A stretch of DNA of 34,850 nt from a virus. Taxonomy: Duplodnaviria; Caudoviricetes. The position numbers were made by a program, and so were the translations under genes. Location: positions 1 through 34,850 of the IMG/VR virus record IMGVR_UViG_3300038673_000123. One strand, 5' to 3'. Below, piece by piece: positions 1-34,850 of this stretch (positions are counted from its first letter, which is position 1; each line of letters begins with the position of its first letter). Below the pieces are notes generated by a model, which was not told the origin of the DNA, searched no databases, and was given only the letters and a program-made list of their open reading frames with translations.

Positions 1-55
1 GGCGGCCCTTGCAGTCGCCCCATGCGTTTTCATAGTAACAGCCAGAGTGACACAT
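1..55 (-). CDS. Truncated small Cys-containing ORF (MCHSGCYYENAWGDCKGR...) running off the window
   Basis: ATG at 55-53 overlaps the TGA of the upstream exonuclease (TGATG coupling). Confidence 0.45.
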   Translation of the reverse strand, partial: MCHSGCYYENAWGDCKGR

Positions 56-714
56 CACATCATCCCCGCTTTGATCTTCGTGTGGACTTCCCGCGCCAGT
101 GCCACGTCGCCCATGCAGTATTCGGCAATGCGGTCATACTCGCCAGACTTCCATGCGTCGTAGACTTTGCTTCCGTCGAGTCCGTTCGTCTTGCCTTCCA
201 GCCCCAGGAACTCGGCCACCTTGGAGAGCGAAACGTGGTCCTTGTAGTCCGTGGCCCACAGTTCCATCGTGTCCTCAACGTCCTTCGGGTAGCGGCCACG
301 CGGGATGACGCGGGCGAAGTCGTACAGCCCATACTTGATGCACTTGCGCCACAACCACGGGAGGTCAAAGTTCTTGACGTTGTGGCCGACCCAAGTCGGT
401 GCAAGACCGCGCTGCATCTTCGCCGTGGGCACGATGGCCTCTTGGACCATCTCAAGCAGTTCGCGTTCGTCAACGCCTTCGCCACGGATATGGCACTGCG
501 GCTTGTCACTGTTGTACGCCCATCCGACGGCAAGAATTTCTCCCTGCATAGAGTCGAGCGCCTGCTTGCGGTAAAGCTCCACCTGGTTTTCTTCAGCCCA
601 TGCGCGGATGGTTTCGGGCTTCTTCATGTTGCATGGTGCGTTCTCCATCAGCTCCTCGATGGATGGCATGACAGGGCCGGGGATCGTTTCGATGTCAATT
701 GTAATCTGGTGCAT
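55..714 (-). CDS. DEDDy 3'-5' exonuclease (PolB/DnaQ-like)
   Basis: ExoI IDIET, ExoII GHNVKNFDLP, ExoIII YCMGDV; AAGGAG RBS. Confidence 0.85.
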   Translation of the reverse strand: MHQITIDIETIPGPVMPSIEELMENAPCNMKKPETIRAWAEENQVELYRKQALDSMQGEILAVGWAYNSDKPQCHIRGEGVDERELLEMVQEAIVPTAKMQRGLAPTWVGHNVKNFDLPWLWRKCIKYGLYDFARVIPRGRYPKDVEDTMELWATDYKDHVSLSKVAEFLGLEGKTNGLDGSKVYDAWKSGEYDRIAEYCMGDVALAREVHTKIKAGMM

Positions 715-723
715 GGTGTCTCC

Positions 724-1659
724 TTATGCAGCGCGTTGCGCCGTGATGTTCTTGATGAGCCAGGTTGCCAGCGGCGTGGATAGGTCGCGCAGGGTATCGA
801 CAGGCTCAAATGGCTTGCACTGCCGTTTCGCAGCAGCCCGCAGCCGCTCGTTGATGTCATCCATCATCACCTCTTCCTCGTCGCCCGCGTAAAGCTCGGC
901 CAGATATTCGATGGGGTCCGTGATCGTCTGGGCCGGTGCAGCCGGTGCGGGCCGATGTGACGGGGCAGGCTCCTGCGCTTCGGCTCCACTTTCGAGCCAT
1001 TCGCGGAGTTTACGGCCTGTGTCTTCGCTGATACGGAAGGGGTCGTTGAAAAGGCGGGTTCGGTCCTTCGACTTGACAGCCAGATTGCCGTCTACTGTCA
1101 GGTCAAGAACTGCCGTGAATTCGTACTCGATGCCATCGCGCTGTTCCGGGGCCGCTCCCTGCTTCTCAATCGTCTTCTTGCCGTTACGTTCGCCTTCGAC
1201 GTAGACGGCCTTTGAGCGCATCGTGACGATGATGTGCAGGGGGCTATGCAGCATTGCGTCAATGAATCTGCGGTGACGCTTGTCGCCTTCATTCCATGCC
1301 GCGTAGGAATTGCCGCGAAACTTGGCGCGGGCAATGTTGTCCACGATTTCGAGCATCCCGCCTGCGCCCTTCCATTCATGGGTGATGCTGTCGATGATCA
1401 GGATGTCATATCCAGCCTTCGCAGCCGCATCCATGACCTCAATGAAGCGTTCCGGCTCGTAGGGCGGGCCAAGTTCCACAACATCGAAGTCCATCATGTC
1501 GGCGTACAGGGACGCGCTGCCGCGCTCCGTGTCGAGCACTGCGACCTTGCCGCCAATCCCCTTGGCGATTTGCAACGCTCCATACGTCTTGCCGCTTCCA
1601 CTTGTGCCGGACAGTGCGAGCCGCAGCTTCGCCTTCTTTCTCTCGGCCTTCTTAAACAT
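724..1659 (-). CDS. P-loop AAA ATPase, Sak4/AAA_24-like phage recombination protein
   Basis: Walker A GTSGSGKT, DTERGS, Walker B LIIDSITH; GGAGGA RBS favours ATG at 1659 over 1695. Confidence 0.85.
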   Translation of the reverse strand: MFKKAERKKAKLRLALSGTSGSGKTYGALQIAKGIGGKVAVLDTERGSASLYADMMDFDVVELGPPYEPERFIEVMDAAAKAGYDILIIDSITHEWKGAGGMLEIVDNIARAKFRGNSYAAWNEGDKRHRRFIDAMLHSPLHIIVTMRSKAVYVEGERNGKKTIEKQGAAPEQRDGIEYEFTAVLDLTVDGNLAVKSKDRTRLFNDPFRISEDTGRKLREWLESGAEAQEPAPSHRPAPAAPAQTITDPIEYLAELYAGDEEEVMMDDINERLRAAAKRQCKPFEPVDTLRDLSTPLATWLIKNITAQRAA

Positions 1660-1720
1660 TGTCATTCCTCCTGTGTTTCCCGCTTGCGCGGACATCCAAA
1701 CTCAGCCGCCTCTTGGTCCG

Positions 1721-1885
1721 TTATGATCGGCTCATCGTCGTACATGATGCCCTCCCGCTGTTTCTGCGTATCGCCCGCCGCAGTATCATCGCGGCCACCA
1801 GTGCGTGACCTGGCACTTCGACAACAGGCGCGGTCTTGGACAGGCCGGTTGCGGCCAAAATCACCTTGAGTTCGTGTCTGGTCAT
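1721..1885 (-). CDS. Small hypothetical protein (MTRHELKVILAATG..., 54 aa)
   Basis: Read by hand; GGAGGT RBS upstream; packed in the early operon. Confidence 0.45.
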   Translation of the reverse strand: MTRHELKVILAATGLSKTAPVVEVPGHALVAAMILRRAIRRNSGRASCTTMSRS

Positions 1886-1888
1886 GGC

Positions 1889-1966
1889 TCAAAACCTCCG
1901 AATGATAATATAAAGGGCCAGGCAGACGGCCAGTGCGCTTATTCCGTAGCAGCAAATGGGGATCAT
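1889..1966 (-). CDS. 25-aa hydrophobic peptide MIPICCYGISALAVCLALYIIIRRF
   Basis: ATGA-coupled to the upstream ORF; single TM-like stretch with basic C-terminus. Confidence 0.4.
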   Translation of the reverse strand: MIPICCYGISALAVCLALYIIIRRF

Positions 1967-2172
1967 ACAGCCCCCTTCTCTACGCGGGCGATTTCGGCCC
2001 GGAGCCGTCGCACATACTCGTCGGTCAGCCCGCCAGCATCACCGCCGCTCTGCACCCAGACTTCCGCCATCTCGCGCAACACCTGCGCGTCGGTCATCTG
2101 GTGGCGCGTGCTTGGCCTTGGGGCCAGCGCGTTCAAAAACCGCTTGTCAAAGTCGCTGTAGAAAAGGTTCAT
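1963..2172 (-). CDS. Hypothetical protein, first gene of the leftward early operon (69 aa)
   Basis: GGAGG RBS before ATG at 2172 (MNLFYSDF...). Confidence 0.65.
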   Translation of the reverse strand: MNLFYSDFDKRFLNALAPRPSTRHQMTDAQVLREMAEVWVQSGGDAGGLTDEYVRRLRAEIARVEKGAV

Positions 2173-2189
2173 ACCTGCCTCCGTTGTGC

Positions 2190-2532
2190 ATCGCGTCATC
2201 TGGTGGTGCGGCGTCCGTAGACGCCGGGAGAAGGAGGGTGGAAAGCCTGTGCAGATGCACCGCTCCGCACGGCCCGCCCGTTGCTCAATTATCCGGGGCT
2301 GGTATGCTGATGGCCCCGGCCTACACGGCGCGACGTAGCTTCTCATGCTCCACCGGATGACGCGATATTCAGTTGTCAAAGACTCCATCCCCTCCTCGCA
2401 TCCCCTCGGCCCTTGGATCGTCCCCCCAGTTCGGCGGGCTCGGCATCCGGCGTCGGTTCGTCGGTTCGGGCAACCACCCGGCTCCGACTTGGCATCCCCG
2501 TGGGGATGCGGTTTGGATTCCGTGTCGTTGTT
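2190..2532 (-). ncRNA. Structured 5' leader of the leftward early operon
   Basis: 17-bp inverted repeat 2190-2206/2350-2366; hairpins at 2210-2225 (cUACGg loop on - strand), 2293-2319 and 2492-2509. Confidence 0.55.
2366..2383 (-). promoter_or_regulatory. boxA-like antitermination element
   Basis: - strand GTCTTTGACAACTGAATA resembles the rrn/nut boxA (TCTTT-ACA) and extended rrn leader motif. Confidence 0.6.
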
Positions 2533-2538
2533 GATTGA

Positions 2539-2566
2539 AGAATACCAAACGGGCGAAAAAAGTCAA
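2539..2566 (-). promoter_or_regulatory. Leftward early sigma70 promoter
   Basis: TTGACT-16 nt-TATTCT with extended TG; followed by AATCAACAA, as in the promoter at 19383-19411. Confidence 0.6.
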
Positions 2567-2601
2567 TACGAAAGTATAAAAAAAGCAGGGCAAAAAAAGA
2601 T

Positions 2602-2630
2602 TTGCCAAGTCAGAGATACACAAGTATAAG
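2602..2630 (+). promoter_or_regulatory. Rightward early sigma70 promoter (leaderless transcript)
   Basis: TTGCCA-17 nt-TATAAG, 6 nt before ATG 2637. Confidence 0.65.
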
Positions 2631-2636
2631 GTGCCC

Positions 2637-2843
2637 ATGAGCAAGAACAACATCCGAAAAATCATCACTGACAGGGGGTTGACCGTGCCCGAAGCGGCGC
2701 GGTTGTGCGGCCTGCCCGTGCCCACGGTGTCGGCCCACTATTACGGACAGCGCAAGACGATGACGCTCCCGATTGCTGCGAAGTATGCCGAAGGGCTTGG
2801 CGTGGCGATGGAGGAAATAGTTTCTGGCGGAGACGCCGCATGA
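2637..2843 (+). CDS. Cro/XRE-family HTH regulator
   Basis: IRKIITDRGLTVPEAARLCGLPVPTVSAHYYG HTH pattern; divergent-promoter position. Confidence 0.8.
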   Translation: MSKNNIRKIITDRGLTVPEAARLCGLPVPTVSAHYYGQRKTMTLPIAAKYAEGLGVAMEEIVSGGDAA

Positions 2844-3004
2844 ACATCTTCGCCATCTACGCCAGCGCATCCGACGACGAACCCTTCGTCCGCACCTGGG
2901 CCGACGATCCGGTCACGGCATTGGAACTGGTCCGGTGCAGTGCGTGGTGCTGCCAACAACTGACTGAGACGGCTTATGCCGAGAGGGTGGAGGAACTGCT
3001 GTGA
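2840..3004 (+). CDS. Small hypothetical protein (MNIFAIYAS...)
   Basis: Start and stop overlaps with both neighbours. Confidence 0.55.
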   Translation: MNIFAIYASASDDEPFVRTWADDPVTALELVRCSAWCCQQLTETAYAERVEELL

Positions 3005-3234
3005 GCGACGCTCCCGAATCCGCCAAGACCCAGTGTGAGCGCCTGCTCGAACACCTCAAACTCGGCCTGCCGTTGACGCATCGCAAAGCCGAGATCGGCT
3101 ATGGGGTCCAGCGTCTTGCCGCACGCATGTACGATTTGAAGCAGCTCGGCCACCAGATCGAAAAGCGGATGGTGGAGGTGCCGACGAGGGATGGGAGGCG
3201 GGCGAGGGTGGCGGAATATTTTCTACAGGCATGA
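3001..3234 (+). CDS. Winged-helix DNA-binding protein (HTH_39-like)
   Basis: TQCERLLEHL...RLAARMYDLKQLGHQI...VAEY pattern; GGAGG RBS. Confidence 0.75.
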   Translation: MSDAPESAKTQCERLLEHLKLGLPLTHRKAEIGYGVQRLAARMYDLKQLGHQIEKRMVEVPTRDGRRARVAEYFLQA

Positions 3235-3269
3235 AAAAAGCCCCGGCGCTGTGACGAGCAATCCGGGGC
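3234..3269 (-). terminator. Rho-independent terminator on the antisense strand
   Basis: GCCCCGG/CCGGGGC stem (3240-3246/3263-3269) preceded by A6 on + (U6 on -). Confidence 0.5.
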
Positions 3270-3292
3270 GAAACAAAAAGGACGGGAAAACG

Positions 3293-5581
3293 ATGTACCA
3301 AGAAAACGGCAATGTCAAGAGCTACACGGACTTCTTGGCTGAGAAGGTTGTCTCTGCGCAACCACTCGGCTTCGACGTGGCAATCGAGGACCTCAACCCC
3401 GCGTTGTTCGACTGGCAAAAGGTGGTCGTGCAGTGGGCAATCAAACGTGGCCGCGCTGCGCTGTTTGAGGCGTGTGGGCTCGGCAAAACCCTGCAACAAC
3501 TCGAATGGGCGCACCAGGTCCACCGATTGACCGGCGGCGACGTGCTCATTCTCGCCCCCCTGGCCGTGTCTTCGCAGACCGTGCGCGAAGGGGCAAAGTT
3601 TGGCATCACGGTCAACAAGTGCCGCAAGCAGTCAGATGTGCGTCCAGGCGTCAATATCGCCAACTACGAGATGCTTGACCACTTCGACGCATCCCACTTC
3701 GCGGGAGTCGTGCTGGACGAATCGTCCATCCTTAAGGGATTCACCGGCAAGATGCGCAACCAGATATGCGCGGCCTTCGCTAATACCCCGTACAGGCTCG
3801 CCTGCACTGCGACACCGGCACCGAATGACCACATGGAACTGGGCAACCATTCCGAGTTCCTAGGCATCATGCCCAACGTCAACATGCTCTCGACATGGTT
3901 CGTCAATGACGGATTCGAGGCTGGCAAATGGCGGCTCAAGGGCCACGCGGCATCCGATTTCTGGCGTTGGGTTTCGACATGGGCAGTCTGTCTTTCCAAG
4001 CCTTCCGACATGGGATTTGATGATGCCGGATACAAACTCCCAGAACTGCGCACAATCAAGCATCACGTCGGTGAAGAGTTCGAGTGCAAGGGCGGCCAAC
4101 TCATCCGCACGCACGCCCCGAGCGCCACGGACCTGGGCCGGGAGCTTCGCGCAACCATCGACATCAGAGCCGACAAGACCGCAGAAATTGCCGCGTCCAC
4201 CGAAGGCCCGGTCCTGATTTGGGTCAACCTCAACGACGAGGCAGAATCCGTCCTGGCTCGCATACCCGAGGCAAAGCAAATCACCGGCTCCATGAGTACG
4301 GACGCCAAAGAGCAAGTCATTTCCGACTTCGTGGATGGGCGTCTGCGCGTGCTCATCGGCAAGCCTTCCATCTGCGGTTTCGGCATGAACTTCCAGCACT
4401 GCGCCGACATGGTTTTCATGGGGCTGTCCTACTCGTTTGAGCAGCGCTACCAGGCCGTGCGCCGGTGCTGGCGATTCGGCCAGACTCGGCCGGTCAATGA
4501 CCATGTTGTGATGAGCGCGTCTGAAGCCAAGATTTTTGAGAAGGTCCACCAGAAGGAGTTGAAGCACATGGAGATGGAGCAGGAAATGAGCGTTGACGTT
4601 GCCTTGACTCACGAAGCCCGTAATCAGTCACAGGGCATGGAGTACCAGCGACGTGAAGTCAGGGGCAAGGACTGGACGCTCGTGAACGGCGATTCCTGCA
4701 AAGAGATCCAAAACATCGAATCCGACTCCATGGGATTTTCCATCTTCTCCCCGCCGTTCTCGTCTTTGTTCGTCTACTCCGATTCCATCCGCGACATGGG
4801 CAACTGTGAATCCGACGAACAGTTCTTTCAGCACTTCGCGTTCCTCGTTCCTGAACTCCTGCGCATCACTATGCCGGGGAGGTTGTGCGCCGTCCATTGC
4901 TCCCAGATTCCGGCCCACAAATGGAAGGACGGAGAGATGGGGCTGAAGGATTTTCGCGGCGACATCATCCGCACATTTCAAAAGGCCGGATGGGTCTATC
5001 ACTCCGAGGTTTGCATCTGGAAGGACCCGGTAGTCGAGATGCAGCGCACAAAGGCGCTCGGGCTCCTGCACAAGCAAATCAAAAAGAACTCGGCAATGTC
5101 CCGCGTTGGGATGCCTGATTACCTAGTTGTCTTCCGCAAGCCGGGTGAAGTCGTCGCCCCTGTCGAACGCCCCAACGGATTCAACCCACGCGCCTACATC
5201 GGAACCGAGGGCGAAGAGTGTCAGACGAGCATCGACGTGTGGCAGAGATACGCTTCCCCTGTCTGGCACGACATCAACCAGACCAACGTCCTCAATGTCA
5301 GGGTGGCCAGGGCAGAGAAAGACGAGCGCCACCTGTGCCCGCTCCAACTCGACGTAATCGAAAGGGCAATCCACCTTTGGACCATCCCAGGGGATACGGT
5401 TTTTACTCCATTCCTGGGCATCGGTTCAGAGGTTTACAGCGCCGTCAAACTCGGGCGCAAGGGCTACGGAATTGAACTCAAACCCGAGTATTTCAACCAG
5501 GCCGTGCAGAATCTCAAGTCCCTGGATGCTGACAAGCGCCACCTGTCCCTCTTGTCCCTCATGCAGTCGGAGGTGGCGTAA
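3293..5581 (+). CDS. SNF2-type helicase fused to a beta-class N4/N6 DNA methyltransferase
   Basis: CGLGKT, LDESS, TATP, QAVRRCWRFGQ helicase motifs; FSPPF catalytic motif then PFLGIGS SAM motif. Confidence 0.88.
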   Translation: MYQENGNVKSYTDFLAEKVVSAQPLGFDVAIEDLNPALFDWQKVVVQWAIKRGRAALFEACGLGKTLQQLEWAHQVHRLTGGDVLILAPLAVSSQTVREGAKFGITVNKCRKQSDVRPGVNIANYEMLDHFDASHFAGVVLDESSILKGFTGKMRNQICAAFANTPYRLACTATPAPNDHMELGNHSEFLGIMPNVNMLSTWFVNDGFEAGKWRLKGHAASDFWRWVSTWAVCLSKPSDMGFDDAGYKLPELRTIKHHVGEEFECKGGQLIRTHAPSATDLGRELRATIDIRADKTAEIAASTEGPVLIWVNLNDEAESVLARIPEAKQITGSMSTDAKEQVISDFVDGRLRVLIGKPSICGFGMNFQHCADMVFMGLSYSFEQRYQAVRRCWRFGQTRPVNDHVVMSASEAKIFEKVHQKELKHMEMEQEMSVDVALTHEARNQSQGMEYQRREVRGKDWTLVNGDSCKEIQNIESDSMGFSIFSPPFSSLFVYSDSIRDMGNCESDEQFFQHFAFLVPELLRITMPGRLCAVHCSQIPAHKWKDGEMGLKDFRGDIIRTFQKAGWVYHSEVCIWKDPVVEMQRTKALGLLHKQIKKNSAMSRVGMPDYLVVFRKPGEVVAPVERPNGFNPRAYIGTEGEECQTSIDVWQRYASPVWHDINQTNVLNVRVARAEKDERHLCPLQLDVIERAIHLWTIPGDTVFTPFLGIGSEVYSAVKLGRKGYGIELKPEYFNQAVQNLKSLDADKRHLSLLSLMQSEVA

Positions 5582-5911
5582 ATGAAAGTCTATCTCGCCA
5601 CGCCATACAGTCACGAAAATCCAGCTGTTCGCGAACTGCGATTCATGCGGATCAACGAGATTGCCGCGATGCTCATGGCCTCCGGTGTCCACGTTTACTC
5701 GCCAATCTCGCATACGCATCCCATAGCAGAGGCTGGCGACCTTCCGCAAGGATGGGACTTTTGGGAACAGTACGACCGCCATTTCATCGAATGGTGCGAC
5801 TCCCTTTATGTGTACTGCGCTGACGGGTGGAAAGAATCGAAGGGCGTCAATGCTGAAATTCAAATTGCACGCGAACTCGGGAAGCCGATTGTCTTCATGG
5901 GGGCGCGATGA
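5582..5911 (+). CDS. DUF1937-like, nucleoside 2-deoxyribosyltransferase-fold protein
   Basis: VYLATPYS...SPISHTH...WKESKGVNAEI pattern. Confidence 0.7.
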   Translation: MKVYLATPYSHENPAVRELRFMRINEIAAMLMASGVHVYSPISHTHPIAEAGDLPQGWDFWEQYDRHFIEWCDSLYVYCADGWKESKGVNAEIQIARELGKPIVFMGAR

Positions 5912-6795
5912 ACACAGACATCCGCATATCGGTATCCTTCCGCAATCATCGCAAGCGCAAGCGGCTGAAGATGGTTCTCGGTCCAGGCGCAACGGACTAT
6001 CTTCTGGACCTGTGGATTGCCACGGCGATGAATCGTCCTTCAGGCGTGCTGTACGACATGGACGCCGTGGACATCGCGCTTGACGCCGGATGGGATGGCG
6101 AGCCGGAAGAGTTTGTGGACGCGTTGATGAAGTGCGGATTCATGGACTTCGACGGCGAAACGTATTCAATGCACGACTGGGAAGACCATCAAGGCTATGT
6201 CGTTCATTCAGACGTGAGAAAAGAGAGGGCAAAGAAAGCTGCCGCAAAGCGATGGGAATGCAAGGGCAATGCGGACGCAATGCCGCAAGCATGCTCAGAG
6301 CATGCCGCAAGCATGCCGCAAGCATGCGGAGAGCATGCCCAAGGCAATGCCCCTTCTCCTGCTCCTATTCCTGCTCCTTCTCCTAATCCTAATCCTAATC
6401 CTGCTCCAAACGCACAAGACGCGGGCGCGCGCGTTGATCCGTCTCCGGCTGATTCAAAGCCCAAGTACGAGCCGGGACCCGCAATCACCGACTACTCGTT
6501 CGAGTTCGAGGAGCTTTGGGACCAGTACCCGCGCAAGGAAGCCAAGGGCGCGGCGTGGATTGCGTTCAAGGCCGCCAAGGCTGCGCACGCATACCCTGGC
6601 AATCCAATTGCTCTCCCGCTCATCTGCCAGTGGCGGGCGTCGCCGCAGTGGACCGACGACGGCGGACGATATGTGCCAAAGCTCTCGAACTGGATTCGGG
6701 ACAGGCGATGGGATGACGGGCCGCCCGAAGATGAGACGGCGAAAGTGGTGCGGCAGATGCGGGATCTGAAGGCGATGCAGGGGGTGAAGCAGTGA
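5908..6795 (+). CDS. Phage replication initiator (lambda O-like/replisome organiser)
   Basis: N-terminal wHTH (LLDLW..., HDWEDHQ), central repeats, C-terminal FEELWDQYPRKEAK...WIRDRRWDD domain. Confidence 0.8.
   Translation: MNTDIRISVSFRNHRKRKRLKMVLGPGATDYLLDLWIATAMNRPSGVLYDMDAVDIALDAGWDGEPEEFVDALMKCGFMDFDGETYSMHDWEDHQGYVVHSDVRKERAKKAAAKRWECKGNADAMPQACSEHAASMPQACGEHAQGNAPSPAPIPAPSPNPNPNPAPNAQDAGARVDPSPADSKPKYEPGPAITDYSFEFEELWDQYPRKEAKGAAWIAFKAAKAAHAYPGNPIALPLICQWRASPQWTDDGGRYVPKLSNWIRDRRWDDGPPEDETAKVVRQMRDLKAMQGVKQ
6256..6408 (+). repeat. Putative replication origin: 11-bp-phased iterons plus CCTnnT hexamer tract
   Basis: AGCATGC at 6288, 6299, 6310, 6321, 6332; GCAATGC at 6266, 6277, 6344; then pyrimidine-rich CCTnnT repeats. 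Confidence 0.75.
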
Positions 6796-7247
6796 ACGAC
6801 GTTGAGTTCTCACAAGCAGCGAATCACATAGCCGAGTTCCTTGGAGCGTCGGCACCGAGCGCAACCAAGCTCATGGCCTGGATGCCGAAGGTTGAAAACA
6901 TCCCGGCCGAGGCTGTCGGCTACATCATCGAGAAAATCACCGACGACGCCGACAGGATGCCAGCGAACCTGCCCAAGGCCTTTCGCCAGCACTTCCGCGC
7001 CTGGCAGATGGAGCACCCCGAGAAGGTGGCCCGTGTCGTTGAGCAAGGGTGCCGCGATTGCGAGCACGGCGTCCTGTTTCTCGAAAAGGACGGTCAGACC
7101 GCTGCCATCTTCTGTCAGTGCTACAGCGGCAATGCCGGATATCTTGGCCGCACGACGCTGGCGTACATGGAGCGTCAGGGGTGGCGGTCGACCAAAGGCG
7201 ACAAACTTGGGCCGGACTACGTAGAGAAGGCCGCGCTCAGGGCTTAA
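6792..7247 (+). CDS. Hypothetical replication-associated protein (possible helicase loader) with Zn-binding Cys
   Basis: Coupled to the initiator; CRDCEHG...CQC. Confidence 0.5.
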   Translation: MNDVEFSQAANHIAEFLGASAPSATKLMAWMPKVENIPAEAVGYIIEKITDDADRMPANLPKAFRQHFRAWQMEHPEKVARVVEQGCRDCEHGVLFLEKDGQTAAIFCQCYSGNAGYLGRTTLAYMERQGWRSTKGDKLGPDYVEKAALRA

Positions 7248-7266
7248 ATGGCGCAGGCGCAACGCG

Positions 7267-7488
7267 ATGATCGTCACCCGCACCAGGATCGATACGATGG
7301 CTACGAAGACAGATGCTCCGAGTCCTGGTGATGCGTGCCGCGACTGTAATTCCTGGACCGGCAAACACTGCGGCCACGCTGTCCTCTACGGCCCAGGCGC
7401 GTGCTGGCGGCGGGACGGGAGGCCGGAGAGGAAGGTGGGGCTGGAGGGGTGTGAGAGTCCGTATGCGGAAACCGAACAGGAGTTTTGA
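7267..7488 (+). CDS. Small Cys-rich hypothetical protein
   Basis: CRDC...HC...C...C; packed in the operon. Confidence 0.5.
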   Translation: MIVTRTRIDTMATKTDAPSPGDACRDCNSWTGKHCGHAVLYGPGACWRRDGRPERKVGLEGCESPYAETEQEF

Positions 7489-7490
7489 AG

Positions 7491-7658
7491 ATGAGCATGA
7501 GCAAGACGCTGAAGTGGGAAGAGGACTTTTCGTGGAAGTGCGGGATTTGCGGGAAGAAACGCCGCGACGTTCAGCCGGTGCAAGACTTCGAGGTGGGGGA
7601 TGCCTGCCCCGAGCACTACGAGGGAATCGAGGTTGATAATGCCGTCGTCGCAGAGTGA
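7491..7658 (+). CDS. Small zinc-finger protein (MSMSKTLKWEEDFSWKCGICG...CPEH, 55 aa)
   Basis: Read by hand; AGGAG RBS; CxxC...CxxH. Confidence 0.55.
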   Translation: MSMSKTLKWEEDFSWKCGICGKKRRDVQPVQDFEVGDACPEHYEGIEVDNAVVAE

Positions 7659-8025
7659 TCTTCAAGCCATAGTCGCGCACTGGCAGCCCCTTCTCGGTCT
7701 CCACTCCTGGGACATCCGCGCCGAATACGCTCCGCGACACGAGATCGAAGCCGCAGCAACTGGCAACGTCAAAGCGCACATGGAGAGAGCCACGATCAAG
7801 GTGCAGCGCGATTGTGACCGTGACTGCGACGGAGAGGACGCGGAACTGGATCTGCTTCACGAGCTTATCCATATCCGGCTGTGGGCCATCGACCCGAACG
7901 AAGCGGACGAGGTGACGCACAAGTGCCGTGAGGCTGCTGTGGAGTGGATAGCAAGGGCGCTTTACGTGGCGAGGCATGGTGTTGCTCCGTGGGTGAGTCC
8001 GTATGCGGGAGGTGGGGAAGGATGA
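7639..8025 (+). CDS. HExxH zincin-like hypothetical protein
   Basis: LLHELIH followed by a downstream E (CREAAV); GAGGT RBS. Confidence 0.6.
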   Translation: MPSSQSDLQAIVAHWQPLLGLHSWDIRAEYAPRHEIEAAATGNVKAHMERATIKVQRDCDRDCDGEDAELDLLHELIHIRLWAIDPNEADEVTHKCREAAVEWIARALYVARHGVAPWVSPYAGGGEG

Positions 8026-8210
8026 GGAATCTAGTTCGGTATCCGCTCAGTGCAGCGAAAATATCTATCGACATCATGCCGTTCGGGTTTTGGCTGAAGC
8101 CAGAGTTCACGCACAGAAAAGACATGCCCGAGTACATCAGGGAGGGAGGCGCGGTAATCTGGTGGGCACGGTGGGCATGGTTTCAAATCTCATACAGCAG
8201 GTGGGTATGA
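8022..8210 (+). CDS. Small Trp-rich hypothetical protein
   Basis: ATGA overlaps on both sides. Confidence 0.5.
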   Translation: MRNLVRYPLSAAKISIDIMPFGFWLKPEFTHRKDMPEYIREGGAVIWWARWAWFQISYSRWV

Positions 8211-8599
8211 CCGAGCACGAAGAACAAGTAGCCCTCCGCCTACCCTGGCCACCGAGCACGAACCACACATGGGGCAAGACGCGAGACCGGCGCACGGGGA
8301 AGCCGAAGGTCTACCTAACCGTCGCCGCTCGGAGGTTCCGTGCCGACGTGGCAAGGCTCGTCATGGCAGCGCGGGCAGGGAAGAAGATTGCCGGTCCTGT
8401 CGAGGTGAGTGTCATGCTCTGCCCGCCGGACATGAGGCGCAGGGACGAGGACAACTTCGCAGGCAAGGCCCTGTTCGACGCACTGACGCACGCGGGGGTG
8501 TGGATCGATGACTCCCAGATCCGGCGCAAGACCGTCGAGTGGGGAGATGTGGTCAAAGGCGGCTGTGTGTGGGTGGCTGTAAAAGAGCTGCCAGCATAG
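8207..8599 (+). CDS. rusA: RusA family Holliday junction resolvase
   Basis: LPWPPSTN, RRRDEDN..KALFDAL, DDSQI. Confidence 0.9.
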   Translation: MTEHEEQVALRLPWPPSTNHTWGKTRDRRTGKPKVYLTVAARRFRADVARLVMAARAGKKIAGPVEVSVMLCPPDMRRRDEDNFAGKALFDALTHAGVWIDDSQIRRKTVEWGDVVKGGCVWVAVKELPA

Positions 8600-8692
8600 C
8601 CAAATTTCGCGCCAGGACGCCACGAGAGCGACGATAGCGCAAATGATGGACAACGAGCCGGAAGAGCGTGTTGAACGCGGGAGGATTGAAAT

Positions 8693-8977
8693 TTGAGCGA
8701 CATCAAGCGGGACATGGCGATGGAAAGCATGGCGAGGGTCACAGGGCCGATTACGCAGGACATGGCGTTCGGGATGCTGGCCGCACGGCTGGAGCACGCG
8801 AGGAAAGAGCATCCGGTTTTTGCGACGAGCAAGGACGCAGCGCTTGATGTGATTCTCGACGAGGCCGAGGAGTTGTCAAACGCCATCCACCGCGAAGGCC
8901 AAGCCCGTGTCATCGACGAAGCCCTGGACGTTGCGGCCACGGCCATGCGGCTGGTCATGGGGGAGGTGCAGGGATGA
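8693..8977 (+). CDS. MazG-like all-alpha hypothetical protein
   Basis: DEAEEL...EALDVAA acidic pattern; start uncertain. Confidence 0.45.
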   Translation: MSDIKRDMAMESMARVTGPITQDMAFGMLAARLEHARKEHPVFATSKDAALDVILDEAEELSNAIHREGQARVIDEALDVAATAMRLVMGEVQG

Positions 8978-9144
8978 CCGACCACGACCACATGCCGCCG
9001 ATACACCGATACACTGCGCGTTGGCTCTGCGATGACAGGATTGTGATCGTCGTGGATGGACGGGAAGTCCCTGCGACTTGGGACGAGGCCCTTTCCCTGG
9101 CAACTGCGATTACCGAGGCACTGCAACTGGAGAGACGAAGATGA
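8974..9144 (+). CDS. Small hypothetical protein (MTDHDHMPP..., 56 aa)
   Basis: GGAGGT RBS; ATGA overlaps on both ends. Confidence 0.55.
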   Translation: MTDHDHMPPIHRYTARWLCDDRIVIVVDGREVPATWDEALSLATAITEALQLERRR

Positions 9145-9392
9145 TCGATACGATCAAGAGGTTTGCCAAGTCACTGGGAAACAAGCGGCGGTATTTTATC
9201 GTTAGGTATTTGTTCGTAAACAAAGGCGGCTGGGGATGCGGAGAGTTTGGTGTGAGCGCTGATACATATCCAAACAAGGAGTATTTAATAACGTGGCTAC
9301 ATGAAAACAAAGATTGCAACGGCGCTGCGATTACCGGGATCGAGGAACTGACGAAGCGAGATTATGACGCGTACTTCTCGGAGGCCGAATGA
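9141..9392 (+). CDS. Hypothetical protein with AT-richer codon usage
   Basis: GGAG RBS, ATG 9141, coupled to neighbours. Confidence 0.55.
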   Translation: MIDTIKRFAKSLGNKRRYFIVRYLFVNKGGWGCGEFGVSADTYPNKEYLITWLHENKDCNGAAITGIEELTKRDYDAYFSEAE

Positions 9393-9625
9393 TCGAGCGC
9401 CCCACCTGCCCCGCCTGCGGATCGGAGCACACCCGCAAACTGCACGGGCCGTCACGGTTCGGGCCGTGGATGTATATGCAGCGCCATGGGTGCGTGGACT
9501 GCGGGAAGAAATTTGCGACGCTGTGGCAGGGGGAATTTTTTCGTGAGTATGAGTCGCGGGCCGAGGTCAAAGCGCGACGGGCTAAACGTGATACGGGGCA
9601 GATGATGCTGCCGGGGATGGGGTGA
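9389..9625 (+). CDS. Zinc-ribbon protein, candidate Ogr/Delta-like late activator
   Basis: CPACG...CVDCGKKFAT; immediately before terS. Confidence 0.55.
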   Translation: MIERPTCPACGSEHTRKLHGPSRFGPWMYMQRHGCVDCGKKFATLWQGEFFREYESRAEVKARRAKRDTGQMMLPGMG

Positions 9626-9626
9626 G

Positions 9627-10154
9627 ATGGGATTGACAGACAAGCAGCGCGTTTTCGTCAAGGAGTACATGCTTGACCTGAACGCGACACAAGCGGCGAT
9701 TCGTGCCGGGTACAACGAGAGGTCTGCCAGGTCTCAAGGGCAACGGCTGTTGACAAATGATGACATTCAAAAGGCGCTTCAGTCAGAACTTGCAAACAGG
9801 TCGCAGCGCGTAGCCGTTACGGCCGACCGCGTCCTTTCCGAAATCGCCAAGATTGCGTTTTCTGATGTGCGTAAAATTTTCAATGCCGATGGCTCGCTGA
9901 TCCCCATATCGAGTCTCGACGACGAAGCGGCCGCGTGCATCGCCGGATGTGACCTTGTGACGGTCAACAAGGGCGAGGGCGAGGTTGAGTATGTCGCAAA
10001 GGTCAAGATGGCCGACAAGCTCAAGGCTCTTGAACTCGCCGGAAAGCACCTCGGATTGTTCAAGGAAAACCAAGGCGCCGAAGACTTGCCGATGCCTACA
10101 CGCTTAATCGTAGAGGTCGTGGATGGACGTAAGCCAGCCCTACCGGCTGAATGA
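9627..10154 (+). CDS. terS: Terminase small subunit
   Basis: LTDKQRVFVKEYMLDLNATQAAIRAGY; KLKALELAGKHLG. Confidence 0.93.
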   Translation: MGLTDKQRVFVKEYMLDLNATQAAIRAGYNERSARSQGQRLLTNDDIQKALQSELANRSQRVAVTADRVLSEIAKIAFSDVRKIFNADGSLIPISSLDDEAAACIAGCDLVTVNKGEGEVEYVAKVKMADKLKALELAGKHLGLFKENQGAEDLPMPTRLIVEVVDGRKPALPAE

Positions 10155-11436
10155 TCGACAGGCCGAGTTCTTTCAGCTTCAGACGAAGTTCCGTGCCTAT
10201 GTGGCCGGGTTCGGCGCTGGGAAGACGTGGGCCGGGTGCGCTGGTCTGTCCAGACATTTCTTCGAGTTCCCCGGTGTGAGTGCTGGTTATTTCGCGCCAA
10301 CGTATGCCCAGATCAGGGACATCTTTTATCCGACCGTCGAGGAGTCTTTCCAAGGCTTCGGGCAGGTCGCCAAGGCCCGCGTAGGCAATCACGAGGTGGA
10401 CGTGTACCGGGGCCGGAAATACATCGGCACCGTGCTTTGCAGGTCCATGGATGATCCCGCGTCCATAGTCGGATTCAAGATCGGGCACGCCGTCGTTGAC
10501 GAGATCGACGTGATGACCTCCGACAAGGCGCGGACTGCATGGCGCAAGGTCATTGCCCGTATGCGCTATAAGATCGACGGACTGCGCAACGGGATTGACG
10601 TAACGACGACGCCGGAAGGCTTCAAGTTCACCTATGAGCAGTTCGTCAAACAAGTGCGCGAGAAGCCAGCATTGGGCGGCATGTACGCCATTATCCAGGC
10701 CAGCACCTACGACAACGAGAGGTTCTTGCCAGACGACTACATCCCGTCTCTCCGCGCATCCTACCCGCCGCAACTCATCGATGCCTACATCAACGGCCAG
10801 TTCGTCAACCTGCAAACCGGGTCCGTCTATTCGGCCTACAACCGCGAGCTGAATGATTGTCGAGACACGATCCAGCCAGGCGAAATCCTCTACATCGGCA
10901 TGGACTTCAACGTGGGCAAGATGGCGGCGGTGATACACGTCAAGCGCGACGGGATGCCCAGGGCCGTGGACGAGATAATCAACGGCTACGACACGCCCGA
11001 CATGATCCGCAAGATCAAGGATCGTTATTGGCGGCACGATGGCCGTGCCTACGTTTCGACGTGCCAGATCCGCGTTTACCCGGACGCCAGCGGTGACAGC
11101 CGGAAGTCCGTCAATGCGTCCACAACAGACATTGCAATGCTGCGCAACGCGGGATTTGGTGTGTTCGCACCGGGTAGCAACCCGCCCGTCAAGGACCGCA
11201 TCAACGCCATGAACGCCATGTTCTGCAACGCTGACGGACAGCGGCGCTACCTTGTCAACTCCGAGAAGTGCCCTACATATGCCGAGGCTTTACAGCAGCA
11301 GGCGTGGGCGGACAATGGAGAGCCAGACAAAACAAGTGGGCACGACCATTATGTTGACGCGGCTGGATATTTTGTGAACTACGAATACCCAATCAACGCC
11401 CGCCGCACCACATCCACCACAATCTCCATGCGATAG
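10123..11436 (+). CDS. terL: Terminase large subunit
   Basis: AGFGAGKT Walker A, VVDE Walker B, TTTPEG, IGMDFN nuclease, DHYVDA. Confidence 0.95.
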   Translation: MDVSQPYRLNDRQAEFFQLQTKFRAYVAGFGAGKTWAGCAGLSRHFFEFPGVSAGYFAPTYAQIRDIFYPTVEESFQGFGQVAKARVGNHEVDVYRGRKYIGTVLCRSMDDPASIVGFKIGHAVVDEIDVMTSDKARTAWRKVIARMRYKIDGLRNGIDVTTTPEGFKFTYEQFVKQVREKPALGGMYAIIQASTYDNERFLPDDYIPSLRASYPPQLIDAYINGQFVNLQTGSVYSAYNRELNDCRDTIQPGEILYIGMDFNVGKMAAVIHVKRDGMPRAVDEIINGYDTPDMIRKIKDRYWRHDGRAYVSTCQIRVYPDASGDSRKSVNASTTDIAMLRNAGFGVFAPGSNPPVKDRINAMNAMFCNADGQRRYLVNSEKCPTYAEALQQQAWADNGEPDKTSGHDHYVDAAGYFVNYEYPINARRTTSTTISMR

Positions 11437-11498
11437 TGCAGATGTGTGAAGACTGCACAGCCTGCGCTTGCCTTTTGCATCACATAATGCCGTACACT
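11436..11498 (+). promoter_or_regulatory. Putative activator-dependent late promoter 1
   Basis: GTGCAG-N11-CTGCAC-N9-TTGCCT-N19-TACACT; same architecture at 19460-19522. Confidence 0.75.
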
Positions 11499-11554
11499 GC
11501 ACCCAAACATAACGCCGAAGCCGGGGCGAGATTGCCGCGCATTGTGGGGTGGGG

Positions 11555-11881
11555 ATGGAATTGAGCGGACTTGAACAGACGTTGATTGGAGTGCTGATAG
11601 CGGGCGGTGGCTCATGCCTCGGCTACGTCATCGGGATGCGCGGCAAAATGACGCTCTCGGACTGCCAGAGATGCCAGGGCGCTTGTTCCGAGCGGATGCA
11701 AGTCAAACTGGACGCCATGGCGTCGAAATACGCTGAACTGTCCACTCGCCAGGACCGACTCGACACCGGCATTGACGACAAGCTCGACATCCTTTTCCGA
11801 ATGGTCCGCGCTATTGTGATGCACCTGCCAATCGACGCCGAAACAAAGTCCGAGATCATCAACGAGAGGGCGGGGCGATGA
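11555..11881 (+). CDS. Lysis-module membrane protein (N-terminal TM plus coiled coil)
   Basis: TLIGVLIAGGGSCLGYVIG TM; coupled to the endolysin. Confidence 0.55.
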   Translation: MELSGLEQTLIGVLIAGGGSCLGYVIGMRGKMTLSDCQRCQGACSERMQVKLDAMASKYAELSTRQDRLDTGIDDKLDILFRMVRAIVMHLPIDAETKSEIINERAGR

Positions 11882-12321
11882 ACTACACCCAGACCGAGCT
11901 TGACCTCATCCGCGACGAAGGAATCCGGCTCCGCGTCTACAAGTGCACAGCCGGGCACCTGACCATAGGCGTGGGCCACAAGCTGACCGAACGCGAGTTG
12001 CTGCAAGGGCTCTCCGAAATCTCCCTCGAACAGGCTGGGTATCTCCTACACATGGACATCGGGATCGCAATGAACGGTTGCGCGTCCATCTTCGGGCGTG
12101 ACAGCTTCGACAGATTTACCGAGGCGCGGCAACGTGCGCTGGTCAATATGTGTTTCCAGCTCGGGACAATGGGCCTGTCCAAATTTCAAAAGATGATCGC
12201 GGGAATCATGGTCGGCGATTGGGCAACGGCCCGCGTCGAGGCGTTGAATAGCAAATGGGCGCGTGAAGACAGCCCGGAGCGTGCGCGGCGTGTCGCGGCG
12301 ATGCTTGAGAGAGGTGCGTGA
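11878..12321 (+). CDS. Endolysin, GH24/T4-type lysozyme
   Basis: DEGIRLRVYKCTAGHLTIGVGH; NMCFQLG; SKWA..PERARR. Confidence 0.92.
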   Translation: MNYTQTELDLIRDEGIRLRVYKCTAGHLTIGVGHKLTERELLQGLSEISLEQAGYLLHMDIGIAMNGCASIFGRDSFDRFTEARQRALVNMCFQLGTMGLSKFQKMIAGIMVGDWATARVEALNSKWAREDSPERARRVAAMLERGA

Positions 12322-12470
12322 TGACCGGATTACCTGACGGATGGTTCGACAAGTCCCAGTATGCGGAGCGCGTTGAGGCCGAGATCAAGGCCGCTTTCAA
12401 GTGGCCGATGCGCATCTGTTCAGCCGTGGGCATTATCCTTCTGGCTCTCGCAACATGGGCGGTGATGTGA
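12321..12470 (+). CDS. 49-aa protein with C-terminal TM segment
   Basis: Read by hand (MTGLPDGW...GIILLALATWAVM); TGATG coupling on both sides. Confidence 0.55.
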   Translation: MTGLPDGWFDKSQYAERVEAEIKAAFKWPMRICSAVGIILLALATWAVM

Positions 12471-12880
12471 TGGACCTGACCGGCATAGGCGCAGTCTTCG
12501 ACTTTGGCTCTAAGGTCATCGACAAACTCTTCCCCGACAAAACCGAGGCCGAGCGGCTGAAACTCGAATTACTACGGCAGCAACAGGCAGGGGAGTTCAA
12601 AGAGCTTGAGGCCCGGTACAGCGCAATCGTGGCCGAGGCGCAGAGCGCAGACCCTTGGACGAGTCGGGCTAGGCCGTCATTCATGTACGTCATGTACCTG
12701 ATGATCCTTGCGTCCATCCCCATGGGATTCCTGTTTGCGTTCCGCCCTGACGTAGCCATGGCGGTGACGGCGGGTGTCAAGAACTGGCTGGCCGCGCTGC
12801 CCGAGGAAATGTGGTGGCTGTTTGGCGCTGGGTATCTCGGCTACTCCGGGGCGCGAATGTTCGAGAAGGTCAAGCGGTAA
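12470..12880 (+). CDS. Holin (3TM/GTA-type)
   Basis: GSKVIDKLFPD, SRARP, YLGYSGARMFEK. Confidence 0.8.
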   Translation: MDLTGIGAVFDFGSKVIDKLFPDKTEAERLKLELLRQQQAGEFKELEARYSAIVAEAQSADPWTSRARPSFMYVMYLMILASIPMGFLFAFRPDVAMAVTAGVKNWLAALPEEMWWLFGAGYLGYSGARMFEKVKR

Positions 12881-13062
12881 TGCTCGACTGTGACCGCATC
12901 TCCAAGGGCTGGCAAGTCTGGCTGACACCGAGACAGACACGGATCATCCACGACGCACTTGTGCGGCATGAGGCCAACGTGGGCGAGTCCGAGCACCACG
13001 CGAAGCTCGTTGAGTGGTTCGGCGCGGAGGTCGAAGCCAAGGCAAAAATTTCGGCGTTGTGA
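12880..13062 (+). CDS. Small hypothetical protein
   Basis: TAATG coupling to the holin. Confidence 0.5.
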   Translation: MLDCDRISKGWQVWLTPRQTRIIHDALVRHEANVGESEHHAKLVEWFGAEVEAKAKISAL

Positions 13063-13070
13063 AACGTCAA

Positions 13071-13251
13071 GCCCCCGCGCCCGTGCGGAGGTGATCCAAA
13101 TCTAACCATCCCGAGCACGTCCTCGAAATGGTCCTTGTTTTACCGGGCGCGGGGCAAATCTTTCGGCAATATCTCCCTTTGCAGGCGAGAAAACCCGACG
13201 CCCGCCGGGGGAGGGGCCAACTCCCCCGGCAATTATTCGGAAAATCCGAAT
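13071..13251 (+). ncRNA. Structured intergenic RNA candidate with a caged extended Shine-Dalgarno sequence
   Basis: 11-bp stem 13073-13083/13144-13154 enclosing GGAGGTGATCCA; 10-bp hairpin 13204-13230; 7-bp hairpin 13235-13251. Confidence 0.45.
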
Positions 13252-13371
13252 CACTTGGAGGCATATGCACCAACGACGCAAGAGGATGCAACGCAAGCTC
13301 GGATACAACTCATGCAGGGTCGGCGCGATAATGTGCCAGGAAAAACGCAACTGCCGCCATCGGAGGCGATA

Positions 13372-13554
13372 ATGGCCAAAATGCCACAAATGATTGACCT
13401 GCTTCTGAATCTGGGAATTGAGCGAATTTCCAAGCTCGAATGCTTGCGTGTCGAGTGCGTTCACAATCGCATGACAGACTGCAACCTCAAGGCTGTCTCC
13501 CTCGACGGCGACGGGCGGTGCACGAACTTCGCGCAGAAGCGCCCGAAGGAATAG
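13372..13554 (+). CDS. Small Cys-rich protein (DUF1540-like pattern)
   Basis: C.RVECVHN...C......DGRC..F; GGAGG RBS. Confidence 0.55.
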   Translation: MAKMPQMIDLLLNLGIERISKLECLRVECVHNRMTDCNLKAVSLDGDGRCTNFAQKRPKE

Positions 13555-13557
13555 CAC

Positions 13558-15078
13558 ATGGAAGACAATTCGAAGATCGCGCAGAGGGCGCCGGAGTGGA
13601 GCGAGCAGAAGGCCGCGCTGGAACTGCCGGATACGCTACTCGGAGGCACCAAGGCCATGCGTGCGGCCGGAACGCGGTACCTCCGCAAGGGTGAGGCTGA
13701 AGCGCAGGCCGACTACGATTTGCGCCTGCACTCCACGACGCTGACGGACAGCTATCCTCGCACGCTCAACTTTCTGACCGGGCAGGTGTTTTCCAAGGGC
13801 GTGACGCTCGAAGACGAGACTGCCGAAATCCAGGCGCTGACCGAGAACATCGACAACAAGGGCAACAATCTTTCGGTGTTCTCGGCACGGGCTTTTCGCA
13901 GCGGCCTGCACGCGGGCGTGTCGTTCATTTTGGTGGACTTCTCCAAGGTCAAGACCCGCGAAACCGAGAACGGGCGTGAGTACCTGGCAGACGAAGAAAC
14001 AGATACTTGGAAGCCCCGCACCCTGGCCGCTGCGCAGGAAAACGGGTGGCGTCCCTACTGGGTGCTCATTGAGGCCGGGTCCGTCATCGACGTATGGACG
14101 CGGATCGTCAACGGCGTGCAGGTGATTGAGCAGTTCCGCTACTTCGAACCAGCCGTGGTTGAGGATGGCCCTTGGCAGCGCAAGGCTAAGACCGAGCGCA
14201 TCCGCGTCCTTCGGCCAGGATCGTGGGAGGTCTGGGAGGAGCAGGAAGGGAGCGACCGGAAAAAGGCGTGGATGAAGGTGGACAGCGGGACGACCGACTT
14301 GGATGTTATTCCAGTGGCCGCGTTCATCCCCGGCGAGAGCAAGAGCGAATACACCGCGCTCCCGGCCCTGCAAGGTTTGGTGGACCTGTGTGAAACGCAT
14401 TGGCAGGCGTCGAGCGGTCATCGGCACCTCATGGACTGGGTGCGGCGACCGGCCTTTTTCGGCAAGATGCTTGGCATGGGCGACGGGACGCCAGTGGCCT
14501 TCGGCCCGAATCGGCTGATTGAGAGCTACAGCCCCGACGCGGATCTCAAATCGGTGGGCGTGGACTCTGCCAGCGTCGAGGCCAGCCAAGGAGATTTACA
14601 GCGCATCGAATCCGCGATGGCCCTCTACGGCCTGCGACTGCTCATGCCCCGCTCCGGCAACACGACGGCCACGCAGCACACCCTTGAATCTGCCGAGTCG
14701 GACAGCGCCCTCAAGCGGTGGGCAAAGGCGTTCGAGGATTGCCTCGAAAGGTGTTTTCAGTTCACAGCCATGTGGATGGACATCAAAATGACGAAGGCGG
14801 CAGGCGCAAAACTGAACGATGACTTTGCGAAGGTCTTTGACCCAGAAGTGGCCAGAATGGTCATTGAGGCCGTTACGGGCAGAATCTTCCCCCGAGAGAT
14901 GGCCTATGATTCTCTGAAGTCTATTCTTCCGGTGCGGGACGATCTCCCGTACAAAGAGGCGGTGCTGATGATGGAGAACGATGACCGGGCGACTCGGACG
15001 GGGATGTCCCTTGACGCACAGACGATAGCGAAGGGGACTCTCGGTCAGACACAGGGACAGGCACAAGGGCCGACATGA
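13558..15078 (+). CDS. Portal protein (DUF4055-like)
   Basis: LGGTKAMRAAG..YL, NIDNKGNNL, RPYWV; 506 aa; lies before MuF. Confidence 0.88.
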   Translation: MEDNSKIAQRAPEWSEQKAALELPDTLLGGTKAMRAAGTRYLRKGEAEAQADYDLRLHSTTLTDSYPRTLNFLTGQVFSKGVTLEDETAEIQALTENIDNKGNNLSVFSARAFRSGLHAGVSFILVDFSKVKTRETENGREYLADEETDTWKPRTLAAAQENGWRPYWVLIEAGSVIDVWTRIVNGVQVIEQFRYFEPAVVEDGPWQRKAKTERIRVLRPGSWEVWEEQEGSDRKKAWMKVDSGTTDLDVIPVAAFIPGESKSEYTALPALQGLVDLCETHWQASSGHRHLMDWVRRPAFFGKMLGMGDGTPVAFGPNRLIESYSPDADLKSVGVDSASVEASQGDLQRIESAMALYGLRLLMPRSGNTTATQHTLESAESDSALKRWAKAFEDCLERCFQFTAMWMDIKMTKAAGAKLNDDFAKVFDPEVARMVIEAVTGRIFPREMAYDSLKSILPVRDDLPYKEAVLMMENDDRATRTGMSLDAQTIAKGTLGQTQGQAQGPT

Positions 15079-15149
15079 GCCGCGCCCGTCCCTCGTTGAC
15101 CTTCGCTTGGCGGCGGGGAGTGTTGACGTTGATAATCATGCGCAACCAC

Positions 15150-15171
15150 AGGCCGGGAGACCGGCCTTTTT
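15150..15171 (+). terminator. Rho-independent terminator between portal and MuF
   Basis: AGGCCGG-GAGA-CCGGCCT followed by a T-tract. Confidence 0.7.
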
Positions 15172-15183
15172 CATGGGGTACGG

Positions 15184-17262
15184 ATGGATAAGACGCAAGC
15201 AGACCTTGACCTGTATTTTCTGACCAGGAACGTCATTTGGCGTTACAAGTTGGACCAGTACGAAGACGCCACGATCCGCGAGATGCTGAAAACGGTACGC
15301 TCTGCCGTGTCGGAGATCAAGCGCGAGATTTTTGATGGGGATGCGCCCGCGAATGCCGATGCACTCATCGAGGAGCTTGACGACCTGTCCGCTGGCCTGC
15401 GCCGGAAGATAGGCGAGGACGTGGCGGCCATGTCCGGCGTGGCTGCGGAGTACAGCGCGACCGAGCACGCGGCCATCATGTCCCTTGACGGGCGCGTGCC
15501 GATCAACACCGTGGCTTTGAGCGCTGCGCAGTTCCAGAGCTTCCTGGGCGGCTCGAACGGCGGGACTCCCCTGCCCCAATGGGTTGACGATGCCTGGGGC
15601 CACGTCGTGAGTGACCAGATCAAGCGCAACCTTAACGTCGCCGTCTTGAGGGGCGAAGGCTATCAAAAAGCCGTGCGCGGGTTGCTCGACTCTACCATCG
15701 CCGATTTCACAGAGAGGGAGGCCGTGACCATTGCGCGAACGTATGTGCAGACTGCCAACGTGGCTGCTCAAATGGCCGTGTACCAGGCCAACGATGACCT
15801 GGTGAAGGGTTGGCGGTGGTCGTCTGTGTTGGAGCCGGGGTATAGCAAGAGCGGGCGCGGGACGTGCCTACGCTGTCAAAGTTTGGATTCGAGAGAATTC
15901 AAACTAGGCGAAGGCCCTAATATCCCACTACATCCCAGATGCGTGACGGGCGACACCCTGATATCTGCGCCGGGCGTGGTTGCCGCTATAAAGATAAAAT
16001 ACTCCGGGCCAATCATAGATATCCGCATTGACAACGGGCGCACCCTTTCTTGTACTCCAAATCACAGGATAATGACCGACAGAGGCGTGAAGTTTGCCGG
16101 GGACTTGGAGCAAGGAGACAAGGTTCTCTACGACAGCGCCCATGTTGACAACCTGCATGGGGAAAAAAATCACTACGGGCTTCCAACCAGAGCGGAAGAC
16201 ATATTCCATTTTTTCTCTGACCGTTTCAAACTTATTATCAGAAAGCCAACTCCTACCGGTGTAGACCTCCACGGCGACGAGCAGTTTGTTGACGGCGATA
16301 TCGACGTTGTAGCGCCCGAAAGCCTTTTGCGGGGTGACTTCGAAACCCTTCTCTTTCAAGACCTGAAGGATATGTTTCTCCCCAGCGCCAACGTGTGTGA
16401 CGTGTTTCTCGCGGGCCTTCGCAAGAGCACATCTATGCTCGTAAGAATGGGACTTTCCGCGCAGAGCATTAGCCGTTTTTTGAGCGTGTTCGATGCGCTC
16501 TTGCTCGGTCATTCTGGCGTACCTGAGCCGGGTACACTCTGCCGTAGTGCGTGGCTTGATTCCAGCCTCAACAAGATTGCGCCGGATGGTTCCTTCGTTA
16601 GTTCCGAAGTGATCGCCGATTTCATACGCACTAAGGCCGCTGGCGTACATGGTGACAATTTCTTGGACGGGCAACTTGATAGAATTTGGATGCTCTGCTC
16701 CAGCCTTTCGGCACTTCATGGCAGAGGTTCTTTTGTCGTTGAACGTGACGCCCTGTCTAACGAGGGCACTTTTGACTGGCTTTCTTCCCCATCCGAGGAT
16801 GTCGCAAATCTCTTTCTGAGTCTTTCCAGCAGCGTAAAGTTGTGCAATGTGGATTTCGTCGGAAGGCGTAGCTTTAATGGGCATGTTTATGACCTCCAAA
16901 GTATATCGTCAACGTATTACAACGAAGGCATGTTGTCAAGCAATTGCAGGTGTGTTGCATTGCCAATAACCAAGACATGGCGCGACCTCGGCATCGACCG
17001 AGACGAGATAGAGGACGCCATCCGCCCGTACACCATCCGGCCAGACGTGAACATCGACGCGGGCGGGATGCGGACCATCATCGAGTCCGGGCGGCACCAG
17101 GGGGATTATGCGTCGTGGTGGGCGAAGCAGGACAAGGCCTTCCGTGTGAATGCGGTAGGCCCTGGCAGGTTTGAGCTTTTGGAGTCGGGGAAGATCAGCT
17201 TTTCTCAGTTGGTTGATTCACAAGGCCGCCAGCGCACATTGAAGGAGCTTCGCAGCCTCTAG
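15184..17262 (+). CDS. Minor head protein (MuF/SPP1 gp7 family) precursor containing an intein; 357 aa after splicing
   Basis: TIART, CLRCQSLD; splicing restores the HPRCRC motif. Confidence 0.9.
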   Translation: MDKTQADLDLYFLTRNVIWRYKLDQYEDATIREMLKTVRSAVSEIKREIFDGDAPANADALIEELDDLSAGLRRKIGEDVAAMSGVAAEYSATEHAAIMSLDGRVPINTVALSAAQFQSFLGGSNGGTPLPQWVDDAWGHVVSDQIKRNLNVAVLRGEGYQKAVRGLLDSTIADFTEREAVTIARTYVQTANVAAQMAVYQANDDLVKGWRWSSVLEPGYSKSGRGTCLRCQSLDSREFKLGEGPNIPLHPRCVTGDTLISAPGVVAAIKIKYSGPIIDIRIDNGRTLSCTPNHRIMTDRGVKFAGDLEQGDKVLYDSAHVDNLHGEKNHYGLPTRAEDIFHFFSDRFKLIIRKPTPTGVDLHGDEQFVDGDIDVVAPESLLRGDFETLLFQDLKDMFLPSANVCDVFLAGLRKSTSMLVRMGLSAQSISRFLSVFDALLLGHSGVPEPGTLCRSAWLDSSLNKIAPDGSFVSSEVIADFIRTKAAGVHGDNFLDGQLDRIWMLCSSLSALHGRGSFVVERDALSNEGTFDWLSSPSEDVANLFLSLSSSVKLCNVDFVGRRSFNGHVYDLQSISSTYYNEGMLSSNCRCVALPITKTWRDLGIDRDEIEDAIRPYTIRPDVNIDAGGMRTIIESGRHQGDYASWWAKQDKAFRVNAVGPGRFELLESGKISFSQLVDSQGRQRTLKELRSL
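15928..16884 (-). CDS. Antisense-encoded putative homing endonuclease (2x HTH + NUMOD3-like + Vsr/DUF559-like nuclease), 318 aa
   Basis: Y..G.T/S..EI...G repeats; RGKSHSYEHR; GEKHI..L...G...QKAFGRYNVDIA...VAVEV; GGAGGT RBS 7 nt before ATG. Confidence 0.85.
   Translation of the reverse strand: MPIKATPSDEIHIAQLYAAGKTQKEICDILGWGRKPVKSALVRQGVTFNDKRTSAMKCRKAGAEHPNSIKLPVQEIVTMYASGLSAYEIGDHFGTNEGTIRRNLVEAGIKPRTTAECTRLRYARMTEQERIEHAQKTANALRGKSHSYEHRCALAKAREKHVTHVGAGEKHILQVLKEKGFEVTPQKAFGRYNVDIAVNKLLVAVEVYTGRSWLSDNKFETVREKMEYVFRSGWKPVVIFFPMQVVNMGAVVENLVSLLQVPGKLHASVGHYPVIWSTRKGAPVVNADIYDWPGVFYLYSGNHARRRYQGVARHASGM
15940..16944 (+). mobile_element. Intein (335 aa, residues 253-587) in MuF
   Basis: Block A CVTGDTLI, block B CTPNHRIMT, block F HVYDLQS, block G SN|C; lower-GC sequence than flanks. 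Confidence 0.92.
16911..16939 (-). promoter_or_regulatory. Sigma70 promoter for the antisense endonuclease, inside intein codons
   Basis: TTGACA (16939-16934)-17 nt-TACGTT (16916-16911). Confidence 0.65.
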
Positions 17263-17455
17263 GCTTGATGCGCACCGTGACTACGTCTGCCAAGTCAGGA
17301 CCAGACCAAACAAGCAATTCTGCGTCCGTGTCGTCATTGGCTAGATCGTGCAGCCTCGCTTCCCTCGCCACGTCTTCAACCGTGTCATACAAAAGCCCCT
17401 GAAACTCGACCTTTCCATTCATCCATCGCGCTTCAAGCGTGACCATCTTTTTCAT
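17195..17455 (-). CDS. Hypothetical protein (MKKMVTLEAR...)
   Basis: AAGGTGG RBS; lies between duplicated MuF 3' ends. Confidence 0.55.
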   Translation of the reverse strand: MKKMVTLEARWMNGKVEFQGLLYDTVEDVAREARLHDLANDDTDAELLVWSGPDLADVVTVRIKPRGCEAPSMCAGGLVNQPTEKS

Positions 17456-17538
17456 ATTCACCACCTTTTGAGTTTGGCGACCTTGTTGATTCACAAGGCC
17501 GCCAGAGGACGCTGGAGGAGTTGGGGAGGTTACGCTAA
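17212..17538 (+). repeat. Duplicated MuF 3' end (21-bp identical core at 17212-17232 and 17485-17505)
   Basis: GTTGATTCACAAGGCCGCCAG twice; LVDSQGRQRTLKELRSL* versus LVDSQGRQRTLEELGRLR*. Confidence 0.85.
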
Positions 17539-17732
17539 ATCTCAATGTCGATTCGCACGGCGATGGACGCAATGCGCTGTCTCCACATTTGGCCGCTCGT
17601 GTCAATCATTGATTCGACATCAGTCCGAATGTCTATGCGTTGTGGGTCAATCTTCGATGCGAGATCGTACAGGATGCGAGTGATGTCTGCCTCTGCCTTG
17701 TGCTTCAGTTCCTTTGCTTCGTTGATATTCAC
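17535..17732 (-). CDS. Hypothetical protein
   Basis: GGAGGT RBS, GTG start overlapping the HTH gene stop. Confidence 0.55.
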   Translation of the reverse strand: MNINEAKELKHKAEADITRILYDLASKIDPQRIDIRTDVESMIDTSGQMWRQRIASIAVRIDIEI

Positions 17733-17908
17733 TTCCCCACCTCCTTTGTCTTTATCAAAAACAGCTCCCACTTAGCCCCGTCCATCGTCCGCCCTCCCCC
17801 CTCCCAGTACCGCCACGCCCTCGGCTGGACACCGACCAGCGCGGCGGCTTGGGACTGCGTGAGGCCCGCACGGTGGCGGGCTTCGCGGATGTCGGTGGGG
17901 CTAGGCAT
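17729..17908 (-). CDS. Small XRE-family HTH regulator
   Basis: IREARHRAGLTQSQAAALVGVQPRAWRYWEGG. Confidence 0.85.
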   Translation of the reverse strand: MPSPTDIREARHRAGLTQSQAAALVGVQPRAWRYWEGGGRTMDGAKWELFLIKTKEVGK

Positions 17909-18260
17909 CTTCGTCACCGCATAGCCTATCAATAGTGCTGAACGCAGAGCCAATCATATCCGGGACGCTGATGTATCCAAGTTGCACGCCGTTTCTGATG
18001 AACTTTACAAGTTCTTCGTTTTCCTTTTTCAGTTCACAAAGGCCCGCAACGCAATCGTCGACCGTAAATCCGTGTTCGCATGTTCCGGCCACTTTGATAA
18101 AGCCCATCCCGCGTAGTGCGAAAAGAACGCTGTCAATGGCTTCCATGGATGGATTGTCAATGTCTGCGGCAACGCGTTGGACATTCTGGATAAACCCAGG
18201 ATCAAAGAACCAACCCATTTTAGCCGACTTCTCGTCTGCTTGCGGAACGTGTTTTACCAT
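17901..18260 (-). CDS. Hypothetical protein
   Basis: AAGGAG RBS; accessory operon. Confidence 0.65.
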   Translation of the reverse strand: MVKHVPQADEKSAKMGWFFDPGFIQNVQRVAADIDNPSMEAIDSVLFALRGMGFIKVAGTCEHGFTVDDCVAGLCELKKENEELVKFIRNGVQLGYISVPDMIGSAFSTIDRLCGDEDA

Positions 18261-18456
18261 TTTGATTCTCCTTAAAATAGTTTGCGCATCTTACGGCATG
18301 TTCGTCATCGCCAAAATCAGAAAGAAATCTGTCTGCTGAAGAATATATCCTAATGTCTTGCTGGTATCTATTTTTCCTTGATGGGCTTGCCTTGATAAAC
18401 GTAGAGAATGCTTGGAACGTCCAATATTCAGAGTAGTATACAACAGAAACATTCAT
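18220..18456 (-). CDS. Hypothetical protein (AT-rich)
   Basis: ATGA coupling with the upstream ORF. Confidence 0.5.
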   Translation of the reverse strand: MNVSVVYYSEYWTFQAFSTFIKASPSRKNRYQQDIRIYSSADRFLSDFGDDEHAVRCANYFKENQNGKTRSASRREVG

Positions 18457-18602
18457 GATTCGCCTCGGCACTTGTCGTTTAACGCATCTCTAGCGATGTC
18501 TCTCATGCTGTGCGCAACATCATCTGCATCACAGTACGGAATTTTCATTTCAGCAATTTCTTGCAGCGCGGATTTCATCTTGTCTTCCCGATCAGTGCAC
18601 AT
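18453..18602 (-). CDS. Small hypothetical protein (MCTDREDKMKSALQEIA..., 49 aa)
   Basis: Read by hand; GGAGGAGG RBS. Confidence 0.55.
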   Translation of the reverse strand: MCTDREDKMKSALQEIAEMKIPYCDADDVAHSMRDIARDALNDKCRGES

Positions 18603-18625
18603 CGTTCCCTCCTCCTTTGAGTGGG

Positions 18626-18811
18626 CTAGGCATTTAGCAACTCGATTTGTCTCTCAAACCATGCGTCCCCTTCTTTTTGGACTTCCAGATCAATGAAGTC
18701 TTGCAGGTAGTTCAGTAAGGGATTGTCATATCCAGGACGCCAATTTCTTGCATGGGATTCAACCTTCCCCATATTCGCCAGTAGCCAAACATATCTGTGT
18801 TTATCTCCCAT
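18626..18811 (-). CDS. Hypothetical protein
   Basis: Hairpin plus AAGGAG RBS module upstream. Confidence 0.65.
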   Translation of the reverse strand: MGDKHRYVWLLANMGKVESHARNWRPGYDNPLLNYLQDFIDLEVQKEGDAWFERQIELLNA

Positions 18812-18816
18812 GATGA

Positions 18817-19111
18817 TCTCCTTTTGAGGGGGCCGTAGCCCCCGGTGTGGTGGTTAGAGGATGGTGGCGTGGCTAGGCATCTTCGTTCTCACGGCGGCGG
18901 ATGTCGGCGGCTTCGTCAATCATAGCCAGCCAATCATCATCTGAAATTTCGTCCGTATCAACGATGCACTCGCGGGAAATCAGGCTCATCATAATGCGTC
19001 CATCCAACTCGTCTGCTTCCGGCCCCATGAGTTCGGCAATCTGGTAAGTGGTCGTGTCGTTCGTGATCTTCATGTCATTCTCCTTTTGAGGGGGCCGAAG
19101 CCCCCGGTGTG
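18817..19111 (-). repeat. 33-bp direct repeat (18817-18849, 19079-19111): UNCG hairpin plus RBS module
   Basis: - strand CACACCGGGGGCT(A/T)CGGCCCCCTCAAAAGGAGA; the only mismatch is in the loop. Confidence 0.9.
18873..19073 (-). CDS. Small acidic hypothetical protein (MKITNDTTT...)
   Basis: Hairpin plus RBS module upstream; very D/E-rich. Confidence 0.7.
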   Translation of the reverse strand: MKITNDTTTYQIAELMGPEADELDGRIMMSLISRECIVDTDEISDDDWLAMIDEAADIRRRENEDA

Positions 19112-19113
19112 CG

Positions 19114-19347
19114 TTAGTATCCTCTGTAGTGAGCGCCGCGCTCAATGTTCTGTTGTTTGTTCCGCCATGCCATGTATTCATTTCGAGCCTTGGCAAGCGA
19201 CTTCTCAAGGGACAGCAGGTAAGACCTGTGGGCTTCAATTTGGAAGTCGTGTTCAAGGGCGCTCATCGCATTCTTTGTTCCAGCAATAGCCGACTCTACG
19301 TTTGCGATCTTTCTTGCGAAGTATTCTTCCGATCTGATGAAAGCCAT
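19114..19347 (-). CDS. Coiled-coil hypothetical protein, first gene of the accessory operon
   Basis: AAGGGGG RBS; directly downstream of the promoter. Confidence 0.65.
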   Translation of the reverse strand: MAFIRSEEYFARKIANVESAIAGTKNAMSALEHDFQIEAHRSYLLSLEKSLAKARNEYMAWRNKQQNIERGAHYRGY

Positions 19348-19382
19348 TTTATCCCCCTTGGTTGTTCGTCCTTGTTGATTAA

Positions 19383-19411
19383 TATATAGGCACACTGTGC
19401 CGCATTGTCAA
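19383..19411 (-). promoter_or_regulatory. Sigma70 promoter of the accessory operon, with a palindromic operator in the spacer
   Basis: TTGACA-17 nt-TATATA(TT); GGCACACTGTGCC dyad at 19389-19401. Confidence 0.75.
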
Positions 19412-19459
19412 CAAGTTTTTTCAAATTTCCCGAAAATAATTTCCCAGCCCCAACGCATT

Positions 19460-19522
19460 GTGCAGCTACCTCAAATCTGCACTAGCCCCGCTTGCCTTTT
19501 ATCTTCCGATTATGCCTACGCT
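19460..19522 (+). promoter_or_regulatory. Putative activator-dependent late promoter 2
   Basis: GTGCAG-N11-CTGCAC-N9-TTGCCT-N19-TACGCT. Confidence 0.75.
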
Positions 19523-19569
19523 TGCCGCAAATATCACCGCGAGACGCGGGAAGAGCGGGAGGCTCAAAC

Positions 19570-20244
19570 ATGGCACTGAAACTGTTTCTCGATTCCCTGG
19601 ATGGCGTGGATGAGGGCATTAAGTCCCTTTACACCGAGCACGACGGCAAATTTAAGCTGGCCGTGGATGGTCTGGAAGACACATCCGGCCTGAAATCGGC
19701 GTTGGATAAAGAGCGCAAGGCAAGGCGTGATGCCGAGGCCAAAGCGAAACTGGCGCTGGGTGAAGACGAACTGGAAGAGTTTGAGCGGCTTCGGGCTGAA
19801 GCTGCGAAGGCGAGAGGCGCGGAAGACTTGGTGAATCAGGTTAAGGCACGCCACGCAAAAGAGCTTGAAGCGAAAGAAAAGCTCGCTCTCCAGTACAAAG
19901 CCACCCTCGAAAAGACCGTGCTCGAATCCACTGCATCCCAACTACTCGCCAAGCACGGCGGCAACGTCGGACTGCTCATGCCCCACATCATGGGCGCTCT
20001 GCGGGTCGAGGAATCGGACGGACAGTTTCAGGTCGTCCCGGCCAACGCGGCCTCTGTCGATGAGGTCGTGGCGGGACTCAAGACCAGCTACCCGGCTGCG
20101 TTCGCTGACTCCGGCAAGTCCGGCGGCGGGGCGAGCGGGGGCGGTGGAGGTGGGGCAGGAAGGAAAATGGGAATCGATGAATTCAACCGACTCCCCCCGG
20201 CTGAACAGTACAAGTTCAAGTCTGGCGGGGGCGAGATCATTTAA
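19570..20244 (+). CDS. Capsid scaffolding protein
   Basis: Coiled coil, GLKSALDKER, Gly-rich tail; directly before the capsid gene. Confidence 0.8.
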   Translation: MALKLFLDSLDGVDEGIKSLYTEHDGKFKLAVDGLEDTSGLKSALDKERKARRDAEAKAKLALGEDELEEFERLRAEAAKARGAEDLVNQVKARHAKELEAKEKLALQYKATLEKTVLESTASQLLAKHGGNVGLLMPHIMGALRVEESDGQFQVVPANAASVDEVVAGLKTSYPAAFADSGKSGGGASGGGGGGAGRKMGIDEFNRLPPAEQYKFKSGGGEII

Positions 20245-20256
20245 GAGGTAAAAAAT

Positions 20257-21411
20257 ATGGCCGCACCGAACAACAATCTTTCTGCGATCCAGAACGTCAT
20301 GTTTTCTGCTGCGCAGGATGTCGCCGCAGAGCCTTTCGGAATCGTGGATGGCATCAACACCAGCTTTGACAACAAGGGCGTTGCCAAGGGCGATAAGGTC
20401 AAGGTCACTGTCGCCCCTGCTGCATCCCTGTCTGACTTCACCGCGTCCAACGTCCCCCCGCAGGGCAGTGACAAGACGGCCGGCGACGTTGAGGTGGAAA
20501 TCACCGCCAGCAAGAAAACCGATTGGCACCTGACAGGCGAACAGGTTCGCAGCCTTCAGAACGCCGGGAATGACAACGAGTGGGCGCGGCAGCTTCTCGC
20601 CCAAGGAATGCGCGCACTCCGCAACCAGGCTGAGGCAGATTGCGCCGCCGCAATCAAGGTCCGTTCCGGCCTCGCCATTGGGACCGCAGGAACGACTCCT
20701 TTCGGGTCCGACATCGATGTGATTGCGGATGTGCGCAAGGTCCTTCGCGACAACGGCGCGCCCATGTCTGACCTCCAGTTGGCCGTCAACACCTCGTCCT
20801 ATCTGAACCTGCTCAAGCTGGGCATCGTTCAGCAGGCGATGGTCGCCGGTTCCGATGCCGAACGCCGCACCGGGAAGCTGATGCCGCAGTTTGGATTCAA
20901 GATTTTTGAGTCCGCTGGGCTGACCAAGCACACCAAAGGCACTGTTACCGGGCTCGACACCGACACTGGCGGAAACGTCGCTGTTGGGACCACCTCGTTC
21001 AACATCGACGGCGGTAACGGCGGAACCCTGCTGGCCGGTGACGTGTTCACCATCGCTGGCGACTCTACGAAGTACATCTCGCATACTGCGCTTGCCGCTG
21101 CGACCGACGACCACACGCTCGTTATCGCCAAGCCTGGCGTTAGGGTGCTGTGCGCAAATGGCACCGAGATCACCATTGGCGACGACTACACGCCGAACTT
21201 CGCGTTCGAACGTGCCGCCGTTGTCGGCGTAATGCGCCCGCCCATCATGCCCCCGAACCCGACCATCAAGCAACTCGTGATGAGCGACGAAAAGGGCATG
21301 TCCTACCTGCTGCTTGAGATCGCCCAGTACGGCATGGTCACGTGGGAACTTCACCTCGCATGGGGCTTCAAGGTCATTCAGCCCGAGTACGTGGTGACTC
21401 TGCTCGGCTAA
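20257..21411 (+). CDS. Major capsid protein (P22 coat-like HK97 fold)
   Basis: KGDKVKV, LAGDVFTIAG insertion, NFAFERAA, WGFKVIQPE; position. Confidence 0.85.
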   Translation: MAAPNNNLSAIQNVMFSAAQDVAAEPFGIVDGINTSFDNKGVAKGDKVKVTVAPAASLSDFTASNVPPQGSDKTAGDVEVEITASKKTDWHLTGEQVRSLQNAGNDNEWARQLLAQGMRALRNQAEADCAAAIKVRSGLAIGTAGTTPFGSDIDVIADVRKVLRDNGAPMSDLQLAVNTSSYLNLLKLGIVQQAMVAGSDAERRTGKLMPQFGFKIFESAGLTKHTKGTVTGLDTDTGGNVAVGTTSFNIDGGNGGTLLAGDVFTIAGDSTKYISHTALAAATDDHTLVIAKPGVRVLCANGTEITIGDDYTPNFAFERAAVVGVMRPPIMPPNPTIKQLVMSDEKGMSYLLLEIAQYGMVTWELHLAWGFKVIQPEYVVTLLG

Positions 21412-21413
21412 CC

Positions 21414-21440
21414 ACAACGGGGCGGGAAACCGCCCCTTGT
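21414..21440 (+). terminator. GNRA hairpin after the capsid gene (weak terminator or stabiliser)
   Basis: GGGGCGG-GAAA-CCGCCCC with poor U-tract. Confidence 0.5.
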
Positions 21441-21457
21441 CATAGTGAGGCTTTGAA

Positions 21458-21880
21458 ATGGCACAGATGAGCACAACCACTCGGGACAGGCTGAACAAGT
21501 TGAATCCCGAATTCCAGCGGGCGCAGGTCGGGACCACGATTTACGAGGCGTCCCAGTACTCTCCCGTCATCTTCAGAAAGGCGATCACCGCCGCCGCGAA
21601 TGCAACGGCCGTCGAGGCTTTCGTTGCCCCGTTCGCTATGCGGATTGTGGACATCATCGTTGAGGCCACCGCCACTTCCGGTAGCGGCACCGTGACTCCC
21701 AAGAAAGGCACCACGTCCATGTGCACGGCCATTGCCTGCGCGGATGACAAGGCCGTGACCCACATGAGCGCGGGCGCTGTCGTCGCTGCCCTGGAACTGG
21801 CCGCTGGCGATGTGGTCAACCTGTCCACGGCCAACGCCGGGGACCGTGGCATCGTCACCTTCATCGGCGTGAGGCTGTAA
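21458..21880 (+). CDS. Putative head decoration/fibre protein
   Basis: Ala/Thr/Val-rich beta protein after the capsid gene. Confidence 0.5.
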   Translation: MAQMSTTTRDRLNKLNPEFQRAQVGTTIYEASQYSPVIFRKAITAAANATAVEAFVAPFAMRIVDIIVEATATSGSGTVTPKKGTTSMCTAIACADDKAVTHMSAGAVVAALELAAGDVVNLSTANAGDRGIVTFIGVRL

Positions 21881-21882
21881 CC

Positions 21883-22041
21883 ATGATCGAAACCATGACT
21901 GTCAAGCGCAAGGATAACGGCAAGCTGAAGATCATCAACACGGGCAACTTTGACCCGTCGAAACATGAGTTGCTTGACGCCCCGAAGGTTGAGGCAGTCG
22001 TGGACGAACAGCCCAAGCGTGGCCGGAAGGCCAAGGCGTAA
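21883..22041 (+). CDS. Small head-associated protein (MIETMTVKRK...INTGNFDPSKHEL, 52 aa)
   Basis: Read by hand; basic C-terminal PKRGRK. Confidence 0.6.
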   Translation: MIETMTVKRKDNGKLKIINTGNFDPSKHELLDAPKVEAVVDEQPKRGRKAKA

Positions 22042-22043
22042 CC

Positions 22044-22535
22044 ATGCCCATCACCCTGACAGTCGAAGACGGCACCCGGCCCACCGGCGCGAACACCTAC
22101 GCATCCCTTGCGGATGCGAATGCGTATTGGGCGGATCGTGGCAACGATACCTGGGCCGACGCGACGGACGATGAAAAGAGTTCGGCGCTCATCCAGGCGA
22201 CGGACTACCTCAACGGCCTCTCATGGACCGGGCGCAAAGTCGCCATCAGGACGATGGCCTGGCCCAGAATTGACGTTGAGGTGGAAGGCTACGCGGTCGG
22301 CTCCGACGAGATCCCCGACGAGGTTGTGCAGGCCACCTGCTACATGGCCGGGGAAATCCTGGGCGGGGCCACTCCGCTTGCCGCGACTGACAGGCCGCTC
22401 ACCAAGCTGACGGCGGGTGCGGTGTCGATGGAGTGGGATGCGGCGTCCTCACAGGCCCCGCAGTATCCGGCGCTGAAGTCCATCCTGCGCGGCTACATCA
22501 TGGCGGGCAACACGTTCCGGCTGGTGAGGGCATAA
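22044..22535 (+). CDS. Head-tail adaptor (DnaT-like ssDNA-binding family annotation)
   Basis: VEDGT...ANTYASLADANAY, ALIQATDYL, WPR. Confidence 0.75.
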   Translation: MPITLTVEDGTRPTGANTYASLADANAYWADRGNDTWADATDDEKSSALIQATDYLNGLSWTGRKVAIRTMAWPRIDVEVEGYAVGSDEIPDEVVQATCYMAGEILGGATPLAATDRPLTKLTAGAVSMEWDAASSQAPQYPALKSILRGYIMAGNTFRLVRA

Positions 22536-22536
22536 C

Positions 22537-22887
22537 ATGGCCGTCAACCTCAACCCCGCATTCAAGGCCCTGCGCAAAAGCCTTCCCGGCGCTGTCGTGG
22601 AATGCACTTGGGCGCGGGTGACGGGCAGCACATATAACCCGGCAACGGGCGCAATGACCAACACGACGACGACCGAGACATTCTCGGCCATCAAGGGCGA
22701 GTACAGGACGTTCGAGCGGTTGGCCGGAATCCAGGCCGGGGATGTCAAACTCGTCATTGACTCTATGTCCATCCCTGCCGTGCCGCCCGTGGGCGCGGTC
22801 ATCACATGGGGCGGCGTGGCGCATGAGGTGGTGGACGCCAAGGACTATGCGGGCATCGCGTGCGAACTCCAGATGAGGCGGAAATGA
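22537..22887 (+). CDS. Head closure protein
   Basis: YNPATG, IQAGDVKL; position. Confidence 0.65.
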   Translation: MAVNLNPAFKALRKSLPGAVVECTWARVTGSTYNPATGAMTNTTTTETFSAIKGEYRTFERLAGIQAGDVKLVIDSMSIPAVPPVGAVITWGGVAHEVVDAKDYAGIACELQMRRK

Positions 22888-23279
22888 TCTCCTTTGATGT
22901 GCGCTTTGACCTCGACGGGCTGACCGAGAACGTGGCCGTGATGGCTGACAAAGTGCAGCGCAAGGCCGCGTTGGACCTGTTCGGGGAACTCATCCAGACG
23001 ACGCCGATTGATACGGGCCGCGCCCGAGCTGGCTGGTCGATGGATGCGCGTCAAGGGTCGAATGTGCCCGAGGACCGGAAGAAGCCTAAGGGATGGAAGA
23101 AGGGCGACACGCCACTTTATGCCAAGCCCTCGACGCCAATCCCGCCCAAGGGTGCGCCCTTCATAATGATCTACAACAACGTCGAATACATCGTGCATCT
23201 GAACGACGGCACCAGCACGCAGGCCGCAAAGCGGTTCGTGCAGATCGCCAAAGAAAAGATTGAACGGAATCTGCGATGA
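22884..23279 (+). CDS. Tail completion protein (HK97 gp10-like)
   Basis: TPIDTGRARAGW, NNVEYI..LNDGTSTQA. Confidence 0.8.
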   Translation: MISFDVRFDLDGLTENVAVMADKVQRKAALDLFGELIQTTPIDTGRARAGWSMDARQGSNVPEDRKKPKGWKKGDTPLYAKPSTPIPPKGAPFIMIYNNVEYIVHLNDGTSTQAAKRFVQIAKEKIERNLR

Positions 23280-23659
23280 TAAACACCATCCGCGCCATCC
23301 TCGCCGCCCGCATGGCAACATGGACGACCACGCCGATATGCTGGCCCAACACGGCCCCGCTGACGGCATCAAATAGTCCATGGGTGCGGTTCGCGGTAAT
23401 TCCATTCGCCCGTACATGGCCGACCATCCCAGCCGGGACGAAACGAGTCATGGACGGGGAAATCGTGGTGCAGGTGTTTGTCCCGAGTGGGTCCGGTGAC
23501 GGTACTGCGGCAACGCTGGCCGACTCCATCGGGGCGCTCTTTTCGAAGTACGCATCAGGCGGCGTCCAGTGCCATGAGCCTTCGGCCACCGTGGTCGTGG
23601 GTGATATGGACGGCTGGTATCAAATCAACGCGGTGATCCCGTGGAGGGCTGAACTGTGA
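23276..23659 (+). CDS. Tail terminator (DUF4128-like)
   Basis: WPN, PWVR, GEIVVQVFVPSGSG, WYQINA. Confidence 0.7.
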   Translation: MINTIRAILAARMATWTTTPICWPNTAPLTASNSPWVRFAVIPFARTWPTIPAGTKRVMDGEIVVQVFVPSGSGDGTAATLADSIGALFSKYASGGVQCHEPSATVVVGDMDGWYQINAVIPWRAEL

Positions 23660-24057
23660 TCTCTGATTGGCTCTCTGCTGGATCGCTCATCAAAACCCGT
23701 GTCGCTGCGCAGGTCGCAGGCTTGGCGCGGGTGGACATCGTTTCGAGCGTCACCGAGGCCGCAAACGTGGTCAAGGATGACAAGGCTTGTTTCATCGCAT
23801 GGGCAGGAGATTCCACCCTTGACATCGGCGGGCGCGGGACTGTCGCAGCCGTCAATCAGCGGTGGCAGGTCATCTTGGCTGTGCGGCCCGGTCAAACTCC
23901 GGGCGATCTCTTGTCCCAAATCATCACCGCCCTTTCCGGCTTTGAGTTGTCCGACGCCTTCGACGGACTGCGGTTCTCGGGCGGATCGGCTGCGGTCTAC
24001 ACAGGCGATTTTGCCCTGTATCCTCTGAATTTCGAACTGGCAGTTTTCGCCAGCTAG
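23656..24057 (+). CDS. Second tail-terminator-like protein
   Basis: QRWQVILAV, ALSGF, YPLNF; before the tail tube gene. Confidence 0.5.
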   Translation: MISDWLSAGSLIKTRVAAQVAGLARVDIVSSVTEAANVVKDDKACFIAWAGDSTLDIGGRGTVAAVNQRWQVILAVRPGQTPGDLLSQIITALSGFELSDAFDGLRFSGGSAAVYTGDFALYPLNFELAVFAS

Positions 24058-24066
24058 GAGACTACC

Positions 24067-24825
24067 ATGAGCAATTACTTTTCCTTTCGCGGCAAGGTCT
24101 ACATGGGCACCCGCGACAGCAACGGGAACCCCGAGGGCCTGACCCACATTGGCAACGTGCCGGAACTGTCCTTGTCCTTCGCGGTCGAGACCCTTGAGCA
24201 CAAGGAGTCCATGAGCGGCCAGGACTTGACCGACGTTTCCATCACGACTTCGAAGTCGGGTGAAATCAGCCTGACCGCCGAAGAACTCATCAAGGAGACG
24301 TTCGCCATCGCGCTGAACGGCACCTTGACCGAAGTCGCTTCGGGCACCGTGTCCACCGCCGAAACCATCAGCGCAGCCGTGCCGACCACGGGTAAGATTT
24401 ACCTGTTGGCCCATCCCGACGTTTCGTCCGTGGTGGTCAAGGACTCTGCGGACGCCACGGTTGCCGACACCAAGTACACCGTCAACGCCAAGCATGGCTC
24501 CATCTCCTTCTCCGACGTTTCCGGCATCGCTGCTGGGGCGGTCAAGGTGACGTACAGCTACGCCGCGTACAAGAAGGTCACCATGTTCACGGCGGACGAA
24601 GAGGACTACTGGCTGCGCCTCGAAGGCCTCAACAAGGTCAATAACGAGCGCGTCGTGGTGGACCTCTACAGGGTCCGCGTGAACCCCACCGACGGCATGG
24701 CGTTCATCAACGACGAATTGGGCAGCGCCCCGATCAAGGGCAAGGTGCTTGCCGACACTACCAAGACGGCAGGCGGCGCTCTCGGCCAGTTTGGACGCAT
24801 GTTCATCATCACCGCCCCGGCCTAA
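24067..24825 (+). CDS. Major tail (tube) protein
   Basis: YFSFRGKVY, IGNVPEL, LEHKESMSG; strong RBS; upstream of chaperone and TMP. Confidence 0.82.
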   Translation: MSNYFSFRGKVYMGTRDSNGNPEGLTHIGNVPELSLSFAVETLEHKESMSGQDLTDVSITTSKSGEISLTAEELIKETFAIALNGTLTEVASGTVSTAETISAAVPTTGKIYLLAHPDVSSVVVKDSADATVADTKYTVNAKHGSISFSDVSGIAAGAVKVTYSYAAYKKVTMFTADEEDYWLRLEGLNKVNNERVVVDLYRVRVNPTDGMAFINDELGSAPIKGKVLADTTKTAGGALGQFGRMFIITAPA

Positions 24826-24834
24826 ACCTAACAT

Positions 24835-24855
24835 GGGGGCTTCGGCCCCCTTTCT
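24835..24855 (+). terminator. cUUCGg hairpin terminator after the tail tube gene
   Basis: GGGGGC-TTCG-GCCCCC-TTTCT. Confidence 0.6.
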
Positions 24856-24867
24856 CATAGGACCACC

Positions 24868-25248
24868 ATGCAGACACTCGAAAAGCTCGCCCCCATCCCC
24901 GTGAAAGTTGACGTTGCCGGGGAACGCATTTCCGTCACGCCCATCAAGACCCGCGAACTGCCGCCGATGATGCGGGCCGTGGCCCCGATCCTTGCCGAGA
25001 TACAGGGCGGGGATATCCTCGGGGCGCTGGCAAAAAACGCCGACTCGCTCGTCGAAGCCGTGGCCATTTGTTGCCGCAAGCCCCGAGAATGGGCCGACGA
25101 GTTGGACGTTGACGATCTCGTTGCCGCTGCCGCCGCAGTCATGGAGAGCAATGCGGATTTTTTCGTCCATCGCGTCCTGCCCGCGCTGACAAAAGCGGTG
25201 GATGGCGTGACGCAGGCAGTTGGGCAAGGACAATCGACGGACTCGTAG
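24868..25248 (+). CDS. Tail assembly chaperone (gpG-like)
   Basis: Between tube and TMP; slippery NADFF site. Confidence 0.75.
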   Translation: MQTLEKLAPIPVKVDVAGERISVTPIKTRELPPMMRAVAPILAEIQGGDILGALAKNADSLVEAVAICCRKPREWADELDVDDLVAAAAAVMESNADFFVHRVLPALTKAVDGVTQAVGQGQSTDS

Positions 25249-25433
25249 GCGCTGGTTACCGCATTGACGAGTTGCTGGACCTCCCCGTGACGGCAATCGA
25301 TGTTCTGGCCGAAGCCGCAGGGGAGCGCAAAAAAGCCGACCTGATACAGACGATCAACGCGCACCGGATCGCCGGGGCTGACGGCAAGAGCTACAAAGAG
25401 GCGATGAGGAGTGTAGAGCGTGGCCGAGAATAA
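25158..25433 (+). CDS. -1 frameshift extension (gpGT-like) from T TTT TTC
   Basis: Heptamer at 25158-25164; the -1 frame is open to TAA 25431-25433. Confidence 0.7.
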   Translation, partial: FFRPSRPARADKSGGWRDAGSWARTIDGLVGAGYRIDELLDLPVTAIDVLAEAAGERKKADLIQTINAHRIAGADGKSYKEAMRSVERGRE

Positions 25434-28400
25434 CATATCAATCAAGGTCCAGGCCGACACGACAGCCGCCCGCGCTGAAATCTCAAATTTCGGCAAGGTG
25501 CTCGAATCTCTTGGACGGACCAGCGCTGGAAGCGGCATGTCCAATGCCGGGCAGGCTGCTTCCAAGATGGTCAAGGCGTTTGACGACGCCGAGTTGGCCG
25601 TTGCTGGCCTCGTTGATAGATTTGTCGAGCAGGCCGGAGCGGCAACGTCCATGGCCAAGGGCTTGTCGAATGTGTCCGTGGCGCTGAAGCGAATTGACGC
25701 CGCGCAGCGAGAAGCCAGCAAAAGCATGACTGCGTATCACGCCATGATGCGCAACGTAGCCAAAGACCAGGAAGACTTCGGGACCATCGGGGCAAGGTCC
25801 AGCCGTGAAATCAAAACGGAAATGGACAAGCTGAATGCCGCATTGTCCAGGCTCAAGAAGTCCAGCACAGCCACAAGCCAAGACGTTTCGCGGGCCACGC
25901 AGGCCGTGAAAAAGCGCATGGCAGAACTCAACGCGGAGATGGACGGAACCGCCGCCAAAATGGACAACGTCAGCAAAAAGTCTGACGTGCTGCGGAACGG
26001 TTATCAAAAGCTGATTGGCGCGTGGGTCGCCTTCCAAGGGTTGATGGCCGCTGGTGGCATCATCGCAGCCGTCGAGGAAATGGACAGGCTCGACGCTCGG
26101 CTGAAGATTTCCGAGGGCAGCGCGAAGGCCGCAGCCACGGCGATGGATGAGATCAAGCGCGTTGCCACCGATACCCGCGCCCCGGTCAAGGACGTTGCCG
26201 ACGCCTATATCAGATTTTCGACCGCAATTCAGAGGGCGGGCGGATCGCAGAAACAGTCCATCCAGTTCACGGAACTCTTATCCAAGGCGCTCAAAGTCTC
26301 CGGCGCGTCCGCAGAGACTACGGGCCGCGTCATGCTGCAACTCGGTCAGGCATTCGACTCTGGCCGGTTGCAGGGTGACGAGTTTAGGAGCGTGGCCGAG
26401 AACGGCGGGATGGTCCTCAACTACCTGGCTGATGCGCTTGGCGTGACACGCGGGCAACTCCGCGAAATGGGCACGGCTGGCGAACTGACTGCGGACAAGC
26501 TGCTCAAACTCATCGACGCCGCCGACAAGATCAACAAAGACTTTGCCCAAGTCCCGAGGACGGCTGGCGAGGCTTTTGTGCTCGTCAGTAACGCATTTCT
26601 TGATGTGGCGCAGAAGTCGTCATTGCTCAAGGCGCTGATCCAGGGGCTTGGCGAAGTCCTGATCTTCGCGGCGAAGAACATGGGCGAGTTGATTTCAACG
26701 GCGATTGTTGCCGGGATTGCGGCGCTCATAATTCAAGTTGGTGGAGTTTCTGCTGCGTTCCAGGCCGCAGCCGTTTCCGTCAACGCGCTCCGTGTCGCGC
26801 TACTCGGATTGGCTGCCTCGAACCCGTGGCTTTTATTTTTCACCGCTGCGGCCACGTACATCATTTGGCAATGGGGGGCCATCAAGCAAGCGGTCATCGA
26901 CGTTCTGGATCTCTTTGGCATGAAGCCCGACACAGTTGCCATAGACGAGACGACCGAAGCTGTGGCCGATCTTGAGCGCCAGATTGCCGGGATGCAGGCC
27001 AAACTTGGCCCTGCGCTCGAAGCTGTCAAGAAACAGATTGAGGAGCAGCGAAAAGCAGCAACTGCCAGCGTCAAGGCCATTACGCAAGCATATGGCGAAA
27101 TGGCCGGTCAGATTGACGCCAACGCATCCGAGCAAATCAACGCCATCCGCGCCCGCTATGCCGAGGAAAAGCGGCTCATCGCCCAGACCAAGGGCGAGTC
27201 TGACGCTCGGTATGCAGCCGAAGCGCAATCCCTCATTGCGTCCACGCGGGAGCAGATTGAAATCCTCAAGGACGCCGCCAGGCAGAAGAACCAACTCATT
27301 GACGAAGAGTACACGATAGCGAGTCAGGCGACCCGCGTCATGTATGACAACGAGCGCGATCGTGCCAACGCTTTGCAGACCTTGGACAACGAGGTGATGC
27401 AGAAAAAGCGCACGGTCCTGTCGCAGATGCTTTCGGACTACCGGAGCCACATCGACGCGCTGAACTCCGAGGCCGAGCGCAATTTCCAAGCCGTCAAGGC
27501 CATCGAGGAACAGAAGCGCGGGCTGTCCATGTCCACGCAAGAGCGCATCAGGTCGCTGCAACAGGCTGCCATGGGCGAGTATCAAGCCTATCAGGACAAG
27601 CTCAAGCAGATTGACGAGCTCAACGGAAAGGCGCGTGAAGCGATACTTGCCGGTCAGTCCGAGCAGGCCGTTGAATACGCCAAGAAGGCGCAGGACGTTG
27701 CCGCAAACATCGCGTCAGGAGTCAAGGAGAACGGCAAGGAGATCGTCAGCCAGGCGCAGGCGACACAGACGGCCATTGCCAAGATCAGCGAGTCCGAGCG
27801 GATCGCCCAGGGCGCTCTTGACGAGACGATGCGCAAGCGTGAGCAGGCCGGAAACATGGCCCTTGAGCAGGCACAGACGTTCACGACATCAATGCAGTCC
27901 TTGCAAACCGAACTGGACACCGTGTCCACCAAACTCGCGTCGGGACTTCAGTTCACAATCCAGACGAACACGGCGCAGGTGTTGGCTGACGTACAGCAGC
28001 TTGAGCAGTTTATCGCCCAACGCGACATGATGCTAATGGTGCAAAGCAATATCGACGAGCTCAAGGGTAAGGTGGACGAGATGAAAGAGTCTCTGGAAGC
28101 AGGGACCACATCAACCCACGAAATCGACGACAACGCCCGCGAAGTTCAGCGGGCAATCGACAATCTCAAGAGGGACACCTCGTCCACACATACCATCTAC
28201 ATCCGGCGCGTCGAGACAAACGCTGCTGGCGGCCTTGCGGGTTGGTCACAGCGGTTCCGAGACGGCGGCCAAGCCTTCCGCCGTCGCATTGGCAAGATCA
28301 TTGGCGCGGGCACTGCAACATCCGACAGCATCCCGGCCATGCTCTCCAACGGAGAATTCGTCATCCGCGCCGCGATGGTCCGCAAGTGGGGCGCGTCCTT

Positions 28401-28623
28401 TTTCGAGGCGCTGAATAGGGGTGTGATGCCGCCTATGCCGAAATACGCGATGGGCGGCGCGGTCAACGTGCCCCTTTCCATGTCTGGATCGTCCGAGGCG
28501 CTGACGGTCACATTCCGCGCTGGCGACCTCGAAGCCCCGGTCAAAATCTCCGACCGCACAAGCAGGGAGTCCATGAAGGCCTTCGCCCGCGAACTGCAAA
28601 AAATCCGGCTGGTCCAAGGGTAA
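25420..28623 (+). CDS. Tape measure protein
   Basis: 1067 aa helical; QLGQAFDSGRLQGDEFRSV; TM region; GTATSDSIPAMLSNGEFV. Confidence 0.93.
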   Translation: MAENNISIKVQADTTAARAEISNFGKVLESLGRTSAGSGMSNAGQAASKMVKAFDDAELAVAGLVDRFVEQAGAATSMAKGLSNVSVALKRIDAAQREASKSMTAYHAMMRNVAKDQEDFGTIGARSSREIKTEMDKLNAALSRLKKSSTATSQDVSRATQAVKKRMAELNAEMDGTAAKMDNVSKKSDVLRNGYQKLIGAWVAFQGLMAAGGIIAAVEEMDRLDARLKISEGSAKAAATAMDEIKRVATDTRAPVKDVADAYIRFSTAIQRAGGSQKQSIQFTELLSKALKVSGASAETTGRVMLQLGQAFDSGRLQGDEFRSVAENGGMVLNYLADALGVTRGQLREMGTAGELTADKLLKLIDAADKINKDFAQVPRTAGEAFVLVSNAFLDVAQKSSLLKALIQGLGEVLIFAAKNMGELISTAIVAGIAALIIQVGGVSAAFQAAAVSVNALRVALLGLAASNPWLLFFTAAATYIIWQWGAIKQAVIDVLDLFGMKPDTVAIDETTEAVADLERQIAGMQAKLGPALEAVKKQIEEQRKAATASVKAITQAYGEMAGQIDANASEQINAIRARYAEEKRLIAQTKGESDARYAAEAQSLIASTREQIEILKDAARQKNQLIDEEYTIASQATRVMYDNERDRANALQTLDNEVMQKKRTVLSQMLSDYRSHIDALNSEAERNFQAVKAIEEQKRGLSMSTQERIRSLQQAAMGEYQAYQDKLKQIDELNGKAREAILAGQSEQAVEYAKKAQDVAANIASGVKENGKEIVSQAQATQTAIAKISESERIAQGALDETMRKREQAGNMALEQAQTFTTSMQSLQTELDTVSTKLASGLQFTIQTNTAQVLADVQQLEQFIAQRDMMLMVQSNIDELKGKVDEMKESLEAGTTSTHEIDDNAREVQRAIDNLKRDTSSTHTIYIRRVETNAAGGLAGWSQRFRDGGQAFRRRIGKIIGAGTATSDSIPAMLSNGEFVIRAAMVRKWGASFFEALNRGVMPPMPKYAMGGAVNVPLSMSGSSEALTVTFRAGDLEAPVKISDRTSRESMKAFARELQKIRLVQG

Positions 28624-28624
28624 T

Positions 28625-29074
28625 ATGGCAACACGATTCCGGCTCTACAGCACCGACGTTGCGGCCACGCTTGCCCCATCCGCACTTGAGGCGCCCCCGG
28701 CCACGCTCATTGTTTGGGACCATGACCCGATCAAATCGCAGGGGCTACAGATCACGCCACCGGCCAGGCGCGGCCAGGTCATCCGCACGGGCACGAGCGT
28801 TGTGTACCACGATCACGGCGTCGTGGAGGGTGACGGGACTTTGACCATCACGGGCAATACCGACGATGGCGAATGGCTGAGCGCGTCCACGGTTGCGGCA
28901 CTGCGCACGGCCTACGCTGCCGAGGACACAGAGTGGTATTTCACGGACGGCTTCAACTGCTGGAAGGTCAGATTCCAAGCCATGAACCTGTGGCGTCATC
29001 AGTTTTGGGCAGAGCATGGGATACAGAACTTTTCCTATGAGATCACATTCCACATCGTGAGCACCGAAATATGA
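28625..29074 (+). CDS. Putative distal tail (Dit-like) protein
   Basis: Position directly after TMP; size. Confidence 0.5.
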   Translation: MATRFRLYSTDVAATLAPSALEAPPATLIVWDHDPIKSQGLQITPPARRGQVIRTGTSVVYHDHGVVEGDGTLTITGNTDDGEWLSASTVAALRTAYAAEDTEWYFTDGFNCWKVRFQAMNLWRHQFWAEHGIQNFSYEITFHIVSTEI

Positions 29075-32000
29075 ATTGGCGCGTCCTGCTGAACGGGACA
29101 GACATCACGGCCTATTGTTCCGGCGTCCAGACCCGATTCGAGGCTGACGCCATTTGTGGCGAGGTGGAGGTTTCTTTGGCCTCCCGCGCCCCGCTTGCGG
29201 GAATCGTCGTGCCCCGCGTCCCGCAAGCGCTGTCCATTGCCGTGGATGAGCACAACGGCGTGGCATGGGTTTCCCGGGGCGAGTATTTTCTGGAGGAGAT
29301 AGGCTACCCACAGGACACCGAAGCCAAGACGGCAACCATCTGGGGCCGGTCATGGTCGGCCCGCCTGACGACGCCATGGGCGCAGAAGGTGTCGAAACAG
29401 TGGGCCACGGGCGAGACGATAGCCTCCATTATTGCCGAGGTTGTCAACCCGCCTGGTGTGACGTTCTCGCTCGATACCGATTACGACGTTTGCCAATATT
29501 GCTACGCCGTCTCGGACCAGACGCCCGCCGAAATCATCCGCGACTTGGCAACGCGCTCGGGGCAAATCATCTGGCCACAGGTTGACGGGTCCATCGTCAT
29601 CGCGCCGCGCCTCTACACATACGGCGTGCCTGACGTTGTGCTGTCGTCTGACGACATCATTGTGGAGTCGCTAGACCGCCAAGTGCCCGACTTCGGCAAT
29701 CGGATTTTGGTGTCCGGTGATGCGGCCGTCTCGGGACTGTCCGTCCAAGTCGTGCCGCTGGCCGACGAGGACGCGTGCGTTGTGGCGGACGGTCAATCCA
29801 CGGTGCGGCTCATCGCCATCGTGACCGGCGCGGATGGCGATCCGGTGGCTCTTGGCACAGAGGTCGAATGGTCGGCGTCCTCTGGCCTCATGTCCGCGCA
29901 GACGAGCATTACGCAGTCCGTGATTCGGCAGGCCGAAGTCCATCAGGCGGACAGCTACACCAAGATGACCCTGGACCTGCCGGCCGAGTCCGTCATCGGG
30001 TGTTACCGGCGTACCGACGTACGGCGGGCCAGAAACTACTACACCGAGCGCGGCGGGAGCGTCTCGGGCCGCGTCATCACGTTTTCGGCCCCGCTCGACT
30101 ACTATGACCAGACGATGGTCGTGGACTACATCGTCCAGGGCGCACCCATCACATGGACGGCTGGTCGCATCCCCGGCGATGTGACAGTTCTGGCATCCGT
30201 GGCCGGGGCACAGGGCTATTGCACGATCCATCAGAGCAACCCGACTGCCTGCGCAACTCAAATCTCGCTGGAGGCATCGCCGTCGAGCCCATGCTTGGGT
30301 GACGCCGTGGCGATCCTCCTCAAGACGACCATGTTTGGAGGGGCCGGTGTCGGTGCGGCTACGTTTGGGATGCAGGGCTGTGGATCATTGTCGAGCACGC
30401 GCAAGACTCTTGCTCCACGCGAGATCACCGAGACCCTGCGCACATCAATCTGGGGCGGGGCTGTCGAGGTCCGACTCACTGCCGTGCCTGCTGCTGGGAC
30501 AACCCCGTCGGTCGTGTTGGCCGAGACTCCGGGCGCGAACCTGTACGAGTCGCACGATGGGCAGGTTGTCATCCTCTCGGACGATACGATCCTCCCCGGC
30601 ACGCAGGTTGAAGTCACATACGTAGCAGGCGGCACGGCGCTGATTTCGTGGCTGCCGTCCGCGCTGCCCTCGGGCACCGAGTCCATTGTCGAGACGCTAC
30701 TCGTCACACACTCGGGCGAAGCCCCGGATACGGTTGCCCAGGTCACGCTCACGCGCACCCCCGTTGCGGCCCCGTCTTGCATCCCGCTGATGGAGATCAG
30801 CAATTTTTACGCGTCGCACGACAACAAGGTGGTCACGCTGCTGGAAGATTCCGGCGTCATCCTGCCGGTCGGCACGCAAGTCCAGTGCTCCTATCAAAGC
30901 GTCTGGCAGACGCAACCAGGGTGCTCGGCAATCATCACCGTCCGAGTCGATGACGGGTCCGAGGACGGCGGACGTGGCCAGATCAGTGTCTCCGCTCGGG
31001 ACTGCCGCACGGTCAACCCGTCCGGCGGGTCTGGCTCGGGCAGCACATACGACCCCGAAGACCCGGATCAGATACCTGATGAAACGACAGACCCAGAAGA
31101 AGAGGGCGACGACGATCCAACATCGTGGCTGGAGCCGGAAGAGGAGGAGGTGACGCCGACGGGGTGTGGGCCGGAGTCGATCAATCAACGCACCCCGACA
31201 ATTACGGCCAAAAACCACGATGCCGTGTTTGTGGGCGAGTGCCCCGGCACCTGCACCTGTGACGAGATTTGCGCGGCCCTACGGTCTACAGGGCGCCTCT
31301 CGGTCGAGGCCAACATGACGTATAGCACGTGCATGGCCGCTTGTGCCGCTGCACGGGACGCCAAATGCACTCCGTGCTCACTGGATGGCCCGTCAATACT
31401 CAACCCAGGCCAGGATGGGACGTGGACTGACGGCAAAGGCAACTCCGGGGAGTGGTCAGGGCAAATCCCTCTCAAGTCTCGGACGTTCGTGGATGGCTAT
31501 GTTGCCACGATGCCGACCGGAGGGGCTGGCCCATTTACGGTTCGCGTCTGCTACGGCGAGACGCCGGAATCGTGCTGTGAGGCACAGGTGGATTTCCCCC
31601 CGTGCTCACTCTCCGGCCCGACTGAACTCGACCCAGGCGACGAGGGCGTCTACATCCCGTCTGCAGGGGTGACCGGGGCATCGTGTACGTGCTCCGGGGA
31701 TATGACCATTGTCCGCGCAACGAGCGTCGGATTTGTGTGCAAAATGTCCGACACTGGGTGCGCAGGCACTGTGACGGTGGCCTACGGCGGGCGGATTTGC
31801 GACAGCATCGCTGTGACAAATCCGCTCAACGACTACACGGGGACGGTCAGCGGTGATGCATATCTGGGCCCGGGCGAGTCAGCGACGTACTATCACGATC
31901 TCGGTGCTGGCGCAGCGTACACTGGAGACCTACCTGTAATCAGGTCAGTCGATAATGGCGTGATCTGCATGATGCCAGCCAACGCGCCACAGGGCGCAAT

Positions 32001-32349
32001 CTACGAGGTCAGCTTTACCGGCCTGTGCAACTCGTCTGCCAGCATGACCGTGAGCAACTTGTACGATACGGAGGGTAATTGTTTGGCCCCCGGCTATGGG
32101 TGCGGGTGTCCTCCTGGCCCAGGTACGATAGTCAGTAACGGAGAGTCATCGAGCGACCCTGCATGTTATCGTGTTGGCGACTCATGCTGGACAAGCATGT
32201 CAACATCAGCGGCAAAAGTCTCTTGCCCTGGCCAAAACTCGTGGTTGTGCCTGGGTACGCAAATCCGCGAAACATCCTCGGTCAGTAGTGGTGACTGCGG
32301 ATGCGGCGCGGCAACATTTACCTACCGCGATGCGGCGGCGGTCGAATGA
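29071..32349 (+). CDS. Tail hub/central fibre protein with Ig-like repeats and a Cys-rich C-terminus
   Basis: N-terminal hub-like region; invasin-like VVADGQSTVRLIA..DGDPV; internal repeats. Confidence 0.65.
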   Translation: MNWRVLLNGTDITAYCSGVQTRFEADAICGEVEVSLASRAPLAGIVVPRVPQALSIAVDEHNGVAWVSRGEYFLEEIGYPQDTEAKTATIWGRSWSARLTTPWAQKVSKQWATGETIASIIAEVVNPPGVTFSLDTDYDVCQYCYAVSDQTPAEIIRDLATRSGQIIWPQVDGSIVIAPRLYTYGVPDVVLSSDDIIVESLDRQVPDFGNRILVSGDAAVSGLSVQVVPLADEDACVVADGQSTVRLIAIVTGADGDPVALGTEVEWSASSGLMSAQTSITQSVIRQAEVHQADSYTKMTLDLPAESVIGCYRRTDVRRARNYYTERGGSVSGRVITFSAPLDYYDQTMVVDYIVQGAPITWTAGRIPGDVTVLASVAGAQGYCTIHQSNPTACATQISLEASPSSPCLGDAVAILLKTTMFGGAGVGAATFGMQGCGSLSSTRKTLAPREITETLRTSIWGGAVEVRLTAVPAAGTTPSVVLAETPGANLYESHDGQVVILSDDTILPGTQVEVTYVAGGTALISWLPSALPSGTESIVETLLVTHSGEAPDTVAQVTLTRTPVAAPSCIPLMEISNFYASHDNKVVTLLEDSGVILPVGTQVQCSYQSVWQTQPGCSAIITVRVDDGSEDGGRGQISVSARDCRTVNPSGGSGSGSTYDPEDPDQIPDETTDPEEEGDDDPTSWLEPEEEEVTPTGCGPESINQRTPTITAKNHDAVFVGECPGTCTCDEICAALRSTGRLSVEANMTYSTCMAACAAARDAKCTPCSLDGPSILNPGQDGTWTDGKGNSGEWSGQIPLKSRTFVDGYVATMPTGGAGPFTVRVCYGETPESCCEAQVDFPPCSLSGPTELDPGDEGVYIPSAGVTGASCTCSGDMTIVRATSVGFVCKMSDTGCAGTVTVAYGGRICDSIAVTNPLNDYTGTVSGDAYLGPGESATYYHDLGAGAAYTGDLPVIRSVDNGVICMMPANAPQGAIYEVSFTGLCNSSASMTVSNLYDTEGNCLAPGYGCGCPPGPGTIVSNGESSSDPACYRVGDSCWTSMSTSAAKVSCPGQNSWLCLGTQIRETSSVSSGDCGCGAATFTYRDAAAVE

Positions 32350-32840
32350 TTAACAACGATATTGATGCTTTGTACTTACGATTGGCCCGCGTTGATCACG
32401 GGAGCCTGCGCCGTCTGATGGCACGTCTTGACGAGATGATTGACGGTAGGATTGATGAGGCGCGGGAATGGCTCGTGTCACGTGGATGGGTCGAGGTCGA
32501 GGCCGTCCCGAATGACGCCATCGTTGCTGATGATAAAAAAACGTACCTTCCAGACGGGCGCGAGGTCATGCCTGCACAAGGCAAGCTGTGGGTGCTCTCG
32601 CAGGATGAGCACGCACGCCGGCTGGCAGTGCGCATGGATAGATCGCGCGAGCCAAAAGAGGCGCGGGAGCAACCAATATCGCCAGCAACATGCGCGGCTG
32701 TCATCGATGGGCAGTTATGCGGCGGAGAGCTAACGCGGAAGCCAGTGTGCCCGCGGTGCGCTCTTGGCAAGCATGGCGTGTCCGCAACGCTGACGTGTGA
32801 TGTCTGCGGTACTGTAACTGCGGAGATGATGCCGCGATGA
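32346..32840 (+). CDS. Hypothetical protein with C-terminal zinc ribbon
   Basis: C..C, CPRC, CDVCG; ATGA coupling. Confidence 0.6.
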   Translation: MINNDIDALYLRLARVDHGSLRRLMARLDEMIDGRIDEAREWLVSRGWVEVEAVPNDAIVADDKKTYLPDGREVMPAQGKLWVLSQDEHARRLAVRMDRSREPKEAREQPISPATCAAVIDGQLCGGELTRKPVCPRCALGKHGVSATLTCDVCGTVTAEMMPR

Positions 32841-34528
32841 TCCGCGCTATCCGTCCAAACGCAATGGCCCAGGATGACGCCGCGATGGCCAGCGGCTGGA
32901 ACGTCGCCCCGAACCTCGCGTATGTCCTGCACTTGCTCCCCGGCCCTGCGTCATGCGGCGCCTTGCTCTATGGCGAGGACGGCTCGACGCTTATCGCCAC
33001 GGGCGCGGCTCTCGTCGGCACCGCGCAGCCGTGCGTCCTGATCCCCCAGTCCGGCCAGACGGTTGAGATGGTGGATGCCGACCTCGGATGGCATCTGCTC
33101 CTGACGACCACGGGCACGGAGAGCCACCGCACGATCCGCATCGGTCCCGCCGTTGACCTCCCTGACGAGATCCATCCCGTCTACGGTGACGATGACATTG
33201 CCCTGGCCCGTGCGACTGCGGCCATTGACGCGGCGGCGCATTACGTCGACGACGTGACCGTGACTTGTCCGCTCGGACTCGGTGCTGGCTTGGGCGACGT
33301 TGTGAGCGTGCCAGTGGATGGCGGTGCGGTGGTCGGCCAGGTTGAGAGTATCACATGGACCGCGACGCCGGACGGGACGACAGAGACAGCGGTGATTCGA
33401 CGGCATGTGGCCATCGCGCCCGAGGCTTTTGCAGAGATCGCACCGCCGATGGTCGCGGATGACTCTGGCACGGCCACGCATCTGGTCGGGACGAGCGGCA
33501 ACGTGCTGGCAAACGACGAGGCGGGGCTCACCGTCACTGCGGTCAACGGGTTGACTGCAAACGTCGGAACGGCGGTGGATGGCGACAACGGTGGGTCGTT
33601 TACCATCGCCTCCGACGGATCGTGGACATTCTCGCCCGATGGAGATTTTGCACTACTCTCCGGCTCCGAGACTGCCGATACATCTGTCACATACCACGCA
33701 TCGGACGGCACAGCAGAGGCCATGGCGACGCTGACGGTGACGGTGAGCAGCGGGGCCGCGCCTGAGTTGTGGACTCCTGCGGAGATCGCAACGGCGATCT
33801 GGCTGGATGCCGCGGACAGTTCGACGATAACGCTCATCGGCTCGGCAGTTAGTAATTGGGCAGACAAGAGCGGGATGGGCCGAGGTGTTGCGCAAGCTGC
33901 TGAGGGGAGTCGGCCAGTATATGACAGCGCGTCAAAATCTGTTAATTTTGACGGGGTTGACGATCATCTCTTTAATTCGCTGCCGTTTATGTACGCGGCA
34001 GGGTGCTCCTATGTCTACTGCGTTGCCAAACCGGTAGATCTTATTAGCAACGCATACTTTTTATCCGAGGGTCGGTCTAGCAATAACAATCCGCTATATT
34101 CTAACATGCGGATGCACGATGGTACAGCAAGCTCGGGTGGTGGGTTTCTGCGCAACGACGTGGGAACAATTAGGCTGGCCCAAACCGTTGGTCAGTTCGC
34201 TGATTTTTGGGTTACAGGGCAAGCGGATATTTTGTCCTCTGAGGATACGGGGACATCTTTTGGGATGAGGAAGAATGGAGGCGTAGCAACATCAGGATCG
34301 TACAGCAGGGCCGGAAGCGTCACGCTCGATCGTTTTTGTGTCGGAGGAATACTGCGAGGCTCGTTTGCCGCCCCGATAAGCATTGATTTGCATGAATTGC
34401 TCGTGCTGACATCCGCGCCTACTGCGGATTTACGACAAAAAATCGAAGGCTATCTCGCCAATAAATGGGGGCTGGCCGCAAAGCTCCCCTCCGACCATCC
34501 CTACAAATCAGCCCCGCCCACAATATGA
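32837..34528 (+). CDS. Tail-associated adhesin/receptor-binding protein (VCBS/cadherin-like Ig domain plus LamG-like C-terminal domain)
   Basis: GNVLAND...GSFTIASDGSWTF...YHASDG; WLDAAD..VSNWADKSG; FDGVDD; IEGYLANKWGL. Confidence 0.7.
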   Translation: MIRAIRPNAMAQDDAAMASGWNVAPNLAYVLHLLPGPASCGALLYGEDGSTLIATGAALVGTAQPCVLIPQSGQTVEMVDADLGWHLLLTTTGTESHRTIRIGPAVDLPDEIHPVYGDDDIALARATAAIDAAAHYVDDVTVTCPLGLGAGLGDVVSVPVDGGAVVGQVESITWTATPDGTTETAVIRRHVAIAPEAFAEIAPPMVADDSGTATHLVGTSGNVLANDEAGLTVTAVNGLTANVGTAVDGDNGGSFTIASDGSWTFSPDGDFALLSGSETADTSVTYHASDGTAEAMATLTVTVSSGAAPELWTPAEIATAIWLDAADSSTITLIGSAVSNWADKSGMGRGVAQAAEGSRPVYDSASKSVNFDGVDDHLFNSLPFMYAAGCSYVYCVAKPVDLISNAYFLSEGRSSNNNPLYSNMRMHDGTASSGGGFLRNDVGTIRLAQTVGQFADFWVTGQADILSSEDTGTSFGMRKNGGVATSGSYSRAGSVTLDRFCVGGILRGSFAAPISIDLHELLVLTSAPTADLRQKIEGYLANKWGLAAKLPSDHPYKSAPPTI

Positions 34529-34536
34529 GGTAACCC

Positions 34537-34791
34537 ATGCCCATCACCCCCTCGTCCATCCTCCCCCGTCGCCAAGTGCCCGAGATCGCCACCGGCCCCG
34601 TCGTCGCTGTCGGCGTCGGCTCTGTGTCGGTGCGCGTGCGGCCCGACCTGACCGTGCTTGTCTCAACACCCGATCCCTACGCCGTGGGCCAGATGGTGTC
34701 CGTGGCCATCCCGTCAGGCAATCTCAGCGCGGCACAGATCATCGGTGGCGCGTCGGGGAGTGCGCCCAGGATCAGGCAGGTGGTGGTTTAG
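34537..34791 (+). CDS. Small beta-rich hypothetical protein
   Basis: GAGGT RBS; last gene of the tail operon. Confidence 0.6.
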   Translation: MPITPSSILPRRQVPEIATGPVVAVGVGSVSVRVRPDLTVLVSTPDPYAVGQMVSVAIPSGNLSAAQIIGGASGSAPRIRQVVV

Positions 34792-34816
34792 CACCATCCG
34801 TGCCATCCCGATTTTC

Positions 34817-34850
34817 GCTAACTGCAAATTACATGCAGTTAGCTTTTTTT
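34817..34850 (+). terminator. Rho-independent terminator ending the late operon
   Basis: GCTAACTGCA-N7-TGCAGTTAGC-T7. Confidence 0.7.

Follow-up and report, generated by a model that had tools for sequence, protein, structure and literature searches.

The window, by which we mean the whole stretch of DNA that was analyzed, is a linear virus record of 34,850 bases that is 65% complete, with its genes in the order terminase, lysis, portal, MuF, scaffold, major head and tail. The MuF gene has the portal gene on one side and the scaffold and major head genes on the other. In GTDB, the closest MuF relative (80%) is encoded by a 40-kb contig that belongs to a Dissulfurispiraceae MAG, followed by one in Solidesulfovibrio alcoholivorans (38%), and the best-matching sequencing runs are labelled bioreactor metagenome. 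An Rfam scan of the window gave no match. As detailed in the table, the MuF ORF contains an intein, and most of this intein is overprinted by a long ORF on the opposite strand.

Features of the interrupted MuF gene and of its opposite strand. Positions refer to the window; + is the strand of the MuF gene.
Feature	Position	Strand	Basis
MuF ORF, 692 aa	15184-17262	+	
MuF (SPP1 gp7-like head morphogenesis protein) N-extein, terminating H-P-R	15184..15939	+	Pfam Phage_Mu_F E 1.9e-6; phrog_241 E 8e-37
Putative co-conversion patch, upstream part: 27 codons, low GC3	15859..15939	+	identity to L024 0.56-0.67 vs 0.75-0.89 further upstream
Antisense ORF, 318 aa: HTH-HTH-helical linker-Vsr-fold nuclease (predicted); stop codon within N-extein codon -4	15928..16884	-	ATG 16884 to stop 15928
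Class-1 intein, 335 aa, MuF residues 253-587	15940-16944	+	Cys1, TPNH, HVYDL, terminal Asn N335, then Cys
Vsr/DUF559-like nuclease domain (predicted; residues 163-278), with E169, D195, E206	16051..16398	-	VIA-align and conservation
Block B T-P-N-H (T39-P-N-H42), shared with antisense ORF	16054..16065	+	sequence
HTH repeat 2 (residues 73-106)	16567..16668	-	Pfam HTH_23/28/38; model helices
HTH repeat 1 (residues 7-43)	16756..16866	-	Pfam HTH_23; model helices
Block F H-V-Y-D-L; the antisense ATG is read from the complement of its His codon CAT	16882..16896	+	sequence
Putative Shine-Dalgarno-like GGAGG, 8 nt ahead of the antisense ATG, made by the block F Asp-Leu-Gln codons	16893..16897	-	sequence
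MuF C-extein, opening C-R-C (+1 Cys nucleophile)	16945..17262	+	sequence, empty-allele comparison
Putative co-conversion patch, downstream part: 9 codons	16945..16971	+	6/9 differ from L024, 0/96 next

The sense frame carries the full class-1 motif set, namely Cys1, a TxxH in block B, an Asp in block F, a C-terminal Asn and a +1 Cys, and the penultimate residue is Ser in place of His; the motifs were assigned to what we take to be blocks A, B, F and G of the intein nomenclature. The frame passes the cut-off of TIGR01445 (25.0 bits, cut-off 24.5), matches Pfam Intein_splicing (PF14890) with an E-value of 3.4e-7 that lies below the curated cut-off, and matches the Mtu RecA mini-intein from the PDB with an E-value of 2e-5. 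The intein-free MuF would be 357 aa long, the same length as MuF in L024, a natural empty allele. Among the closest related MuF loci, which were found with the N-extein as query, the intein is absent from 10 of 10 (8/8 in IMG/VR and 2/2 in GTDB), and at its site nine of these loci have HPR followed directly by CRC and one has HPSCRC. The motifs, TIGR01445 and the empty alleles thus agree with a previous reading of the sequence alone (hereafter the sequence-only reading), which had proposed that MuF is interrupted by an intein whose excision restores the junction. The middle of the intein (about residues 66-302) is non-domain filler, with no family match and no Atlas match of at least 0.8 (best 0.78). 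In addition, no LAGLIDADG or HNH match was found in the sense frame with Pfam, PHROGs or NCBIfam, as the same reading had stated. The sole conserved-looking motif of the sense middle, DLHGD, is the complement of VAVEV in the antisense protein.

The sense and antisense frames are paired codon for codon, with 0 stops in that register compared to 21 and 16 in the other two, and the antisense ORF overprints blocks A-B of the intein. An alternative TTG start at 16899 would lengthen the antisense ORF by 5 aa. The sequence-only reading had also proposed that the nuclease would be expressed separately from late MuF; a scan of positions 15700-17300 for sigma-70 consensus promoters found 0, with 0.9 expected. 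A TTGACA at 16939-16934, combined with a weak -10 at 17 nt spacing, is a lead only. A leftward cassette of small ORFs is located directly downstream of MuF, and read-through from it is a putative source of an antisense transcript. The sequencing-run data consist of contigs only, and the runs labelled 'RNA' probably contain DNA, so that they are uninformative on transcription or strand.

Two stretches of the antisense frame match Pfam HTH_23 (E 3e-8), and the claim of a 318-aa reverse-strand protein that is in codon register with the intein and has two HTH repeats therefore holds. The frame also matches REase MTES_1575 with an E-value of 7.8e-6, which is below the cut-off of this Pfam family. 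Relatives of the antisense protein fall into 870 clusters (50%-identity clusters) at E<=1e-10, some of which are HTH-repeat proteins. From the best 150 of these 870 we removed multi-repeat matches and proteins over about 325 aa, which left an alignment of 124 sequences, and among the 124 aligned relatives the family matches included MTES_1575 (87/124) and DUF559 (18/124). An AF2 model built from the 124 sequences (pLDDT 84.8) predicts two HTH units, a helical linker and an alpha/beta domain, and predicts the last 38 residues to be disordered. An earlier model, based on an alignment of 5 sequences, had been set aside (pLDDT 51), its profile having matched DARPin/repeat noise in the PDB. The nuclease-fold match that the sequence-only reading had set as a test of its proposal was obtained with VIA-align, where the top three structures for the AF2 model were Vsr 1cw0 (Z 12.2, rmsd 2.2, 109 aligned), ngo0050 3hrl (Z 10.1) and the homing endonuclease I-Bth0305I 3r3p (Z 10.0). 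A profile search of the antisense family returned 3hrl (E 2e-6) and 3r3p (E 8e-5). Foldseek found nothing at E<=0.001 with the AF2 model, its top ranks being 1cw0 (1.5e-3) and 3r3p (1.6e-3). The NUMOD3-like motif that had been read into the protein could not be confirmed: no NUMOD3 match was found in the window protein (Pfam, E up to 1), and NUMOD was absent from the best 25 of the 39 families matched by the 124 relatives, although such short motifs are easily missed.

In the putative catalytic core, 118, 124 and 120 of the 124 relatives retain E169, D195 and E206, respectively, as do 18, 19 and 19 of 19 phage proteins. At the column of I-Bth0305I His213 and Vsr His69, where 87 of the 124 relatives have His, the window protein and the proteins P0001-P0004 have Leu, so that W-L replaces W-H. 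The column of Asp222 is not Asp in the window's clade. The W-H motif is also missing in most intact phage members. The proposed EDxHD/Vsr-like core was therefore right with respect to the Vsr fold and the equivalents of the first Glu and Asp (E169 and D195), but the His and the last Asp are absent. Judged by its model, the antisense protein is like a Vsr-fold homing endonuclease, yet it is not classed as EDxHD.

To examine how far the arrangement extends, we searched 50,697 phage records in GenBank with tblastn, using each frame, and obtained matches in 114 of them. Among the matches listed, the two frames fall on opposite strands of one MuF or minor-head gene; stronger matches were often obtained with the antisense protein (for Aaphi23, 1e-25 as compared to 1e-6 for the sense frame). 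The homologues belong to phages of Salmonella, Klebsiella, Vibrio, Pseudomonas and others, and the MuF inteins of Gordonia phages were matched with E-values from 1e-14 to 1e-22. Scans of IMG/VR with patterns for the intein or for the antisense protein gave two short, uninformative matches, and those of the JGI metagenomes gave none. Nineteen phage records were picked for diversity and compared, and 17 of them contain an intact two-strand element with both frames open; in the feature tables of these 17 the antisense ORF is never listed. Of the other two records, that of Acinetobacter phage IME285 has a free-standing copy beside a MuF gene without an intein, and in that of Vibrio phage H2 the sense frame was matched and the antisense protein was without a match. 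In all 18 elements (the window included) the end of the antisense ORF falls within the stretch from N-extein codon -4 to intein residue 20, and the ORF consequently overlaps block B in each of them. The ORF starts with a codon complementary to that of the opening His of block F in 16 of the 18 (CAT in 15, CAC in 1), compared to a CAT usage of 3/18 for the block B His and 46/121 for extein His residues, and a Shine-Dalgarno-like 4- or 5-mer is present upstream of the start in 14 of the 18; these start and Shine-Dalgarno counts are not independent because several members are close kin. An extended -10-like TGnTAYAAT is located upstream in 6 of the 18 elements, the window not being one of them.

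We then asked which strand is under purifying selection, a question that had been raised together with that of the open frames. Six close homologue pairs were compared and five of these were pooled, Fosterous/Vivi2 being left out (Vivi2 shared); the pooled pairs are elements of other phages and not of the window's own clade, and the pN/pS values are uncorrected. In the middle (1017 codons) pN/pS was 0.91 for the sense and 0.39 for the antisense frame. The opposite was the case in the N-extein (sense 0.24, antisense 1.26), the N-terminal splicing part (0.34 and 0.67), the C-terminal splicing part (0.30 and 0.99) and the C-extein (0.28 and 1.16). Differences in the middle were found at sense position 1 in 345 cases versus 224 at position 3 (p 4e-7). 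By chance, the sense frame would stay free of stops over the middle with a probability of about 0.06 in the window alone, and of 3e-5 to 3e-7 in six AT-rich homologues. The middle of the sense frame is thus nearly neutral yet stop-free, and chance is a poor explanation for this in the AT-rich members. A likely reason for the maintenance of the codon register is that stops must be avoided in the sense frame while the constraint at the protein level rests on the antisense frame. Within the window's clade, where proteins were compared, identity in the middle was 200/237 for the antisense versus 176/237 for the sense frame, and in the N-terminal splicing part 43/65 versus 58/65. Codon compatibility between P0003, an antisense protein, and P0007, a sense protein, extends to 225 of 228 positions, which implies that the databases hold the two strands of one element as separate proteins. 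Population variants in the clade are distributed 21/7/12 over the sense codon positions (40 best-supported of 176 sites), which is the same direction but not significant (p 0.16).

The comparison with the empty allele L024 revealed a patch of divergent sequence around the insertion site. Downstream of the site, the C-extein differs from L024 in six of the first nine codons and is identical to it over the last 96 of 96 (p 5e-8). Upstream, identity to L024 in the DNA of the N-extein is no more than about 80% and drops further next to the intein. In the window, the GC3 of the patch is 15/36 versus 251/321 elsewhere (p 1e-5), the patch having been chosen after seeing the data. Over its 27 upstream codons the protein matches an intein-bearing allele at 23/27 residues, L024 at 20/27 and a distant empty allele at 22/27, which is a weak signal. 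One wastewater contig omits positions 15821-16972, as would an empty allele with different flanks. The sequence of the patch suggests co-conversion from a donor of lower GC content; however, the sharp downstream boundary could also stem from an ordinary crossover just past the site. The joined flanks of the window, which had been proposed as the substrate for cleavage, differ from the natural empty alleles at many positions.

Taken together, the two open frames, the fold prediction, the strand-specific selection in homologues, the empty alleles and the foreign-looking flank patch are the observations that point to a MuF intein which splices itself out and which carries, in register on its opposite strand, an HTH-HTH-Vsr-fold homing endonuclease that cuts intein-free MuF alleles. 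We consider this interpretation very probable. The two-strand selfish element envisaged by the sequence-only reading is accordingly well supported by the fold, the 17/19 open frames, the antisense selection, the empty alleles and the conversion-like patch. In such an element the 692-aa precursor would splice by the class-1 route, with Cys1, the block B His, the block F Asp, the terminal Asn and the +1 Cys, to give the 357-aa MuF, and about 235 filler residues would be carried as an unstructured loop during splicing. A leftward transcript would be translated from the GGAGG and ATG embedded in block F. The HTH repeats and the linker would bind the intein-free MuF site, the Vsr-fold domain would cut it, and upon co-infection, repair from the intein-bearing phage would copy the intein plus some flank. 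We put forward more tentatively, and at somewhat short of even chances, a fuller version. In this version the enzyme is an active, His-independent (E-D-E) Vsr-fold homing endonuclease with its start codon and ribosome site in block F and its tail over blocks A-B, occurring in MuF genes of phages across bacterial phyla. A recent move would have left an asymmetric tract (about 81 nt upstream and 27 nt downstream), from which the cut would be placed upstream of the insertion site, and L024 would be the matched natural target.

It is also conceivable, but unlikely, that the family is a homing family in which the nuclease of this clade is dead or serves for DNA binding only, the intein splicing as before and the antisense ORF being a decaying or repurposed passenger. 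The Leu at the position of His213/His69 in the window and P0001-P0004, the missing match to Asp222 and the 38 C-terminal residues predicted to be disordered would fit such a passenger. However, E169, D195 and E206 are retained, W-H is likewise missing in most intact phage members and these nonetheless display antisense purifying selection, the antisense frame of the window is better conserved than its sense frame, and the flank patch suggests recent movement. The same patch, being centred on the intein site, argues against an independent free-standing endonuclease that shelters in a mini-intein and cuts elsewhere, without mobilizing the intein as a unit. A gene of this kind is suggested by Acinetobacter phage IME285, in which the 3' end of a MuF gene without an intein is faced, on the opposite strand, by a free-standing relative. 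Nevertheless, block F also holds the start and the ribosome site in most members, and the end overlaps the N-terminal splicing region in 18 of 18, which means that the intein and the antisense ORF cannot be separated, and we regard a merely sheltering gene as very improbable. Lastly, an antisense ORF that is only a shadow of the sense gene, or that arose by misassembly, can practically be discounted: in-register antisense frames are indeed often open in GC-rich genes (for example, 317 aa over the portal gene of the window), but the fold and the invariant acidic residues speak against a shadow and the strand-reversed pN/pS in the middle refutes it, while a 7.3-kb contig, which may be the source sample itself, spans positions 15100-17424 with zero differences and relatives of the intein middle are present in four wastewater runs from three studies.

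The locus constitutes a natural case of about 950 bases that code on both strands, with measurable selection that switches by region, and it offers a clean test pair, the occupied allele and an empty one that is nearly identical. It also means that the 'head morphogenesis' genes of many cultured phages conceal an unannotated gene for a predicted nuclease. A literature search on MuF inteins in phages gave no match, and the literature that we searched contained, in the portions accessible to us, no experimental study of expression or cutting by an anti-sense intein endonuclease. On anti-sense Vsr-like intein endonucleases only one account was found, the preprint by Gosselin, Arsenault and Gogarten (bioRxiv 10.1101/2025.01.02.630785), which describes full actinobacteriophage inteins with anti-sense VSR-like homing endonucleases. 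The previous supposition that the architecture had not been described was therefore mistaken. The layout is real, widespread in phages and already in print; it is rare in print and common in genomes.

In the preprint, an anti-sense ORF is matched to 1CW0 (Z 10.6) and, by HHpred, to 3R3P, and every minor-capsid (IPR006528) intein is stated to have a non-canonical endonuclease (bioRxiv 10.1101/2025.01.02.630785). Like the inteins described there, that of the window is contiguous, has a sense insert without an in-frame endonuclease (unstructured in theirs) and has an anti-sense VSR-like ORF. The minor-capsid intein of REQ3 (225 aa), which is named in the preprint, is homologous to that of the window (E 3e-9). 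Unlike the members of that set, the intein of the window does not reside in an actinobacteriophage as far as its relatives show. The points that go beyond the published account, as examined, are the start and ribosome site in block F, the overlap of blocks A-B and the missing EDxHD His and last Asp, and the supplements of the preprint may already cover membership, register and start sites. The preprint also cites anti-sense LAGLIDADG inteins (Gorbalenya 1998; Gogarten 2002), which, by its account, display the same split of splicing on the sense strand and endonuclease on the other, with a different nuclease family. For I-Bth0305I, the available portion of the study by Taylor et al. (2011; PMC3239194) gives an active site of E170, D196, H213 and D222. 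Judging from that portion, the window protein shares with this enzyme the N-terminal DNA-binding modules and a C-terminal Vsr fold, with E169 and D195 matching E170 and D196, but I-Bth0305I is intron-encoded and has a NUMOD together with His213 and Asp222, whereas the window protein has two HTH repeats and lacks both residues. Finally, the intein itself resembles canonical class-1 inteins such as Mtu RecA in its splicing blocks A, B, F and G and its +1 Cys. It differs from them in its penultimate Ser instead of His, and in that their LAGLIDADG or HNH endonuclease is in frame, while the predicted nuclease of the window lies outside the excised protein.

The stop codon of the antisense ORF (15928-15930) is the complement of the Leu codon at position -4 of MuF, and it falls within the putative foreign flank patch around the intein site. 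When MuF loci that lack the intein were examined, the antisense frame contained no stop for 100 codons in four of the five empty alleles checked. Homing without co-conversion would thus lengthen the nuclease.

The homologous element of Rhodococcus phage REQ3 is a short intein of 225 aa with Ala as its first residue; the block F His is absent and its antisense ORF has lost the HTH repeats. In Vibrio phage vB_VaM_H2 (L022) the MuF insert aligns with the sense intein over 96% of length, and a search of this record with the antisense protein gave no match at an E cut-off of 1e-2; this phage may have an antisense gene that is diverged or of another type. A free-standing relative of the antisense nuclease, labelled hypothetical in the annotation, is present in Acinetobacter phage IME285 (MH853786.1:455-1348). 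This gene converges on the 3' end of a MuF gene without intein, an arrangement that fits an origin in which a mini-intein was invaded by a free-standing endonuclease.

The region downstream of MuF is summarized in the Table. Elsewhere in the window, the C-terminal part of a 796-aa helicase (3191-5581) is matched by PHROG DNA methyltransferase families.

Features downstream of MuF in the window
Feature	Position	Remarks
Leftward cassette of small ORFs	17195-19347	between MuF and scaffold gene
59-aa HTH-like ORF	17729-17908	in leftward cassette; HTH likeness judged by eye
33-nt repeat containing hairpin	18817 and 19079	in leftward cassette
44-nt repeat	17871 and 18843	in leftward cassette
36-nt copy (86%) of MuF 3' end	17485-17520	copied segment 17212-17247

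The window MuF is without any C-terminal extension. Intein-containing MuF homologues (P0006, P0008, P0009 and P0012) have C-terminal extensions that vary, one including PF03496 ADP-ribosyltransferase, and in this respect they resemble the MuF polymorphic fusions.

What the first reader, a model, noticed from the sequence alone, without database searches (positions are those of the whole stretch)
16882..16944. Intein splicing-motif codons double as the promoter, RBS and start codon of the antisense gene
Seen: block F H-V-Y-D-L-Q is coded CAT GTT TAT GAC CTC CAA, which on the reverse strand reads GGAGGT-7 nt-ATG (a perfect SD plus start). Codons TTG TCA AGC just before the terminal Asn give a consensus TTGACA -35, 17 nt from TACGTT. 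The penultimate residue is Ser rather than the usual His, and its first base is part of that -35 box. Inference: protein-splicing and gene-expression constraints overlap on the same ~60 bp, and a host sigma70 promoter would allow early nuclease expression.
Basis: partly seen in the sequence, partly recalled or inferred. Interest (0 to 1): 0.85.

Follow-up and report, generated by a model that had tools for sequence, protein, structure and literature searches.

The report
Splicing codons spell antisense gene's promoter
A self-splicing insert (intein) in a phage head gene carries a predicted DNA-cutting gene on its opposite strand, and across about 200 relatives the codons of the intein's own end motifs are chosen so that, read backwards, they spell that gene's start codon, ribosome-binding site and a likely promoter, although no transcript or protein has yet been measured.

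Summary
A 335-aa intein (15940-16944) in a MuF/gp7 head gene holds an antisense 318-aa HTH-HTH-Vsr-like nuclease ORF that starts at the block-F His codon. This layout is published (Gosselin et al., bioRxiv 2025); its expression signals are not discussed in the text I searched. This scan noted the same idea three times before, on other DNA.

In homologues picked by protein motif, the SD-forming Leu codon is CTC in 114 of 121 (29% background; 9 of 81 in ordinary inteins). An antisense sigma70-like promoter occurs in 73 of 131, against 7.6 expected after synonymous recoding. A set picked on the nuclease alone repeats this (65 of 109 vs 4.8; His start in 104 of 109).

Two promoter designs exist: TTGACA from x-Ser-Ser-Asn or Val-Lys-Asn ends (the window's type), and an extended -10 from Ile-Ile-Thr-His-Asn ends.

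Limits: the window's own -10 is weak (TACGTT, 9 of 12 overall). Its nuclease lacks the EDxHD His. No RNA start was measured. Early timing, and the promoter as the cause of the His-to-Ser change, are unproven.

The parts
15184..17262 (+). Host gene: MuF/SPP1 gp7-type head morphogenesis (minor capsid) protein, 692 aa including the intein; it follows the portal-like gene 13558-15078 and the terminase genes
   Evidence: PF04233 E 1.9e-6; terminase PF03237/PF17289 at 10123-11436
15940..16944 (+). Intein, 335 aa, HPR|C...SSN|CRC; the ends are predicted with high confidence, the middle is low-confidence filler
   Evidence: (pLDDT 87-98 for residues 1-70 and 94-98 for 301-335; many segments under 50 between 130 and 274)
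16054..16065 (+). Intein block B TPNH (T39, H42), overlapped by the C-terminal part of the antisense ORF
15928..16884 (-). Antisense ORF, 318 aa, codon-for-codon antiparallel to the intein: two HTH domains, a helical linker and a Vsr-like nuclease domain (E169, D195, E206); it ends 4 codons inside the N-extein
16882..16884 (-). Start codon ATG = block-F His codon CAT
   Evidence: His at this position or 1-4 codons upstream in 104 of 109 nuclease-selected relatives vs 8 of 81 ordinary inteins
16892..16897 (-). Shine-Dalgarno GGAGGT = Asp-Leu-Gln codons GAC CTC CAA, 7 nt before the ATG
16904..16904 (-). Predicted transcription start (about 7 nt after the -10; 20-nt leader). Inferred, not measured
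   Evidence: 20 nt is the commonest leader for this promoter type, 15 of 22
16911..16916 (-). -10 box TACGTT (3 of 6) from Ser-Thr-Tyr codons; positional homologue of TATAAT/TACAAT/TATACT in relatives
16934..16939 (-). -35 box TTGACA from block-G codons TTG TCA AGC (Leu-Ser-Ser)
   Evidence: TTGACA in 25 of 41 Ser-Ser-Asn inteins
16942..16947 (+). Terminal Asn and +1 Cys of the splice junction

Best explanation
The last 21 codons of this intein encode splicing blocks F and G on the + strand and, on the - strand, the start codon, the Shine-Dalgarno sequence and a likely sigma70 promoter of a predicted Vsr-like homing nuclease, which would let the intein express its own mobility enzyme independently of the phage head-gene transcript. 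Shown: the overlap, the intact antisense ORF, selection on that ORF's protein, and family-wide synonymous constraint on exactly the bases that form the signals. Inferred: host RNA polymerase starts near 16904, ribosomes initiate at 16884, the nuclease cuts intein-free MuF alleles at or near the HPx|CRC site, and repair copies the intein. All signals lie inside the intein, so they travel with it. Two solutions exist in the family: -35/-10 promoters from x-S-S-N and V-K-N ends (this window), and extended -10 promoters from I-I-T/A-H-N ends, which need no -35 from the extein. The likely origin is exaptation: both His codons read backwards as start codons, and D/N-L codons can read as GAGG.
For: (1) Motif-selected set, 131 non-redundant loci: CTC in 114 of 121 Leu codons vs 29% in their C-exteins and 9 of 81 in ordinary inteins; CAT in 104 of 131 vs 39%. 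(2) Antisense promoter-like site in 73 of 131 vs 7.6 (maximum 14 in 300 synonymous recodings); sense strand 6 vs 6.5; ordinary inteins 4 of 81 vs 2.6. (3) Independent set selected on the nuclease motif only: 134 of 138 loci with enough DNA lie antiparallel, in register, inside an intein. SD in 66 of 80 vs 17.7; promoter in 65 of 109 vs 4.8, and 35 of 76 vs 3.3 for loci absent from set 1. (4) Window class (S-S-N): TCA 29 of 41, AGY 40 of 41, TTGACA 25 of 41; wobble A for the -7 T in 32 of 37 vs 25 of 92 in H-N inteins. (5) Nearby four-fold sites are unconstrained. (6) Where the His is missing from its usual place (29 of 109), a His sits 1-4 codons away in 24, 22 of them CAT, and the CTC share drops to 6 of 12 Leu. 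(7) 95 of 95 complete antisense proteins are homologous and D195 is invariant; the profile hits I-Bth0305I 3R3P at E 1.3e-4; in 4 pairs the core keeps 54% identity in the nuclease frame vs 37% in the intein frame. (8) Mobility: one contig joins the exteins without the 1005-bp intein (run X10); P0013 has a 90% N-extein but a 30% intein, P0006 74% and 79%. (9) In close relatives the listed differences fall at 16878, 16887, 16905, 16917 and 16941, none inside the four boxes (19 weaker differences not shown).
Against: No RNA start, strand or protein was observed; the public runs are contigs only. The window's -10 is 3 of 6 and fails my own threshold. 58 of 131 and 44 of 109 relatives have no site passing that threshold. 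Only 9 of the 24 shifted starts have an SD of -5 kcal/mol or better. The window's nuclease has Trp where 54 of 99 relatives have the His that is a proposed general base in I-Bth0305I, and no conserved final Asp, so its activity is open. Foldseek's top hits are Vsr and 3R3P, but none reaches E 0.001. Sequences are related, so binomial p-values overstate support. The control inteins are lower in GC (0.42 vs 0.55). His and Gln were fixed by the pattern in set 1. G-H-I-Y-D-L also occurs in a solved intein chain of only 186 aa (2JMZ), so the His may predate the nuclease.
Confidence: 0.8

Rival explanations
1. The family trait is real, but in this particular phage the promoter and nuclease are decaying: the weak -10 and the missing catalytic His mark a relic.
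For: -10 is TACGTT, unique among 41 S-S-N inteins. No His follows E206 in the window or in its two nearest loci L158 and L166. Truncated antisense ORFs occur in the family: L018 171 aa, L127 41 aa, L484.
Against: The ORF is intact over 318 aa, and homologues at 50-81% keep it open with the same N-terminus. The -35, the -7 T, the SD and the ATG show no listed differences in close contigs. Intein and extein histories disagree in this very clade.
Confidence: 0.12
2. The start codon and SD are real, but the promoter-like boxes are incidental, and the nuclease is transcribed by read-through from a - strand promoter downstream.
For: About 40-45% of relatives lack a site that passes my threshold. The window has - strand ORFs just downstream (17195-17605, 17729-17953).
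Against: Two different promoter designs each show constraint at their own wobble bases (ATA in 54 of 73 Ile codons in H-N ends; TCA, AGY and wobble A in S-S-N ends), on the antisense strand only.
Confidence: 0.05
3. The His and the odd block-G residues are kept for splicing chemistry (the block-F His standing in for the missing penultimate His), and the reverse-strand signals are by-products of protein motif and codon usage.
For: GHIYDL occurs in an unrelated solved intein (2JMZ). Penultimate Ser or Ala is known in DnaE inteins (PMC5874633).
Against: Protein-level selection cannot choose among synonymous codons. The recoding null holds the protein fixed and gives 7.6 vs 73. The His moves by 1-4 residues in 24 loci and is equally present when the penultimate His is kept.
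Confidence: 0.03

Closest known systems
Inteins with anti-sense VSR-like homing endonucleases in actinobacteriophage minor capsid (MuF-like) genes; Gosselin, Arsenault, Gogarten, bioRxiv 10.1101/2025.01.02.630785 (passages and sections 12 and 15 read; supplements closed)
   Same: Same architecture and host-gene type. The window's antisense protein hits MuF-like genes of Gordonia phages such as Fosterous, Affeca and Angelicage, and the REQ3 minor head gene that the paper names.
   Different: The main text has 0 hits for 'promoter', 'start codon', 'ribosome', 'penultimate' and 'synonymous'. [quoted passage not shown] Here the start lies in block F and the ORF runs through block B in 74 of 74 full inteins. 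It calls the architecture rare; here it is found in hundreds of contigs from many phyla and in 115 phage records.
I-Bth0305I / EDxHD homing endonuclease family (Taylor et al. 2011, PMC3239194, passages) and E. coli Vsr
   Same: Two N-terminal HTH-type modules plus a C-terminal Vsr fold; profile hit to 3R3P at E 1.3e-4; top fold hits 1CW0, 1VSR, 3R3P.
   Different: I-Bth0305I sits in a group I intron, on the sense strand. The window's protein lacks the motif His and final Asp.
Cyanobacterial dnaX intein with out-of-frame LAGLIDADG nuclease (bioRxiv 10.64898/2026.09.14.751524; first of four parts and one passage read), and the ShiLan hidden HNH (PMC11855218, passages)
   Same: Nuclease in a separate frame inside an in-frame insertion; putative SD motifs are noted for dnaX.
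   Different: Same-strand frames and other nuclease families; no promoter is discussed (0 hits in both). ShiLan has no splicing domain and no SD.
Anti-sense LAGLIDADG inteins of Gordonia phages Nordenberg and Lennon
   Same: Antisense, in-register nuclease ORF in a MuF intein.
   Different: The start lies about 20 codons upstream of block F, with no His at F1 (one lineage, two records). The block-F trick is therefore not general to antisense nucleases.
T4 intron endonucleases I-TevI, II, III with their own promoter and SD inside the intron (PMC2988022, passages)
   Same: The mobile element carries the expression signals of its nuclease.
   Different: The signals lie in non-coding intron RNA, use phage middle or late promoters, and are held back until late. 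Here they are overprinted on protein-splicing codons.

Membership tests
Class 1 intein (HINT) | N-terminal Cys/Ser, block B TxxH, block F Asp, terminal Asn, +1 Cys/Ser/Thr | tested here: met
   C1, T39-P-N-H42, HVYD, N335, +1 C
Class 1 intein (HINT) | HINT fold | tested here: met
   Profile hits 21 PDB sequences, nearly all named inteins or intein host proteins, best E 4.8e-10. Model termini have pLDDT above 90. All listed fold hits are HINT domains, best E 1.1e-3.
Class 1 intein (HINT) | Penultimate His (usual, not obligatory) | tested here: not met
   Ser here; His 100, Ser 85, Lys 15 among 207 relatives. Ser or Ala is known in DnaE inteins (PMC5874633).
Class 1 intein (HINT) | Splices in vivo; an intein-free allele exists | tested here: inconclusive
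   Intein-free allele seen (X10; also P0027 'HPNCRC'). Splicing itself is not testable here.
Anti-sense VSR-like HEN intein (Gosselin 2025) | Intact intein with a VSR-like ORF on the opposite strand, in a minor capsid gene | tested here: met
EDxHD homing endonuclease | Vsr-fold catalytic domain after HTH/NUMOD modules | tested here: met
   (fold E-values 1.6e-3 to 9.5e-3, above 0.001)
EDxHD homing endonuclease | Motif E and first D | tested here: met
   E169 in 95 of 99, D195 in 99 of 99. The mapping to I-Bth0305I is by profile position and my reading, not residue by residue.
EDxHD homing endonuclease | Motif His and final Asp | tested here: not met
   The window has W213 where 54 of 99 have His, and no conserved Asp at 218-222. 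Not filed as an EDxHD member; it works like one at most.
EDxHD homing endonuclease | Cleaves the insertion-free allele; homodimer | not testable with these tools
   No assay; no complex job sent
Sigma70 -35/-10 promoter | TTGACA, 17-nt spacer | tested here: met
   6 of 6 and 17 nt. The consensus is established knowledge, also used.
Sigma70 -35/-10 promoter | -10 close to TATAAT | tested here: inconclusive
   TACGTT is 3 of 6, with the key T, A, T kept; the homologous position is TAnnnT in 31 of 37
Sigma70 -35/-10 promoter | Measured transcription start | not testable with these tools
   Only contigs are held

The most novel reading that the evidence does not exclude
In this large phage intein family the promoter has reshaped the splicing chemistry. 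Repeated switches from an extended -10 (keeping the catalytic penultimate His) to a -35/-10 promoter forced His to Ser or Lys, so DNA-level selection for expressing the mobility enzyme drove the loss of a conserved splicing residue several times. The result is a 1-kb element that is at once a splicing domain, an overprinted nuclease gene (through block B) and its own transcription unit, active whenever host RNA polymerase sees the DNA, including in lysogens.
Probability: 0.35. Interest if true: 0.8.

Novelty: new variant of a known kind. Interest (0 to 1): 0.62.

Why it matters
The 2025 description of antisense-nuclease inteins left open how such a hidden gene is expressed. This gives a specific, base-level answer that synonymous changes can test directly. 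It shows regulatory signals overprinted on catalytic protein motifs. It offers a non-chemical reason for 'conserved' intein residues (the block-F His, the penultimate Ser or Lys). It also means that many annotated phage head genes, including dozens of Salmonella phage records (62 of the 115 hits), hide an unannotated nuclease gene and a likely antisense promoter. Recoding such inteins or phage genomes would silently remove these signals.

Tried and rejected
Protein-based locus scans gave no useful homologues: searches found one HTH-only locus each, and the deep alignment had no searchable stretch.

Alternative -10 boxes in the window: TATACT (16905-16900) has no -35 at 17-18 nt, and its first base is changed in close relatives. 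TGTAAT is only 12 nt from TTGACA. Both rejected.

An SD-sequestering hairpin: predicted for the window's leader (-6.6 kcal/mol), but across 144 loci it is no stronger than recoded leaders (-6.60 vs -6.86, p 0.15; SD pairing 0.57 vs 0.56). Not a family feature.

A -35 in the extein for extended -10 promoters: only 1 of 30 reaches 4 of 6. Rejected.

Convergent use of block F by other nucleases: not seen in Nordenberg and Lennon.

Phylogenetic test of penultimate residue vs promoter type: 4.5 pairs the same way, 0.0 opposite, 3.5 no difference, of 8; p about 0.06. For the extended -10, p 0.6; for S-S-N/V-K-N, p 0.25 (quick tree). Not significant.

Expression: runs X3, X4, X5, X8, X10 and X19 are contigs and cannot show strand, start or level. 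X19 is an RNA library holding a related intein, which is not evidence of transcription.

Rows dropped. Set 1, 172 matches: 8 without a recognised intein end (one, L133, probably real with longer spacing), 2 with short antisense ORFs, 30 redundant, and L183 removed by hand. Set 2, 239 matches: 18 not nuclease homologues, 83 with too little DNA, 4 without an open intein frame, 24 redundant, and L463 mis-registered. Controls, 120 loci: 101 ends, 81 unique.

Literature: 8 full-text searches found no paper describing these overlaps. Subscription journals and bioRxiv supplements were not searchable; the Gosselin supplement on sequence conservation could bear on this.

Full report
Observation. The window is a phage record with terminase, portal-like, MuF/gp7 head morphogenesis, coat and tape-measure genes. 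The MuF gene (15184-17262) holds a 335-aa intein between HPR and CRC. Its model has confident HINT termini and a low-confidence middle, and its profile matches solved inteins. On the - strand a 318-aa ORF runs from the block-F His codon (16884) to 15928, codon for codon against the intein. It models well up to residue 260 (mean pLDDT 83) as two HTH domains, a helical linker and a Vsr-like domain. The top fold hits are Vsr and I-Bth0305I, though weak, and the family profile hits 3R3P at E 1.3e-4. Upstream lie GGAGGT (7 nt from the ATG), TACGTT and TTGACA (17 nt apart). TTGACA-17-TAnnnT occurs only here in the window. The -10 is weak and the standard scanner missed the site.

Cultured phages. 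tblastn found 115 phage records, and I fetched 15 spread over hosts. In 12 of 15 the block-F His codon is CAT and opens the antisense ORF. In Idiomarinaceae phage 1N2-2 the His lies 3 codons upstream, with AGGTG before it. In REQ3 the start lies further into the intein. In Acinetobacter phage IME285 the nuclease stands free beside an intein-less MuF gene.

Test 1, homologues selected by protein motif. A degenerate F-x-G-H-V-Y-[DN]-[LF]-Q-[STC] pattern, blind to synonymous choice, gave 171 loci. With the window, 162 of 172 matches had an intein end and an antisense frame open from the His codon for at least 200 aa or to the edge of the DNA; 131 remained after de-duplication. All 95 complete antisense proteins are homologous to the window's. 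The Leu codon that makes the SD is CTC in 114 of 121, against 29% in the same loci's C-exteins. In 81 ordinary inteins (V-Y-D-L-T-V-x3-H-N-F) it is 9 of 81, His at that place is 1 of 81, and none of 80 has a long antisense frame from that codon. A promoter-like site (at least 10 of 12 for -35/-10, or TGn plus at least 5 of 6) lies on the antisense strand of the intein end in 73 of 131. Synonymous recoding with GC-binned usage gives 7.6 (maximum 14 in 300 rounds). The sense strand (6 vs 6.5) and the controls (4 vs 2.6) are at null. His and Gln were fixed by the pattern here, so a second set was needed.

Test 2, homologues selected on the nuclease only. The motif Q-K-A-x-G-x-Y-N-x-D gave 239 matches, 221 of them true homologues. 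Of 138 with enough upstream DNA, 134 lie antiparallel and in register within an intein. Among 109 non-redundant loci, His is at the window's position in 80 (68 CAT) and within four codons upstream in 24 more (22 CAT): 104 of 109 against 8 of 81 controls. An SD is present in 66 of 80 (null 17.7) and a promoter in 65 of 109 (null 4.8), or 35 of 76 for loci new to this set (null 3.3). Where the His has moved, the CTC bias relaxes and in some loci a new SD appears before the new His, but only 9 of 24 shifted starts have a good SD.

Two promoter designs. Among 207 pooled loci the penultimate residue is His in 100, Ser in 85 and Lys in 15. -35/-10 promoters occur in 3 of 100, 37 of 85 and 12 of 15; extended -10 promoters in 44, 16 and 2. 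In the window's S-S-N class the first Ser is TCA in 29 of 41 and the second AGY in 40 of 41, giving TTGACA in 25. Seventeen bases on, the hexamer is TATAAT in 14, TACAAT in 5 and TATACT in 3. The wobble base giving the -7 T is A in 32 of 37, against 25 of 92 in His-Asn inteins, whose promoter lies elsewhere. His-Asn inteins instead use the Ile codon ATA in 54 of 73 (21% background) to spell TGnTATAAT. Neighbouring Gly, Ala, Val and Arg codons are spread over all synonyms, which argues against mere shared ancestry, although the sequences are related and the binomial p-values overstate the case. The penultimate class changes at least 18 times on a quick tree of 95 nucleases. The link with promoter type, however, rests on 8 independent pairs and is not significant (p about 0.06).

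The nuclease and mobility. D195 is invariant and E169 and E206 nearly so. The window lacks the His found in 54 of 99 and shows no final Asp, so it is Vsr-like and EDxHD-related but not filed as a member. In four pairs of relatives the core keeps 54% identity in the nuclease frame and 37% in the intein frame. The nuclease ORF crosses block B in 74 of 74 full inteins, where an Ile codon is ATA in 32 of 34, giving a conserved Tyr. A contig joins the two exteins with exactly the intein's 1005 bp missing. Exteins and inteins are shuffled among close relatives, as expected of homing.

Mechanism. Most likely the element is self-contained: host sigma70 polymerase starts near 16904, a 20-nt leader carries GGAGGU, the nuclease is made apart from the head-gene transcript, cuts intein-free alleles, and the intein is copied in. 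Overlap, selection and allele pattern are shown; transcription, translation, cleavage and timing are inferred. My estimates: start and SD real 0.92; promoter real in the family 0.87; the window's promoter active 0.65; early expression as the selected benefit 0.4. T4 homing nucleases are late (PMC2988022), and terminase genes hold 293 inteins while most inteins in that survey carry in-frame LAGLIDADG nucleases. On the other side, Gosselin et al. note that minor-capsid inteins all had non-canonical nucleases. Because the -35 lies 5 bp from the C-extein, half of the presumed target, autorepression as in I-TevI is conceivable; this is speculation.

Novelty. The architecture is published (Gosselin et al. 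2025). In the parts read it says the secondary ORFs lie typically outside the splicing domain and gives no expression signals. Eight literature searches found no account of the overlaps; supplements were closed. Three earlier notes of this scan, on other genomes, reached the same reading. I saw them after my tests; they are unchecked AI notes and not independent support. Verdict: real, a new variant of a known kind, directly testable; interest 0.62.

Noticed in passing
L009:455-2055 (Acinetobacter phage vB_AbaM_IME285): A homologous Vsr-like gene stands free, convergent with an intein-free MuF-like gene, yet keeps an intein-like H-V-H relic and an extended -10-like box at its start; possibly a nuclease that outlived its intein or an intronless-homing form.
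   Followed up: partly
window 15928-16065; 74 full inteins: The nuclease ORF overprints the N-terminal splicing region too: it passes block B in 74 of 74 and passes the first Cys in 10; block-B codons are biased towards a Q/E-Y-R-V-I-x-G motif on the other strand.
   Followed up: yes
window 17213-17262 and 17486-17540: The 3' end of the MuF gene is repeated about 270 bp downstream with a different ending (LVDSQGRQRTL...), flanking a short cassette; it resembles an exchangeable C-terminus. A relative contig carries the second version as its gene end.
   Followed up: no
run X10 contig over window 15184-17400: The intein-free allele differs at 124 of 684 positions upstream of the site but at only 9 of 457 downstream, suggesting recent recombination at or near the insertion site.
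   Followed up: no
P0029: The same type of intein occurs in a 1099-aa protein fusing a portal domain (PF04860) to a MuF-like domain.
   Followed up: no
L006, L010, L013 and other Salmonella and Pantoea phage records: These records annotate only the head protein; the antisense nuclease ORF with a perfect TGTGCTATAAT box is unannotated.
   Followed up: partly
window 3191-5581: A 796-aa protein fusing an SNF2-type helicase to an N6/N4 DNA methylase.
   Followed up: no
window 15150-15177: A terminator-like hairpin with a T run between the portal-like gene and the MuF gene on the + strand.
   Followed up: no
L018, L127, L484: Relatives with a premature stop in the antisense ORF; L018 keeps TTGACA-17-TACATT, SD and ATG, useful for studying decay.
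   Followed up: no
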